64,000 nucleotides of DNA from assembly GCA_009937255.1 (NCBI GenBank), contig JAACCT010000103.1, forward strand, positions 2,763-66,762, read 5' to 3'. The stretch is from Dehalococcoidales bacterium (GTDB lineage Bacteria; Chloroflexota; Dehalococcoidia; Lucifugimonadales; Lucifugimonadaceae). This document shows positions 1 to 64,000 of the stretch, one piece after another. Position numbers and translations under genes: made by a program. The notes under the pieces were generated by a model. The model saw only the letters and a program-made list of their open reading frames with translations. It had not been told where the DNA came from and ran no database searches. How positions within the stretch are numbered: position 1 is the first letter of the stretch; every line of letters starts with the position of its first letter.

Positions 1-2
1 CT

Positions 3-1136
3 TCACATTGGAAATATAAAGACTCTATTGATGAATCTTCTACTGAAAATTTTGGAAAAGACACATATTGGCTTAAGGACATGATAGATTTTGAACAAGA
101 AGGCATAGAGGATAGTGAGTATATTGAATCAGTTAATAACGATATATTGTCAGATAAAGTTATAGTTTATTCACCTAAAAATGAGATATTTACACTGCCG
201 ATAGGATCAACAGCTCTTGATTATGCATATAGCCTTCATACTGATTTAGGGCATTATTGTCAGGCATCTTTTATTAATGGTGTTTGGAAACCATTAAATA
301 CAAAATTAAATAATGGGGATACTGTTCAAATTCAAAAATCAGAAGAAGAAAAAGGACCTAACTTAGATTGGCTAAATGAAAGCTTAGGGTTCATTCGAAC
401 AGCTAATGCAAAAAACAAAGTTAAGGCATGGTTTAAAAAAAGAGAAAGAACTGAAAATATTGAAAGAGGAGAAAAACAAATACTTAGAACTATAGGGCTT
501 TCAAATGTTGAAAATAGTGAGATATTACTACCCACTATGATTGAAAACGATACATATGAAAATTTTGCATACAAGGTCGGAACTGGAGAAATTAATAACC
601 AAAAAATTATAGATATTCTAAATAAAGAACAACTTGAAGAAACTGTTAGAAAAATGAATCTCACTAAAGATCCATTAGAAGAAAACTATAATTCTATTGC
701 TTCAATAGTTATTATGGGAGGAGAAAATATAGATAAAAAAATTGCAAATTGTTGTGGTCCTGTCTATGGGGATGAAATCGTAGGATATAAAAATTCAACT
801 AATGAGATAGTAGTACATAGAATTATGTGCTCACGCTTAAGAAACTTAGAGCATACGAATCGTTTTATGCCTGCAGCTTGGGGTCATTCTAAGGATCTAA
901 CTCCAACTACTGTTTCAATAGAGGCATATGATCGAATGGGGCTAATTAGAGATATAACAGATGTAGTTTGGGGAGAAAAAACTAATATACATTCCATTAA
1001 TTCACAAGAAGACGATAAAAATGGCACATGCAAAATACAATTAACAGTTTATACTAGAGACTTAGGTCAAATAATTAGACTTTTGGGGAAAATGGAAAGT
1101 ACTCCAGGAGTATATAAAGTAAGAAGAGTTAAATAA
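3..1136 (+). CDS. rel: RelA/SpoT-family (p)ppGpp synthetase/hydrolase, C-terminal part; 5' end lies outside the window
   Basis: The frame is open from nt 3 (SHWKYKD, the conserved HWxYK region). It has a TGS-like segment (VYSPKNEIFTLPIGSTALDYAYSLHTDLG) and an ACT-like C-terminus (IEAYDRMGLIRDITDV). Confidence 0.85.
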   Translation, partial: SHWKYKDSIDESSTENFGKDTYWLKDMIDFEQEGIEDSEYIESVNNDILSDKVIVYSPKNEIFTLPIGSTALDYAYSLHTDLGHYCQASFINGVWKPLNTKLNNGDTVQIQKSEEEKGPNLDWLNESLGFIRTANAKNKVKAWFKKRERTENIERGEKQILRTIGLSNVENSEILLPTMIENDTYENFAYKVGTGEINNQKIIDILNKEQLEETVRKMNLTKDPLEENYNSIASIVIMGGENIDKKIANCCGPVYGDEIVGYKNSTNEIVVHRIMCSRLRNLEHTNRFMPAAWGHSKDLTPTTVSIEAYDRMGLIRDITDVVWGEKTNIHSINSQEDDKNGTCKIQLTVYTRDLGQIIRLLGKMESTPGVYKVRRVK

Positions 1137-1148
1137 TTAGGAAAAAAT

Positions 1149-1403
1149 ATGCCAAGTTCTAAATCACACAGAAGTCAATTAAATAAATTTAAAAGTAATT
1201 TATCTATAAAAACTGCTATTAAGTCATCTGTAACCAGCCTAAGAGCTAGCGTTGAAAACAATGATGATTCTGCAGTAACATCTAAGCTTTTCAACAATGT
1301 AGCTAAAATTTTAGATAGAGCTGCAAAAAAAAATGTTATTCATAAAAATAATGCTTCTAGAAGAAAATCAAGACTTCAAAAGCTGATAAATAAATCAAAA
1401 TAG
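1149..1403 (+). CDS. rpsT: 30S ribosomal protein S20
   Basis: 84-aa basic protein; RAAKKNVIHKNNASRRKSRL is typical of S20. Confidence 0.9.
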   Translation: MPSSKSHRSQLNKFKSNLSIKTAIKSSVTSLRASVENNDDSAVTSKLFNNVAKILDRAAKKNVIHKNNASRRKSRLQKLINKSK

Positions 1404-1805
1404 TTGCAAAGTAATTCTATATATAACTGGGAAATTGATCATGGTGATCCAAGTGACAAGTACTCTGAAATAATCATTTCAGTAAAACCAAAATCAGGAT
1501 TACTCTCAAAATGGAGAATAATTCTACCTGCGAACTACAATGGTTTAATCAAATGGGGAATAATTTCTGATGAAGATCAAAAAATTAAAGAACCAAGGGG
1601 TATCTTTGAAACAGGAAGTATAAAACTGAATGATGGACAAGAAGTAATTGTATTTGGAGGAGTCGAACCTGTATCAAAAAATAAATCAGCTCGCCTGATT
1701 GTTAAAAATCCTCCACCTCACTTTATAGGTTTTGGATTTAGTGAAGATGACGCAAGCCCACCTATGAGTATTGAAGGTATAACATTTGAGGACCATCCAC
1801 ATTAA
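1404..1805 (+). CDS. hypothetical protein (133 aa)
   Basis: ORF with a TTG start abutting the rpsT stop (TAG TTG). No motif I recognise. Confidence 0.5.
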   Translation: MQSNSIYNWEIDHGDPSDKYSEIIISVKPKSGLLSKWRIILPANYNGLIKWGIISDEDQKIKEPRGIFETGSIKLNDGQEVIVFGGVEPVSKNKSARLIVKNPPPHFIGFGFSEDDASPPMSIEGITFEDHPH

Positions 1806-1821
1806 TAACAAGACATTTTAT

Positions 1822-1850
1822 TTGACACAAAAAAATATTTATCATACTTT
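1822..1850 (+). promoter_or_regulatory. candidate sigma70-type promoter of lexA (TTGACA - 17 nt - TACTTT)
   Basis: TTGACA at 1822-1827 and TACTTT at 1845-1850. The ATG at 1857 lies about 7 nt after the -10 and no Shine-Dalgarno is visible. Confidence 0.3.
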
Positions 1851-1856
1851 GGTAAT

Positions 1857-2507
1857 ATGACTAATATGAAACCACTTACAGAAAAACAAAAAGACATTCT
1901 AAAATTTATAGAGGCTTATATAGAGGAATATGATTATCCTCCATCGATTAGAGATATTCAAAATAATTGTGATATATCCTCAACTTCAGTTGTTAAATAT
2001 AAGTTAGATAGACTCCAAGAAAAAGGGTTAATGAATAGAGACTCAGAAGTCTCAAGAAGCATCAGTTTAAATACTGAAACAAAAGTAAATTCAATTAGTG
2101 TCCCAGTTTTAGGAACTATAACTGCAGGTCAACCTTTCCCTCTTATAGAAGATGATAGGTGGGATTTAAACGAGATGGATATGATTGACTTGCCTGATAA
2201 TTTTTCATATATTGAAGACAAAATTTTTGCATTAAAAGTTTCTGGATACTCTATGGTTGATGCTTTAATAGGAGATGGAGATACAGTAATTCTTGAAAAA
2301 ACAAATACTGCAAAAAATGGCGATATGGTAGCAGCAAAAATAAATTCAGAAAATGAAACAACTTTAAAAAGAATTTATAAAGAAGGCTCTCAAACTAGAC
2401 TTCAGCCTGAAAACCCTTTGATGGATCCTTTTTTTTATCCTTCTAGTGATATAAGCATTTTAGGTAAGGTAGTGGCAGTTTGGAGATATAATCCCATAAA
2501 TCTCTAA
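1857..2507 (+). CDS. lexA: LexA repressor (S24 peptidase)
   Basis: N-terminal winged HTH, Ala-Gly cleavage site (TITAGQPF), catalytic Ser (SGYSM) and Lys (TLKRIY). Confidence 0.93.
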   Translation: MTNMKPLTEKQKDILKFIEAYIEEYDYPPSIRDIQNNCDISSTSVVKYKLDRLQEKGLMNRDSEVSRSISLNTETKVNSISVPVLGTITAGQPFPLIEDDRWDLNEMDMIDLPDNFSYIEDKIFALKVSGYSMVDALIGDGDTVILEKTNTAKNGDMVAAKINSENETTLKRIYKEGSQTRLQPENPLMDPFFYPSSDISILGKVVAVWRYNPINL

Positions 2508-2571
2508 TTTAGAGACTTAAGCCTTATGAAATAGATCTATAATTTAATTAAAATATTTTAACTAGAAAATT

Positions 2572-3264
2572 ATGGATCTGCTACTAATAAATAAACTTAA
2601 TAGATACATGAGGATTAATCTAAACAGAACAGGCTTTTTACCCGAAGAAACCTCATTGATGAAAAAACTTGATCTCAATCCAAAACAATTTGATGAATTA
2701 ATTATTGATGCTCAAGAATATGGGATGGATATAAAACCAGAAATATTTGAACTTAAAACTTACTGCAAGCTAAATCAAGATGATATGCAGTATGGAACTG
2801 ATACTAAATTAAAATTTGGGTATAAAGATTTTCTGAAATATAAGAGGCTATTAGATGAAAAAATGCCTATACTAGATTTTAGTAATGATGATCTTACAGA
2901 AGATTTACTTGAGGTGGCTGGAACAATTTTAAATTTTCTAGAACTACTTATAGCTAATATTACCTCTAAAGCTTTACTTTCTGATAATTCAAATGATCAA
3001 ATTGAATATGATTATGAGAAAGTTATGACTATATATGGAAAACAAAAGGTTATTTTAAGTAATGATCAACTAGAGATAAGTATTGATAAGTTTTTAGAAC
3101 CTTTTATTACTTTATTTATGAAAGTTGGAGTAGTATTTGAAGCCTATGATGTACTAACTGAAGAATTTTATAATGAAAATGAAATCATCAAAGAATATAG
3201 TTGCTTAGATTTTAAAGAAATAGAAAGCTTTTTGAAGTTATATGAAGATGGTCAATTAAACTAA
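2572..3264 (+). CDS. hypothetical acidic protein (230 aa)
   Basis: Long ORF downstream of lexA. Asp/Glu-rich with no recognisable domain or TM segment. Confidence 0.6.
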   Translation: MDLLLINKLNRYMRINLNRTGFLPEETSLMKKLDLNPKQFDELIIDAQEYGMDIKPEIFELKTYCKLNQDDMQYGTDTKLKFGYKDFLKYKRLLDEKMPILDFSNDDLTEDLLEVAGTILNFLELLIANITSKALLSDNSNDQIEYDYEKVMTIYGKQKVILSNDQLEISIDKFLEPFITLFMKVGVVFEAYDVLTEEFYNENEIIKEYSCLDFKEIESFLKLYEDGQLN

Positions 3265-3335
3265 ATAATAAATTATTACCAAGATCTCCTAATAGACAAG
3301 TTGATAAAAACTTAATTATCTCGTAATTAATACGC

Positions 3336-3365
3336 TTGACTTAATTAGAACACTTGTTCTAATAT
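3336..3365 (+). promoter_or_regulatory. near-consensus promoter (TTGACT - 18 nt - TAATAT)
   Basis: TTGACT at 3336-3341 and TAATAT at 3360-3365, followed by AAGGAG (3383-3388) and the ATG at 3394. Confidence 0.55.
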
Positions 3366-3378
3366 GAACATATGTTCT
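3347..3378. promoter_or_regulatory. two tandem LexA operators (GAAC-N4-GTTC SOS boxes)
   Basis: AGAACACTTGTTCT at 3347-3360 and TGAACATATGTTCT at 3365-3378. Both are perfect palindromic Gram-positive-type SOS boxes overlapping the spacer, the -10 and the +1 region. Confidence 0.75.
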
Positions 3379-3393
3379 AATTAAGGAGTATTT

Positions 3394-3912
3394 ATGATTA
3401 CAAAATTTTCAGAGACTATTTTTGATAAAACAAAGGGATCTAACCTAAACGATAATAATTTAATAAGATCTATAGCTTCAAATATAATAAACAAAAATAA
3501 ATGTGAATATGAAATAGGTATAGAGTGTTTTTATTGTTGGCATGATGTAATGAATGATTTACGAATTTGGACCCTTGTTAAGGGCAAACAGGAAGATGCT
3601 GTTTCTGCAGTATTTAGTTCTTCTATAATTGAATGTTTATATCCAGGTGTGTTGAAAATGATAAATAAAATCAATGAATTTAAGAACTTTAATTTTCTTT
3701 TTTCTAAAAATCATAATGAAGTTTCCTATGATAATTCTAAATACATATTTTCTAATCAGATAAATGATAAGCCAAAATTTTTATTACTTGAAAATATAGG
3801 TATAGAAGAAGAATATGCAAAAAAAACTGATGCCTTAGTTAAGCTAAATATTATTAAAAATAAATATTCTCAGCAATATTTTTATATTTCTGAGAATTGT
3901 ACTCACCTATAA
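3394..3912 (+). CDS. hypothetical protein (172 aa) with a C-x7-C-x2-C-x-H motif; putatively LexA-regulated
   Basis: Good RBS (AAGGAG 5 nt upstream of the ATG). CEYEIGIECFYCWH cluster, no TM segment, no recognisable family. Confidence 0.7.
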   Translation: MITKFSETIFDKTKGSNLNDNNLIRSIASNIINKNKCEYEIGIECFYCWHDVMNDLRIWTLVKGKQEDAVSAVFSSSIIECLYPGVLKMINKINEFKNFNFLFSKNHNEVSYDNSKYIFSNQINDKPKFLLLENIGIEEEYAKKTDALVKLNIIKNKYSQQYFYISENCTHL

Positions 3913-3923
3913 GGAGAAAAAAT

Positions 3924-4262
3924 ATGACAATGATTGAAGATAATGCCTTTTCAAATAAAGAAGTTATTTATGATGATGGATGCGAGTACTCTAATAGTTG
4001 CTTAAGTTGCCCTTTACCTCTTTGTAAATATGATGATCCTATATTAGATAACTCTAAATCTAAAATTAATAGAAATACTCTAATATTTAGTATGAAAAAA
4101 ACAAATTTGAGTAATAAAAAAATTGCTACAATACTTAAAATTTCTACCAGAACTGTTAATAGGGTTCTTACAAAAGAAAATACAGAGAAGCAAAAATTTG
4201 TATTAGAATTAAGGAACCAAAGTATAATAAAAAGTTCACAATTAGTTTCTATGCAGAACTAG
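3924..4262 (+). CDS. hypothetical Cys4 + helix-turn-helix protein (112 aa from ATG 3924)
   Basis: AAGGAG at 3911-3916 precedes the ATG at 3924 (the track start at 3897 overlaps the upstream ORF). GCEYSNSCLSCPLPLC cluster followed by the HTH LSNKKIATILKISTRTVNRVL. Confidence 0.7.
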   Translation: MTMIEDNAFSNKEVIYDDGCEYSNSCLSCPLPLCKYDDPILDNSKSKINRNTLIFSMKKTNLSNKKIATILKISTRTVNRVLTKENTEKQKFVLELRNQSIIKSSQLVSMQN

Positions 4263-4389
4263 TTTATATATTTAGAGGAGAGTAAATACCTCTCTCTTTC
4301 CTCTACTACCCCTCAAACATAAAATGGCTTAAAGAGTGACTTAGCATTCTCTAAGGCATTTTGTGGTTTAATGGGAATTTTATATATTA

Positions 4390-5037
4390 TTAATTCCCTA
4401 CTAAAAACATAGACCTCTCTGCAATATTTATAGATCTATCTGTAATTCTTTCTAAATTATGAGCAACCCATAGTAAGTATGTTGCACGCTCTATTTCTGC
4501 AGGTTTTTTCTTCATTAGTTCAATTAATGCAGATCGCACATCCTTGCTTAAATCGCCAATTTTTTTATGGTCTGACTTGAGCTGTTTATATCTAGATTTA
4601 ACATCCTCTGGATTCTTTATTAAAAAAGTTTCTGTACTTAACCTAAGCATTTCTATAGATTTAATACTCATTTGAGGAATAATTACTAAGTCTGTTGGCA
4701 GAGGTATTATTCCAATTCTTTTTGTTAATATAGCTATACCTTCGGCATAGTCTCCTATACGCTCTAGTTCTTCAATAACGTACATACAAGAAACTATTTC
4801 TCTTAGATCTCCAGCTAAGGGGGCTTGTCTTCTAATTAAATTGATACATAAGACTTCAAGTTCAGCACCCATATCATCTATTATGTCATCGCCTGCAATA
4901 ACTTTATCCGCAAGATCCATATCTTGCTCAAGAAGTGAATGTATAGATTTTTCTATGGAGTTTTCAACATGTGAAGCCATCAACTTAATTTCTATTTCAA
5001 GTTTTTCTAATTCACTAGAAAATTCTTTTCTTACCAT
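4390..5037 (-). CDS. phoU: phosphate signalling protein PhoU
   Basis: Two PhoU repeats (ERIGDYAEGIA and ERITDRSINIAE). It sits directly downstream of pstB. Confidence 0.9.
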   Translation of the reverse strand: MVRKEFSSELEKLEIEIKLMASHVENSIEKSIHSLLEQDMDLADKVIAGDDIIDDMGAELEVLCINLIRRQAPLAGDLREIVSCMYVIEELERIGDYAEGIAILTKRIGIIPLPTDLVIIPQMSIKSIEMLRLSTETFLIKNPEDVKSRYKQLKSDHKKIGDLSKDVRSALIELMKKKPAEIERATYLLWVAHNLERITDRSINIAERSMFLVGN

Positions 5038-5039
5038 TA

Positions 5040-5840
5040 TTATCCTATCCTTCCTGTAACATAATCTTCTGTTCTTTTATCCTTTGGATTTCCAAAAACA
5101 GAATCATTGGTACCGTATTCTATGAGCTCTCCAATTCTTTCTTGCCCTGCCATCATTACAGCAGCATAATCACAAATTCTAGTTGCTTGTTGCATATTAT
5201 GAGTTACTATAATTATTGTTACATTTTTAGAAAGATTTTGAATTAACTCTTCTAGCTTTGAGGTTGATACAGGATCTAAAGCCGATGCGGGTTCATCCAT
5301 TAATATTATGTCAGGATTAACTGCCAATGCTCTTGCTATACACAATCTTTGTTGTTGCCCTCCAGAAAGATCTAGCCCGTTATCATTTAATCTGTCTTTT
5401 ACTTCATCCCAAAGAGCAGATTTTTTTAAAGAGTTAAAAACTATTTCTTCAATATCTTTTTTAGGGAAACCATTGATTTTTGGCCCAAAAGCTACATTCT
5501 CAAAAATAGTTTTAGGAAAAGGGTTAGGTTTTTGAAAAACCATACCAATTTTAAATCTAATATCAGTTGGATCTGCTTGGTCAGAATAAATAGAATTTCC
5601 ATTATACTCAACTAAACCAGATACCTTTGCTGATGGTATTAAATCATTCATCCTATTAAAGCATCTTATTAAGGTACTTTTTCCACATCCTGAAGGGCCT
5701 ATAAGTGCAATTATTTTATTTCTAGGAACACTAAATGTAACATTGCTTACTGCCTTTGTTTGGCCATAAAAAACACTCAAGTCAACTGTATTAAGGATTA
5801 CTTGCTTAGAATCTATTTGATCTATTAAATTATTTGACAT
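5040..5840 (-). CDS. pstB: phosphate ABC transporter ATP-binding protein PstB
   Basis: Walker [10 protein letters not shown], signature LSGGQQQRL, Walker B ILMDEP, and a PstB-like C-terminus ([10 protein letters not shown]). Confidence 0.92.
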
Positions 5841-5920
5841 ATTTTGAAGTTTTATTTCTTTTTATATATATTAACATATGATAATTTATTAATGTTAAAC
5901 AAATATTAATTGATCTAAAA

Positions 5921-7009
5921 ATGAACGATATTTATAATTTTTCTAAGTTAGAAATCCACTCACTTTTAGAGAAAAATAATTTTCCTACTTATAGAACATC
6001 TCAAATCTGGAGATATCTATATAAAAATCAAGTAAAAAAATTTGATGAAATGACTAATATTTCTTCAGATTTAATTTCATTTTTGGCGCTTAATTTTTAT
6101 ATAGGAAGCTTAGTTGAGATTAATAATATTATTTCTAAAGATAAATCAACTTATAAAAGTCTATTTAAGTTGCCTGATGGAAAAGTAATTGAAACAGTAT
6201 TAATGAATTATCCTTCAGATAATCATAGAAAACCTAGAAAAACAATTTGTATTTCTAGCCAAGTCGGATGTGCCTTAGGGTGCACTTTTTGTGCAACTGG
6301 TCAGCAAGGATTTACTAGACAATTAACGTCCGGTGAAATTATTTCTCAAGTTATGTATTATAAAAATTTAGAAAAAGAAGGATTTTTTGATTCAAAATTA
6401 AAAAATCCAGAAAAATCTTATAAAGGTGTAAAAAATATAGTTTTTATGGGTATGGGCGAGCCCTTAGCAAATTATGATAATACAATTAAGGCTATAAAAT
6501 CTTTAAATGATGACCTAGGTATTAATTTTGGAGCAAGAAATATTACTATCTCTACAGTAGGCTTGGTCCCTCAAATTTTAAAACTTGCAGATGAAGAAAT
6601 TCAAATTAATTTAGCTGTATCTATTCATGCTCCAGACAATAAAACCAGGACAGAGACAGTTCCAATAAATAAAAGATATCCTATTGAAATGCTGATTGAT
6701 GCTTGTAAAAAATATATTGAAAAAACTAACAGAAAAATTTTCTTTGAATATGTTTTATTAGAGGGACAGAATGATTCACCTGAACATGCAAAAAAGTTAG
6801 GTCTATTACTCGAAAATATGTTATGTCATGTAAATTTAATTCCAGTTAATCCTACAATTGATTCTGAATATAAAAGATCTAACAAAGATGTAATTTTAGA
6901 TTTTCAAAGAATTTTGAAAAAATTTAGAGTTCCTTCAACATTGAGAATGGAAAAAGGAATTGAAGTTAGTGCTGGGTGTGGACAGTTAGCTAATACAAAT
7001 AATTATTAG
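5921..7009 (+). CDS. rlmN: 23S rRNA/tRNA adenine-C2 methyltransferase RlmN (radical SAM)
   Basis: CALGCTFCATG radical-SAM motif, MGMGEPL, and C-terminal GCGQL. Confidence 0.9.
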   Translation: MNDIYNFSKLEIHSLLEKNNFPTYRTSQIWRYLYKNQVKKFDEMTNISSDLISFLALNFYIGSLVEINNIISKDKSTYKSLFKLPDGKVIETVLMNYPSDNHRKPRKTICISSQVGCALGCTFCATGQQGFTRQLTSGEIISQVMYYKNLEKEGFFDSKLKNPEKSYKGVKNIVFMGMGEPLANYDNTIKAIKSLNDDLGINFGARNITISTVGLVPQILKLADEEIQINLAVSIHAPDNKTRTETVPINKRYPIEMLIDACKKYIEKTNRKIFFEYVLLEGQNDSPEHAKKLGLLLENMLCHVNLIPVNPTIDSEYKRSNKDVILDFQRILKKFRVPSTLRMEKGIEVSAGCGQLANTNNY

Positions 7010-9918
7010 CTATCAACTGCTTCAGCTAATACTTGAATGAGATATTTAGGATTTTTATTCGAAAGATCTTTAATCTGATCATGACATGAAATTCCTGTAA
7101 CTATAATTTCTTGATTTTTTTCTGAATTATTTATAGCAGGTATAAGTCTATCACTTGCCATTTTTTTTGAAATATCATAGTGTTCTTTTTCCATTCCAAA
7201 TGAACCAGCCATACCACAGCATCCAGCATCAATAAGCTTGGCTTGGAATTTATCAGGTAAATTTAAGGATTCTAATGAATTATTAGTACCATCTAGTGCT
7301 CTTTCATGGCAGTGCACAAAAAGTAATAAATCTTTAGTTAAAGATTTCCATTTTATTTGTTGCCCTCCATCGTTTTTTATCTGAACTAATAAATCTTGTA
7401 TTGTAAAAGTATTTTCAGCAATTAATTTAGCATGAGTTCTATTATCTGCAAGATCTGGAAATTCATCTTGCATAGCAGATACACAACTAGACTCAACTCC
7501 TACAATTTTTATACCCTTTTCTACATATTTGTATAAAAGGTCAGTGTTATAGTCTACATTTTTTTTAGCTTGATCTAATAAGCCTTTGGAAATCATTGTT
7601 CTTCCGCAACATTTTCTATCAGCTATTTCCACTTCATATCCTGCAGCTTCCAATACTTTTACTGCAGATTTACCTACTTCTGGATGAATATAGTTAATAT
7701 GAGTGTCATGGAAAAAAAGTATTTTTCCTCTAGATTTTGATGAATTAATATTTCTTTTTTTAAACCAAGATTCAAAAGTATAGGTACTAATATTAGGCAT
7801 TTTTCTTTTTCTATCAATTCCAATTATTTTTTCAGTAATAATTTTAGAGAAAGGAAGTTTATTAGCTAAATTAAATAAATTTGCTTGAGGCCCAGATATT
7901 AACTTATATAATTTAGGGACACTACCAACTAGTTTGGATCTTAATGGGACTTTATTCTTTTTGTAATAGTTATTTAAGAATTCATATTTTATTTTTGCCA
8001 TATCTACATTTGCAGGACATTCTGATTTACAAGATTTACATTCTATGCACAGATCCAATACTTCAAGCATTTTTTTATTTGTTAGAAATTCTTCATTAAG
8101 AGATCCAGACAAAACACCTCTTAGAGCATTAGCTCTACCTCTTGTAGAGTGTACTTCTTCACGTGTAGCCATGTAAGAAGGGCACATTGCTCCTGCATTT
8201 AGTTTTCTACAAGCACCTACTCCAATACATTTTTCAACAGCACCTTCAAAACCTCCTTCGACAGAGAAATCAAGAACTGTGTCAATTTTTTTTAATTTAT
8301 AAGCTGTTCCATACCGTAAATTATCTCCCATTTTAGGAGTATCAAAAATTTTACCTGGATTCATTATAGTTTCTGGATCAAATGCACTTTTTAATTCTCT
8401 AAAAGAATCAATTATCTTTGGCCCATACATTTTTTCAGACCAAGCACCTCTAACAATTCCATCACCGTGTTCACCACTTAATGAACCATCAAATTCTTTT
8501 ACTAAATCTGATATTTCATCAGATATTTTTATCATTCTTTCAATGCCTTCATTATTCTTTAAATTAATTGTAGGCCTAATGTGAAGACATCCTTCTGCGG
8601 CATGACCGTAGTAACCGGCTTCAGTACCATTAGCTCTAACTATTTCATCAAATCTTTTTACATATTCAGGTAATTTTTCTGGAGAGACTGCAGTATCTTC
8701 AACAAAAGGAATAGGTTTTTTATCTCCTGGAATATTCATCATTAATCCCAAACCTGCTTGACGCATAGCCCAAACCTTAGATTGTTGAATAGGATCAAAG
8801 ATTTTTGTTATCGCATATGTAAGATTTAATCTTTTCATCTTATTAGATAATTTTTCTATTTTATCTTTTACATCATTAGGAGAATTACCATTCATTTCAA
8901 CTACTAAAATATCAGTAGGATCCCCTTGTAAAAAATCAAGATTTCTAGCAAACCCTAGAGATTGTTTAGCTTGAGTAATAATCATATTCCCAATATGTTC
9001 TACAGCAGCAGGACCTTCTTCTAAGGTGGCGACAGTGGCTTCCATTGATTCTATTAAGTCTTTAAAGTGTAAAATTGCTAAACCTATAAATTCAGGAATT
9101 GGCTCTAAATTTAACTTCGCTTTTGTTACAGCAGCTAAAGTTCCCTCAGAACCAACCATCATATTTACAAGGTTTATCTTGTTAGAATTTGGACGAAATA
9201 AATCTAAATTATATCCACCAACTCTTCTATTAACTTTTGAGTATTTATTATTGATTTCATCATAATATTTTGAAGATAAGCTCATTACATCTCTATAAAT
9301 TTTACCTTCAAGATTAGAAAGAGAAATTTTATCTTCAAGAACTTTTCCTGAAATTTCTTCAAAATAAGCTTTAGAACTATCAGATAGAATAACTTCCATT
9401 TCTCTTACATGATCAACTGTTTTTCCATAAATTATGGAATGAGCTCCACAAGAATTATTTCCCATAGCTCCTCCTACATTTGCCCTAGATTTTGTAGATG
9501 GATCTGGAGTGAAGTGAAGATTTAGATGCTTAAGTTTTTGGTTTAAGTTATCTATAGTTATTCCAGGCTGTGTTATTACATATTTTTCTTCAGGATTTAT
9601 TTCTATAACATTATTCATGTATTTTGAGAAATCTATAATTACTGCAGAATTAACAGTTTGACCAGAGAGACTTGTGCCACCTCCACGTGGCAAAATTGCT
9701 GTGTTACTTTTATTACATATATCTATAATTGCAATAACATCATCAGCATTTTTAGGGAGAGTTACTCCTATTGGAGTCATACTGTATATTGATCCGTCTG
9801 TGCTATACATTTGACGATAAATATCATCAAATTTTACTTCACCTTGAATACTTTTTTTAAGCTCGTTTTCTAAATCAGATTTGATTAGATTATTAGATTT
9901 TTCTTTGGTAGAGGTCAT
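7006..9918 (-). CDS. FAD-linked oxidase fused to a Fe-S/CCG oxidoreductase domain (YdiJ/GlcD-GlcF-like 2-hydroxyacid dehydrogenase)
   Basis: PRGGGTSLSGQ FAD-binding domain, CIECKSCKSECP 4Fe-4S motif, and two CCG motifs (CCGRTM, CCGMAGSFG). Confidence 0.85.
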   Translation of the reverse strand: MTSTKEKSNNLIKSDLENELKKSIQGEVKFDDIYRQMYSTDGSIYSMTPIGVTLPKNADDVIAIIDICNKSNTAILPRGGGTSLSGQTVNSAVIIDFSKYMNNVIEINPEEKYVITQPGITIDNLNQKLKHLNLHFTPDPSTKSRANVGGAMGNNSCGAHSIIYGKTVDHVREMEVILSDSSKAYFEEISGKVLEDKISLSNLEGKIYRDVMSLSSKYYDEINNKYSKVNRRVGGYNLDLFRPNSNKINLVNMMVGSEGTLAAVTKAKLNLEPIPEFIGLAILHFKDLIESMEATVATLEEGPAAVEHIGNMIITQAKQSLGFARNLDFLQGDPTDILVVEMNGNSPNDVKDKIEKLSNKMKRLNLTYAITKIFDPIQQSKVWAMRQAGLGLMMNIPGDKKPIPFVEDTAVSPEKLPEYVKRFDEIVRANGTEAGYYGHAAEGCLHIRPTINLKNNEGIERMIKISDEISDLVKEFDGSLSGEHGDGIVRGAWSEKMYGPKIIDSFRELKSAFDPETIMNPGKIFDTPKMGDNLRYGTAYKLKKIDTVLDFSVEGGFEGAVEKCIGVGACRKLNAGAMCPSYMATREEVHSTRGRANALRGVLSGSLNEEFLTNKKMLEVLDLCIECKSCKSECPANVDMAKIKYEFLNNYYKKNKVPLRSKLVGSVPKLYKLISGPQANLFNLANKLPFSKIITEKIIGIDRKRKMPNISTYTFESWFKKRNINSSKSRGKILFFHDTHINYIHPEVGKSAVKVLEAAGYEVEIADRKCCGRTMISKGLLDQAKKNVDYNTDLLYKYVEKGIKIVGVESSCVSAMQDEFPDLADNRTHAKLIAENTFTIQDLLVQIKNDGGQQIKWKSLTKDLLLFVHCHERALDGTNNSLESLNLPDKFQAKLIDAGCCGMAGSFGMEKEHYDISKKMASDRLIPAINNSEKNQEIIVTGISCHDQIKDLSNKNPKYLIQVLAEAVDS

Positions 9919-9925
9919 TCAATAT

Positions 9926-10774
9926 TTATTTTATATCACCTATTGTGTAAATCTGTTCTCCTCTAGGAGTACTTACAGTTACTTCATCACCCAGTCTTCT
10001 ACCTAGGATAGCAGATCCAACAGGAGAAACACTAGATATTTTACCAATTAAAGGATTGGCTTCATTTGCTTCAACTAACTGATATTCATAGTTATTTTCA
10101 CTCTCCTGATTTTTAACTGACACTTTGGATCCTATTACAATTCTGTCACCTGCAGCTCTGTTATCTATAATATTAGCAACTTTAAGAATAGCTTCAATTT
10201 CAAAAATCTTAGAATTAACCATTTCGATTTTTTCTCTAGCTGCATCTAGTGGTGCATTTTCTCTAATATCTCCATCTGCAGCAGCTTTTCTAACTTCATC
10301 TGCAAGAAATGGTCTTTCAGATTTAAAATCTTTTAATTGTTTTTCATAGTCTTTATAACCAGCTTCAGTTAAATTGATTTCTTCGACTCTAGTTGATTCC
10401 AATTTTTTTGTTATCTTACCAACATTAGATTTTTTCATCCTAAGATGAGAAGCTAAGTTAGTCTGAGTTAATTCTGTTGATCTTAAAAATGCAAGAAATT
10501 TTTTAATGTCAGCTACTTTTTTTGCACCAGTATCAGTGCTTGATCTCTTCGCAAACTCATCGGAGTATATTCCTACTTCAGATGGGGTTATAGTTTCAAC
10601 TTTTCTTTCAGAACCAAGCCATCGAACCATTCTGCCGATTTCTTGTTGGGCTACATTAGTTAGTTTTCTAGAAGAGCTTTGTACATAATATTGAAAAGCC
10701 TCACCCAGATTATCTAGATCCGGCCCAAGCTCGTTTTCCTGACTGTTTAAGTTAGTATCAGATTCTATAGCCAA
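9926..10774 (-). CDS. GreA-family transcript cleavage factor with a roughly 130-aa N-terminal extension
   Basis: The C-terminal ~150 aa align with GreA (GDIRENAPLDAAREK coiled-coil tip; ISSVSPVGSAILGRRLGDEV). The N-terminal part is extra. Confidence 0.75.
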   Translation of the reverse strand: MAIESDTNLNSQENELGPDLDNLGEAFQYYVQSSSRKLTNVAQQEIGRMVRWLGSERKVETITPSEVGIYSDEFAKRSSTDTGAKKVADIKKFLAFLRSTELTQTNLASHLRMKKSNVGKITKKLESTRVEEINLTEAGYKDYEKQLKDFKSERPFLADEVRKAAADGDIRENAPLDAAREKIEMVNSKIFEIEAILKVANIIDNRAAGDRIVIGSKVSVKNQESENNYEYQLVEANEANPLIGKISSVSPVGSAILGRRLGDEVTVSTPRGEQIYTIGDIK

Positions 10775-10927
10775 TGTTGCGCCCCCAGAAAATTCGTATC
10801 ACTCTATTTTAACTTGATTTCTAATAAATTGCTTTCTTAAATTGATGTTTTTATGAAGAAACAACTTTTTATTTGATTATTTTTGATAATATTAAGTTAA
10901 TAAAAGATAATATCGAAGAATTAGAAA

Positions 10928-11065
10928 ATGCCAAAAAGAACTTATCAACCTAAAAATAGACGAAGAGCTAGAGTACACGGTTTTAGATCAAGAATGAGAT
11001 CTGCTAGCGGAAGAAGAGTTTTGGCCAGAAGAAGAAACAAGGGTCGAACAAGACTTACAGTATAA
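10928..11065 (+). CDS. rpmH: 50S ribosomal protein L34
   Basis: 45-aa [26 protein letters not shown]..., below the track length cut-off. It precedes rnpA as usual. Confidence 0.92.
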
Positions 11066-11072
11066 AAAGCTA

Positions 11073-11405
11073 TTGGAAGTTAAAAGCCTAAATACAAAAG
11101 CTGAATTTGTAGAAATTAAAAGATTTGGTAAAAAAGCTAGTTTTAATCTAATTACTATTACTACTTTGAATAAAACTAAAAATGACTTTAGAATTGGATT
11201 TCAAATTAGTAAAAAAACAGGAAAAGCTGTTTTTAGAAATAAAATTAGAAGACAATTAAGGCACTTGTTCTCTGAAGTATTTAGTAACTACTTAAGTAAT
11301 TCTGAAAATAATGGTTTATGGGTATTAATATACATAAATCCAAAAATAGAAAATTTTAATTTTTCTAAATATAAATCTTTTTTAGAAAAAAAATTTGATT
11401 TATAG
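11073..11405 (+). CDS. rnpA: RNase P protein component
   Basis: KKTGKAVFRNKIRRQLRHLF signature; TTG start; conserved rpmH-rnpA order. Confidence 0.88.
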   Translation: MEVKSLNTKAEFVEIKRFGKKASFNLITITTLNKTKNDFRIGFQISKKTGKAVFRNKIRRQLRHLFSEVFSNYLSNSENNGLWVLIYINPKIENFNFSKYKSFLEKKFDL

Positions 11406-11414
11406 GGAAATAAT

Positions 11415-12863
11415 TTGAGAAATATAAATTCTCCAATAGATATAATTGAGCTTATTTTAAAGAAAGTAGCAATATTTTTACTTTATATTTATAAACAGTC
11501 AATTTCACCTTATATATCTTCTCAATGTTCCTATTCTTTGACCTGCTCAGATTATGCTAAGAATGTAATAAAAGAAAAAGGTGTTTTTATTGGTATTTTT
11601 CTTTCTATAATTAGACTTGGAAAATGTTCTTTAATTCCATTGAAAAGTATTTTTAAATTTAATATTTCTTTTATTAAAATTCCGAAAAAGTTTAATACTT
11701 TTTTCCTGTTAATTATTTTTTTTGGATTTATTTCTTGTACAAACTTTTCTCATCAAGGAGGATGGTCAAATGTAATCTTAGATTCTGAAAATGATAGTTT
11801 ATATGTTTCTTCAAATAAAGGTAAACTTTTTAATATAATTACCAATGATGGTGTTCCAAGTATTAACTGGACATATCCTAAAGATTCTAGAGGAACTTCA
11901 TATTCTGATCCAATTCTTTATGGAAATTCTGTAATAAATGCTAGTTTTGATTGTAAGGGTAAAAGCTGTGAAGGTGAGATTTATGAATTGGAAAAATCTA
12001 ATGGAGAACTAGTTTGGCAAAAAAATATTCCGTCTAAAATTAGTCCAAAAATTGGCTTATATAAAGATTTATTACTTGTTACAGCTCTTAAGAAACAAGA
12101 AAATAATCAAGAATTAACTACTAGTGACATTTATCTAATTTCTTTAAACGATCAAAGCAAAGGATCTATTATAGGTAAAATTCCTATTTCTGGAGAAGTA
12201 TGGAGTGGAACATATTTATATAATGATATGGTTTTTATAGCAACGTTAAGTGGAATGTTATATGTATTTGATGCTAATAAAATAAAAGATTTTTCTAATA
12301 ATTCATTTGATGAGATTTTAATTGATTCAATACAATTACCCCACGCTATAAATTCTAAATTACATTTTTCATCAAATAAGATATTTCTTTCTGATGTTTC
12401 AGGTGAATTTTACACAATAAATATAAATAATCTACAAGATAATAAAAAAGTAAATATTAAAAACTGGATGATTTCTAGTCCGTTGTTTTATTTGGATAAA
12501 GTTTATGTTTTTACTATTAACGGAGATGTTTTTTTAATTGATATTGATAAACATGAAATTTTAGAAAGTTTTTCAACAGACAAAATAATTGTAGGTGATC
12601 CTAAAAAATTACAAATTGATAGTGATAATTATATTCTTATACCAACTGAAAAAAATGGAATTGAAATCATTAATAATGACCCCTTTGATTTAGGTACAAG
12701 TTTAGGTCGATATCCTACTGATAAAAAACTATATAGTTCACCATTAATTAATGAAAGTAATTTAATTATTCATACTCAAAAAAGTGAGCTGTTATTTTTT
12801 AAATTAAAAAATAGAGATATGTATTATTGTTTAGATTTAAATGAAGAAAAAATTTGTGATTAG
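11415..12863 (+). CDS. yidD: YidD (membrane protein insertion efficiency factor) fused to a TM/lipobox segment and a PQQ/BamB-like beta-propeller domain
   Basis: Residues 24-74 match YidD (YKQSISPYISSQCSYSLTCSDYA...RLGKC). Residues 91-108, KKFNTFFLLIIFFGFISC, look like a lipoprotein signal. The remaining ~370 aa carry repeated beta-strand motifs (GELVWQ, GMLYVFDA, GDVFLIDI). Confidence 0.7.
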   Translation: MRNINSPIDIIELILKKVAIFLLYIYKQSISPYISSQCSYSLTCSDYAKNVIKEKGVFIGIFLSIIRLGKCSLIPLKSIFKFNISFIKIPKKFNTFFLLIIFFGFISCTNFSHQGGWSNVILDSENDSLYVSSNKGKLFNIITNDGVPSINWTYPKDSRGTSYSDPILYGNSVINASFDCKGKSCEGEIYELEKSNGELVWQKNIPSKISPKIGLYKDLLLVTALKKQENNQELTTSDIYLISLNDQSKGSIIGKIPISGEVWSGTYLYNDMVFIATLSGMLYVFDANKIKDFSNNSFDEILIDSIQLPHAINSKLHFSSNKIFLSDVSGEFYTININNLQDNKKVNIKNWMISSPLFYLDKVYVFTINGDVFLIDIDKHEILESFSTDKIIVGDPKKLQIDSDNYILIPTEKNGIEIINNDPFDLGTSLGRYPTDKKLYSSPLINESNLIIHTQKSELLFFKLKNRDMYYCLDLNEEKICD

Positions 12864-12877
12864 AATTAAGGAATATT

Positions 12878-13843
12878 TTGAATATATTTAGCCTATTTTG
12901 GAATAATATAATTATGAAGCCTATGATTAATAGTCTTGCATTACTTTATGATGTACTTGGAGATAATCTAGGTCTTTCTATAATTTCATTTACGGTATTA
13001 ATTAGGTTCATTTTAATACCATTAACTGTAAGACAAACTAAGCAAATGAAAAAAATGCAAGAGTTACAACCCCAATTACAAGCTATCCAAAAAAAATATA
13101 AGAATAAAACTCCACAAACTAGGCACAAAATCCAACAAGAAACTATGGGCCTTTATAAAGAGGCTGGTGTAAATCCAGTTGGCTGTTTAGGGCCATTAAT
13201 TATACAAATGCCAATATGGATTGGCTTATATAGAGCAATTTTAAAAAGTGCTCCATCTTCTCCTGAAGGATTTGTAGATCTTTCTAAATATTTTTACTCT
13301 TGGAATTTTTCTATATCTAAAGTACCTTTTAATAGTAATTTTTTAGGTATTGATTTAGTAGATTTTGTACAATTTGCTCCTACACCGTGGCAGTTTGCTT
13401 TGCCTTTAATTGTTGGTTTTTCAATGTTTATTCAACAAAAATTTACCACATCGCCTTCTACAGATCCCAGGCAACAACAAACACAGCAAATGATGTTATG
13501 GATGATGCCTATAATGTTTGGTATTTTCACATGGCAATTTCCTGCAGGATTAGCTGTATATATATTTTTTTCTAATCTGATGGGGATAATAATCCAATAT
13601 TTTGTAGGGGGAAAACAACCACTTATGTTGTTTGGTAAATTATATTTTGGTACAGATCAATCAAGAGGAGAATACTTGGAAAAACTTAATAATCAAAAAC
13701 TAAGTAAAGAAACACAAATAGAAGAAATAAATAATAAGGAGGATAATAATGAATCCAAGGATATTCAAAGGGAAAACAGTAGAAGAAGCAACAGAAGAAG
13801 CCCTAAAAACTCTAAAACAAGATCTAGAAAACCTAGAAATTAA
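12878..13843 (+). CDS. yidC: membrane protein insertase YidC (short Gram-positive/Oxa1 type)
   Basis: 321 aa with multiple TM segments, the conserved LIPLTVRQTKQMKKMQELQP region and a highly basic C-terminal tail. Confidence 0.9.
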   Translation: MNIFSLFWNNIIMKPMINSLALLYDVLGDNLGLSIISFTVLIRFILIPLTVRQTKQMKKMQELQPQLQAIQKKYKNKTPQTRHKIQQETMGLYKEAGVNPVGCLGPLIIQMPIWIGLYRAILKSAPSSPEGFVDLSKYFYSWNFSISKVPFNSNFLGIDLVDFVQFAPTPWQFALPLIVGFSMFIQQKFTTSPSTDPRQQQTQQMMLWMMPIMFGIFTWQFPAGLAVYIFFSNLMGIIIQYFVGGKQPLMLFGKLYFGTDQSRGEYLEKLNNQKLSKETQIEEINNKEDNNESKDIQRENSRRSNRRSPKNSKTRSRKPRN

Positions 13844-14552
13844 AATAATTGATACGGGCAGAACTGGTATTTTAGGTTTGGGAGGACATCCAGCTGAAAT
13901 AGAAGTATATATAATAGGTCAGCCTATTGATGCTGTATCAGATGAAGATGAAGCACCCAAAAAAATAGCTAAACCTAAGGTTGCTAGAAATCAAAATAAA
14001 AGGAAGCCTCCGCAAAAAAGAGAGACTGTAAAAAAGTCATTTCCTAAAAAAAAGATAGAACGAAAAATAGATGAAAATATTCCAACAGAAAAAGATCCAG
14101 AAGTTGAAGAAGCTGTGGGAAAAATTTTAAGTAATATAATAAATTCTACGGGCTTAGATACTGATGTTTATGTTAGAGATCAAATGGAAGAAGGTTCAAT
14201 AGTATTTGAATTAGAAGGTAAAGATTCAGGTCTGCTTATTGGACGAAGAGGTGAAACCTTATCTTCTATAGAATATCTTGTTAGATTGATTGCTAGTAAA
14301 AATTTAGATAAAAGAGCTAATGTAATGATTGATGTGGAAGATTATAAGCTAAGGAGAAAAGAAAAATTAGCTTCAATTGCAAGTAATACTGCAGAAAAAG
14401 TTATAAAAACAGGAAAAAGAATTAGTTTAGAACCAATGTCTGCATCAGATAGAAGAATTATCCATATGACACTTGCTGATAATAATCAAATTGATACTCA
14501 AAGCAGAGGAGAAGGATTACAAAGAAAAGTAGTCATAAATCCAATAGATTAA
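13749..14552 (+). CDS. jag: Jag/KhpB RNA-binding protein (Jag_N, KH, R3H)
   Basis: AAGGAGG RBS before the ATG at 13749. Jag_N (KGKTVEEATEEALKTL), KH (IGRRGETLSSIEYL) and R3H (SASDRRIIHMTL) domains. Confidence 0.88.
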   Translation: MNPRIFKGKTVEEATEEALKTLKQDLENLEIKIIDTGRTGILGLGGHPAEIEVYIIGQPIDAVSDEDEAPKKIAKPKVARNQNKRKPPQKRETVKKSFPKKKIERKIDENIPTEKDPEVEEAVGKILSNIINSTGLDTDVYVRDQMEEGSIVFELEGKDSGLLIGRRGETLSSIEYLVRLIASKNLDKRANVMIDVEDYKLRRKEKLASIASNTAEKVIKTGKRISLEPMSASDRRIIHMTLADNNQIDTQSRGEGLQRKVVINPID

Positions 14553-14553
14553 A

Positions 14554-15366
14554 ATGTTTAAAACTTTGGTTATAGGAAATCCTTCAATAGATATTTTAGA
14601 TGGTAATATTTATCAACCTGGAGGTCCTGTAACTTTTGTTGCTAATACTTTATCTTTAATGGGATGTGAAAAGATTAAAGTTATTTCTTCATTTGGTAAA
14701 GATTATTCAATAAGAAATTTTGATTCTAAAATTATTACTACGGTAAATAATATGAATTCAACCACAAAGTTTAATACTTTTTATAAAGATTCATTAAGAA
14801 TTCAAATCTTAGAATCAAAAGCATCAGTCTTAGATTTGAATTCAATTGTGGAAAAAAAAATTCATTCAGATTTAGTTTTTTTTACACCAGTCATGGATGA
14901 AATAAAAATTCCTGATGCTAATAAAATTGTGAATAGTAATAGGGATACTTTTTTTATATCCTTACCTCAAGGTTGGATTAGAAAAAATAATAATAAAAAA
15001 ATATCACATGATTTTTCAATTATAAAATCATTACCATTTTTTAATATAATTTTTTTTTCTGAAGAAGAAGTTTCTTCAGCTAAAATCACCATAAACGAAT
15101 TAATAGATTTAGCGAAAATATTAGTTATTACTAACGGAAAACATGGATCGACTATTTATTATAATAAACAAATTTTAAGAATAGACGCACAGATAACTAA
15201 TCCAATAGACACTTTGGGTGCAGGAGATATTTATGCTGCAGTTTTTTCTACTATTTATTTTAAAACTAAAAATCTAATAATTGCAGGAGAAAAAGCTTCT
15301 AAAATAGCTTCTAAAAGTACAGAATATGAAGGACTTAAAAGCATCAATTCTAAAATTCTAATGTAA
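14554..15366 (+). CDS. PfkB-family carbohydrate/nucleoside kinase
   Basis: C-terminal DTLGAGDIYAAVF (the PfkB GAGD motif). Confidence 0.65.
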   Translation: MFKTLVIGNPSIDILDGNIYQPGGPVTFVANTLSLMGCEKIKVISSFGKDYSIRNFDSKIITTVNNMNSTTKFNTFYKDSLRIQILESKASVLDLNSIVEKKIHSDLVFFTPVMDEIKIPDANKIVNSNRDTFFISLPQGWIRKNNNKKISHDFSIIKSLPFFNIIFFSEEEVSSAKITINELIDLAKILVITNGKHGSTIYYNKQILRIDAQITNPIDTLGAGDIYAAVFSTIYFKTKNLIIAGEKASKIASKSTEYEGLKSINSKILM

Positions 15367-16239
15367 AATTTTACTTATAAACAACGAAGTTATAAATAGA
15401 ATTATTAGTATTAAGATATAAAAATCTCTGATTATTATATCTTCAGGGAAGTCTCCTGATTTTTTCTTTTGAATTATAAAATAGTATCTAGTTATTCCAA
15501 GAGTAAAAAACAAACTAGAAATTATGAAAAATAAATTTCTTTGAGCACTTAATATTTCAGAGGTAGAGTATAAAAAATATATAGTTATATTTGATATATA
15601 AAGGGAAAAAATAATTTTTGAAAAAAAAGGTTTAGAATAAAATTTACTTAGATTTTTATTTCTATAAATTAAACCTTTTTCAGATTCTCTTATTCTTTTG
15701 ATTATTATGATAAAAAGTGAAAGAAAAAAAGTAAGAATAAATAACCAAATAGACACATCATATCCAATGGCAAAAGTTCCTCCAAGCATTCTTATAATAT
15801 AAAAAAAAGTAATAGTAATAACATCTAAAATAATAATATTTTTAAGAAATATTGAATAAAGTAAACTTGTAAAAATATAAATAAAAAAAAGTATAATTAT
15901 ATTTTTACTTACTAAAATAGAAAAAATAATTCCTATAATAAATAAAATTGAAATAAATAAAAATATTTCTAAATTATTAATCTCTTCATTTGCTATAGGT
16001 CTATTTTTTTTAATTTTATGTTTTTTATCAAAATTTTTATCTATTAAATCATTTATTTGATAACCAATGGTTGAACAGCAAATAAATACAAAAAATGAGA
16101 ACAAGCTATTTTTAAATAAGTCTTGAATTTCATTTATATTTAAATTTATCCAGCTATCTAATGTGAAAAAAAGAGGAATAAATAATATTGTGTTCTTTAG
16201 TATTTGCTTAGGCCTAGCTGTAAGAAGAAATTTTTTCAT
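15358..16239 (-). CDS. UbiA-family prenyl/phosphoribosyl transferase (polytopic membrane protein)
   Basis: NDLIDKNFDKKH (NDxxDxxxD) motif and about 8 hydrophobic segments. Confidence 0.75.
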   Translation of the reverse strand: MKKFLLTARPKQILKNTILFIPLFFTLDSWINLNINEIQDLFKNSLFSFFVFICCSTIGYQINDLIDKNFDKKHKIKKNRPIANEEINNLEIFLFISILFIIGIIFSILVSKNIIILFFIYIFTSLLYSIFLKNIIILDVITITFFYIIRMLGGTFAIGYDVSIWLFILTFFLSLFIIIIKRIRESEKGLIYRNKNLSKFYSKPFFSKIIFSLYISNITIYFLYSTSEILSAQRNLFFIISSLFFTLGITRYYFIIQKKKSGDFPEDIIIRDFYILILIILFITSLFISKILH

Positions 16240-16391
16240 AATATTTATTTTTATTATAATTTAATAAAATAAATAAATAAGATTTTTTTTCATTTAAAAA
16301 GATTAAAAATTAGTATATATACACTTTATAAATCTTCATGAAAATGTAACCATTGTAATAGGTTTTACAACACAAATAATAATAATAATTA

Positions 16392-17810
16392 ATGGCTATA
16401 GAATCTCCAAGGGAAGAATGCGGTGTATTTGGGATTTTTAATCCTGATGAACAAGTCGCAGAATCTATTTACTTAGGTTTATTTGCTCTACAGCATAGAG
16501 GCCAAGAGAGTGCAGGGATTTCTACCACTGAACATACAGAAATTTTTAAGAAAACAGGTCTTGGGTTAATTGCAAATGTTTTTGAGCAATTTGAAATGTC
16601 TGAGTTACAAGGTGATTTAGGAATTGGTCATACTAGATATTCTACAACTGGATTAGATTCTATAGAAAATGCTCAACCTTTGTTAGTAAATGGTATAAAT
16701 GGACAAATTTCTCTTGGTCATAATGGGAATGTAATTAATGCTAAAGAACTTAAAAAATCGCATTTAGGCCACTTAGATATTAATTATAAAACCACCACTG
16801 ATTCTGAAGTTATTGCTCATATGTATGCTAATGCAGTGGGGAAAAATTGGCTTGAAAGATCTAATTATTGTATGAGAATAATTAAAGGGGCCTTTTCTTT
16901 AGTATTTATGACTAAAGATGAACTTATTGGAGTAAGAGATCCTCTAGGAATTAGACCGTTATGCCTTGGGAAAATGGATAATGCTTGGATTCTTGCTTCA
17001 GAATCTTCAGCACTTGCTCATGTAGGAGCTGAATTTGTAAGAGAAATAGAAAATGGAGAAACAATAGTAATAAATAAAGATGGTATAAAAAGCTCAATTT
17101 TCTCATCAAAACCAAAAAATCATAAAATGTGTATTTTTGAACAAATATATTTTTCTAGACCAGATTCTCTGATAAATGGTCAACTTGCCTATGAATCTAG
17201 GGTAAGAATGGGGGAAAGTCTTGCTAAAGAGCATCCTGTAGATGCAGATATAGTAGTTGGAGTACCTGACTCAGCTATACCTGCTGCAATTGGTTATGCT
17301 AAGCAAAGTGGAATATCTTACACAGAAGGATTAATCAGAAATAGGTATGTAGGAAGAACATTTATATCGCCTAATCAAAAAATTAGAGAATTGGGAGTAA
17401 AAGCAAAATTTAATGTTTTGAAAGAAGTTATTAGAGATAAGAAAATAGTTCTTATTGATGACTCAATAGTAAGAGGAACGACTACTTCAAGAGTAGTTGA
17501 ATTACTTAAAGATTCTGGCGCTGCTGAAGTTCATATGAGAGTTTCTTCTCCACCAATTATCTCTCCATGTTTTTTTGGGGTAGATATGGCATCTTCTTCA
17601 GAACTTATTGCTAATAACTATAAAATAGAATCTATTAGAAAAATAATTGGAGCAGATTCATTAGGTTTTTTAAGTATGAAGAATTTATTAGATTCAGTAA
17701 AATCTAATGATAATGAATATTGTCGGGCTTGTTTCACTGGAGAATATCCAATTCCTGTACAGCTAGATTTTGACAAATTTCATTTAGAGAAAACAAAAGA
17801 AAAAAATTAA
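16392..17810 (+). CDS. purF: amidophosphoribosyltransferase
   Basis: N-terminal Ntn CGVFGI and PRTase loop VLIDDSIVRGTT. Confidence 0.93.
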   Translation: MAIESPREECGVFGIFNPDEQVAESIYLGLFALQHRGQESAGISTTEHTEIFKKTGLGLIANVFEQFEMSELQGDLGIGHTRYSTTGLDSIENAQPLLVNGINGQISLGHNGNVINAKELKKSHLGHLDINYKTTTDSEVIAHMYANAVGKNWLERSNYCMRIIKGAFSLVFMTKDELIGVRDPLGIRPLCLGKMDNAWILASESSALAHVGAEFVREIENGETIVINKDGIKSSIFSSKPKNHKMCIFEQIYFSRPDSLINGQLAYESRVRMGESLAKEHPVDADIVVGVPDSAIPAAIGYAKQSGISYTEGLIRNRYVGRTFISPNQKIRELGVKAKFNVLKEVIRDKKIVLIDDSIVRGTTTSRVVELLKDSGAAEVHMRVSSPPIISPCFFGVDMASSSELIANNYKIESIRKIIGADSLGFLSMKNLLDSVKSNDNEYCRACFTGEYPIPVQLDFDKFHLEKTKEKN

Positions 17811-17812
17811 TT

Positions 17813-18841
17813 ATGGTAGATAAATTTACATATAAAAGTGCTGGTGTTGATTTAAGTAAATCAGATTTTATTAAAGATAAACTTGTTGAGAAAATAAATA
17901 TCACTCATAACTCGAATGTTATAAATAACTCGGATGGATTTGGAGGTCTGTTTTCTACAAAACACTTCAAGAAAAATTCTATAATGGTTTCTACTACAGA
18001 TTCAGTTGGTACTAAAGTTAAAGTTTCTGCAAAAATTGGACTACATAAAAATTTAGGGATGGATATAGTAAATCACTGTATAAATGATTTGATCCCTCAG
18101 GGAGCGCATCCATTATATTTTTTAGATTATTTAGCTTTTGGGAAGCTAGATGAAAATGTAGTTTTAGATATAGTAGATGGTATTTCAGAAGCTTGTCAAA
18201 ATGTAAATTGCGCAATTATAGGTGGAGAAACAGCTACCTTGCCTGGTGTTTATAATGAAAATGACTATGATGTGGTTGGCTTTATGGTAGGAAATGTTTT
18301 AGAGGAAAATTTAAAAACTAAAGATAATATAAAAGCAGGTGACCTACTAGTTGCTCTTCCGTCTAGTGGTTTACATACGAATGGATTCTCTCTTGTTAGA
18401 TCAATTTTTAATATAGATGAAGATATAAGTATATTAAGTTCTAAGGTTTATGATGAAGAAAAAAATTTAGGAGAATTATTAGCTGAACCTCATAGAGAAT
18501 ATCTTACGACTATAGATCCTGTATTTAATTTGATATCAGGTATTTCACATATTACAGGAGGAGGTTTATATAAAAATTTACCTAGAATATTTAATGATAA
18601 TCTTTCTGCTAAAATCCTAAAAAATTCATGGGAAGTTCCAAATTTATTTAAATATATCATGCAACATGGTAATGTTGATGAAAACGAAATGTTTGATGTA
18701 TACAATATGGGTGTTGGTATTGTACTTGTAGTAGATCCAATTCATTCAAAAAAAATACTAAGTACCTGTAAAAACTCTTGGATATTAGGTGAAATTCAAG
18801 AAAAAAGTTTAAATCAAAAATCTAGTGTAATCATAGAATAA
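17813..18841 (+). CDS. purM: phosphoribosylformylglycinamidine cyclo-ligase (AIR synthetase)
   Basis: The segments TDSVGTKVK, DYLAFGKLD and SSGLHTNGFSL are PurM-like. Confidence 0.9.
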   Translation: MVDKFTYKSAGVDLSKSDFIKDKLVEKINITHNSNVINNSDGFGGLFSTKHFKKNSIMVSTTDSVGTKVKVSAKIGLHKNLGMDIVNHCINDLIPQGAHPLYFLDYLAFGKLDENVVLDIVDGISEACQNVNCAIIGGETATLPGVYNENDYDVVGFMVGNVLEENLKTKDNIKAGDLLVALPSSGLHTNGFSLVRSIFNIDEDISILSSKVYDEEKNLGELLAEPHREYLTTIDPVFNLISGISHITGGGLYKNLPRIFNDNLSAKILKNSWEVPNLFKYIMQHGNVDENEMFDVYNMGVGIVLVVDPIHSKKILSTCKNSWILGEIQEKSLNQKSSVIIE

Positions 18842-18853
18842 ATAGGAGATTAG

Positions 18854-20365
18854 ATGAGAGCATTAATTAGTGTCTATAACAAAGATGGATTAGATAAACT
18901 ATGCAAAACCTTAGATTCTGCTGAATGCGATATTTATTCTACAGGTGGTACATTAGATTATATTAAAAATTTAGGAATTAATGTTATTTCTGTTGAAGAA
19001 TTAACTGGTCAAAAAGAATTTCTTGGAGGAAGAGTTAAAACTCTTCATCCAAAAATTCATGGAGCAATACTTGCGGATACTGAAAACCCAAAACATTTAT
19101 CTGATCTAAAAATATTTAATATTACTCCTTTTGATTTTGTGATTAATAATCTTTATCCTTTTGAAGAAGTTTTACAAAATCCTGATTCTTCTCCAGAAGA
19201 AATTATTGAGAATATTGATATTGGAGGACCATCAATGTTAAGGGCTGCTGCTAAAAATTTCTCCAAAGTAGCTGTATTGGTTGATCCTAAAGATTATGAG
19301 TTATTTTTAGAAAAATTTGTAAAAAAAGAAATTGACGAAAAATACAGAAAAAAATTAGCAACAAAAGTTTTTAAAATAACATCTGATTATGATAAAAAAA
19401 TTTTTAATTATTTCAATAATGATATTATTCAGAATATTCCTGATTCTATTAATATTAAACAGTACAAGATAAAAGATCTAAGATATGGAGAAAATCCACA
19501 CCAATCTTCAGGTTTATTTACTAATAATAATCAAGGAGTAGCCAATGCTAAATTATTACATGGTAAAGAAATGTCATATTTGAATTATTTAGATGCGGAT
19601 GCCGCTTTTGTTGCTTCAAATGCTTTTCCTGAAAAATGTGTGAGTATTGTAAAGCATACTAATACTTGCGGATTGTCATATCAAACAAATCAACTTGAAG
19701 CTTACAAGCGAGCCTTAAAGGGTGATCCAATTTCAGCTTTTGGAGGTATAGTAGGTCTAAATTCAGAATTAGAGTTAGAAACTGCTTTGGAAATATCAAA
19801 AACCTTCTACGATGTAATTATAGCTCCGTCTTTCTCTAAACCCGCTTTTGAAATATTAAAAAAGAAGAAAAATATAAGATTACTTTCCTCTAATTTTACT
19901 AATGAAAAATATGAATTTAGAACAATCAATGGAGGAATGTTATTTCAAGAAAAAGATAATGATCTAGATCTTTCTTCAAACTGGAATTTTGTAACCAAAA
20001 TTAAGCCTTCAGAAGATTTAATAGAAAATTTAAACTTTTCATTTCAATCTACGAAATTTATCAAATCAAATGCTATAGTCATAACTGAAGACAACTCTAT
20101 TTTAGGTATTGGTTCTGGTCAACCTAATAGAATTAATAGTGTTAATTTAGCTCTAACAAGAGCTAAAAATCATATTACTAGTAATTCTATTTTGGCTTCT
20201 GATGCTTTTTTCCCGTTTCCAGATAGTATAGATATTGCTGCAAAAAATAATATTAAAACTATTATTCAACCAGGAGGATCTATTAAAGACAAAGAAGTAA
20301 TTGAAAGGGCAGATAGCTATAAAATAAGTATGATTTTTACTAACAGGAGACATTTTTCTCATTAA
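18854..20365 (+). CDS. purH: bifunctional AICAR transformylase / IMP cyclohydrolase
   Basis: MGS-like N-domain (ALISVYNKDGL, GGRVKTLHPKIHGAIL) and AICARFT domain (YGENPHQ). Confidence 0.93.
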   Translation: MRALISVYNKDGLDKLCKTLDSAECDIYSTGGTLDYIKNLGINVISVEELTGQKEFLGGRVKTLHPKIHGAILADTENPKHLSDLKIFNITPFDFVINNLYPFEEVLQNPDSSPEEIIENIDIGGPSMLRAAAKNFSKVAVLVDPKDYELFLEKFVKKEIDEKYRKKLATKVFKITSDYDKKIFNYFNNDIIQNIPDSINIKQYKIKDLRYGENPHQSSGLFTNNNQGVANAKLLHGKEMSYLNYLDADAAFVASNAFPEKCVSIVKHTNTCGLSYQTNQLEAYKRALKGDPISAFGGIVGLNSELELETALEISKTFYDVIIAPSFSKPAFEILKKKKNIRLLSSNFTNEKYEFRTINGGMLFQEKDNDLDLSSNWNFVTKIKPSEDLIENLNFSFQSTKFIKSNAIVITEDNSILGIGSGQPNRINSVNLALTRAKNHITSNSILASDAFFPFPDSIDIAAKNNIKTIIQPGGSIKDKEVIERADSYKISMIFTNRRHFSH

Positions 20366-20367
20366 AT

Positions 20368-21087
20368 ATGATAGTTGAATTAATTTTTCCAGTATTAAAT
20401 GAATCAAAAACTTTAGAAAAGCAATTAAATAAAGTCAAATTACATGTATTGAAAATTGTAGAATATGATTTTCTAATTACAATTGTTGATAACGGTTCAA
20501 CTGATCAGACAAAAGTAATTTCTGAGAAATTAATTAAACAAAAAATAGTAAATAAATATTTATATCTTTCTCAAAAAGGAAGAGGTAGAGCTATAAAACT
20601 TGCAATTTCAAAATCAAAAGCAGACATAGTTAGTTATATGGATATTGATTTGTCTACTGATTTAAATTATCTTAAACCTCTGATAGAATCTATTGCTAAA
20701 AATAAATATGATATAGCTATAGGTTCAAGGTTATCAAAAGGTTCAAATGTTATTGGGAGAAAAAAAATTAGAGAGTTCACTTCTAGGTCTTATAATTTAT
20801 TAATAAAATTTTTCTTTCCATTTAGTCAGATCGATGATATGCAATGTGGTTTTAAAGCTTTTTCAAGAAAAAAAATTGCTATAGCTATAAATTTAGTTAC
20901 AAATACTAGATGGTTTTTTGACACTGAAATTATTATCATTGCTAGAAGTTTAAACTTAAGTATTTATCAACTTCCTGTAAAATGGACAGATGACCCTAAT
21001 ACAAGTGTAAATATTATATCTACTGCAATTGAAGATATAATAGGATTAATAAAACTTAGATTGAAATTAATAAATAAAATATTATAA
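20368..21087 (+). CDS. family-2 glycosyltransferase (polyprenol-phosphate glycosyltransferase-like)
   Basis: PVLNES, DNGSTD and MDIDLS (DxD) motifs. Confidence 0.75.
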   Translation: MIVELIFPVLNESKTLEKQLNKVKLHVLKIVEYDFLITIVDNGSTDQTKVISEKLIKQKIVNKYLYLSQKGRGRAIKLAISKSKADIVSYMDIDLSTDLNYLKPLIESIAKNKYDIAIGSRLSKGSNVIGRKKIREFTSRSYNLLIKFFFPFSQIDDMQCGFKAFSRKKIAIAINLVTNTRWFFDTEIIIIARSLNLSIYQLPVKWTDDPNTSVNIISTAIEDIIGLIKLRLKLINKIL

Positions 21088-21097
21088 TTAACCCCTT

Positions 21098-22096
21098 ATG
21101 ACTAATAATGAAAAACAAACCATCAATCGATCTGTAATTGTTGGAGATACTTCAGAGATTTATCACCATAGAACATTAAATATTCTAAGAAATGAAGGAT
21201 TAAATCCATTTGTTACCTATGAAATTGAATCTATAAATAGTGGTGTTGTTTGTGGGATAAATCAAATTATAGATTTATTAGAACATGTTTTACCTGAAGC
21301 TGACCGTGAACTATGGACTTTACAAGAAGGAAATGAAGTTTCTGAAAATGAAGTTATATTAAGGATTCGGTCTAAGTTTGCTAATGTTGGTCTTTATGAA
21401 ACTTCTATGCTAGGAACGCTGACATCATGCTCATCGTGGGCAACAGCCGCACATAATTGTGTATTGGCTGCATCCGGAATACCTGTTGTAAGCTTTGCTT
21501 CAAGATCTGTTCATCCTTCAGTGGCAGGACAAGTTGATTACTCTGCTTATATCGGAGGATGCTCTGCTGTAAGTTCTATAATAGGTGGTAAGTTAACTCA
21601 AACAACTCCTTCAGGTACTATGCCCCACTCATTAGTACTTATTATGGGAGAAACTGTTAGGGCTGCTTTGGCGTTTGATAGACATATGGAAAAAAATGTT
21701 CCTAGAGTTGTATTAATAGATACTTTCAAAGATGAAGTAGAAGAAGCTATTCAAGTAGGAAAAGCATTAAAAGAACTAAGAGGTATAAGAATTGAAACTC
21801 CTATTGAAAGAGGTGGGATTACTCCAAACCTAGTAGATGAAATAGCTCAAAAACTTGAATCTGAAGGCATTAATGATATCGATATTTATGTTAGTGGAGA
21901 TATGACTCCAGAAGATATTTCTAACTTTGTTTCCAAAAAATCTAAAGTAGCTGGTTTTGCAATTGATAACTATATTGGCAGAGGTGCTAAGATTAATTTT
22001 AGAGCAGATATAAAAGAAATCGATGGTTCTCCTATAGCTAGAAGAGGAAGAAAGTCAGGCCTTAATATTTCTTCTAGGTTGAATAGAATTTTTTAG
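21098..22096 (+). CDS. nicotinate phosphoribosyltransferase (archaeal-type type II PRTase)
   Basis: GLYETSMLG, RSVHPSVAGQVDYSAYIGG, GTMPHSL and VLIDTFKDE resemble the short NAPRTase family. Confidence 0.65.
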   Translation: MTNNEKQTINRSVIVGDTSEIYHHRTLNILRNEGLNPFVTYEIESINSGVVCGINQIIDLLEHVLPEADRELWTLQEGNEVSENEVILRIRSKFANVGLYETSMLGTLTSCSSWATAAHNCVLAASGIPVVSFASRSVHPSVAGQVDYSAYIGGCSAVSSIIGGKLTQTTPSGTMPHSLVLIMGETVRAALAFDRHMEKNVPRVVLIDTFKDEVEEAIQVGKALKELRGIRIETPIERGGITPNLVDEIAQKLESEGINDIDIYVSGDMTPEDISNFVSKKSKVAGFAIDNYIGRGAKINFRADIKEIDGSPIARRGRKSGLNISSRLNRIF

Positions 22097-23422
22097 TATA
22101 GTTAATTCTATTGCTTTTTTGTCGTGTTTATTAACATAAGAATCTATTGATTGCCGAATACCTAAAATCCAAATAATTTCTGAATCAGTTGAAAAAATAA
22201 GAACATTTTCTTTTTCTTGTTTATTTTTATGATTTGATAAAATTTTTTTTACTCTAGTCTTTATTTGTGTATCGAGTTGACTGATTTTATCTCCTTCTTT
22301 TCTATTTCTGATAAAAAGATTTTGTTCTAAGTATTTTTCATTAATATATATTTTTTTTTGATTATTTTTTTTAATATTTTGTGTATTGTTTACTATTTTT
22401 AATTTTAAAATTTCACCTGTAGGTAAATTAATTTTTGAAGGAACTTTAACTTTAATATTGATGATCTCTTTTTTTTGATTTTTAAGTACTTTTTTAAGTA
22501 AAAATTCTCCTTTATTTTCATAAAAAATAATATCATCAGGTAAATTTTCAGATTTAGATTTTCCTAATAAAACGTTTTCTATCATTAAATGATGATTTTT
22601 ATTAAGAAAAATATTTTTATTTGAATCTAAAATAAGTCTTTCTATAATAATTTTCTTAGCTAAAGCAAGTGATAAGCCGCTAAACTCTCCAAAATCTAGT
22701 ATTTTTTCAGTAGAATTATTCTTAATTACTTTAGATAGTGAATCTATAGAATCCAAAACTTTAGGATTGATTTTTTTAAACTCAGGAATAACATTATTTC
22801 TTATAAGATTTCTTGAATAGTTATTCGAGTTATTCGATGAATCAATTCTAAATTTCAAATTATTTTCTTCACAATATTTTGAAATATCGTGTTTTTTTAA
22901 GTTTAGAAGTGGCCTTATAATCTCGATTTTTTTATCTGAAGATTTTATTGTTGACTTATTTTTTATCCCATATAATCCTTTGATATTTGTTCCTCTTATT
23001 AAATTTAATAATATTGTTTCGACATGATCATCAAGATTATGTCCTAAAAAGATATATTTAGTGGAGTATTTTTCTGATAACTTAAAAAAAACTTCAAATC
23101 TCAAATCTCTAGCTTTTTCTTGAATACCTTTTTTCTCTTTACTGAGATCACATGTAAATTTTTCTATGATTAGGTTCATATTTTTGCATGTTTTGTCTAC
23201 TAATTTTTGATCTAAATCAGATTCAGAATTTCTAATTTTATAATTTAGATGACAAACAATGATATTTTTTTCTGGATTTTTAATTATTTTAAATAATATT
23301 TCTAGAAGAAACCTTGAGTCTGGACCACCCGAGTATCCTATAATGATTTTTTCTTCACCTTTAACAATTTTTCTTGGGATTTGTGTTTTTAAGTGTTTAA
23401 TAAGATCAGAATTTGATAACAT
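22055..23422 (-). CDS. tilS: tRNA(Ile)-lysidine synthetase
   Basis: N-terminal PP-loop SGGPDS and LGHNLDD. Confidence 0.85.
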   Translation of the reverse strand: MLSNSDLIKHLKTQIPRKIVKGEEKIIIGYSGGPDSRFLLEILFKIIKNPEKNIIVCHLNYKIRNSESDLDQKLVDKTCKNMNLIIEKFTCDLSKEKKGIQEKARDLRFEVFFKLSEKYSTKYIFLGHNLDDHVETILLNLIRGTNIKGLYGIKNKSTIKSSDKKIEIIRPLLNLKKHDISKYCEENNLKFRIDSSNNSNNYSRNLIRNNVIPEFKKINPKVLDSIDSLSKVIKNNSTEKILDFGEFSGLSLALAKKIIIERLILDSNKNIFLNKNHHLMIENVLLGKSKSENLPDDIIFYENKGEFLLKKVLKNQKKEIINIKVKVPSKINLPTGEILKLKIVNNTQNIKKNNQKKIYINEKYLEQNLFIRNRKEGDKISQLDTQIKTRVKKILSNHKNKQEKENVLIFSTDSEIIWILGIRQSIDSYVNKHDKKAIELTILKNSIQPRRNIKA

Positions 23423-24692
23423 TTCTCTTTACTTGTCCTGAAGGTACTCTTATTTGAACTTTAGAAATTTTATTTTTTTCTAGTTCTATTATTGTAAATC
23501 TATATCCTTTGAAATTAGTTCTTGTATTAATTTCAGGTATTGTTTGTAACATATCAATAATAAATCCTGCTAAGGTTTCATATCTTCCTTCTGGTATATC
23601 AATTTTTATTTCATCATTTATTTCGTCTATTGAAACACTTGCGTCAATTACGTAGGTATCAGATCCAGATTTAATTATTTTTTTTATAGGCATTTCACCT
23701 TCTTCACCAACATCACCAACTATTTTTTCTATACATCTAGATAAAGTTAATATTCCTGAAATATCTCCAAACTCATCTATTGCTAATGTCATTTTATTAC
23801 CAGTATTCTGAAATTCTTCTAGAAGTTCATCTAAAATTTTCATTTCAGGAGAAAACATTGGTTCTCTCATTAGATTATTTATTGATTTGTTTTGATCTAC
23901 ATTGCCATTAGATAAATAAAGCATTATATCTTTAACACTTATTATTCCAACAATGTCATCGAGTGTTTCTTTGCATACAGGAAATCTTGTATGAGGGGTT
24001 TTTTTATATAATTTTAAAAATTTACTTATTGATATATTTTCTTTTACCCAAACTATTTCAAGCCTAGGAGTCATTATATCTTTGATTTCTGTTTCGCTAA
24101 ATCTAAAAATATTTTCTAGCATTTCTCCCTGTGATGACTCAACAGTTCCTTCTTCCTCACCTATATCAATTAGTTTTCTTAACTCACCAGTAGTTACTGC
24201 TAAATTATCTTCGATACTGGATTTTAAAAATGTTCTAGTTATGAATTTAGGTATAAGTGTGAAAGCCCACACAGCAGGCCCTGAGACATACATTATAGTT
24301 CTTATAATATTTATCACTAATAGTGACCATTTATCGGCTACTCTTGTAGAAAGTGATTTTGGAGTTAATTCACCAAAAGTAACTATAAGAACAGTTGAAA
24401 TAGCAGTGGATATTATTACACCATTTACCGACCCCTTTCCTATAAAGTTGATTATTAGTGCACTTACTAATGTTGCTATTAATATATTAAGTAAATTTCC
24501 AAAGAGTAATAAAGTTCCAAAAAACTTTTCATTTTGATTCAAAGTATTTTCGATAGCTTTAGCTTTTTTATTACCTTGATCAGATAGGTGTTTTATCCGT
24601 ACCTTATTTACAGCTATGATTGAAGCTTCAGAAGCACTAATAAATGCGCTACCTAATAAGGCAAATAGTATAATTGTTATTAAAATTCCCAC
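23406..24692 (-). CDS. CNNM/CorC/HlyC-family transporter (DUF21-CBS-CorC_HlyC)
   Basis: Four N-terminal TM segments, a CBS pair and a C-terminal CorC_HlyC-like domain. Confidence 0.85.
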   Translation of the reverse strand: MGILITIILFALLGSAFISASEASIIAVNKVRIKHLSDQGNKKAKAIENTLNQNEKFFGTLLLFGNLLNILIATLVSALIINFIGKGSVNGVIISTAISTVLIVTFGELTPKSLSTRVADKWSLLVINIIRTIMYVSGPAVWAFTLIPKFITRTFLKSSIEDNLAVTTGELRKLIDIGEEEGTVESSQGEMLENIFRFSETEIKDIMTPRLEIVWVKENISISKFLKLYKKTPHTRFPVCKETLDDIVGIISVKDIMLYLSNGNVDQNKSINNLMREPMFSPEMKILDELLEEFQNTGNKMTLAIDEFGDISGILTLSRCIEKIVGDVGEEGEMPIKKIIKSGSDTYVIDASVSIDEINDEIKIDIPEGRYETLAGFIIDMLQTIPEINTRTNFKGYRFTIIELEKNKISKVQIRVPSGQVKRNVIKF

Positions 24693-24731
24693 ATTAAGAT
24701 TTTACATGAAAATTTCTTAATACGAATTTTT

Positions 24732-25778
24732 CTATCCTAGAGCTTCTGAATTATCAAGCTCGTCAGGTATTTCAGTTTCTATTGGGTTCATTATTAGATC
24801 TTCAATTTTTTGTGAAATTTGAGGATTATTTTTAAGAAATTTTCTCACAGATTCTCTTCCTTGACCTAGTCTTTCTCCTTCAAATGAATAAAATGACCCA
24901 CTTTTTTCTACTATGTTCTTATCTACTCCAATATCAAGTAGTTCTCCTTCCTTGGAGATTCCTTCATTATAAAGTATTTCTATTTCAGATTTCTTAAACG
25001 GTGCAGCTACTTTATTTTTAACAACTCTAACTCTAACTTTGTTTCCAACTAATTCTTCACCGATTTTTATCGACTCAGATCTTCTTAGATCTATTCTAAC
25101 TGAGCTGTAAAATTTTAATGCTCTACCACCCGGAGTTACTTCTGGGGAACCAAAAATCACACCAACTTTTTCTCTTAATTGGTTTATAAATACGCAAGTA
25201 GTGTTTGTTTTATGAACAGTTGCTGTTAATTTTCTTAATGCTTGTGACATTAATCTAGCTTGTGCTCCAACATGGTAGTCACCCATTTCTCCTTCTAGTT
25301 CTGATCTAGGAACCAATGCTGCAACCGAGTCAACCACTATTATATCCAATGCTCCAGAGCTTACTAAATGATCAGTTATTTCTAATGCTTCTTCAGCTGA
25401 ATTTGGCTGAGATATTAATAATTCTTGGTTGTTAACACCGATTTTTTTTGCATAACCTGGATCCATAGCATGCTCTACATCTATATAAGCTGCTTGGCCA
25501 CCTTTTTTTTGTGCTTGAGCTAAACATGATAGAGCCAAAGTACTTTTTCCAGCACTTTCTGCTCCAAAGATTTCTACTATTCTACCTCTAGGAAGACCGC
25601 CTATGCCTAATGCTATATCTAGACCTATTGATCCTGTAGGAATAAATTGAATGTTAGCATCAATTTCGGAAGATTCACTCATTCGCATGACTGCACCTTT
25701 TCCATAATTTTTCTCTATTTGCTCAATAGTTAAATCTAATGTTCCATTTTCAATTTTATTATTTTTTTTTCTTGCCAC
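24732..25778 (-). CDS. recA: recombinase RecA
   Basis: GTG start; Walker [10 protein letters not shown]; VVDSVAAL; [11 protein letters not shown]. Confidence 0.97.
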
Positions 25779-25807
25779 TTTTTTTCTCCAAAACTTAATA
25801 TATCAAT

Positions 25808-25837
25808 AATATAGCACAAATGTTCTAAACTATGCAA
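25808..25837 (-). promoter_or_regulatory. candidate recA promoter (TTGCAT - 18 nt - TATATT)
   Basis: Read on the minus strand, TTGCAT is at 25837-25832 and TATATT at 25813-25808. GGAG RBS upstream of the GTG. Confidence 0.45.
25813..25826 (-). promoter_or_regulatory. LexA box with one mismatch (AGAACATTTGTGCT) in the recA promoter spacer
   Basis: The minus-strand sequence has a perfect left half-site AGAAC. The right half is GTGCT, against GTTCT in the consensus. Confidence 0.55.
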
Positions 25838-25850
25838 TGTGTATGTCTTA

Positions 25851-26975
25851 TCAGTTTCCAGGTCTAGCTTTTAAATCAACTTCCATGATCATGTATTCAT
25901 AATTTCTTACTAACTCTATTTCTACCATGTCCCCAGGGTCTGTGTAGAGAGCTAAGTAAGATATTAAATCTTCAAAACTATTTATTGTGTAATTATTGAT
26001 TTTGGTTATTACATCTCCATCAAAATTTAATACATTTCTATTTATTGATGAATCTACTCTAATTCCAGATTTTTTTGCAGGACCATTTTCTTGAACATTT
26101 AGAATTAATACACCCTTGAAATTTTCTTCTATGTCAGCCCTAATTCTTGTGCCATAATCTAGATTTAAAGCATTCATTCCTAAGTATGAGTACTCATGTT
26201 TGTCTCCTGCAATAATGCTAGGAACTACTCTTTTAGCTAAATTTATAGGAACTGCGAAACTAACTCCAGAGTTTTGCCTAGAAGAACTTTTAATTTGAGT
26301 GTTAATACCTATAACTTGACCTTCCTTATTCAATAAAGGGCCACCAGAATTCCCTGGATTAATTGCTGCATCTGTTTGAATTACACTCGGTATTTTATAT
26401 GGAGTAAAAGTTGAATCTAAAGATCTCCCAATAGCACTTACAATCCCTGAAGTCATAGTAAACTCTTGATCAAATGGATTTCCTATTGCAATTGTAATGT
26501 CTCCTGTATTTATCAAATCTGAATCATGTAATTCTAAAGGATTAAGTACATTTATAGCATCATTTATTGAATTTTCAGTAATTTTTATTATTGCCAAATC
26601 AGAATAAGAATCCCATCCAATAACTTTTGCTGGGAATTCATCATTATCTATGGTTCTAATAACAATAGGAGATTGACTAGTCAAAGTATTTTCTATTACA
26701 TGATAATTGGTTAGAATATGACCATGATTATCCCACATAAATCCAGATCCTGAACCAATTTTTGTGATTGGAATTCCTTTTGAATCCTGAGAGAATATAT
26801 TTATTTGGACTACAGACTTTGAAGTCGAATTAAAAATATCTCTGTAGTGCTTTTCTAGACTATTTGTAATTTCATCACTTGATAATTCTGTAATTAAATT
26901 TGGCTCCCAATTCTGATTATCACAACCTAAAATTGTAAACAAAATCAAAATTATTAAAAAACATTTTTTTATCAT
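25851..26975 (-). CDS. HtrA/DegP-like S1C serine protease with PDZ domain, probable lipoprotein
   Basis: Signal peptide with LGC lipobox, GNSGGPL active-site motif and a C-terminal PDZ-like region. Confidence 0.88.
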   Translation of the reverse strand: MIKKCFLIILILFTILGCDNQNWEPNLITELSSDEITNSLEKHYRDIFNSTSKSVVQINIFSQDSKGIPITKIGSGSGFMWDNHGHILTNYHVIENTLTSQSPIVIRTIDNDEFPAKVIGWDSYSDLAIIKITENSINDAINVLNPLELHDSDLINTGDITIAIGNPFDQEFTMTSGIVSAIGRSLDSTFTPYKIPSVIQTDAAINPGNSGGPLLNKEGQVIGINTQIKSSSRQNSGVSFAVPINLAKRVVPSIIAGDKHEYSYLGMNALNLDYGTRIRADIEENFKGVLILNVQENGPAKKSGIRVDSSINRNVLNFDGDVITKINNYTINSFEDLISYLALYTDPGDMVEIELVRNYEYMIMEVDLKARPGN

Positions 26976-27006
26976 ATTTTAATTTTATATTAAAAATGTG
27001 AATTTT

Positions 27007-28752
27007 CTATGAAGATGGGAAATTTCTATAAGTATATTTATATTGAGAGGCAATAGGATATCTTCTATCTCTTCCAAAAGCTAAAGGAGTGATCTTTATT
27101 CCAGGGGCAGACTGACGTCTTTTATATTCATTTCTATCTATCATGCTTAAAATTTCTAATATTTTTGATTCTGAAATATTTTTTGTAATTTCTTGGTTTT
27201 TTAATATTTCATTTACGCTATTTTTTTCTTCTATATATGACTCCATAATTTGATCTAATATATCGTAATCAGGTAATGTGTCTTTATCAAATTGATCAGA
27301 CTTCAGTTCAGCTGAAGGTAATTTGTTAATAATATTTTGTGGAATAATTTCTTTAATTGAAACTTCATTAATATAATTTGATAACTGATAAACTAATGTC
27401 TTTGGGACATCTTTTAATACAGAAAACCCACCAGCCATATCTCCATATAAAGTAGCATAACCTGTAGCCATTTCTGATTTATTACCTGTAGATAGAACTA
27501 GCCATGAGAATTTATTTGAAATAGCCATTATAAAGTTTCCTCTTATTCTAGCTTGTAAATTTTCTTCCGCATTATTCTCTTCAGTATCTTTAAATAAAAA
27601 ATTTAGACTTTTTAGGAATTCTTCATGAGTATTTAGTATTGGAATATTTATTAAATTCAGTCCTAAATTCTCGCAAAGTTTTTCTGAGTCTGTAATCGAA
27701 TGGTCTGAAGAATACTTTGAAGGGAGATTTACAACTTTTATATTTTCTGCACCTAATGCTTTTGAAGCTATTACTGTTACCAGCGCAGAGTCAATTCCTC
27801 CAGATAGACTGATTAAGCATTTGGAAAAACCATTTTTTTCTGCATAGTCTTTAGTTCCCAGTACTAAAGCACTTAATATATCTTCTAAACCCTCAGAATA
27901 AGAATTCATATTTATATTATTTACATTATTAATATTAGAATTATTAAAATTAATATTTTTTTCAATAATCTTATATCCATTTTTTGAATTTTTAGTATAT
28001 GGAGTATATTTTTTTTCTGAAATATCTATATTAATAGTTTGGTTTTTTTCTTTAAAGCTAGGAAGGGAAATTATTTTTTCTCCTAAATTATTAAATATAG
28101 ATGAGCTCCCATCAAAAATTAGATCATCTTGTCCGCCTATGCAATTTATATATATCAAATGAGAATTGCAATCTTTTGCTACATTAGACAAATGTGAATC
28201 TCTAATATTTTTTTTATTTATATCAAAAGGTGAACCATTTATATTTATTAAAACATTACATCCTAAATCTGATTCTATTTTACATACTTCGTAATCTTCC
28301 CATATATCTTCACAAATACTAATACCTATCTTAATTTCTTTATTTTTAAGAATTACAATTTCATTACCTTTACTAAAATATCTTTTTTCATCAAACACAC
28401 CATAATTTGGGAGTTTGTTTTTTCTGTAAGTTGCAATTATTTTTGTATTAGAAATTATAGCAGCTGCGTTATAAATACCATTTTTATCTTGGTCTATGAA
28501 TCCTATTATAGAAGTAATATTTTTAGTATGTTTAATTATTTTTTTTAAAGCTAAAAGATTATTTTCTACAAATAAATTACTTAATACTAAATCTTCTGGT
28601 GGATATCCTGTAATTGTAAGTTCTGGAAAACAGACTATATCGCAGTTTTTAGATTCTGCTTCTTTTATACCTTCAATTATTTTATTAGAATTATAATCTA
28701 AAGCGCCAACTTTAGTATTTATTTGGTTCATTGATATCTTAATATTAGACAT
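27007..28752 (-). CDS. nadE: glutamine-dependent NAD+ synthetase
   Basis: N-terminal CN-hydrolase domain (CFPEL, ICEDIW) plus a synthetase domain with the SGGIDS PP-loop. Confidence 0.9.
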   Translation of the reverse strand: MSNIKISMNQINTKVGALDYNSNKIIEGIKEAESKNCDIVCFPELTITGYPPEDLVLSNLFVENNLLALKKIIKHTKNITSIIGFIDQDKNGIYNAAAIISNTKIIATYRKNKLPNYGVFDEKRYFSKGNEIVILKNKEIKIGISICEDIWEDYEVCKIESDLGCNVLININGSPFDINKKNIRDSHLSNVAKDCNSHLIYINCIGGQDDLIFDGSSSIFNNLGEKIISLPSFKEKNQTINIDISEKKYTPYTKNSKNGYKIIEKNINFNNSNINNVNNINMNSYSEGLEDILSALVLGTKDYAEKNGFSKCLISLSGGIDSALVTVIASKALGAENIKVVNLPSKYSSDHSITDSEKLCENLGLNLINIPILNTHEEFLKSLNFLFKDTEENNAEENLQARIRGNFIMAISNKFSWLVLSTGNKSEMATGYATLYGDMAGGFSVLKDVPKTLVYQLSNYINEVSIKEIIPQNIINKLPSAELKSDQFDKDTLPDYDILDQIMESYIEEKNSVNEILKNQEITKNISESKILEILSMIDRNEYKRRQSAPGIKITPLAFGRDRRYPIASQYKYTYRNFPSS

Positions 28753-28766
28753 CTTAATTCCATAAA

Positions 28767-30230
28767 TTATTTTGTTTTTAATTTTCTAAAATATCCTCTG
28801 ACATCAGGCAAATTTGATGATCCTTCTAAAAAAGTATCAATTTTTTTTGCACATGATCTCCCACTTGCTATAGCATGTACTACTAATGATTGACCTCTTT
28901 CCATATCGCCACAAGAAAATACTTTAGAGACATTTGTCATCATATTATTATCAGTCTTAACATTTCCTCTGTCATCAAATACTACATTTAGATCAGAAAG
29001 TAATCCCTCTTGAAGTGGATGAACAAATCCCATAGCTAAAAGAACTAATTCTGATTTAATTTCAAATTTACTATTCTCTATTTTTTTCATATTAAATTTA
29101 CCTGAACTAATATCTTTTTCCCACTCAACTTTTTCACAAACTAGTTTTTCTAGGTTATTATTTCCTGAGAAATGATCTGTTAATATACTATACTGTCTAT
29201 TACCTCCTTCTTCATGGGCTGAAGAAGTCCTTAGTATCATTGGCCATTCTGGCCAAGGATTATTATTTATTCTAAATTCTGGAGGTTCAGGCATAATTTC
29301 AATTTGTGTGATACTTTTTGCACCTTGTCTAATAGAAGTTCCTAAACAATCAGCTCCAGTATCTCCACCTCCAATTATTACAACATTTTTGTTTTTAGCA
29401 GTGATATCCCTATCTTTAGGGTTATCATTCCATCTATTTTGTTCTGAAAGGAAATCCATGGCAAAATGTATACCATCTAACTCTCTTCCTCTTATAGGCA
29501 AATCTCTTGGAACCGTTGAGCCTCCAGCAAGACAAATAGCATCAAATTCATTACTTAATTCTTTAGCTAAAATATCTATTCCTACATTAACAGAACATTT
29601 GAATTCAATTCCTTCTTGAATTAGTAAGTCGATTCTTCTTTGTACTATGCTTTTTTCTAACTTGAACTCTGGAATACCATACCGTAATAATCCTCCTGGA
29701 TTTTCACTTCTTTCATAAACAGTAATATTATGCCCAGCTCTATTTAGTTGTTGAGCTGCAGCAAGTCCGGCTGGACCAGATCCTATTATAGCTACTTTTT
29801 TATTTGTTCTCATAGATGGAATTTCTGGTTTAACAAATCCTGATTCCCAAGCTTTCTCAATAATATTTTTCTCAATCATTTCAATTGATACAGGGTCATT
29901 ATTTATGGATAAAGTACATGAAGCTTCACATGGTGCAGGGCATATTCTTCCTGTAAATTCAGGGAAGTTATTAGTTGCAGATAATCTTTCATATGCAGAT
30001 TCCCAATCTTGGTTATAAACAAGATCATTAAATTCTGGTATTAGATTTCCCAAAGGACATCCATTATTACAAAATGGAACTCCACAATCCATACATCTAG
30101 ATGCTTGTACAGCAGCTTCTTTTTTTGACCATGGAACGTAGATTTCTTTCCAGTTTTGTACTCTTTTTTCAACTGGTTTTCTTTGTTCAGTTTTTCTTTT
30201 TTGGTTTTTAAAACCTGAAATATTACCCAT
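28767..30230 (-). CDS. gltD: glutamate synthase small subunit
   Basis: N-terminal Cys clusters, IIGSGPAGLAAA and IIGGGDTGADC dinucleotide folds. It overlaps gltB by 8 nt. Confidence 0.92.
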   Translation of the reverse strand: MGNISGFKNQKRKTEQRKPVEKRVQNWKEIYVPWSKKEAAVQASRCMDCGVPFCNNGCPLGNLIPEFNDLVYNQDWESAYERLSATNNFPEFTGRICPAPCEASCTLSINNDPVSIEMIEKNIIEKAWESGFVKPEIPSMRTNKKVAIIGSGPAGLAAAQQLNRAGHNITVYERSENPGGLLRYGIPEFKLEKSIVQRRIDLLIQEGIEFKCSVNVGIDILAKELSNEFDAICLAGGSTVPRDLPIRGRELDGIHFAMDFLSEQNRWNDNPKDRDITAKNKNVVIIGGGDTGADCLGTSIRQGAKSITQIEIMPEPPEFRINNNPWPEWPMILRTSSAHEEGGNRQYSILTDHFSGNNNLEKLVCEKVEWEKDISSGKFNMKKIENSKFEIKSELVLLAMGFVHPLQEGLLSDLNVVFDDRGNVKTDNNMMTNVSKVFSCGDMERGQSLVVHAIASGRSCAKKIDTFLEGSSNLPDVRGYFRKLKTK

Positions 30231-33200
30231 TAATTTTTTCTCTTTGCTTAGATAATGTGTTCTCTAATATTTTAGCGTAATCTCTTGGGATGATTTTTTT
30301 AAAATTTTTAATTTCAACATCCCAATTTTTAATTATATTAACTGCAACGTTAGATTTAGTATATTTAATATGATTTTTTATTAATTTAATTAATTTTTTC
30401 TCATCTTCAGATTTTACTAAAACATCTTCAAGATCAGAAAGCTCAGAGTTGAAATTTTCTATAAAAGTTGACTTTGGATCATAAACATATGCAATTCCAC
30501 CACTCATACCTGCTCCAAAATTACTTCCTACTTCTCCTAAAACTACAACTGTTCCGCCAGTCATATATTCACATCCGTGATTACCAATTCCTTCAACAAC
30601 AGCTTCTGCCGCTGAGTTTCTAACACAAAATCTTTCTCCAGCTTTGCCGTTTATATAAACTTCTCCTCCGGTAGATCCATAAAGAGCAACATTACCTATA
30701 ATTATATTTTCTTCAGGAATAAAGTCAGGGTTTTTACTAAAAGGACTTACTGCTATTTTTCCTCCTGAAAGTCCTTTTCCAAAATAATCATTAGCATCAC
30801 CTCTAAGATTAAAGAAAATCCCTTTAGATAAAAATGCCCCAAAACTTTGTCCTGCAGAACCATCAAAATTTATTATTAAATTATCGTTTGGAATCCCTTT
30901 TTCTCCATATTTTTTTGTAATCTTTCCTGAGATTAATGCCCCAACAGTCCTATTTATATTTTTTATTTTGAAATCATGTTCTTGTTTTTTTGAAGAAATA
31001 GTTTCTAAATTGATTTCTTTTAAAATTTTATTATCTAAAGCAATATCTAATTGGTGGTCTTGAGATGTTGTACAGTAATTTTTTTGTCCCTCTATTCCTT
31101 TAGGCTTATACAAGATCCTTGAAAGATCAATTTTTTTTGCTTTCCAATGATCTATATCATTTCTTTGTTTTAATCTATCAACCCTGCCAACCATTTCATC
31201 AACCGTCTTAAATCCTAATTTAGCCATTTCTTCTCTAAGACTATGAGTTATAAACTTAAAATAGTTTACTACAGCTTCAGGTGTTCCTTTAAATAATTTT
31301 CTCAGCTCAGGATCTTGAGTTGCTACACCTACTGAACATGTATTTAGATGACATTTTCTTAGCATAATACATCCCATTGTTATCAATGATGCAGTTGCTA
31401 TCCCCCATTCTTCAGCTCCAAGCATTGCAGCTATAGCTACATCTTTTCCTGTCTTTAATTGTCCGTCAGTCTGAAGTGTAATTATGTCTCGAAGCCCCTG
31501 CTCAACTAGAATTTGTTGAGTCTCAGCAACGCCTAGCTCCCAAGGAAGACCAGCATGTCTAATAGATGACAAAGGTGAAGCTCCTGTGCCTCCAGAAAAT
31601 CCAGAAATCAAAACCACATCAGCTTTACCTTTTGAGACTCCTGCGGCAATAATTCCAACACCAACTTCTGAAACAAGTTTAACGTGGATTCTTGCATCTT
31701 CATTAACATTTTTTAAATCATGAATTAATTGAGCCATATCTTCGATTGAATATATGTCATGATGAGGTGGAGGAGATATTAGTTCTACTCCTGGAGTTGT
31801 CTTTCTTATTGAAGCAATATACTCAGAAATTTTATGTCCAGGTATTTCTCCACCTTCTCCTGGCTTTGCTCCTTGAGCCATCTTGATTTGAATATCTTTA
31901 GAGTTAACTAAGTAGTTAGTTGTTACTCCAAACCTTCCAGATGCAACTTGTTTAACAGCAGAATTTCTAGAGTCTCCATTTCGATCAGGTTTAAATCTGA
32001 TTTCATCTTCTCCACCTTCTCCTGTGTTTGATCTAGCTCCGATTCTATTCATTGCAATTGCTAACGTTTCATGTGCTTCTATAGAAATAGAACCAAGAGA
32101 TATAGCTCCTGTTGCAAATCTTTTAATAATTTTCAACTCATCTTCTACTTCATCAATACTAATAGATTTAGAATTTTCATAATCTATTTCTAATAAATTT
32201 CTAATACTTATATCACCGTAATAATCTTTATTGGCAGCTTCTTCAAAATCTTTATATGTATCTTCATCATTTTGAGTAGATGCTTTTTGTAATAAAGAAA
32301 TAGTTTCAGGAGACCACATATGCCTTTCTCCTGTTCCTCTCCATAAGTACAGTCCTCCTAAATCAAGTTTGAGATTTGAAGGGATTTTAGATTCAGAAAA
32401 AGCATTATTATGAAAAAGTAGGTAGTCATCACAAATTTCTTCATTCCCAATTCCCTCTATTCTTGAAGAGGTCCAAGTAAAACTTGTTTCAATTAGACTT
32501 TCACTTATACCTAATGCTTCAAACTGCTGAGCACCCATATAACCTTGTAATGTAGATATTCCCATTTTTGACATTGTTTTTAATACTCCTGCGATAGAAG
32601 CTTTACAGAAATTTTCTAGATTTTTTCTTATAGATTTTTCATCAGAAAAATTTCTTACAGTATCAAGGGCAATGAATGGATTAATTGCAGATACTCCATA
32701 TCCAAATAAAAGCGCAAAATGATGAACTTCTCTTGGCTCACCTGTTTCATAGATTATATCTACCTTATCTCTTAAATTTTTTCTAATTAGGTGATGATGT
32801 AATGTTCCTGCTACCAAAAGTGAAGGTAGCATTGCATTATTTTCGTCAACTCCTCTATCTGAAAGAACAATTATTGAAATTCCTTTTTCTATTAATAATT
32901 CTGCGTCTGATTTTATTTTTTCTAGAGATTCGTCAAATCCTTTTTTACCTTTACTTACATCGAAAAGCGTAGATATTTTTTTTGCTTTTATTCCTTTATT
33001 ATTGATACTTAAAAGTTTAATTAGCTCTTCATTTAACATTATGGGTCGTTCTATCTTAAGAAGTTCAGCATGTTCAGAAGTTTCAGATAATAAATTTTCT
33101 CTTTTACCTACTAAAATACTTGTTTGAGTAACCATTTTTTCTCTAATAGGATCAAGGGGAGGATTAGAAACTTGCGCAAATAATTGCTTGAAGTATGAAT

Positions 33201-34782
33201 ATAAATTTTGAGGCTTGTCAGATAGAACTGCTAAAGGAGCATCATTTCCCATTGATCCATTTGGTTGGCTTCCTGTGTCACTCATTGGTTTAATTATTAA
33301 ATTAATATCTTCATTAGAGTAACCATAAGCAACTTGTTGTTCTAAAAGATTTGTCCCATCGAAAGGTATAGATTTATGAGTTTCTTCTATCTCGTCTAGG
33401 TTTATTGAATTTTTATTGATCCATTCAGAATAAGGGCTCTGATTAACTAGCCTATTCATTATTTCTTCAGAATCAATAATCCTTCCTTCTTCAAAATCAA
33501 CCAAAAAACCTTTCCCTGGGGTCATTCGTGATTTTAATTTTATATTTTTAGAGTCCAACTCTAAAACGCCGGTTTCTGATGACATAACTAAAATATCATC
33601 TTTAGTGACGGTATATCTAAAAGGTCTAAATCCATTTCTATCTAAGCAAGCTCCTAATTTATTTCCATCTGTAAATGCGACCATAGCTGGTCCATCCCAT
33701 GGCTCCATAAGTCCTGCATGATATTGATAAAAATCTCTAGTTTTTTTATCCATATGCTTATTATGGTCCCATGCTGCAGGAATCATCATTGAAGCTACAT
33801 GTTCTATTGGTCTTCCTCCATGAAATAAAAGTTCGAATACATTATCTAGAGAAGCTGTATCTGAAGCATCTTCTTCACAAATGGGTAAAATATCTGAATT
33901 ATTAGGAAATTTTTTACTTATTAGATTATGCTCTTTAGCCTTCATCCAGTTTCTATTTCCTCTGACAGTGTTAATTTCTCCATTATGAGCTAACATTCTG
34001 TATGGATGTGCTAATTGCCAAGAACCTAATGTGTTAGTAGAAAATCTAGAGTGTACAAGACCAAAACAACTTTCTATATCGGAAGATTGAAGATCTATAT
34101 AAAAATTTGAAACTTGTTCAGTTTTTAATAATCCTTTATAAATTATAATTTTATTAGATAGAGAACATATATAAAATTCATTATCTATAATAATTTCATT
34201 TTTTTTATTTTTTATTTTATTTATTTCTTTTTCAATTTTTTTTCTTGAAATATATAATTGTCTTGAAAAATCTTCATCATTCAAATTGCCACTATTTGCA
34301 ATGAAAATCTGTTTGATTTCAGGCATAGCGTCTTTTGACCAATCACCAATAGAGTTTGGATTATTAGGAACATCTCTTAGTAAAAGTATTTTTGTTGATT
34401 GGTTATTTAATACATTAGAAATTATATTAATAATTTGATTTTGAATTTCTTTATCTCTTGGAAGGAATACTATCCCTGTTGCATAATCTCCTTCATTCGG
34501 GAGATCAAGTCCATCTTTAGCTAGTTCTTTTCTAAAAAATTTATCAGGAATTTGCAAGGTTATACCTGCCCCATCACCTGTTTCAGGATCACAACCGCAT
34601 GCGCCTCTATGTTCAAGATTTACCAATACTTTAAGGGAATCTTTTACAATACTATTAGACTTTACCCCTTTGATGTTTGCAACAACACCAACGCCGCATG
34701 CATCTTTATCTAAATGGTATGTACATAACCCTTTAGTTTGAAGGTTTTTTAAATTATTAAGTAGTTTTTCTTTAGTTTTCAT
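30223..34782 (-). CDS. gltB: glutamate synthase large subunit
   Basis: 1519 aa with an Ntn amidotransferase Cys (ACGVGVV), central and FMN domains, and a C-terminal GXGXG beta-helix. Confidence 0.95.
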   Translation of the reverse strand: MKTKEKLLNNLKNLQTKGLCTYHLDKDACGVGVVANIKGVKSNSIVKDSLKVLVNLEHRGACGCDPETGDGAGITLQIPDKFFRKELAKDGLDLPNEGDYATGIVFLPRDKEIQNQIINIISNVLNNQSTKILLLRDVPNNPNSIGDWSKDAMPEIKQIFIANSGNLNDEDFSRQLYISRKKIEKEINKIKNKKNEIIIDNEFYICSLSNKIIIYKGLLKTEQVSNFYIDLQSSDIESCFGLVHSRFSTNTLGSWQLAHPYRMLAHNGEINTVRGNRNWMKAKEHNLISKKFPNNSDILPICEEDASDTASLDNVFELLFHGGRPIEHVASMMIPAAWDHNKHMDKKTRDFYQYHAGLMEPWDGPAMVAFTDGNKLGACLDRNGFRPFRYTVTKDDILVMSSETGVLELDSKNIKLKSRMTPGKGFLVDFEEGRIIDSEEIMNRLVNQSPYSEWINKNSINLDEIEETHKSIPFDGTNLLEQQVAYGYSNEDINLIIKPMSDTGSQPNGSMGNDAPLAVLSDKPQNLYSYFKQLFAQVSNPPLDPIREKMVTQTSILVGKRENLLSETSEHAELLKIERPIMLNEELIKLLSINNKGIKAKKISTLFDVSKGKKGFDESLEKIKSDAELLIEKGISIIVLSDRGVDENNAMLPSLLVAGTLHHHLIRKNLRDKVDIIYETGEPREVHHFALLFGYGVSAINPFIALDTVRNFSDEKSIRKNLENFCKASIAGVLKTMSKMGISTLQGYMGAQQFEALGISESLIETSFTWTSSRIEGIGNEEICDDYLLFHNNAFSESKIPSNLKLDLGGLYLWRGTGERHMWSPETISLLQKASTQNDEDTYKDFEEAANKDYYGDISIRNLLEIDYENSKSISIDEVEDELKIIKRFATGAISLGSISIEAHETLAIAMNRIGARSNTGEGGEDEIRFKPDRNGDSRNSAVKQVASGRFGVTTNYLVNSKDIQIKMAQGAKPGEGGEIPGHKISEYIASIRKTTPGVELISPPPHHDIYSIEDMAQLIHDLKNVNEDARIHVKLVSEVGVGIIAAGVSKGKADVVLISGFSGGTGASPLSSIRHAGLPWELGVAETQQILVEQGLRDIITLQTDGQLKTGKDVAIAAMLGAEEWGIATASLITMGCIMLRKCHLNTCSVGVATQDPELRKLFKGTPEAVVNYFKFITHSLREEMAKLGFKTVDEMVGRVDRLKQRNDIDHWKAKKIDLSRILYKPKGIEGQKNYCTTSQDHQLDIALDNKILKEINLETISSKKQEHDFKIKNINRTVGALISGKITKKYGEKGIPNDNLIINFDGSAGQSFGAFLSKGIFFNLRGDANDYFGKGLSGGKIAVSPFSKNPDFIPEENIIIGNVALYGSTGGEVYINGKAGERFCVRNSAAEAVVEGIGNHGCEYMTGGTVVVLGEVGSNFGAGMSGGIAYVYDPKSTFIENFNSELSDLEDVLVKSEDEKKLIKLIKNHIKYTKSNVAVNIIKNWDVEIKNFKKIIPRDYAKILENTLSKQREKING

Positions 34783-34841
34783 TTTTAGTTTTAAATTGTA
34801 AAAATTTTGAGAAATAAAACGTTGCTTAAAAACTTATGAAA

Positions 34842-36128
34842 TTATAAAAATTTCATGTAAAAATCTCTCTCGTAATCTGTAACAACTAAATTGTGTTCTA
34901 TCCACTCTTTTTCTTTGTTAATTACTATACTATTATATGCATCTATCCCAATAGCGTCCTGTAGAAAATTACCTTTTTGAGATTCTTTAATTGCATCATA
35001 CAAGGTATTTGGAATATTTGATTCCCAATTTTTGGGAACTACTAAACCTCTTTTTATACCTTCCATTCCCGCATGAAGAATAGCTGCTAAAGCTAAGTAA
35101 GGATTACAAGCTGAATCAGGTAATCTAAATTCTATTCTAGAATTATCGGAGTCTCCTTTGTTAATATGTGGAACTCGTACAATATTAGAGATTTTTACTT
35201 CTTTTCCCATTCCTGCAATTGGAGCTTCTAGGTTTGGAATTAGTCTTTTATATGAGTTTAACCATTGATTAGTAACTAAAGCCATTTCTGATGAATAATA
35301 TAATAAACCTGCTAAAAAACCTTCTCCAAGCTTTGACAATGATTTACTTTTTTTTGCAGCAAAAGCATTATTTTCACCTTCGTACAATGATAAATGAAAA
35401 TGTAAACCACTACCATTTAAATATTCAAAAGGTCTTGGCATAAAAGTAGCAAATCCTCCATGTTTTATGGCTGTTTGCTTTACAACCAATCTTGTAGTTA
35501 CTATAGAATCTGCCATTGTGAGCGCATCTGTATGCTTTAAGCTTATTTCATGCTGTCCAGAGGAGACTTCATGATGAGAGCTTCTTACAGGTATTCCCAT
35601 TTGTTCTAAATTTAGAACACATTCTCTTCTTAAGTTTGATCCTTTGTTGTCAGCAGAAGTTTGATCAAAGTATCCAGCATCATCTCCTTCAATAATTTCC
35701 TTATTGTTATCGAGAAAATAATATTCTATTTCTGGACCTACATAAAATTTTAAACCTGATTTATTTGCTTCGATTAGTTTATCCTGAAGAACCTTTCGGC
35801 TATCAACAATAGAGTCACTATTATCAAAACTTCTTAAGTTACAAAATAGCCTAGCTACAGAATTCTCATTAGGTCTCCAGGGTAAAATTTGCCAAGTACT
35901 TAAATCGGGGATAGCTAAAGTGTCTGATTCAGTAGCTCTTGCCAACCCTTCAATGGCTCCTCCATCAAAAATAACACCTTTATCAATACAATCTTCTAAA
36001 TCTTCAACATTAATGGCAAACCCTTTAAGTCTTCCTAAAATATCTGTAAACCATAATCTAATAAATTTTACATCGTGTTCACTAGCTTGCTTTAAAATAA
36101 ATTCTTTAGTGTCTGAATTTTTATTCAT
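34842..36128 (-). CDS. glnA: glutamine synthetase (short type I)
   Basis: Beta-grasp N-domain (FIRLWFTDILG) and catalytic domain (HHEVSSGQHEI, NGSGLHFHLSL). Confidence 0.9.
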   Translation of the reverse strand: MNKNSDTKEFILKQASEHDVKFIRLWFTDILGRLKGFAINVEDLEDCIDKGVIFDGGAIEGLARATESDTLAIPDLSTWQILPWRPNENSVARLFCNLRSFDNSDSIVDSRKVLQDKLIEANKSGLKFYVGPEIEYYFLDNNKEIIEGDDAGYFDQTSADNKGSNLRRECVLNLEQMGIPVRSSHHEVSSGQHEISLKHTDALTMADSIVTTRLVVKQTAIKHGGFATFMPRPFEYLNGSGLHFHLSLYEGENNAFAAKKSKSLSKLGEGFLAGLLYYSSEMALVTNQWLNSYKRLIPNLEAPIAGMGKEVKISNIVRVPHINKGDSDNSRIEFRLPDSACNPYLALAAILHAGMEGIKRGLVVPKNWESNIPNTLYDAIKESQKGNFLQDAIGIDAYNSIVINKEKEWIEHNLVVTDYERDFYMKFL

Positions 36129-36903
36129 TTATATTTCCTGACTGTATTTCATTAAATTTGTATCCCACATTCCATATTGTTTCTATAAAATTGTTTTTAT
36201 GATCCTCAATTTTTCTCCTTAATCTTCTAACATGAACATCCACAGTTCTAGTTCCACCATAATAATCATAATCCCAAATATTTTTTAATAAGTTTTCTCT
36301 AGAAAAAACTCTTCCAGGATTTGAGGCCAATACTTTTAGTAATTCTAATTCTTTGAATGTAAGATCAATTTTTTTATCCTCAAGCGTTACAAGATATTTT
36401 TCTGTGTCAATCTTTAGATTTTTATACTGAATTATTTTTTCTGATTGAGATATATTTTTTATACTTAACTTTAAGTTTTTATTTGCTATTTGAATCCTCA
36501 TAGCCAAATCGTTATTATTTGTGGGTATTGAAATAATTTGATCATTATTGTTATTATTTGATAAATAACTTTCATAAATGGTAAAGTTTTCAATTGATAA
36601 AATTCTACTAATTGAAGTTTCAATAAGATTAGAATATTCCTTAGAATATGTATATGGCAAATTAATTATTGATAAATCTTCAATTTCAACATTAATATTT
36701 GATTCTTTTTCTTCATCATGACTAAGTAATGGGTGGTTTTGTTCTTTATTGACTTGATATGTCACTTGCTCAGGTGATTTTGAATCAACCTTAAAATCTT
36801 TGACACAAATTATTCTAGATGAATGAAAACTTTCATCTAAAATTTTTATCAAACGATCCTCAGATCTAATATTAAAGCCAACTAAAAAAATTCTATCAAA
36901 CAT
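36121..36903 (-). CDS. OmpR/PhoB-type winged-helix DNA-binding protein with a degenerate (non-canonical) N-terminal region
   Basis: C-terminal wHTH (LTFKELELLKVLASNPGRVFSRENLL...VDVHVRRLRRKIE...VGYKF). The N-terminus lacks the DD/D/T/K receiver residues. It overlaps glnA by 8 nt. Confidence 0.8.
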   Translation of the reverse strand: MFDRIFLVGFNIRSEDRLIKILDESFHSSRIICVKDFKVDSKSPEQVTYQVNKEQNHPLLSHDEEKESNINVEIEDLSIINLPYTYSKEYSNLIETSISRILSIENFTIYESYLSNNNNNDQIISIPTNNNDLAMRIQIANKNLKLSIKNISQSEKIIQYKNLKIDTEKYLVTLEDKKIDLTFKELELLKVLASNPGRVFSRENLLKNIWDYDYYGGTRTVDVHVRRLRRKIEDHKNNFIETIWNVGYKFNEIQSGNINE

Positions 36904-37016
36904 AATAATTTACAAAATTCACAAAAATATTTTTATATGAAACTAATTTTACATCTAAAAAGTAGTTAGTAAAATCAAAATTTAAAAAAAACAGTTATAA
37001 ATTTAACATTTTTTCA

Positions 37017-37046
37017 TTGACGTTTTGCAAATAAAATTCGTATACT
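37017..37046 (+). promoter_or_regulatory. candidate promoter of the ribosomal super-operon (TTGACG - 18 nt - TATACT)
   Basis: TTGACG at 37017-37022 and TATACT at 37041-37046, about 85 nt upstream of rpsL. Confidence 0.45.
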
Positions 37047-37131
37047 AGTAGTTTGTGGTAACAATAAGCTTTTATTATTCATAAATTTTATGAAATAAAG
37101 ACTTATAAAAAAATATAGAGGATTGTGAATA

Positions 37132-37551
37132 ATGCCTACAGTAAATCAATTGATTAAAAAACCTAGATCATCTGGGAGAAAAAAAGCTAAATCTCCAGCT
37201 TTGAGATTTAGATATAATTCTTTAACAAAAAAAATGACAAACGATTCTGATGGAAGCCCTCAAAAAAGAGGTGTCTGCCTCCAAGTAAGAACAGTTACTC
37301 CGAAAAAACCTAACTCCGCTTTAAGAAAAGTTGCAAGAGTTAAGCTAACTAATGGCATGGAAGTAACAGCTTATATTCCAGGTGAAGGTCACAATCTCCA
37401 AGAGCATTCAGTTGTTCTGATAAGAGGGGGAAGAGTAAGAGACTTGCCTGGAGTTAGATATCACATTATAAGAGGAGCCTTAGATACTTCTGGGGTTGAA
37501 GGGCGAAAAAGAGGTAGAAGTAAATATGGTGCAATTAGAGAAGGTAAATAA
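37132..37551 (+). CDS. rpsL: 30S ribosomal protein S12
   Basis: [11 protein letters not shown] and GHNLQEHS motifs. It carries the Gram-positive-type insertion between PAL and PQKRG. Confidence 0.97.
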
Positions 37552-37565
37552 GGAAGTATTGACAT

Positions 37566-38036
37566 ATGTCTAGAAGAAGAAAATCTGTAGTAAGAAAAAT
37601 TAATCCTGATCCTAAATATGGAAGCGTTGAGCTTTCCAAGTTTATAAATAGACTTATGATAGGTGGGAAAAAATCTGTTGCGCGAAAAGCTGTTTATCTA
37701 GCTATAGATAAGCTTGAAAAAGAAGTTAAGAGGCCTGGAATAGAGCTTTTTGATGAAGCAATGAGAAATACAATGCCTACTCTTGAAGTAAAGCCAAGAA
37801 GAGTTGGTGGTGCAACTTACCAGGTCCCTGTTGAAATAAGGCCTAAAAGAAGAGTTGCTTTAGCTCATCGTTGGGTTGTTGAAGCTGCACGAGGAAATAA
37901 AGGAACGACTATCACGGATGCTTTATATCAAGAATTTATGAATGCAGTCAATAATACTGGTAATGCAATAAAGAAAAAAGAAGATTCACATAGAATGGCA
38001 GAAGCTAATAGAGCCTTTGCTCATTATAGATGGTAA
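37566..38036 (+). CDS. rpsG: 30S ribosomal protein S7
   Basis: Conserved S7 sequence; follows rpsL. Confidence 0.97.
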   Translation: MSRRRKSVVRKINPDPKYGSVELSKFINRLMIGGKKSVARKAVYLAIDKLEKEVKRPGIELFDEAMRNTMPTLEVKPRRVGGATYQVPVEIRPKRRVALAHRWVVEAARGNKGTTITDALYQEFMNAVNNTGNAIKKKEDSHRMAEANRAFAHYRW

Positions 38037-38050
38037 ATAGAGAGAAAAAA

Positions 38051-40132
38051 ATGGCAGAAATTAAAGATTTATCAAAAGTAAGAAATATTGGATTTATAGC
38101 TCATATTGACGCAGGTAAAACAACAGTTACTGAAAGAGTACTGTACTTTACTGGTGAGACTTATAAAATTGGTGATATTGACGACGGTACTACAGTTATG
38201 GATTTTATGTCTCTAGAAAGAGAAAGAGGAATAACTATAGGTTCTGCTGCAACTAATGCTTCCTGGAATGACTATCAGGTTAATATAATTGATACTCCTG
38301 GTCACGTAGACTTTACCGCTGAAGTACAAAGATCATTGAGAGTTCTAGATGGAGGGGTTGTAGTTCTTGAATCTGTTTCTGGTGTTCAGCCTCAATCTGA
38401 AACTGTTTGGAGACAAGCTAATGATTACGGTGTTCCTAGGATGGTTTTTGTTAATAAAATGGATCGTTTAGGGGCTGATTTTTATTTCTCAGTTAAAACA
38501 GTACATGACAGACTAGGTGCCAATGCAGTGCCTATACAAATTCCTATTGGGGCAGAATCTAATTTTAAAGGCATGATAGATTTGATAGATCGAAAAGCTT
38601 TTATATATGAATCTGAAGATGCTGTTGAGCATGTGGAAACAGACGTACCAGATGAATTTAAAGAAGATGTAGAAAAATATAGAAGCGAACTTATAGAAAA
38701 AATAGCTGAAACAGATGACGCATTGATGGATAAATTTTTAGATGACCAAGAAATATCTGTTGAAGAATTAAAATTAGCACTAAGAAAAGCTGTTATAAGT
38801 TTACAAATTTTTCCTGTTTTGTGTGGTTCTGCTTTGCGGCATAGGGGTGTTCATCCTTTGCTAGATGCAGTTATTGATTATCTTCCATCTCCTGTAGATG
38901 TTCCTTCTATAAAAGGAACAGATCCTGCTGACGATACCATTGAAATTGAAAGACAACCTGATGTTAAGGATCCTTTTAGTGCATTGGTATTCAAAACAGT
39001 TACAGACCAGCATGTGGGAAGATTAGTTTATTTGAGAATTTATTCTGGAGTTCTTGAATCAGGATCAAATATATATAACTCTTCTACCAGGTCCAGAGAA
39101 AGAGCTGGTAGGTTAATGAAAATGCATGCAGATTCCAGAGAAGAAATAAAGCAAGCTACTGCAGGTGAAATAGTTGCTGCAATTGGTCTAAAAGATGCAG
39201 TAACGGGCCATACTTTGTGTGACCAATCAAATCCTTTATTGTTAGAGTCTATTAATTTTCCAGCACCAGTATTATCTGTTGCTGTCGAGCCTAAAACTCG
39301 TTCAGATCAAGATAAAATGGGAGAATCTCTTGCTAGATTAGTGGGTGAAGATCCAACTTTACAAACATGGACAGATGAAGAATCTGGTCAAACTGTACTA
39401 GCAGGTATGGGAGAATTGCATCTAGATGTAATAGTTGAAAGACTAAGACGGGAATTTGATGTTGATGCCATTCAGGGAGCTCCTAAAGTAGCATATAGAG
39501 AAACCATAACTGTAGCTTCTGAAAAACAAGGTAAATTTATTAGACAATCCGGTGGTAAGGGTCAATATGGAGATTGCACATTAAGAATTGAGCCTTTGGA
39601 ACCTGGTTCAGGTATTTTATTTGAATCAGAAATCACAGGTGCTACATTACCTACAGAATATTATAAACCTATTGAGTCTGGATTTAGAGAAGCTGCAACT
39701 AGTGGTGTTATTGCAGGTTATCCTGTAGTAGATGTTAAAGCTGTATTGACTGATGGTTCTCATCATGATGTTGATTCATCAGAAATGGCATTTAAAATAG
39801 CAGGGTCTATGGCATTCAAGTCAGCAATGACTGCTGGCTCTCCTTCTCTTCTAGAACCTATCATGAAAATAGATATTGTTACTCCAGAAGAATTTTTGGG
39901 TGACTGTTTGGGTGATTTAAATTCAAGAAGAGCTCAAATTTTATCAATGGAACAACAAGCTAATTCACAAGCGATTAAGGCTCATGTTCCGCTAGGTGAA
40001 ACTTTCCAATATGCAACTACTTTAAGATCTTTAACTACTGGAAGAGCAAGTTTTTCTATGGAATTAGATCATTACTCTAAAGTTCCAAATCATATAGCCA
40101 CTGAAATTTCAGGCAAAGGAAAGGAAAACTAA
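38051..40132 (+). CDS. fusA: elongation factor G
   Basis: [17 protein letters not shown] and NKMD G-domain motifs. The ATG at 38051 is preferred over the track start at 38030, which overlaps rpsG. Confidence 0.96.
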
Positions 40133-40443
40133 TGCCACCAACCCAAAAAATGAGAATGATATTAAAATCTTTTGATCATAGGGTTCTAGATGTTTCTGCT
40201 CAGCAAATTTTAGAAACTGCTGAGAGAACGGGTGCTAAGGTAGCAGGCCCAGTTCCTATGCCAACAACAAAAAGAATGTTTACAGTAATAAGATCTCCTC
40301 ATGTTAATAAAGATTCAAGAGAATATTTTGAGTTAAGAACACACAAACGATTAATTGATATTTTGGAGCCATCTTCAAAAACAATTGATTCATTAACAAG
40401 TTTAAGTGTTCCATCTGGAGTAGATATAGCAATTAAGCTTTAA
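40132..40443 (+). CDS. rpsJ: 30S ribosomal protein S10
   Basis: Conserved S10 sequence. Its ATG overlaps the fusA TAA (TAATG). Confidence 0.96.
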
Positions 40444-40451
40444 AGGAAATT

Positions 40452-41072
40452 ATGACAATCAAAGGTATAATCGCAAAAAAATTAGGTATGTCAATCATTT
40501 ATGATGATAATGGTACGGCTTTACCTGTTACAGTTGTACAGGCTGGTCCATGTACAGTAACTCAAGTTAAAACTTTAGCTAAGGATGGATATGATTCTGT
40601 TCAAGTGGGTTTTTCAGAATCAAAAAATATCAATAAACCACAAGCTGGTCATCAGGAAAGATCGGGTGGAAAATTTTCAATCCTGCAAGAATTCGAATCA
40701 GACCCTTCAAATGAGCCAGAAGTGGGGCAGCTAATTACTTCAGAAATATTTTCAGAAGTAAAAAAAGTTAAAGTATCAGGTACAAGTAAGGGAAGAGGAT
40801 TTTCAGGTGGAGTAAGAAGATATGGGTTTAAAGGTGGTCCCAAAACTCACGGTCAATCTGATAGACACAGAGCTATTGGTTCTATTGGTGCGGGTTCTTC
40901 TCCAGGAAGAGTATGGCCTGGGCAAAAAATGCCAGGACATTATGGTAATGCAAAATCTACAGTAAAAGGATTACGAGTCGTAAAAGTTGATTCTGCAAAT
41001 AATATAATCTTAATTAAAGGTGCAATTCCAGGTTATAATGGATCGCCCCTGCGAGTTGATATTCAATCATAA
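40452..41072 (+). CDS. rplC: 50S ribosomal protein L3
   Basis: Conserved L3 sequence and S10-operon order. Confidence 0.96.
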   Translation: MTIKGIIAKKLGMSIIYDDNGTALPVTVVQAGPCTVTQVKTLAKDGYDSVQVGFSESKNINKPQAGHQERSGGKFSILQEFESDPSNEPEVGQLITSEIFSEVKKVKVSGTSKGRGFSGGVRRYGFKGGPKTHGQSDRHRAIGSIGAGSSPGRVWPGQKMPGHYGNAKSTVKGLRVVKVDSANNIILIKGAIPGYNGSPLRVDIQS

Positions 41073-41094
41073 TTATTTAAAGAAAAGGTAAATT

Positions 41095-41853
41095 TTGGAA
41101 ATTAGTATAAAAAATAAATTAGGTAAAACTGAAAAAACTTTAAGTTTAGACCCTTCAGTTTGGAATTTAGAATTAAATGAAGATTTACTTCACCAGAGTA
41201 TATACATATATCTAGCTAATCAGAGGCAATGGACAAAAGGAACTAAAACTAGGGCTAATGTAAGTTATGCTAACCAAAAACTTAGACCTCAAAAAGGTAG
41301 CGGTAGAGCTAGAGTAGGTTCAAAAAGGTCTCCAATTATGGTTGGAGGAGGAGTAGCTCATGGTCCTCATCCTAAAGATATCAGAAAATCATTAAATAAA
41401 AAGATGAAACATAAAGCATTAAAAATTGCCCTTTCTGCAAAAATAAAAGATTCAGAGATTAATGTAATAGACGAATTTCCATTAAAAGACTCTCCTTCAA
41501 CTAAAATTATGATTGATTATATTAATAAGTTAGAACTTAAAGGTTCCGTTTTGTTACTTACAGAAGGAAATGATTTGGTACTACAAAAATCATGCGAAAA
41601 TATAAATAATGTTGAAGTTATGGAAGCTTCTTCTATTAATGCATATAGATTAATTAGACCTAAAAATATTGTAATCCCAGTAAAAGCAGTAGAAAAAATA
41701 CAATCTTTATGGGGTGATTCAGAATTTAAGCCTGCAGCTAAAGCAAAACCTGCAGCTAAAGCTAAACCTGCAGCAAAAGTAAAGCCTGCAGCTAAAGCAA
41801 AACCTGCAGCAAAGAAAAAAACTACTACAAAGGCTGTAAAAAAAGATGATTAA
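41095..41853 (+). CDS. rplD: 50S ribosomal protein L4 with a Lys/Ala/Pro-repeat C-terminal extension
   Basis: L4 core (RPQKGSGRARVGS) plus five KPAAKA repeats. TTG start. Confidence 0.93.
   Translation: MEISIKNKLGKTEKTLSLDPSVWNLELNEDLLHQSIYIYLANQRQWTKGTKTRANVSYANQKLRPQKGSGRARVGSKRSPIMVGGGVAHGPHPKDIRKSLNKKMKHKALKIALSAKIKDSEINVIDEFPLKDSPSTKIMIDYINKLELKGSVLLLTEGNDLVLQKSCENINNVEVMEASSINAYRLIRPKNIVIPVKAVEKIQSLWGDSEFKPAAKAKPAAKAKPAAKVKPAAKAKPAAKKKTTTKAVKKDD
41728..41817 (+). repeat. 5 x 18-bp in-frame tandem repeat (AAR CCT GCA GCW AAR GYW) encoding KPAAKA units
   Basis: Directly readable units at 41728, 41746, 41764, 41782 and 41800. Confidence 0.9.
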
Positions 41854-42130
41854 TGAAGAAGTAATATTAAGTCCAGTAATAACAGAAAAGTCTTCTCTTT
41901 TGCAAGAGAGTAATAAATATGTTTTTAAAGTACATAATAAATCTAATAAATTTCAAGTAAAAAAAGCAGTTGAAGAAATATTTGATGTAGTGGTCGAAAA
42001 TGTCAATATAATAAAAGTTAAGGGAAAAAATAAGATGTATGGTGGGAAAAAAACCTTAACTCCATCATGGAAAAAAGCAATGGTCACTCTAAAATTAGGT
42101 GATTCAATTAGTCTTTACGAAGGAGCTTAA
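41846..42130 (+). CDS. rplW: 50S ribosomal protein L23
   Basis: Conserved L23 sequence and operon order. Confidence 0.95.
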   Translation: MINEEVILSPVITEKSSLLQESNKYVFKVHNKSNKFQVKKAVEEIFDVVVENVNIIKVKGKNKMYGGKKTLTPSWKKAMVTLKLGDSISLYEGA

Positions 42131-42131
42131 A

Positions 42132-42959
42132 TTGGGAATTAAGAAAAGTAAACCAATAACTGCAGGTAGAAGAGATTCTGCTGTAGATGATTTTTCAGAT
42201 ATAACAACTGATTCTCCTTATAAATCATTACTTGCACCTCTAACAAAAAAAGGTGGAAGAAATAATAAGGGAAGAATCACAGTAAGACATAGAGGTGGAG
42301 GGCATAAACGTAGATACAGGATGCTTGATTTTATTAGGTCAAAAGAAGGAAAAGCTACTGTTGAATCTATAGAGTATGACCCAAATCGATCATCAAGAAT
42401 TTCTCTTATTAGATTTAATGATGGAACAAAAAAATATATATTGACTCCAAACAATGTAAGCTTAGGAGATGTTATTGAAACAGGAGATAGTGCAGAGAAC
42501 ACTCTTGGTAACACAAAATCTTTAGGCTCATTGCAAACAGGTACTCTTGTTCATAATGTTGAACTCTCTCCTGGTAAAGGGGGAATAATGGTAAAATCTG
42601 CAGGTACTGCAGCTCAAGTGATGGCTCATGAAGGTGGCTATACATTATTGCGATTACCTTCCGGAGAAATGAGAAGAATATTAAGTAAATGCAATGCCAC
42701 TATTGGACAAGTTTCAAATCCAGATAATAAAAATAAAAAATTAGGTAGAGCTGGAACTTCTAGGAGATTAGGAAGAAGGCCATCGGTGAGAGGTTCTGCT
42801 ATGTCTCCTAATGCTCATCCACATGGTGGAGGAGAAGGAAGAGCTGGAGTAGGAATGGTTCATCCAAAAACTCCTTGGGGTAAACCTGCTCTTGGAAAAA
42901 GAACAAGAAGAAATAAAAAAACAGATAAGATGATTTTAAGAAGAAGGTACGAGAAGTAA
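42132..42959 (+). CDS. rplB: 50S ribosomal protein L2
   Basis: The TTG at 42132 behind AGGAG (42121-42125) gives [14 protein letters not shown], the canonical L2 N-terminus. The track start at 42099 overlaps rplW. Confidence 0.95.
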
Positions 42960-42963
42960 AAAT

Positions 42964-43230
42964 ATGTCAAGATCTATAAAAAAAGGTCCATATGTTGACC
43001 CTAAATTGATGAAAAAGGTTCTGAAAATAAAAGAGTCCGGAAGTAGAGAAGTTATTAAGACTTGGGCTAGAGCATCTATGATAATGCCTGAAATGGTAGG
43101 AGTAACTTTTGGAGTTCATGATGGAAGAAAATTTGTTCCTGTTCTTGTAAGTGAAAACATGGTTGGACATCGATTAGGCGAATTTTCACCAACCAGGACC
43201 TACAGAGGTCATTCAAGAGGTAATAATTAA
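42964..43230 (+). CDS. rpsS: 30S ribosomal protein S19
   Basis: Conserved S19 sequence ([11 protein letters not shown]). Confidence 0.96.
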
Positions 43231-43565
43231 TGGCAACTGCATATAATAAAAACATTGGACACTCTGCTTATAAAATGAGAAGAGTAATTAACATGATAAG
43301 ATTAAAGCCTGTTAATGAGGCTAAATTACAACTAAGCTTACTTGGAACTCCTCCTGCAAAAGAGATTTTAAAGATATTAAATTCAGCTATAGCTAATGCT
43401 GTTAATGCAGAATCTCTAAGTGAAAATGATTTAGTGATTTCAAAAATCTTTGCAGATGCTGGTCCAAGAATGAAAAGATTTAAACCGAGAGCTAGAGGTA
43501 GAGCAGGAGCATTTGATAGGCCTTCGTCTCACTTAACTATAGAAGTAAATACAGGAGAATTATAG
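43230..43565 (+). CDS. rplV: 50S ribosomal protein L22
   Basis: Conserved L22 sequence and operon order. Confidence 0.95.
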   Translation: MATAYNKNIGHSAYKMRRVINMIRLKPVNEAKLQLSLLGTPPAKEILKILNSAIANAVNAESLSENDLVISKIFADAGPRMKRFKPRARGRAGAFDRPSSHLTIEVNTGEL

Positions 43566-44282
43566 ATGGGACAGAAAACACATCCTACAGGATTCCGTCT
43601 AGGCGGAGTTATCGATTGGCAATCACAGTGGTTTGCTAATAATGGTAAAAATTATGCTTTATTGCTTAACGAAGATAGAAATATTAGGCAAATGATAACT
43701 GAAGAGCTGGGTGAAAATGGAGCCATATCAAAAATTGAAATAGAGAGAGGTTCTCAAGATATAACAGTTACTGTTTATACTGCAAGACCAGGGATTATAA
43801 TTGGACGTGGTGGTACAAGAGTTGAAGAGTTGAAAAATTATTTGGAAGAAAAAACTAAAAATAAAGTTCGACTTAATATCAACGAAATAAGAGTTCCTGA
43901 GCTCGTAGCCAAACTTGTTGGAGAATCTATAGCAGAGCAACTTGAAAGAAGAGTTGCATTCAGAAGAGCTGTAAATAATGCTATACAAAGAACTATGCAA
44001 GTAGGAGCAAAAGGGATAAAAGTAGTTATTGCAGGTAGGTTATCAGGAGCTGACATTGCAAGAACAGAAAAATATCATCAAGGAAGAGTTCCTTTACATA
44101 CTTTAAGAGCAGACATTGATTATGAAATTAGTGAAGCTAATACTACATATGGGGTTATTGGAATTAAGGTTTGGATTTATAAAGGTGATATAATTCCAAC
44201 TGCAGAGAATTTATTGGCTATAAAGACAGCAAGAATCCAAAAAACTGATCAAATAGATGAAAATACTAAGGAAAATATTTAA
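43566..44282 (+). CDS. rpsC: 30S ribosomal protein S3
   Basis: MGQKTHPTGFRLG N-terminus and a KH domain. Confidence 0.97.
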   Translation: MGQKTHPTGFRLGGVIDWQSQWFANNGKNYALLLNEDRNIRQMITEELGENGAISKIEIERGSQDITVTVYTARPGIIIGRGGTRVEELKNYLEEKTKNKVRLNINEIRVPELVAKLVGESIAEQLERRVAFRRAVNNAIQRTMQVGAKGIKVVIAGRLSGADIARTEKYHQGRVPLHTLRADIDYEISEANTTYGVIGIKVWIYKGDIIPTAENLLAIKTARIQKTDQIDENTKENI

Positions 44283-44702
44283 ATGTTACAACCTAGTAGA
44301 ACTAAATATAGAAAACAACAACGAGGTAAAATGCGTGGAATGGCTACAAGAGGCTCAACTCTGTCATTCGGAGACTATGCATTGAAAGCCCAGGAATCAT
44401 CTTGGGTAACAGCTAGACAAATTGAATCTGCTAGAAGGGCTATTACAGGATATGTGAAAAGAGGCGGTCAAATATGGATTAGAGTGTTTCCAGACAAGCC
44501 TGTGAGTGCAAGACCTGCTGAAACTAGAATGGGTGGGGGTAAAGGAGCTGTAGATCGATGGGTTGCTGTGGTTAAAAGAGGTAGAATACTTTTTGAAATA
44601 GGAGATGTACCAGAAGATGTTGCTATAAACGCACTTAAGAGAGCAGGCCATAAATTATCAATACCAACAAAAATAATATCAAGAGAAGAAGTAACATTCT
44701 AA
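44283..44702 (+). CDS. rplP: 50S ribosomal protein L16
   Basis: [16 protein letters not shown]-terminus. Confidence 0.97.
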
Positions 44703-44932
44703 TGAAAATTGAAGATATAAGAAAACTAGAAACAGAAGATTTAATTAAAGAAAAACAATCTGTGCTAAAAAATATTATGGAAAATAGATTTAAGCATAAA
44801 TCTATGCAACTTAGTGATACTAGTCAAATTGATAAACTGAGAAAAGATAAAGCAAAAATTTTAACAGTTATAAATGAAAGAAAAATTTTAGCAAAGCTAG
44901 AAGTAACCGAGAAAGATAGCCAGAATGAGTAA
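44702..44932 (+). CDS. rpmC: 50S ribosomal protein L29
   Basis: Small helical protein in the L16-L29-S17 position. Confidence 0.9.
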   Translation: MKIEDIRKLETEDLIKEKQSVLKNIMENRFKHKSMQLSDTSQIDKLRKDKAKILTVINERKILAKLEVTEKDSQNE

Positions 44933-45167
44933 TAAAGTAAGAAGAACAGGAAAGGTTATTTCAGATGTTTCTGAAAAAACCATTATAGTAGGAGTATCTT
45001 GGTCTCAAAAAGATAGGATATACAAAAAGTCTTCTAGAAGACTAACTAAATTGGTTGCTCATGATCCTAAAAATGAAGCAAAAATAGGTGATGATGTAGT
45101 AATTGAATTTTCTAAACCTATTTCAAAAACAAAGAAATGGAAGTTAGTGGAAGTGTTGGCAAAATAA
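44925..45167 (+). CDS. rpsQ: 30S ribosomal protein S17
   Basis: Conserved S17 sequence and operon order. Confidence 0.93.
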
Positions 45168-45535
45168 TGATCCAAAGAGAATCAAGATTAAAAGTAGCTG
45201 ATAATTCTGGTGCAAAAGAAGTACTGTGTATCAATATAAATGGTAATAGTCATACAAAATCTGCAAAAATTGGAGATACTATAACCTGTACAGTGAAAGA
45301 TGCACAACCAGGGGGAACTGTTAAAATGCATCAAGTTGTTAAAGCTGTAATAGTTAGAACAAAAAAAGAATACAGAAGATATGATGGTTCTTACATTAGA
45401 TTCGATGAAAATGCTTGTGTAATAATCGGTGATGATAATAACCCTAGAGGAACTAGAATTTTTGGTCCAGTAGCTAGAGAACTTAGAGACAAACAATTTA
45501 TGAGAGTAGTTTCACTTGCTCCGGAGGTGCTTTAA
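45167..45535 (+). CDS. rplN: 50S ribosomal protein L14
   Basis: The ATG at 45167 (TAATG overlap with rpsQ) gives [17 protein letters not shown], the canonical L14 start. Confidence 0.96.
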
Positions 45536-45849
45536 TGCCAAAACTAAGAATAAAAAAAGGTGATCAAGTTTTGATTTTAGCTGGAAAAGATAAAGGAAAA
45601 AAGGGTGAAGTTATTAGGGTAAATAAAGCTTCTTCAACAGTTATTGTTGAAGGTATAAACATATCAAAAAAACATATAAAAAACCAACCAAATGTTACAA
45701 ATGCAGGAATCGTTGATACAGAATCACCATTGCATATTTCAAATGTAATGTTTGTTCATCCAGAAAGTTCTAATCCTGGTAGAGTTGCTTACGAACAACT
45801 TGAATCAGGTAAATATAACAGAATAGTTAAGAAATCTAATAGGAAGTAA
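45535..45849 (+). CDS. rplX: 50S ribosomal protein L24
   Basis: KKGDQVLILAGKDKGKKGEV KOW motif. Confidence 0.95.
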   Translation: MPKLRIKKGDQVLILAGKDKGKKGEVIRVNKASSTVIVEGINISKKHIKNQPNVTNAGIVDTESPLHISNVMFVHPESSNPGRVAYEQLESGKYNRIVKKSNRK

Positions 45850-45862
45850 TTTGGAGAAGTAA

Positions 45863-46449
45863 TTGGTAGCAAAGCAAAAAGAAAAAATTAATCCTGAGAA
45901 TTTAGCCCCAAGACTTAAGGCTAAATATAATGATGAAGTTATTCCTGAAATGATGAAAGAATTTAAGTTTTCAAATAAACTGATGGTTCCTAAAATTCTT
46001 AAAACAACTATTAATGTAGGTTTAGGTGAAGCTTTGGCCTCATCAAATGTAATTCAAATTGTAACTAGAGATCTTCAACTTATAACAGGTCAAAAACCTA
46101 TTGAACGAAAAGCAAAAAAATCTATTGCTAATTTCAAGCTAAGAGAAGAGCAAGTTATAGGGCTTTCTGTAACATTACGATCAAATAATATGTGGTTTTT
46201 TCTTGATAGATTACTGAATATTGCCCTCCTAGAGTAAGAGACTTTAGAGGAGTCTCTGAGAAAGCTTTTGATGGGAATGGTAACTATTCTTTAGGCTTGC
46301 AAGAACAAGTTATATTTCCTGAGATTGATTACAATGAAATTGATAAACTAAGAGGTATGCAAATAAATATAGTAACTTCAAAGAATTCTGATGAAGAATC
46401 AAAGAAGCTTCTAGAATTGATGGGTATGCCTTTCATCAATAAAAGTTAA
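45863..46449 (+). CDS. rplE: 50S ribosomal protein L5, reading frame broken by an apparent 1-nt deletion near 46228
   Basis: The track ORF ends at 46237 (...LLNIALLE*). The next frame continues with [35 protein letters not shown]...GMPFINKS*, ending at 46449. This is the conserved C-terminal half of L5. Confidence 0.9.
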
Positions 46450-46465
46450 TAATAAGGAGAAAATT

Positions 46466-46771
46466 TTGGCAAAAAAATCTGCTATAGCTAGAAATAATAA
46501 AAGAATGAGAATCGTTAGTAAGTATATGGATCTTAGAACAGAACTAAAAAGTATAGCTAATGATTCTAAAGTTTCTTTTGAAGATAAGATGGAAGCTAGA
46601 AAAAAATTAGCTTTACTTCCAAAAAATTCTAGCCCAGTGAGAGTAAGGAATAGATGTCAAAAGACAGGTAGACCTAGAGGTTATATGAGGTTTTTCGGTT
46701 TAAGTAGAATATCGATGAGAGAATTAGCATTGAAGGGGCATTTGCCAGGTATACGAAAAGGAAGTTTATAG
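46466..46771 (+). CDS. rpsN: 30S ribosomal protein S14 (long form, no zinc-binding Cys motif)
   Basis: 101 aa; conserved RNRC..TGRPRGY..FGLSRI; TTG start. Confidence 0.94.
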   Translation: MAKKSAIARNNKRMRIVSKYMDLRTELKSIANDSKVSFEDKMEARKKLALLPKNSSPVRVRNRCQKTGRPRGYMRFFGLSRISMRELALKGHLPGIRKGSL

Positions 46772-46780
46772 GGGTAAAAA

Positions 46781-47178
46781 TTGACTGTACAAGATCAAAT
46801 TTCTGACATGATTACTAGAATAAGAAACTCAGTTATGGTAAAACATAGCAGCGTTTCAGTTAATAAATCTAAAATGAATAATAAGATTTTAGAGTTACTT
46901 TCAAATGAAGGATTTATTTCTAATTTTGAAGAAAATAACTTTGAAAATAAAGTTAATTATTCTGTTAAATTAAAATATTATGATGATGGTTCATCAGCTA
47001 TATCTGGCTTAAAGCGTGTCTCTAAACCAGGTTTGAAAATATATGTTAAAAAAATGAAATCCCTTCATATTTTTCTGGTATGGGTGTAGCAATAGTGTCT
47101 ACATCTAAAGGACTTATGACTGGATTAGAAGCAAAAAAACTTTCTCTTGGTGGAGAAGTGTTATTTTACGTTTGGTAA
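46781..47178 (+). CDS. rpsH: 30S ribosomal protein S8, frame broken in an A7 run (47048-47054)
   Basis: The track ORF ends at 47089. The alternative frame from the A-run reads [41 protein letters not shown], the conserved S8 C-terminus ending at 47178. Confidence 0.9.
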
Positions 47179-47190
47179 AGAGGAAATAAT

Positions 47191-47748
47191 ATGAGTAGAA
47201 TTGGAAATAAACCTATAACTATCCCTTCAGGGGTAGATATTAAAATTGAAAAAAATCTTATTTCAGTTAAGGGTCCTAAGGGAAGTTTAGAAGAAAAAAT
47301 CAAGACAGATAATATAAATTTTAAAATTGATGATTCTAACTTGCTTGTATCCAGAACTAATGAAGAATTGCAAACTAGAGCTATGCACGGTTTGTATAGA
47401 TCATTGATTAGCAATATGGTTGAAGGAGTAACTGAAGGATTTAATAAAAAACTTGAACTTATTGGAACCGGTTATAGAGCACAGCCTAAAGGTAAATCAT
47501 TAGAGTTAAGTCTTGGCTTTTCTCACTCAATAACAGTTGATCCTATTGGAGAAAATAAACTGTCAGTGAATGAACAAACTAATGTAATTATTGATGGTAT
47601 AGATAAAGAACATGTTGGTAGGCAAGCTGCTAAAATCAGATCTCTTAGGAAACCAAATCCATTTACGGGTAAAGGTATTAAATATTCTGGTGAAATAATA
47701 AGAAGAAAATCAGGTAAGTCTGCTGTAGGTTCTGGAGGAACAGAATAA
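47191..47748 (+). CDS. rplF: 50S ribosomal protein L6
   Basis: MSRIGNKPITIPSGV N-terminus. Confidence 0.96.
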   Translation: MSRIGNKPITIPSGVDIKIEKNLISVKGPKGSLEEKIKTDNINFKIDDSNLLVSRTNEELQTRAMHGLYRSLISNMVEGVTEGFNKKLELIGTGYRAQPKGKSLELSLGFSHSITVDPIGENKLSVNEQTNVIIDGIDKEHVGRQAAKIRSLRKPNPFTGKGIKYSGEIIRRKSGKSAVGSGGTE

Positions 47749-48104
47749 TGAAATTTTCAAAAAAAACGAGATCATTAGGAAGAAATAAAAGACACCTTAG
47801 AGTCAGAAAAAGAATTTCAGGAACACAGGAAAGGCTTAGAGTTTCCTTATTTAGGTCTAACAAAAATGTTTATTTACAATTAATCGATGATATTAAAGGT
47901 ATGACTTTAGCTTCTTCATCTAGCTTAAAGTCTTCAGAAAATTCAGTAAATGCTGAATCTTCAAAAAAACTTGGATTAGAATTTGGAGAGAAAATTTCTA
48001 AATTAGGTATCAAGAAGGTAGTTTTTGATAGAGGTGGATACCTCTATCATGGTAGAGTTGCTGCAATAGCTGATGGAATAAGAGAATCTGGAATAGAGGT
48101 ATAA
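47748..48104 (+). CDS. rplR: 50S ribosomal protein L18
   Basis: Conserved L18 sequence (FDRGGYLYHGRVAAIADGIRE). Confidence 0.95.
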   Translation: MKFSKKTRSLGRNKRHLRVRKRISGTQERLRVSLFRSNKNVYLQLIDDIKGMTLASSSSLKSSENSVNAESSKKLGLEFGEKISKLGIKKVVFDRGGYLYHGRVAAIADGIRESGIEV

Positions 48105-48105
48105 A

Positions 48106-48654
48106 ATGACTACAGAAAATAAAGCTCCTGACCAAAGAAGTCAGAATCAAAGAAGAAGAAATTTTAGACCAAGAAGAAGAAATAATGATTCTGATGAAAT
48201 TTCACTTATTGAAAAAGTTATAAAAATCAGAAGAGTTTCAAAAACAGTTAAAGGTGGAAGAAATCTATCTTTTAACGCTATGGTTGCTGTAGGAGATGGT
48301 GCAGGAAGAGTTGGAATAGCTCTTGCTAGTGCTACAGCTGTCCCAGATGCTGTGCAAAGAGCAGTACAATATGCAAAAAACAGAATGATCAATGTACATT
48401 TGAACAATGCTACATTACCTCATGAATTTATTTATAGATTTGGATCTTCAAAAGTAATGCTAAAACCTGCATCTCCTGGTACTGGTTTGATTGCTGGAGG
48501 AGGTGTTAGAGCAGTGCTTGAAGCAGTTGGGGTAAAAGATGTTGTTTCAAAAACTTTTGGTTCGACTAATGCTATAAATGTTGTCTATGCAACAATGGAA
48601 GCATTGAAAAATATGAAAGATCCCAAGAAAGAGATTTCTAAAAGAAAAGCTTAA
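48106..48654 (+). CDS. rpsE: 30S ribosomal protein S5
   Basis: RRVSKTVKGGR motif, with a basic N-terminal extension. Confidence 0.95.
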   Translation: MTTENKAPDQRSQNQRRRNFRPRRRNNDSDEISLIEKVIKIRRVSKTVKGGRNLSFNAMVAVGDGAGRVGIALASATAVPDAVQRAVQYAKNRMINVHLNNATLPHEFIYRFGSSKVMLKPASPGTGLIAGGGVRAVLEAVGVKDVVSKTFGSTNAINVVYATMEALKNMKDPKKEISKRKA

Positions 48655-48656
48655 AT

Positions 48657-48840
48657 ATGAAAAAAATAAAAATTATTCAAAGAAAAAGTAAAATTGGAGC
48701 CTCTCCTTCACAAAGAGCTACATTAAGAGCTCTAGGTCTAAGAAAAATTGGCTCTGTAGTAGAAAAAGATTTATATCCTCAAATTGATGGAAGGATAAAA
48801 AAAAGTAGATCATTTCATATCTACTGAAGAATTAAAATAA
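48657..48840 (+). CDS. rpmD: 50S ribosomal protein L30, frame broken in an A8 run (48797-48804)
   Basis: Not in the track. MKKIKIIQRKSKIGASPSQRATLRALGLRKIG... runs to a premature TGA at 48827. With one A fewer the tail reads IDGRIKKVDHFISTEELK* (TAA at 48838-48840), matching L30 C-termini. Confidence 0.85.
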
Positions 48841-48855
48841 AAAATAGGTGATTAA

Positions 48856-49299
48856 ATGCCACAAATAAATGATATAAAAAGAAAAAATAAAAATACTCCT
48901 AAAAGTAATCAAGTGGGTAGAGGTAATGGTTCAAAAGGAACTTATTCTGGAAGAGGCTCAAAAGGACAACTCTCTAGAAGCGGAGGAAACTTAAATCCAA
49001 CATTTGAAGGTGGTCAACTTAGGTTAGTAAAAAAACTACCTCATATGAGAGGTTTTACCAATATATTCAAAAAAAATTATGTTTCTATAAATCTAAGAGA
49101 TTTAGTAAATCTTTTTGACAATGACTCCATTACTATGGAAGATTTTAAGAATAAAGGAATTATTAAAAATAAAGAAATGATAAAAATCTTAGGAGACGGT
49201 GATGTTACTAAACCTATTAATTTAGAAGTGAATGCAATTTCATCATCGGCAAAAAGTAAAATTGAAAAAGCTGGGGGAGAGGTTAAGCTCATAAGCTAA
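48856..49299 (+). CDS. rplO: 50S ribosomal protein L15
   Basis: Conserved L15 sequence (GRGNGSKGTYSGRG; FEGGQ). Confidence 0.95.
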   Translation: MPQINDIKRKNKNTPKSNQVGRGNGSKGTYSGRGSKGQLSRSGGNLNPTFEGGQLRLVKKLPHMRGFTNIFKKNYVSINLRDLVNLFDNDSITMEDFKNKGIIKNKEMIKILGDGDVTKPINLEVNAISSSAKSKIEKAGGEVKLIS

Positions 49300-49303
49300 T
49301 TTT

Positions 49304-50653
49304 ATGACTACTACTACTGCTTCACAATCAAATAGACCTGCTTTAATTCAAGCCATAATTGATGCTTTTAAATTACCAGATCTTAGAACAAGAATTTTAT
49401 TTACATTATTTATACTTGTTGTTTTTAGATTTTTTGCTCATGTTCCAGTTCCAGGTGTGGACAAAGAAGCTCTACAAGCAGCATTTGATGCTAACCCATT
49501 ACTTGGGTTTATAGATATTTTTTCTGGTGGAGCATTAAGAAATCTATCTATTGCTGCACTAGGAGTTTATCCATATATTACAGCTTCAATTATTATCCAA
49601 ATACTAACTCCTTTATTACCTCAACTTAAAGAACTAGCTCAAGAAGGCGAAGCCGGAAGAAAAGCTATAAACAGGTATACTCATTATTTAACAGTTCCTC
49701 TTGCGTTTTTGCAAGGATATGGTCAAATTAATCTTTTTTCTGGAGCTCTTGGACAAGGAGCTTTATCTGGTATCGGATTCGGTGGAGGTCAATCTTTAAA
49801 CACTTTAGCTATTTTATTATCTATGACTGCAGGAACTATGATTTTAGTTTGGTTGGGAGAATTAGTAACTGAAAAAGGAATTGGAAATGGTATTTCTTTA
49901 ATTATTTTTGCTGGAATAGTATCAACATTTCCCTCTATAGGTGGACAACTATGGTTGCTTAGAGATCAGCCTTTTCAGGTAGGATTACTGATAGCACTAG
50001 GGTTATTAATTATTTATTCAATCGTTGTTTTTACTGAAGCTCAAAGAAGAATCCCCGTTCAATATGGACGAAGTGTTTTTAGAGGAAATAAAATGTATAG
50101 ATCTCAAGGATCTTCCCATATACCTATTAGAGTTAACTCTGCAGGTATGATACCTCTTATTTTTGCTTTTTCTATATTGGCTTTACCTGCAGTTGTTGCA
50201 TCGTATTTTGTTGATCCAGCATCAAGTTCATTTTTTCCTCAGCTAGCTGAATGGATTACGATTCAATTTGGTCCAACAGGTACTTTGTATTGGATTACGG
50301 TCTTTATATTAGTTGTAATATTTACATTCTTTTATACCTTGGTGGTACATAATCAACAGAATTTAGCTGAACAATTACAAAATAACAACGGTTTTATTCC
50401 TGGTATAAGGCCAGGCCCCCCAACAAAAGAGTATCTTATGAGAGTAATAATAAGGATTACTTGGGGAGGAGCTTTATTTTTAGGCCTTATTGCAGTAATA
50501 CCTTCTATAGCAGCATTTATAACTGGCTTAGAATCAACTACTAGCATCCTTCAAAGTACAAGTTTGCTTATCATGGTAGGTGTTGCATTAGACACTATGA
50601 GACAACTTGAGTCTCAACTTTTGATGAGAAACTATGAAGGTTTTGTAAATTAA
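49304..50653 (+). CDS. secY: preprotein translocase subunit SecY
   Basis: 10-TM protein with conserved SecY motifs, in the spc-operon position. Confidence 0.96.
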   Translation: MTTTTASQSNRPALIQAIIDAFKLPDLRTRILFTLFILVVFRFFAHVPVPGVDKEALQAAFDANPLLGFIDIFSGGALRNLSIAALGVYPYITASIIIQILTPLLPQLKELAQEGEAGRKAINRYTHYLTVPLAFLQGYGQINLFSGALGQGALSGIGFGGGQSLNTLAILLSMTAGTMILVWLGELVTEKGIGNGISLIIFAGIVSTFPSIGGQLWLLRDQPFQVGLLIALGLLIIYSIVVFTEAQRRIPVQYGRSVFRGNKMYRSQGSSHIPIRVNSAGMIPLIFAFSILALPAVVASYFVDPASSSFFPQLAEWITIQFGPTGTLYWITVFILVVIFTFFYTLVVHNQQNLAEQLQNNNGFIPGIRPGPPTKEYLMRVIIRITWGGALFLGLIAVIPSIAAFITGLESTTSILQSTSLLIMVGVALDTMRQLESQLLMRNYEGFVN

Positions 50654-50657
50654 TAAA

Positions 50658-51287
50658 ATGAACATTATCCTTTTAGGTCCTCCTGGCTCAGGCAAAGGAA
50701 CTCAGTCAACTTATTTATCATCTGCTTATAAACTTAACCACATATCAACGGGAGACATATTAAGGTCTGAAATCAGCGATAAAACAAAATTAGGACTACA
50801 AGCTGAATCATATATGAATTCTGGAGACTTAGTCCCAGATAATTTAATAATAGAAATGGTTTCCAAAAAGTTAAGTTTACTTAATTCTGTTTTACTTGAT
50901 GGTTTTCCTAGAACTTTAAACCAAGCTGAATCATTAGACAATGAACTAGCTTTATTAGAAAAAAAAATAGACTTTGTTTTTTATTTTGATGTTCCAGCTG
51001 AAGACCTTGTCTTAAGATTATCCCAGAGGATTTCTTGTAAAAATTGTTCTTCTATATTTTCTAAGATAGATAAGGAGTATATTTGTTCCTCAAATTGTAA
51101 AGAACAAATATTGTATCAAAGAGAAGATGACAAACCTGAAGCTATTTCAAAAAGAATGGAATCTTATATTAGTCTTACAACTCCTCTTATAGATTTTTAT
51201 GATAAAAAGCGTATCATGATTAATATTAATGCAAATAAATCAATTTTAGAAGTATCTAAAGAAATAGATGGAATTATGCAGTCTTGA
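50658..51287 (+). CDS. adk: adenylate kinase
   Basis: P-loop GPPGSGKGTQ and a lid domain containing Cys residues. Confidence 0.95.
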   Translation: MNIILLGPPGSGKGTQSTYLSSAYKLNHISTGDILRSEISDKTKLGLQAESYMNSGDLVPDNLIIEMVSKKLSLLNSVLLDGFPRTLNQAESLDNELALLEKKIDFVFYFDVPAEDLVLRLSQRISCKNCSSIFSKIDKEYICSSNCKEQILYQREDDKPEAISKRMESYISLTTPLIDFYDKKRIMININANKSILEVSKEIDGIMQS

Positions 51288-51359
51288 TGCTGTACATTTT
51301 TTGTTTTTAAAGTATATAATTAGGGTTTGTACATTATTTTATGGGAGAAACTTTAATAA

Positions 51360-52124
51360 TTGGTTACTGAGGGATCTATCAAAACTACAGCGCAAATAGT
51401 TTCTATGAAACTAGCTGGTGAAATTGTAGCAAAAGCACTTATTGGTTGTGAAAACATACTAAAAGTTGGTGTTACAACTAAAGAAATAGATGATTTCTTA
51501 AGAACTTTTATTGAAAAAGAAGGAGCTAAGCCTGCATTTTTAGGATTATATGGATTCCCTGCAACAGCTTGTATTTCATTAAATGAAGAAATTGTTCATG
51601 GTATTCCTGGTTCTAGGAAATTGATTAAGGGTGACTTAGTTTCTATTGATTGTGGAGCTATTGTTAATGGAATGTATAGCGACCATGCTAGAACTTATCT
51701 TATAGGTAATGAAAAAAATATTGTTAAGGAAAAATTGATTTCAGTTGCATCAAAAGCTTTAGATATAGGTATTAGCAACTCAATTGCTGGAAATAAAATA
51801 GGAATAGTTTCTCAATCTATTGAAGAATATGTACTTAGTCAAGGATTTGAGGTAGTGCGAGAATATGTTGGACATGGCATTGGAACTCAATTACATGAAC
51901 CTCCAAGTGTTCCTAATTTTGGGAAATCAAATGAAGGAGCTTTATTGAGAGTAGGTATGGCAATAGCTATTGAACCTATGGTTACTGAAGGTGACTGGAA
52001 AACAAGAATGTTGGATGATAAATGGACAGTAGTTACTAAAGATGGTAAATTATCTTCTCATGCTGAAGACACTATTTTGATTACTGAAAATGGTCCAGAA
52101 ATATTAACAAGATTGAAAAAATAA
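51360..52124 (+). CDS. map: type I methionine aminopeptidase
   Basis: TTG start; metal-ligand regions ([20 protein letters not shown]). Confidence 0.92.
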
Positions 52125-52125
52125 T

Positions 52126-52344
52126 ATGGCAAAAAAAGAAGCGATTGAAGTTGAGGGGAAAGTTGAAGAATCATTACCAAATACAACTTTTAAGGTTGAG
52201 TTAGCTAATGGTCACGAAGTTTTAGCCCATGCTTCGGGAAAAATAAGAAAAAATTATATAAGAATACTGCCTGGAGATAGAGTTTTGGTTGAACTCTCTC
52301 CCTATGATTTAACTAGGGGCAGAATAACATATAGGTTTAAATAA
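52126..52344 (+). CDS. infA: translation initiation factor IF-1
   Basis: 72-aa S1-like OB fold with a conserved sequence. Confidence 0.96.
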
Positions 52345-52355
52345 GAGAGATAAAA

Positions 52356-52472
52356 ATGAAAAAAAGAACATCTGTAAAAAAAAGAAGCGCTGACGACCAA
52401 ATAATTAAAAGGCGTGGAAAAATTATTATTATTAATAAAAAAAACCCAAGATTTAAACAAGTACAAGGATAA
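52356..52472 (+). CDS. rpmJ: 50S ribosomal protein L36, Cys-free (C-minus) form
   Basis: 38-aa [41 protein letters not shown], lying between infA and rpsM. Not in the track. Confidence 0.88.
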
Positions 52473-52477
52473 ATAAA

Positions 52478-52858
52478 ATGGCTATGTTAGCTGGAGTAAA
52501 TATACCTGATTCACAAAGAATTGAAATTGCATTAACTGCAGTTTCTGGTATTGGAAGGGCAACTTCAAAAAAAATAATTTCAGATGTAGGAATTAATTTA
52601 AATACAAGAGTTAAAGATCTTGAAGAAGAAGAACTAGCAAGAATAAGAAGTGCTATAGATAGATCTCAAATTCGTATTGAAGGAGATCTTAAAAGAGAGG
52701 TTCAGCTAAATATTAGAAGATTATCTGATGTAGGAAGTTATAGAGGCCTTAGGCATAAAAATGGTTTACCTGCAAATGGACAGAGAACTAAAACAAATGC
52801 AAGAACCAGAAAAGGCAAAAAGAAAACTATAGCAAATAAAAAGAAATTGACTCACTAA
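52478..52858 (+). CDS. rpsM: 30S ribosomal protein S13
   Basis: Conserved S13 sequence (LAGVNIPD ... GSYRGLRH). Confidence 0.96.
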
Positions 52859-52877
52859 TAATTAAAGTAGGTAAATA

Positions 52878-53261
52878 ATGGCAAGACCTAGAACAAGAAA
52901 AAAAGAAAAAATATTTGTACCTCAAGGTAATGCATATGTTAGAGCTACGTTTAATAACACAATTATTACTATGACAGATAATAGTGGTAATGTTATATCA
53001 CAAAGTAGTGCTGGAGCCAAAGGCTTTAGAGGTTCTAGAAAGTCTACAGCATTTGCTGCTCAAAAAGCAGGAGAATCAGCAGCTCAAGTAGCAGTTGAAT
53101 ACGGTATGAAAACTGTAGATGTATTAGTAAAAGGTCCTGGTGCAGGTAGAGAAGCTGCTATAAGAGCTATTCAACATGCAGGTATTAGAGTAGTTTCAAT
53201 TAAAGATGTTACTCCTGTCCCACATAATGGATGCAGACCTCCTAAGAAAAGAAGAGTTTAA
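52878..53261 (+). CDS. rpsK: 30S ribosomal protein S11
   Basis: Conserved S11 sequence ([12 protein letters not shown] ... [11 protein letters not shown]). Confidence 0.96.
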
Positions 53262-53302
53262 TTCATAATTTAATTTATAAGTTTTTAAAGATAGGATAAT
53301 TT

Positions 53303-53887
53303 ATGGCAAGGTATGTTGGTCCAGTAAATAAAAGAATGCGTTTTTTGGGATTAGATGTTCCTAAAAAACCTGGTAAGGGTTTTAAAATGACCCCTAGGCG
53401 TAGAATTTCTCAATATGGTCTACAGCTTAGAGAGAAACAGAAAGCTAGATTTCTATATGGAATTTTAGAAAGACAGTTTAGAAACTATTACGATAAAGCT
53501 TCAAATTATGATGGCTCTACTGGTGATACATTATTAATTCTTCTTGAAAAAAGATTTGATAATGTAATGTATAGAACTGGAATGTTTAATACTAGAAGGC
53601 ATTCTAGACAAGCTGTAAACCATGGTCACTTTTTGGTAAATGATCAAAAAGTAAATATACCCTCTTATGAATTAAAAACAGGAGATAAAATTACGTGGAA
53701 AGAAAAATCTAAAAAATCAACCCTCTTCGAGATTGCTACAGCAAACATTAAAAATAATGATTGTGCAAAATGGCTTTCTTTAGATAAGTCTGAATTATCT
53801 GTTCAAATTAATAATCTTCCAAAAGCATCAGATGCTGAATTGGAGATTGATACAAGACAAATAGTGGAATACTATTCAAGGAGATAA
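53303..53887 (+). CDS. rpsD: 30S ribosomal protein S4
   Basis: MARYVGPV N-terminus and an S4 RNA-binding domain. Confidence 0.95.
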   Translation: MARYVGPVNKRMRFLGLDVPKKPGKGFKMTPRRRISQYGLQLREKQKARFLYGILERQFRNYYDKASNYDGSTGDTLLILLEKRFDNVMYRTGMFNTRRHSRQAVNHGHFLVNDQKVNIPSYELKTGDKITWKEKSKKSTLFEIATANIKNNDCAKWLSLDKSELSVQINNLPKASDAELEIDTRQIVEYYSRR

Positions 53888-53890
53888 TAA

Positions 53891-54865
53891 ATGTTAGAAA
53901 AACAATTTGGGTTATCACCAATAGATGAAATCTCAGTATCAGAACCTGAAGTTCCTGAGCTAAGTATTAGGATGATTGAAGGTACCGAAACATATGGAAA
54001 ATTTATTGCTGAACCATTAGATAAAGGCTGGGGCGTAACCTTAGGAAATCCTCTTAGAAGAGCTTTCCTATCTGGTTTGCCGGGTACTGCAATCAATTGG
54101 GTTAAGATAGACGGAATACAGCATGAATATTCAACTCTAAAAGGAATGAGAGAAGAAGTAAATGAATTCCTTATGAATGCTAAAGGGATAAGGATTAGAT
54201 CCCTATCAGATAGATCTGGAAGATTAAGATTAGAAGTTGAGGGTGATGGAGAAGTAAAAGCTAGAGATATAATGGCTACTGCAGATTTTGAAATAGTAAA
54301 TCCTGGACATCATTTAGCTACTCTAGACTCATCAGATGCTCATTTGTCAGTTGAATTCAGTGTTGAACAAGGACATGGATATAAAAAAGCAACTGAAGAA
54401 GAAGATTCTAATATTGGTATATTGCCGATTGATTCTATTTTTACTCCGATAAAAAAAGCTAATTTTACAGTTCAACCTACAAGAGTTGGACAACGTTCTG
54501 ACTGGGAAAGACTTACTCTTGAAATATGGACTGATGGATCTATTGATCCACAATCTGCATTACAAAAAGCATCAGAATTGCTTATGGATAATTTTTATGT
54601 CTTTAGTAAATTTGATCAAGCTACTGAAGAGCAAAGTCCTGCAGCTGGATTAGGAATAAGTCCTGATATTTATAACACTCCAGTTGAAACTTTAGATTTA
54701 TCTGCTAGAACTCTTAATTGTTTAAAAAGAGCAGGTATTAATAGAGTAGGAGAAGTGATAGCTATGCCAGAAGGAGATCTTTTAAAAATTAGAAATTTTG
54801 GTAGAAAATCTCTTGATGAGTTATTTGATGTACTAGCTGAAAGAAATATGCTTCCCCAAAAATAG
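53891..54865 (+). CDS. rpoA: DNA-directed RNA polymerase alpha subunit
   Basis: N-terminal dimerisation domain and C-terminal domain (LDLSARTLNCLKRAGI). Confidence 0.96.
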   Translation: MLEKQFGLSPIDEISVSEPEVPELSIRMIEGTETYGKFIAEPLDKGWGVTLGNPLRRAFLSGLPGTAINWVKIDGIQHEYSTLKGMREEVNEFLMNAKGIRIRSLSDRSGRLRLEVEGDGEVKARDIMATADFEIVNPGHHLATLDSSDAHLSVEFSVEQGHGYKKATEEEDSNIGILPIDSIFTPIKKANFTVQPTRVGQRSDWERLTLEIWTDGSIDPQSALQKASELLMDNFYVFSKFDQATEEQSPAAGLGISPDIYNTPVETLDLSARTLNCLKRAGINRVGEVIAMPEGDLLKIRNFGRKSLDELFDVLAERNMLPQK

Positions 54866-54881
54866 AAATTCAGAGGAAAAA

Positions 54882-55235
54882 ATGAAACATAAAATAAAAC
54901 AAAATAAATTAAGTAGAGGTTCTTCTCAAAGAAAAGCCTTATTGAGAAATTTAGTTACGGATACTATCAAGCATGGTCGTATAACCACTACTAAAGCAAG
55001 GGCTAAAGAAGCTCGTCCTCTTGTTGAAAAAATGATAACAATCGCTAAAACTAAAGACTTCAACTCTATAAGAAAAGTTTCTGAATTTATTTTAGATAAG
55101 AATGTTATTGATCATCTCTTTGATAATGTTTCTGTAAAGTTTAATGAAAGAAATGGTGGTTACTCTAGAATTATTTTATTAGGCACTAGACAGGGCGATA
55201 ATGCTGAGATTGCAATCTTAGAATTAATTGATTAA
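54882..55235 (+). CDS. rplQ: 50S ribosomal protein L17
   Basis: Conserved L17 sequence (GGYSRI). Confidence 0.95.
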   Translation: MKHKIKQNKLSRGSSQRKALLRNLVTDTIKHGRITTTKARAKEARPLVEKMITIAKTKDFNSIRKVSEFILDKNVIDHLFDNVSVKFNERNGGYSRIILLGTRQGDNAEIAILELID

Positions 55236-55971
55236 TAACAATTTTAATCTTTGTGTTTTATTTTCCTATAATGGTAACTCCTTCTATGGTTCTCAATTTC
55301 AGCTAAATAAAAGAACAGTCCAAGGAGAAATTTCATCTAAATTAAAAGAATATTTTTTAAATTTAAATCATCTTACTTTCTCTAGTAGAACAGATAAAGG
55401 TGTTAGTGCTAAAGAACAATATCTAGGCTTTAAAGTAACTAATAATAAAAAAGATATTTGTAAAAAATTTCATGAATTGAAAAAGAGTTTTGATAATGAT
55501 ATATTTTTATCAAAAATTTCCTTTATGCCTAATAATTTTAATGCCCGAAGAGATGTTGAAAAGAGGACTTATGAGTATGAAATAAATAATAAGCTCCTGA
55601 TATCTAAAATAAATTTATCTAAAATGATTCAATCTTCTTATAAATTAATAGGAGTACACAACTTTATGTCTTTCGCAGGTAAGAATGCAAAAGATAAATT
55701 TATAAGAGAAATATATGATATTAGTATAGATAAAATCAACTCTTCTCTAATTTTTACTATTACAGGCAAATCATTTATTCACCAACAAGTTAGAAGAATT
55801 ATTTTTGCATTAATAAGAGTTGGCCTATCAAAAGAATCTAGTTCATGGATAGAAAATATACTCCATGCACCCCAAAAAGGATCATGTAAAGGGTTAGTAG
55901 ACTCTAATAATCTAACATTGAAAAAAGTTTTATACCAAAAAAAACACCAAAAGTTATTAGAAAAAGTGTAA
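55228..55971 (+). CDS. truA: tRNA pseudouridine(38-40) synthase
   Basis: The N-terminal YNGNSFYGSQFQ and SRTDKGVSA (catalytic Asp) motifs are TruA-like. Confidence 0.85.
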   Translation: MINNNFNLCVLFSYNGNSFYGSQFQLNKRTVQGEISSKLKEYFLNLNHLTFSSRTDKGVSAKEQYLGFKVTNNKKDICKKFHELKKSFDNDIFLSKISFMPNNFNARRDVEKRTYEYEINNKLLISKINLSKMIQSSYKLIGVHNFMSFAGKNAKDKFIREIYDISIDKINSSLIFTITGKSFIHQQVRRIIFALIRVGLSKESSSWIENILHAPQKGSCKGLVDSNNLTLKKVLYQKKHQKLLEKV

Positions 55972-55998
55972 AATTAAGTTTTACGATCAAAATATACG

Positions 55999-56472
55999 AT
56001 GACTACAAAATTAAAACATTATTCCATAAAAGAAAATAAACCATCAGATTCATCTTGGGTTCTTATAGATGCCGAAGATCAAACACTTGGTAGACTTTCT
56101 TCAAATATAGCTATGATATTGATGGGAAAAAATAAACCCAATTATATTCCTAATGATCTTACAGGAGATACTGTGGTCGTAATCAATGCTTCAAAAATCT
56201 CAGTAACAGGGAAAAAATATTTTCAAAAAACATATATTTCTCATACCATGAGACCAGGAAGTACAAAAGTAAAGAAATTTTCAGACCTTATTGAAAATAA
56301 TCCTGAATTTATAATTATGAAATGTGTTAAAGGTATGCTTCCAAAAAATAAACTTGCTGCAAGAATGCTTAAAAGACTTAAAGTTTATGCAGGAAACGAA
56401 CATCCTCATGAAGCACAATTAAAAAATTCTAACAAATCCGATAATAAAAAAGAGGTAAATAGTGACAACTAA
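55999..56472 (+). CDS. rplM: 50S ribosomal protein L13
   Basis: WVLIDAEDQTLGRLSS motif. Confidence 0.95.
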   Translation: MTTKLKHYSIKENKPSDSSWVLIDAEDQTLGRLSSNIAMILMGKNKPNYIPNDLTGDTVVVINASKISVTGKKYFQKTYISHTMRPGSTKVKKFSDLIENNPEFIIMKCVKGMLPKNKLAARMLKRLKVYAGNEHPHEAQLKNSNKSDNKKEVNSDN

Positions 56473-56857
56473 AAAAACCTATTACTATGGTACAGGGAAA
56501 AGAAAAGCTTCTATAGCTAGAGTTAAAATATTTGCTACTGCAGGTAAGATTCAGGTTAATGGTAAAAGTATTAAAGAAGCTTTATGCATGGATGATTTAG
56601 TGAATATAGCTTTAGTTCCATTAAAAGTTACTGATAAAGAGAAATTATCTGCTGAAATTAAAATTCAAGGTGGAGGATTATCTGGTCAAGCTGGAGCTAT
56701 ATCTCTTGGTATTGCTAGAGCGTTATGCGTTATGGATGAGACCCTTAGGCCAACCTTGAAATCAAATGGATTACTGACTCGAGACTCAAGAATCAAAGAA
56801 AGTAAGAAATACGGGCTTAAAAAAGCAAGAAAAGCTCCTCAATATACTAAAAGATAA
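56462..56857 (+). CDS. rpsI: 30S ribosomal protein S9
   Basis: GTG start; YYGTGKRKASIARV ... PQYTKR. Confidence 0.95.
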   Translation: MTTKKTYYYGTGKRKASIARVKIFATAGKIQVNGKSIKEALCMDDLVNIALVPLKVTDKEKLSAEIKIQGGGLSGQAGAISLGIARALCVMDETLRPTLKSNGLLTRDSRIKESKKYGLKKARKAPQYTKR

Positions 56858-56862
56858 AAAAT

Positions 56863-57691
56863 TTAGTCAAGAATTGATAAAAATCTTATATTATTGTTCA
56901 GATCCTTTAAAAAATTTATTTTCTTATTAGGATAAAATTTTCTGGTAAGCTCTCTAACATTTTTCATAATACTCTCATCAATTTCAATAAAGATAATAGA
57001 GGCTTTATTTTTATTGATATTTTTTTCCCAAATAAATATATCTTCAATTACTTCTATCCCATTTTCCCCTCCATCTAGAGCTATAATAGGTTCACTTTTT
57101 ACTTCTTTTGATAATTTTTTAATAATATCTGATTTAATATAAGGAGGATTACTTACAACAAAATCAATGTTATTTATCTTAGAGTTTTTTATATCTTCTA
57201 AAGTGAGTTTGATTTTAGATTCTTTATTTTTCATATTTATTTTGGCTACTTCAAATGCCTCTTTGCTTTTTTCTATTGCATAAATATCAAGACTTGGTAT
57301 TTTTTTTTCTAAAATCAGTGAAATTACTCCACTTCCAGTACCTATGTCTAATATTCTTTTACTTGAAGATTTTTCTTTATTAAATAATTTTATAAAAAAA
57401 TCAATCAATTCTTCTGTTTCGAATCTAGGGACGAGTACTTTATTATTTATAAAAAAATCCTCATTATAAAATTTTTTATTATTGGTTATATATGATAATG
57501 GTTCTCCTGATATTCTACGGTTAATATTTTTATCTAAAATTATTAATTGGTTTTGATCTAATATTTCTTTATCTTCTATAACTATATCTATTTCTGATTT
57601 ACCTAAAGAATGCGAAAATATACTTATCAACTCATATCTTTCATCTACTATTTTAGCTTCTATAAGTTTGTTTAATGCTTTTTTTTAGCAT
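56863..57691 (-). CDS. prmC: release-factor glutamine methyltransferase PrmC; N-terminus probably disrupted by a 1-nt indel in a T8/A8 run (57679-57686)
   Basis: NPPY motif (VSNPPYI) and SAM motif (DIGTGSG). The track ORF starts at the TTG at 57630. With one A fewer, the ATG at 57691 reads MLKKALNKLIEAKIVDERYELISIF... in frame. Confidence 0.85.
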
Positions 57692-57703
57692 CACCTAAAC
57701 TTG

Positions 57704-58789
57704 TCATGAATTAGATTTTTGAGAAGTCATTTTTTTTGCTTGTTCATCTTTCATAAGAGGCTCAATTATTTCATCAATTAATCCATCCATAAACGCAGGT
57801 AAATTATTTGAAGTGATTTTTATTCTATGGTCAGTAACTCTTCCTTGAGGGTAATTATAAGTTCTGATTTTTTCAGATCTTCCTCCTGATCCAACTTGTG
57901 ACTTTCTTGCCTCAGATCTTTCACTATGCTGTTTTTGAATTTCTAGATCCCATAATTTAGATTTTAGAATCTCCATTGCTTGAACTTTATTTTGTAATTG
58001 AGATCTTTCATTTTGGCACGATACAACTATTCCTGAAGGAGAATGAGTTAATCTTATGGCAGTTGCAACTTTATTAACATTTTGTCCACCAGCACCTCCG
58101 GAATGAAAGACATCTGTTCTAATATCATCGGCTTTTATTTCAATGTCTATTTCTTCAGATTTTGGTAAAACTGCTACAGTGGCAGTTGATGTATGGATTC
58201 TTCCTTGAGATTCTGTTTTTGGAACTCTTTGAACTCTATGAACTCCACTTTCGTGTTTCAATTTTGAAAAAGTACCTTCACCTGAAATTTCTAATACAAT
58301 TTCTTTTATTCCTCCAAATTCATTATAATTAGAGCTTAGAATACTAATTTTCCAACTTTTATTCTCAGTATATCTAGAATACATTCTGAGCAAATCATTT
58401 CCAAAAATTGCAGCCTCATCTCCACCAGTTCCTGCTCTAATTTCTATAATCGCATCAGCTTCATCTGTAGCATCTTTAGGAATGAGTTCTTTATTTAATT
58501 CCTGAAATATCTCTTGTAATTTTTTTTCTAAAATTTCATTTTCTGACCTAGCTAAATTAGAAAATTCTTCATCGTCACCATCTATCATTTCTTCATTATC
58601 TTTTATTTCATTAGAAACTTTATTATGGGAGCTCCATAGTTGATTGATATTTTCTAAATTTCTATATTCTTTAGAAATTTTCTTCATTTGATTTTGATTA
58701 GAAATAATATCAGCTTTAGTCATCATGATTTCTAGCTCTTTAAATCTAGTTTTAATTTCTTCTAGTCTTAGAAGGATCCATTCTTCCAT
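57704..58789 (-). CDS. prfA: peptide chain release factor 1
   Basis: GGQ motif (SGGAGGQNVNKV) and PxT-type recognition region. Confidence 0.95.
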   Translation of the reverse strand: MEEWILLRLEEIKTRFKELEIMMTKADIISNQNQMKKISKEYRNLENINQLWSSHNKVSNEIKDNEEMIDGDDEEFSNLARSENEILEKKLQEIFQELNKELIPKDATDEADAIIEIRAGTGGDEAAIFGNDLLRMYSRYTENKSWKISILSSNYNEFGGIKEIVLEISGEGTFSKLKHESGVHRVQRVPKTESQGRIHTSTATVAVLPKSEEIDIEIKADDIRTDVFHSGGAGGQNVNKVATAIRLTHSPSGIVVSCQNERSQLQNKVQAMEILKSKLWDLEIQKQHSERSEARKSQVGSGGRSEKIRTYNYPQGRVTDHRIKITSNNLPAFMDGLIDEIIEPLMKDEQAKKMTSQKSNS

Positions 58790-58800
58790 AATAATTCTTT

Positions 58801-60072
58801 CTAATTATTTAAAACTGCTTTAATTTCTTCAATATTATTTCTATCTATCTCTATTTGCTCTCTACTAGATTGAAGAAATTTAACAGAAATTTTATTATTT
58901 TCTATCTCATTTTTTCCTATGAATATAGCACTTTTAGAATTTATATTATTTGCAAATCTCATTTGTGCTTTAATTGATTTTTTTGGTGCAATAATTGTTT
59001 TGATTTTATTTTCTCTAAAATCATTAGCAATTTCTTGAGATATCATTCTAAGATCTTCATCAACTATTATTAATACAGCATCTATATGGCTATTATTTTC
59101 AACCTCATTTTTATTTAGCTCGTTTACAACTCTTTCTATTCCCATTGCAAATCCAACAGCAGGTGTTTCTGGACCTCCCAAGATTTTAATAAGAGGGTCG
59201 TATCTCCCTCCTCCTAAAATAACTCCTTGTGGTCCTAAGGAATTGCTAGTATATTCAAAAACCGTCCTATTATAATAATCTAATCCCCTAACAAGCTTAT
59301 GGTTAACTTCATAATTAAAACTACTATCCATTGAATTAAGCTTTTCTAACTTTTGAATTAAATTTTCATGATGCTCTTTACTCTCACTAGAAATATAATC
59401 TAATGTTTTTGGTGCATCTTCAGAAATTTTTATAGTTATTTCTTCTTTAGAGTCTAATAATCTTAGCGGTGATCTTTCAAATCTTAATTTATCAACCTTA
59501 GGTAAATCGTTAATATAATTTTTAAAATAATCCTTTAATTTACCTATATATATTTCTCTATCTTCTTTGTCACCTAAAGAATTTATATTTAACTTAATTC
59601 CTTTAATATCTAAGTTTTTTAATATTTTCCAAGCAATATCAATTACTTCATAATCTGTCTCAAAAGTACTATCACCAATACATTCAACCCCAAATTGATG
59701 AAATTGCCTATATCTTCCTGATTGAGGTCTTTCGTATCTAAACATTGGCCCATAATAAAATAATCTGGCAGGAAGAGTATTGTTATGAAGTCCATTTTCA
59801 ATAAAAGCTCTACAAACACCAGCTGTATTTTCAGGTCTAAGACTTATACTATCTCCTCCTTTATCAGTAAAGGAGTACATCTCTTTTTCAACTATATCTG
59901 TTGATTCTCCTACTGTTCTTTCAAATAATTTGGAGTCTTCAAATAAGGGAGTTTCTATAAACTGATAACCGTAAAGTTTTGCTGTTTCAAAGCAAGACTT
60001 TTGGACTTTATTCCATATAACTTCATCTTTAGGTAAGATGTCGTATGTTCCTCTTTGAGCTTTATAATTCAT
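58801..60072 (-). CDS. hisS: histidine--tRNA ligase
   Basis: Class II motifs (FRYERPQSGRYRQFHQ, RGLDYY, GGGRYD) and an anticodon-binding C-domain. Confidence 0.94.
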   Translation of the reverse strand: MNYKAQRGTYDILPKDEVIWNKVQKSCFETAKLYGYQFIETPLFEDSKLFERTVGESTDIVEKEMYSFTDKGGDSISLRPENTAGVCRAFIENGLHNNTLPARLFYYGPMFRYERPQSGRYRQFHQFGVECIGDSTFETDYEVIDIAWKILKNLDIKGIKLNINSLGDKEDREIYIGKLKDYFKNYINDLPKVDKLRFERSPLRLLDSKEEITIKISEDAPKTLDYISSESKEHHENLIQKLEKLNSMDSSFNYEVNHKLVRGLDYYNRTVFEYTSNSLGPQGVILGGGRYDPLIKILGGPETPAVGFAMGIERVVNELNKNEVENNSHIDAVLIIVDEDLRMISQEIANDFRENKIKTIIAPKKSIKAQMRFANNINSKSAIFIGKNEIENNKISVKFLQSSREQIEIDRNNIEEIKAVLNN

Positions 60073-60075
60073 TTT

Positions 60076-61206
60076 TTATGAACCTAAACCAGATAATTGA
60101 TATCCTTTACCTTCTGTTTTTATTGTTGGAGCATAAATTAAAGTTCCGTCATGCATTTCTCTTACTTTTTCAGCTCCTAACATGCCCATACAGACCCTTA
60201 GTGCCCCCACTAAGTTCCTTGTACCATCTGTTTTAGATGAAGGGCCAAAAAGCAACTCTTTAATTGAATATTCAGGTTTATTTACAATTCTTGTTCCTCT
60301 AGGTAAAGATTCATGAGGAGTAGCCATCCCCCAATGATTACCTTTGGCAGGAGATTTAAATGTCTTAGAAAAAGGAGAACCTATCATCACTGCATCAGCT
60401 CCTGCAACAAATGACTTACATAATTCCCCTCCAGTTCTTATACCTCCATCAGTTATTATTGAAACATATCTTCCAGTTAATTTATAGTAATCATCTCTAG
60501 CGCTTGAGCATTCTAAAGTTGCTGATACTTGAGGAACACCTACTCCAAGTACTTCTCTACTTGTACAAGCAGAACCGGGACCAACTCCAACTAAAATTCC
60601 ATGTATACCTGTTTCCATTAATTCTCTTGATACATTATATGTAACAGTATTTCCTACAATTATAGGAACTTTAAGTGTTTCAACTATTTTTGATAAAACT
60701 AACCCTTCTAAGCTTTTGGAGTTATGTCTAGCTGTTGTTACTGTTGATTGAATTACAATTGAATCACATCCTGCTTCTACGGCTAATGGAGCAAATATTT
60801 TTGTTGATGCTGGAACTAGAGAAGCAAAGCACCGAGCGTTTGAATCCTTTATTTTTTTTATAATATCTCCAATTAAATTTTCTTTAACAGGGGCTGTATA
60901 AATTTTTTGAAGAATCTCTGTTGCTTATTTTTGGGAAGCATTTACTATTTCATTATATATCTCTTCAGTATCTTCATATCTAACATGAATTCCATCAAGA
61001 TTTATCACACCAACTCCACCTAAATCAGAAATTTCTTTAGAAAATTTAGTACTTATAACACTATCCATAGCTGAGGCAAAAATAGGGATATCTAATTCGA
61101 TATTATCTATGTTTATTTTAGTATCAACAAGTTCAGGATTTACAGTTATTTCTCCAGGAACAATTGCAACGTCATCATAACCATACGTTTGTTCAATAGT
61201 TTTCAA
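60076..61206 (-). pseudogene. IMP dehydrogenase/GMP reductase-family gene without CBS domains (GuaB3-like), interrupted by one in-frame TAA (60925-60927)
   Basis: The track fragments 60925..61206 and 60076..60618 are in the same frame. The 102 codons between them are open and read ATEILQKIY...STVTTARH...VPIIVGNTV. The Cys loop GVGPGSACTS is present. Confidence 0.8.
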
Positions 61207-61211
61207 TTTTT

Positions 61212-62078
61212 TTATTCACCCATTATTCTTTCTAAATCATCTTCAATTTCTGAAAGGTATTTTTTATAGTTTTTATTTTGATATTTTAGTATTCTATTTG
61301 ATTTTGAGCTGTCATACCATGAAAAATGGCCATTCTGTTCTTGATAATTAGCAGCTTCAATATCAACTTCTAAAATATCAAAATAATCCTTAACATATTT
61401 TTCTCCAAGCATTTGCCAAGATTTTCCTCCACTTATATTAAATATTTCTCCATAAGCTTCTTTATTATCAACACTATTACACAATGAATCAACTACATCA
61501 TCGCGGTGTATAAATTCTATTTCTTGTTCACTCTTAAAAGGCCATTCTGAAGGAGGTTCTTGAAATATAGGTATTGATACGCCTGAAATTCTTAATACTA
61601 AGAAATTTAATTTAGAATCCGTAACAATTTGTTCTGAAAGATACTTAGTTAATGCATAATTATCATCTGGCTCTGCTTTAGTTTGGATATCAACTATTTT
61701 ATTATTAATATTTTTACCATAAATGCTCACAGAAGAGCTAAAAATTAAATGAATATCTAGCTTACTTAATTCTATGCAGTTAACTAAATTTTTAGTTCCA
61801 TCAACATTAACTTTGTTGGCTAGTTCAATTTTTATATTAGCTACTGGAGGTAATATTGCAGCTAAATGTATTACTGAATCAACGTCATTTATTGAGTTTG
61901 ATATATCTTCAAGACTATTTAAATCACCCTTAATAATTTCAGATTTATTTGTATTAAAGCCTTCAAAATTTGCTGATGGTAAATCAAAGATCTTTACAAA
62001 ATAACCCATAGAGATTAGATTATTTGTAACTAATCTCCCCATACTACCAGCACCACCTGTTACAAGTACTTTTTTCAC
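61212..62078 (-). CDS. NAD-dependent epimerase/dehydratase (extended SDR)
   Basis: GTG start; VTGGAGSMG Rossmann motif; YALTK (YxxxK). Confidence 0.8.
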   Translation of the reverse strand: MKKVLVTGGAGSMGRLVTNNLISMGYFVKIFDLPSANFEGFNTNKSEIIKGDLNSLEDISNSINDVDSVIHLAAILPPVANIKIELANKVNVDGTKNLVNCIELSKLDIHLIFSSSVSIYGKNINNKIVDIQTKAEPDDNYALTKYLSEQIVTDSKLNFLVLRISGVSIPIFQEPPSEWPFKSEQEIEFIHRDDVVDSLCNSVDNKEAYGEIFNISGGKSWQMLGEKYVKDYFDILEVDIEAANYQEQNGHFSWYDSSKSNRILKYQNKNYKKYLSEIEDDLERIMGE

Positions 62079-62362
62079 TATGTCAAAACAGTGCCTGGAG
62101 CATCAGCCTTATCATCAATCTCTTGTATTATTTTTTCTATCTCTAACATATTTGATTCATTGCTCTCAGAAATCATTTTCTCAGTAGCCTTAAATAGCTT
62201 ATTGGCAGATGGTAGTCCTGCTAATGATTGAAAGAAAAATTTATCTTTTTGTAAATCTAGTCTTTCTAATCCAGATTTAAATCTTTCATTAAACTCTTTA
62301 TTTTCTAATAAGGTATTCATATTACCCATAGCTTTTTCAAGTAAATCTTGGGCTCTTCCCAT
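62078..62362 (-). CDS. hypothetical small helical protein (94 aa)
   Basis: ORF tightly packed between the DUF362-like gene and the SDR gene. No recognisable motif. Confidence 0.5.
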   Translation of the reverse strand: MGRAQDLLEKAMGNMNTLLENKEFNERFKSGLERLDLQKDKFFFQSLAGLPSANKLFKATEKMISESNESNMLEIEKIIQEIDDKADAPGTVLT

Positions 62363-62383
62363 ATTATTCTCCCTAATTGATAA

Positions 62384-63883
62384 CTATTTTTTAGTTTTTG
62401 AATCAGTTTTTGCACTATCTCCATTTGATGAACTTCGAGGTTTAAAACTTGAATCATCATCACCTGGGTGCCATCCACCGTCTCCATGATAAGCAGCATC
62501 TTGGTGTGAATGAGGGTCAACAGTTGGACCGTCATGTCCTTTTACTGCATCTATATCTACCTTTTCAAGTCTATTATAACCACGCCCATCATGTTTATCG
62601 AACGGGAAAGGTTGAAACTTTTCAAACATTTTTGCAAATCTTATTTTTGTAGGTCTTGGGTCAGGGGGGAATGCAAATCTATCTCTACCTAAAGGTTGGA
62701 CATTTACTATTTCATGATCTCTACTACCTAGTCCGTTTACTACAGCTGTATTTATTGTTGTTTGTTCACTTAATCCTTCAATTGCACCACCACCTAGATC
62801 AAACTTTCTTTCTCCAGGAGCGTCAATTCCCATTTCTTCTGCTAAAGAACCAGGCATTCCTGGTGCATGCTTAGCAGCATCTACACATGCTTGATCAACT
62901 GCTACTGGATCTTTTGATGCAAATACTCCTAGGTGTGGAGTTAAAGGTACATCTGAAAAACCAGCACAATCACATTTGGGAGATACATCAACAGCAACGT
63001 TAATAAATCCTATATTTTCTTTTCCAACTGCCTTTATAACTCCTAACGCCCCATCTGCAATGGCAATATCTGTAGCATCAAAGTTTGCTAAATTAGGTTC
63101 AAAAATTCCTCTTGGATTCATCCAACTTCCACAACCTAAGCAGTTTATACATTTTTCTCTTTCCCATAGCAATTCATCATTATCAGTAACTTTAAAAAGA
63201 CCTAGAGGGCAACAATTTTCTAACAATTCCCAGTCTGCATCATCTTTTTTTCCTTTAAAATTTTCTGGATGAAAAACTGTAGAATCTCCAATACCATAAG
63301 AAGGATGTCTTCCCATGTGTACATTAAATTTTCCTCTTTTCGATTGACAACCTATACCTAAATTTTTTAATGCTCCACCAATTACACCCATTCCATGACC
63401 TTTAAAATGCGTTAGAACAATTACCTTATCTGCAGCAGCTATTGCTTGAGCAATATATGCTTCTTTTAATAAATAACCTTCAGGAATATCTACTCTATAA
63501 TCACTTGTACCCACATATCCATCAGCTGATATAAAAGGACACCCTAAGGTTGCTGAAGAGAATCCATTTCTTTCAGCTGTTTCAATTAAATCTAATTCTG
63601 TTACTCTTGAACCCCATGTTCCATAAGTTTGAGTCGTAGTGTCACAGGCGAATGGTCTTCCGCCAATTTCTTTGATTTTATCTGCAATTGCTCGAACATA
63701 GGCAGGTCTAATATAAGCACTAGAACCAAGTTCTCCACAATGCATTTTGATAGCTACAACATCTCCTTTATTAATCATTTTGTCGAATCCAGCTGCTTCA
63801 AAAACAGTTACAGTTTTATTTATCAAGCTTGTATCTGGTGACTCACTTCTGGCATCCATAAAATATACTTTAGGTTTATTCAT
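62384..63883 (-). CDS. DUF362-like Fe-S protein with a His/Asp/Gly-rich C-terminal tail
   Basis: The N-terminal ~200 aa resemble DUF362 (VAIKMHCGE, LTHFKGHGM, GGALKNLGIGC). Central CINCLGCG Cys cluster. The C-terminal ~100 aa are of low complexity. Confidence 0.7.
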   Translation of the reverse strand: MNKPKVYFMDARSESPDTSLINKTVTVFEAAGFDKMINKGDVVAIKMHCGELGSSAYIRPAYVRAIADKIKEIGGRPFACDTTTQTYGTWGSRVTELDLIETAERNGFSSATLGCPFISADGYVGTSDYRVDIPEGYLLKEAYIAQAIAAADKVIVLTHFKGHGMGVIGGALKNLGIGCQSKRGKFNVHMGRHPSYGIGDSTVFHPENFKGKKDDADWELLENCCPLGLFKVTDNDELLWEREKCINCLGCGSWMNPRGIFEPNLANFDATDIAIADGALGVIKAVGKENIGFINVAVDVSPKCDCAGFSDVPLTPHLGVFASKDPVAVDQACVDAAKHAPGMPGSLAEEMGIDAPGERKFDLGGGAIEGLSEQTTINTAVVNGLGSRDHEIVNVQPLGRDRFAFPPDPRPTKIRFAKMFEKFQPFPFDKHDGRGYNRLEKVDIDAVKGHDGPTVDPHSHQDAAYHGDGGWHPGDDDSSFKPRSSSNGDSAKTDSKTKK

Positions 63884-64000
63884 CTTAATCCCCTTAATAA
63901 TTTGTACAATTTATTTGTTTTCTACTGAAAATAACAAGTAAATTTTTAACTATGTTTATCATAAACATTATAGAATAATACCCAATATAACTCTTTATTA

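Follow-up and report, generated by a model that had tools for sequence, protein, structure and literature searches.

A putative LexA-repressed gene pair of Dehalococcoidia with probable ancestry in a phage-like packaging module

The window analysed here, a stretch of 64,000 nucleotides of Dehalococcoidales DNA, contains a cassette of two genes, ORF1 and ORF2, that is probably a LexA-repressed bicistronic operon, vertically conserved in the Dehalococcoidia and derived by domestication from a LexA-controlled phage-like packaging module. Both genes form a single operon (ORF1 at 3394-3912, ORF2 at 3924-4262) behind a sigma-70-type promoter. The relevant features are the following.

1857..2507, + strand: lexA, encoding the presumed trans-acting repressor (PF01726, E 3e-19; PF00717, E 3.5e-25)
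3323..3331, + strand: conserved GTAATTAAT block directly 5' of the -35 hexamer, a candidate UP-like element or extra site
3336..3341, + strand: -35 hexamer TTGACT from the promoter scan; the class-wide form is TTGAC(T/A/C)
3348..3359, + strand: LexA box 1, GAACACTTGTTC, an exact Cheo-box match in the -35/-10 spacer
3360..3365, + strand: -10 hexamer TAATAT from the promoter scan; relatives have GATAAT or TAATAT there
3366..3377, + strand: LexA box 2, GAACATATGTTC, an exact match immediately 3' of the -10 hexamer, over the likely transcription start
3383..3388, + strand: ribosome-binding site AAGGAG of ORF1, read from the sequence and conserved
3394..3912, + strand: ORF1, 172 aa, a predicted reduced, non-catalytic derivative of the phage TerL ATPase domain (NCBIfam NF052413 / FESNov NOV1T2S5)
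3911..3916, + strand: ribosome-binding site AAGGAG of ORF2, read from the sequence, overlapping the ORF1 stop codon
3924..4262, + strand: ORF2, 112 aa, with a Cys4 motif, then a predicted three-helix HTH and a long C-terminal helix
4277..4295, + strand: weak terminator-like hairpin from the terminator scan, between ORF2 and the convergent phoU
25813..25826, - strand: one-mismatch LexA box AGAACATTTGTGCT (letters of the - strand), 35 nt upstream of recA

The ORF coordinates and features given in an earlier, sequence-only reading of this DNA agree with ours. The same applies to its choice of the ATG at 3924, behind AAGGAG and 11 nt past the ORF1 stop, as the start of ORF2, which matches the MTMI... 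N-terminus of every homologue. An Rfam search of window positions 1-9000 gave no family match.

The palindrome GAAC-N4-GTTC corresponds to the canonical LexA box of the Gram-positive type, the Cheo box (PMC2248561), and its perfect form occurs only twice in the window, both times at the cassette promoter, where the two copies flank the -10 hexamer. By chance 0.40 perfect boxes are expected in the window, and at least two were found anywhere in 6 of 100 shuffles; we regard the cassette boxes as real because they are conserved and not because of their number. The 65-nt promoter/operator block is near-invariant in nine lineages with dS > 1, i.e. with saturated synonymous sites. Box 2 is unchanged in nine lineages and so is the block directly 5' of the -35 hexamer in nine low-GC SAR202 lineages, while the sequence farther upstream is unalignable; box 1 is kept in all low-GC relatives and in the B-type Dehalococcoidia loci. 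Furthermore, the arrangement of -35, box, -10 and box recurs in distant Dehalococcoidia, including SAR202, and 63 of 85 loci have a perfect box no more than 150 nt from the operon start, compared to 0.021 per kb elsewhere. Promoter and operators were kept far beyond neutral expectation, and the pairing of the boxes implies tight repression.

The LexA encoded in the window is intact with regard to its Ala-Gly cleavage site (ITAGQP), Ser (GYSM) and Lys (TLKR), i.e. the genome possesses a cleavable LexA. The LexA protein of Dehalococcoides reportedly binds the GAAC-N4-GTTC motif. The recA gene (24732-25778, - strand) carries its box in a TTGCAT-N5-box-TATATT layout, and the finding of a box close to consensus, placed as in the cassette promoter, at this canonical SOS gene provides independent support that the motif is the SOS operator of this bacterium. 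The SOS gating proposed in the sequence-only reading is hence a well-founded prediction, backed by two promoter-overlapping operators with deep phylogenetic footprints and by the equivalent layout at recA. With two perfect boxes the cassette has stronger sites than recA with its single one-mismatch box. Main-text literature searches for a described LexA regulon of Dehalococcoidia returned nothing relevant.

The palindrome could in principle be the site of another factor than LexA. It could serve as operator for ORF2 or another element-encoded regulator, which would turn the cassette into an autoregulated relic without a link to DNA damage. Such autoregulation would fit the occurrence of the same palindrome 5' of several operons in phage-like elements encoding ORF2 homologues, and also the upstream region of lexA itself, in which the motif scan recognised no LexA box, an unusual situation for an SOS system. 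However, the motif is the canonical LexA box, and recA, a universal SOS gene, has it at the same promoter position in the window. Moreover, a site between -35 and -10 indicates repression, yet the closest, albeit weak, matches of the ORF2 HTH are phage activators. We therefore consider autoregulation very unlikely.

In Gram-positive-type bacteria, lineage-specific LexA-repressed operons are found by lexA, such as yneA-yneB-ynzC of B. subtilis or the genes for ChiZ, DivS and SosA. The cassette resembles the yneA-type operons, since it is small, poorly conserved-looking, under a Cheo-box promoter and near lexA in the window genome. It differs from them by products that are not membrane division inhibitors, an unconserved lexA linkage, its class-wide occurrence and its probable phage origin. 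The previous assumption that it sits directly beside lexA, like the YneA and ChiZ genes, had to be given up: a 230-aa ORF (2572-3264) separates lexA from the cassette, which is on the same strand, and linkage to lexA is found only in the closest clade, with one to two genes in between. Relatives at 65-70% identity, like the remainder of the class, have carotenoid, YceI or cinA genes next to the cassette and not lexA. The proximity to lexA is incidental. On the other side, the stated contrast to the small membrane proteins of the YneA type was correct, as neither ORF gave membrane or LysM-type matches.

By analogy to SulA, YneA or SidA, the cassette might nevertheless act as an SOS checkpoint or toxin-like module that arrests division or replication, or as an SOS-induced toxin-antitoxin pair. 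A lineage-specific small operon under strong LexA repression would be suited for such a task, and no homologue of SulA or YneA was noticed in the window. But neither protein is of the small membrane or LysM type, a SulA-like match is missing, toxin or antitoxin family matches are absent beyond the HTH, and toxin-antitoxin loci lack class-wide synteny, which altogether makes this function quite improbable. As specific candidates, we rejected the toxin-antitoxin pair, given the lack of family matches beyond the HTH and the atypical class-wide synteny, and the YneA-type division inhibitor, given the lack of a SulA fold, membrane or LysM features and the location on the strand of lexA with a gene between.

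The cassette has a fixed position on the chromosome (phoU-pstB / rlmN side), is vertically inherited class-wide, and was retained even in streamlined genomes of about 1.4 Mb. For Ca. Lucifugimonas marina JH545 (NZ_CP046146.1), converting the coordinates of locus L023 places the pair at roughly 2,636,260-2,637,490 on the complement strand. The dN/dS values are 0.12 for ORF1 and 0.13 for ORF2 in comparison with the relative L090, and 0.105 and 0.106, respectively, in comparison with L093. ORF1 and ORF2 are co-inherited and under purifying selection with dN/dS about 0.1, and decaying junk was rejected in view of these values and the class-wide synteny. The comparison that had been proposed for the two-gene unit, i.e. 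co-occurrence, upstream boxes and dN/dS, shows that pair and LexA boxes are both kept in relatives.

The sequence-only reading stated that neither ORF resembles any family, which does not apply to ORF1. Its product is a full-length member of NCBIfam NF052413.1 (E 1.5e-91; 304.7 bits, with the cut-off at 200; residues 1-171 of 171), and it is linked to the TerL-derived family B described below. NF052413.1 is named "NOV1T2S5, terpene biosynthesis-related", and supplementary file 7 of FESNov places NOV1T2S5 in 84 predicted "terpene" regions (PMC10849945). Main-text literature searches for NOV1T2S5 gave nothing relevant; it is listed only in the FESNov supplement. Taken literally, the name would make ORF1 an accessory of terpene or carotenoid biosynthesis, and in the loci L001-L010 crt genes are indeed found upstream of the cassette. 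They are, however, on the opposite strand, often with a YceI/YHYH gene in between, and no crt genes occur beside the cassette in the window, its closest relatives (L090-L095) or the B-type loci. The constant partners of ORF1 are ORF2 and the LexA boxes, and the label rests on co-location alone. ORF1 differs from the implied role also in regulation and in its predicted TerL ancestry. A terpene accessory role is contradicted by the genomic context and appears extremely unlikely.

The ancestry of ORF1 became accessible through family B, which we define as proteins of 210-280 aa that are always encoded directly 5' of ORF2 homologues. ORF1 and family B share this gene position, and they match each other reciprocally in hmmsearch (P 4e-7; 2e-9 to 8e-5 across the ORF1 family). 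The hhalign score of 34.2 compares with a mean of 12.5 (sd 2.3, maximum 21) for shuffled controls, corresponding to z of about 9, and the alignment is collinear across residues 12-170. ORF1 can thus be assigned to family B as a very diverged, further-shortened member, although the link is remote. When the ORF1 family was searched by HMM against the whole library, the same narrow clade and fragments were recovered only and not family B, and ORF1 had no match in Pfam or PHROG.

Family B, in turn, aligns with TerL-like proteins of Dehalococcoidia (hhalign probability 98.9% with E 1.1e-17 across 178 columns; blastp E as low as 5e-19), one of which matches real phage terminases with E 8e-40 (94% coverage) and 4e-30. 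A tblastn search with family B against phage terminases gave no direct match, and the link passes only through the Dehalococcoidia TerL-like intermediates. Neither the family B plus TerL profile nor that of the TerL-like proteins yielded anything useful in PDB sequence searches. Judged from these profile comparisons, family B and the ATPase domain of phage TerL are homologous, and the homology of ORF1 to this domain is transitive, i.e. from ORF1 via family B and the TerL-like proteins to phage TerL.

In the alignment with phage TerL, e.g. that of Bacillus phage vB_BboS-125 / BCD7, family B, and via it ORF1, is collinear with the N-terminal ASCE ATPase domain. The shared parts include the strand preceding Walker A, the helix that follows this motif and the Walker B strand (LLE...); the motif III region is shared by family B only. 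Family B has lost Walker A, Walker B and the nuclease domain. The Walker A motif RQ(A/G)GKNE is variable in family B and, aligned as RQAGKNE, replaced by ECFYCWH in ORF1, where the Walker B motif DEAQ became NIGIE. Unlike TerL, ORF1 stops before motif III, has no RNase H-like nuclease domain and lacks neighbouring portal and TerS genes; portal and capsid genes are absent from the entire 64-kb window. Also unlike a phage terL gene, ORF1 would be a chromosomal, vertically inherited and SOS-regulated host gene. The former statement that no phage gene is nearby needs revision, as ORF1 itself is the probable terminase remnant.

The Cys/His residues noticed earlier in ORF1 (C37-x7-C45-x2-C48-x-H50) are all present, but C37 is not conserved, whereas C45, C48, H50, C81, C169 and H171 are invariant in eight full-length homologues. 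In the alignment, C45-x2-C48-x-H50 occupies the former P-loop position. The sequence-only reading recommended homology searches, structure prediction and Foldseek for both proteins. Profiles provided the family assignment and the TerL homology, while the structural part was less productive: the AlphaFold model of ORF1 (pLDDT 33) is unusable, and ORF2 gave generic HTH matches only.

ORF2 carries the motif C20-x5-C26-x2-C29-x4-C34 (CLxCPLxLCKYDDP), followed by a predicted HTH at about residues 58-82 (about 45-80 for the three-helix HTH). The description as an HTH protein with a Cys4 motif is supported, and all four Cys are invariant in the homologue alignments. All 287 matches of the family come from Chloroflexota, as do the genome loci (74/74), and ORF2 can be classified as a member of a Chloroflexota-wide Cys4 plus HTH family. 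ORF2 itself reaches none of the Pfam cut-offs (20.9 bits for GerE versus 23.5), but relatives carry HTH_23 (PF13384; 28.0 versus a cut-off of 24.6 for the homologue at L070), and the family profile matches the DNA-binding domain of gamma-delta resolvase with E 0.003. In the structure model (pLDDT 61) the three-helix HTH unit alone is confident, while the Cys4 region is of low confidence. Foldseek against PDB and BFVD returned only generic HTH matches with E 0.1 or worse and no structural match for the Cys4 region; the top viral match, Mor, was not significant (E 0.1). No relatives of ORF2 were found in IMG/VR or among GenBank phages. Stand-alone homologues of ORF2 exist at three loci (L058, L068, L075), hence ORF2 can function in the absence of a partner derived from TerL.

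The features of ORF2 could also point to an Fe-S protein of the Wbl/FNR kind, i.e. a transcription factor that senses the redox state and forms a second tier of SOS regulation, with ORF1 as accessory partner. The four invariant Cys within 15 residues adjoining an HTH would be compatible with this assumption, as would the resemblance of the HTH to sigma region 4, LuxR, Mor and phage "late transcriptional activator" domains and the solid SOS gating. However, the x5/x2/x4 spacing is unlike the C-xn-C-x2-C-x5-C of Wbl, the Pfam scan gave no match of Wbl or FNR models to ORF2, and the G[VI]WGG turn is absent from the ORF2 alignments. For such a compact Cys4 knuckle, Zn is no less likely than Fe-S, and we regard the Fe-S regulator as unlikely.

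The probable origin of the gene pair is illustrated by phage-like head-gene clusters, in which the genes for TerL, the Cys4-HTH protein, portal and major head protein (capsid) follow each other, i.e. the ORF2-family gene is flanked by those for TerL and portal. LexA-box promoters like that of the cassette are present in these clusters, several of them in late operons. The homologues of ORF2 in phage context have their best, though weak, profile match in the "late transcriptional activator" phrog_836 (E 1e-6). The Mor/C late-gene activators of Mu (PHROG 836/532) are likewise small proteins in phage context with a C-terminal HTH similar to that of ORF2, but they lack its N-terminal Cys4 motif, and the window ORF2 is below every family threshold. 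The domesticated mobile element, which the sequence-only reading had named as an alternative, thereby gains ground: the pair appears to descend from a phage TerL / Cys4-HTH gene pair.

Direct repression by the host LexA occurs in temperate elements such as CTXphi and the Bacillus phage GIL01, and gene-transfer-agent or tailocin clusters can be SOS-linked. The phage-like relatives, with LexA boxes in several late-operon promoters, are similar to CTXphi and GIL01, and the cassette seems to retain such a promoter. Unlike these elements, it keeps two genes only, with neither structural genes nor an integrase.

For the presumably domesticated operon we propose that DNA damage would lead to RecA-stimulated self-cleavage of LexA and thereby to de-repression. 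ORF1 and ORF2 may then act jointly as a non-catalytic complex resembling a terminase holoenzyme; we infer their interaction only from co-inheritance and ancestry. ORF2 would supply sequence-specific DNA binding via its HTH, with a Cys4 metal site that stabilises or modulates it, and ORF1 would be its structural partner. As its output, the pair would most likely control either other genes or a DNA transaction in the course of the SOS response. Beyond this, it is conceivable, and we suggest it tentatively, that a terminase ATPase domain stripped of catalysis and a Cys4-HTH protein from the same module were exapted as an ancient, core and class-wide SOS effector complex of Dehalococcoidia, acting on host DNA or transcription after damage, and that the P-loop was rebuilt as a Cys/His, possibly metal-binding, site in marine low-GC SAR202.

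The same ancestry would permit an interference with phages, in analogy to the packaging-interference proteins encoded by satellites: on the SOS signal, which induces prophages as well, the cell would make a dead TerL ATPase-domain decoy and a DNA binder similar to TerS or late regulators, and these could poison the packaging of related phages or their late transcription. A phage packaging module is the probable source of both genes, the LexA-box promoters are shared with related phage-like elements, which would be co-induced, and the loss of the Walker motifs suits a dominant-negative subunit. However, PADLOC models gave only generic HTH-level noise, the cassette is fixed and vertical across the class, whereas defence genes are usually patchy and mobile, and selection is strongly purifying and not diversifying. 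This function is therefore rather doubtful.

The dark ocean and sediments count SAR202 and other Dehalococcoidia among their most abundant bacteria. To our knowledge, almost nothing is known about their stress responses. The class-wide conservation, together with the presence of the only two perfect LexA boxes of the window, makes the cassette probably a central and wholly uncharacterised component of the SOS response in Dehalococcoidia. If the exaptation assumed above is true, it would represent an SOS output without a characterised counterpart. The database name "terpene biosynthesis-related", which rests on neighbourhood only, can be corrected. Moreover, the proposed series from the full phage-like cluster via TerL plus HTH and a Walker-less ATPase domain plus HTH to the 172-aa relic plus HTH, with a LexA-controlled promoter retained at every stage, offers a testable model of how phage packaging proteins may gain host functions. 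The cassette is present in the cultured Ca. Lucifugimonas marina JH545, in which these predictions are directly testable.

ORF1 and ORF2 lie on the plus strand, 11 nt apart, and form an operon whose promoter carries two exact GAAC-N4-GTTC palindromes, the only exact matches to this motif in the 64 kb window.

Features of the cassette and of the SOS genes in the window (coordinates, strand where assigned, feature)
1857-2507, lexA, both Pfam domains; self-cleavage Ala-Gly, Ser and Lys residues readable in the sequence
3336-3341, plus, -35 element TTGACT, 5' of ORF1
3348-3359, exact GAAC-N4-GTTC palindrome (box 1), in the -35/-10 spacer
3360-3365, plus, -10 element TAATAT
3366-3377, exact GAAC-N4-GTTC palindrome (box 2), immediately 3' of the -10
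3394-3912, plus, ORF1, 172 aa, AAGGAG 5'
3924-4262, plus, ORF2, 112 aa, AAGGAG 5'
4277-4295, weak hairpin, 3' of ORF2
24732-25778, minus, recA (PF00154, E 5e-126)

Past the hairpin, phoU is encoded on the opposite strand, convergent with the cassette. No Rfam family was matched within window positions 1-9000. TAATTA occurs three times around the operators, and nine lineages share, without change, a GTAATTAAT block (3323-3331) 5' of the -35.

The GAAC-N4-GTTC motif is reportedly bound by Dehalococcoides LexA. Upstream of recA, by 35 nt, a box with one mismatch, GAACATTTGTGC (25813-25826), is located between TTGCAT (-35) and TATATT (-10), and since it is placed likewise at this promoter, the motif can be taken as the SOS operator in this genome. 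In Gram-positive-type LexA systems it is called the Cheo box (PMC2248561). The SOS gating proposed in the sequence-only reading is supported by operators over the promoter and a recA box in the same layout. The recA box has GTGC in its right half-site, a variant also present in phage-like elements. The region upstream of lexA (1806-1856) contains a TTGACA promoter and no LexA box with up to two mismatches to AGAACN4GTTCT; lexA may lack autoregulation, or transcripts from rpsT and a 133-aa ORF may read through into it, the ORF lying on its other flank (1404-1805; no match in Pfam or NCBIfam). A single 230-aa ORF (2572-3264), without match in Pfam, NCBIfam, PHROGs or PADLOC, separates lexA from the cassette. 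Both ORFs are conserved together with lexA in three related loci (L090, L093, L095).

The close homologues of ORF2 (n=16) and ORF1 (n=13) are exclusively from marine SAR202/Chloroflexota metagenomes. In ORF2, C20, C26, C29, C34 and the following CKYDD are invariant; in ORF1, C45, C48, H50, C81, C169 and H171 are conserved and C37 is not. Both genes are under purifying selection, with dN/dS values of 0.12 (ORF1) and 0.13 (ORF2) in comparison with a relative of 96-97% identity and of 0.105 and 0.106 with one of 90-94%. The promoter block GTAATTAAT...TTGACTTAATTAGAACAC(T/C)TGTTCTAA(T/A)ATGAACATATGTTCTAATTAAGGAG is essentially invariant across nine lineages in which synonymous sites are saturated (dS >1), and the sequence 5' of it is unalignable in the same lineages. 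The cassette is real and conserved, and is predicted to be SOS-gated.

The comparison with division inhibitors encoded next to lexA found no support, because lexA is linked only in the closest relatives, upstream of the cassette with one or two genes intervening. Relatives of 65-70% identity have the pair flanked by carotenoid or YceI/YHYH genes on one side and phoU-pstB / rlmN on the other, with no lexA near it, and in the closest relatives extra genes are inserted on either side (in L093 at 4033-5376 and 6630-7781). The cassette is intact although both its flanks accept insertions; the constant unit is the promoter with ORF1 and ORF2, and the lexA linkage is incidental. The close relatives L093, L094 and L095 carry an inserted YHYH-domain gene after the 230-aa ORF, ahead of the cassette; L093 and L094 also have a mandelate-racemase-like gene that separates the cassette from phoU, a point at which L095 is cut off. 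In another locus (L003, 9094-11867), short ORFs replace a 970-aa FAD-oxidase/Fe-S gene downstream of rlmN, either by disruption or through an assembly problem.

A profile search with the ORF2 family retrieved 287 proteins, every one from Chloroflexota, which share LPEN..Y.D.GC-x5-CLxCPLxLCKYDDP followed by an HTH (IS.RTVHR). Scanning species-representative genomes for CPLxLCKYD, a pattern outside which CRYD variants fall, gave 74 loci from Dehalococcoidia, SAR202 or Chloroflexota only, with the cultured Ca. Lucifugimonas marina JH545 among the carriers; records titled Dehalococcoides mccartyi contributed none. GCA_017114025.1 (L011), labelled as that species, holds a B-type cassette whose protein has CRYD, and its label may be doubtful. 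The ORF2 structure model is confident only in the HTH, which resembles resolvase, GerE, sigma region 4 and Mor-type domains at non-significant scores; the Cys4 region had no match among solved structures or models. Stand-alone ORF2 homologues have two one-mismatch LexA boxes upstream.

Directly 5' of the ORF2 homologue, almost all genome-scan loci encode a protein of 210-280 aa (family B) without Pfam, PHROG or NCBIfam match. Of 85 loci, 63 have one or two perfect LexA boxes at its start, compared with 15 boxes in 704 kb elsewhere, and its promoter, cTTGACTTAATTA-GAACAnnTGTTC-GATAATA-GAACAnnnGTTC, equals that of the window in design. The recurrent order is cinA <- -> B-ORF2 ... <- phoU <- pstB -> rlmN. 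In L011 a further perfect box (4035-4046) lies 47 nt upstream of the divergent cinA, which is probably SOS-regulated in that lineage. One lineage (L014/L015, 5556-8923) has the B-ORF2 pair followed by the DNA-processing genes DEAD/ResIII helicase and DprA.

In four genomes (L070, L071, L074, L076) the gene in this position encodes a divergent large terminase (TerL) of 464-468 aa (PHROG 38, E 8e-8; Terminase_6C, E 2e-4), which in tblastn matches Bacillus phages vB_BboS-125 (E 8e-40, 94% coverage) and BCD7 (E 4e-30) as well as Streptomyces phage terminases. Family B aligns with its ATPase domain (residues 18-198; hhalign probability 98.9%, E 1.1e-17; blastp E down to 5e-19). The TerL-like proteins retain the Walker A RQAGKNE and Walker B LLEGDEAQ of the phage. 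Family B has lost both motifs and also has no nuclease domain. Judged by these alignments, family B is a terminase remnant.

ORF1 occupies the position of the family B gene. The family B HMM matches 10 of 10 ORF1-family sequences (P 2e-9 to 8e-5; window ORF1 4e-7), and the reverse search also gives matches. The hhalign score is 34.2, compared with 12.5 +/- 2.3 (maximum 21) in 100 column shuffles, and residues 12-170 align collinearly, with the invariant C45-x2-C48-x-H50 exactly at the former P-loop site; ORF1 ends before TerL motif III. A whole-library search did not recover the link, and the ORF1 structure model failed. ORF1 is quite likely a reduced, remotely linked member of family B.

ORF1 also matches NCBIfam NF052413.1, 'NOV1T2S5 family terpene biosynthesis-related protein' (E 1.5e-91). 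The NOV1T2S5 family belongs to the FESNov set, whose supplement enters it only as present in 84 predicted 'terpene' regions (PMC10849945), one of which is the contig of locus L010. The name thus mirrors the carotenoid genes upstream in some lineages; it stems from co-location, and a terpene role is unsupported in the window. Six stretches of a 2742-aa protein (P0141) match ORF1 profile positions 110-148 (E 4.5e-14), probably a low-complexity, AT-rich artefact.

In L070 the gene order is TerL, Cys4-HTH, SPP1-type portal (PF05133, E 7e-20); scanning metagenomes for this TerL brought up more than 546 relatives. L098 encodes a membrane protein, a 126-aa basic protein, TerL, Cys4-HTH, portal, major head protein (phrog_212, E 6e-72) and tail/structural proteins.

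Phage-like head-gene clusters (locus, coordinates)
L098, 2468-12486
L101, 6570-12996
L148, 5075-5110

Their promoters, TTGACA-N5/6-GAACnnnnGT(T/G)C-TAnnAT, are repeated 5' of the TerL operon, the Cys4-HTH gene and the capsid genes; boxes in several late-operon promoters suggest direct repression by host LexA. It follows that both LexA-type control and the order TerL then Cys4-HTH are older than the truncation. The 'domesticated element' alternative of the sequence-only reading thereby gains support from the TerL/Cys4-HTH ancestry. Furthermore, a full-length TerL preceded by a basic/coiled-coil protein of 110-127 aa (L160, 7588-9359, on a 613-kb contig) is widespread in sediment metagenomes (many of L097-L176); no Cys4-HTH, portal or capsid gene was detectable near such pairs, which may represent satellites or additional cases of terminase domestication.

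LexA would repress the operon until DNA damage lifts the repression. The TerL ATPase domain is the part contacted by small-terminase/DNA-recognition partners. Because precisely this domain and the adjoining Cys4-HTH gene were co-retained, the two products may act together, with ORF2 as the putative DNA-binding partner. The cassette could not be placed among defence systems, toxin-antitoxin pairs, division inhibitors or Wbl proteins, and the earlier suggestion of an Fe-S sensor in ORF2 found no support. The cassette has no characterised counterpart and belongs with lineage-specific LexA-controlled genes and exapted phage genes; regulation, DNA handling and phage interference are candidate cellular roles of the putative complex.
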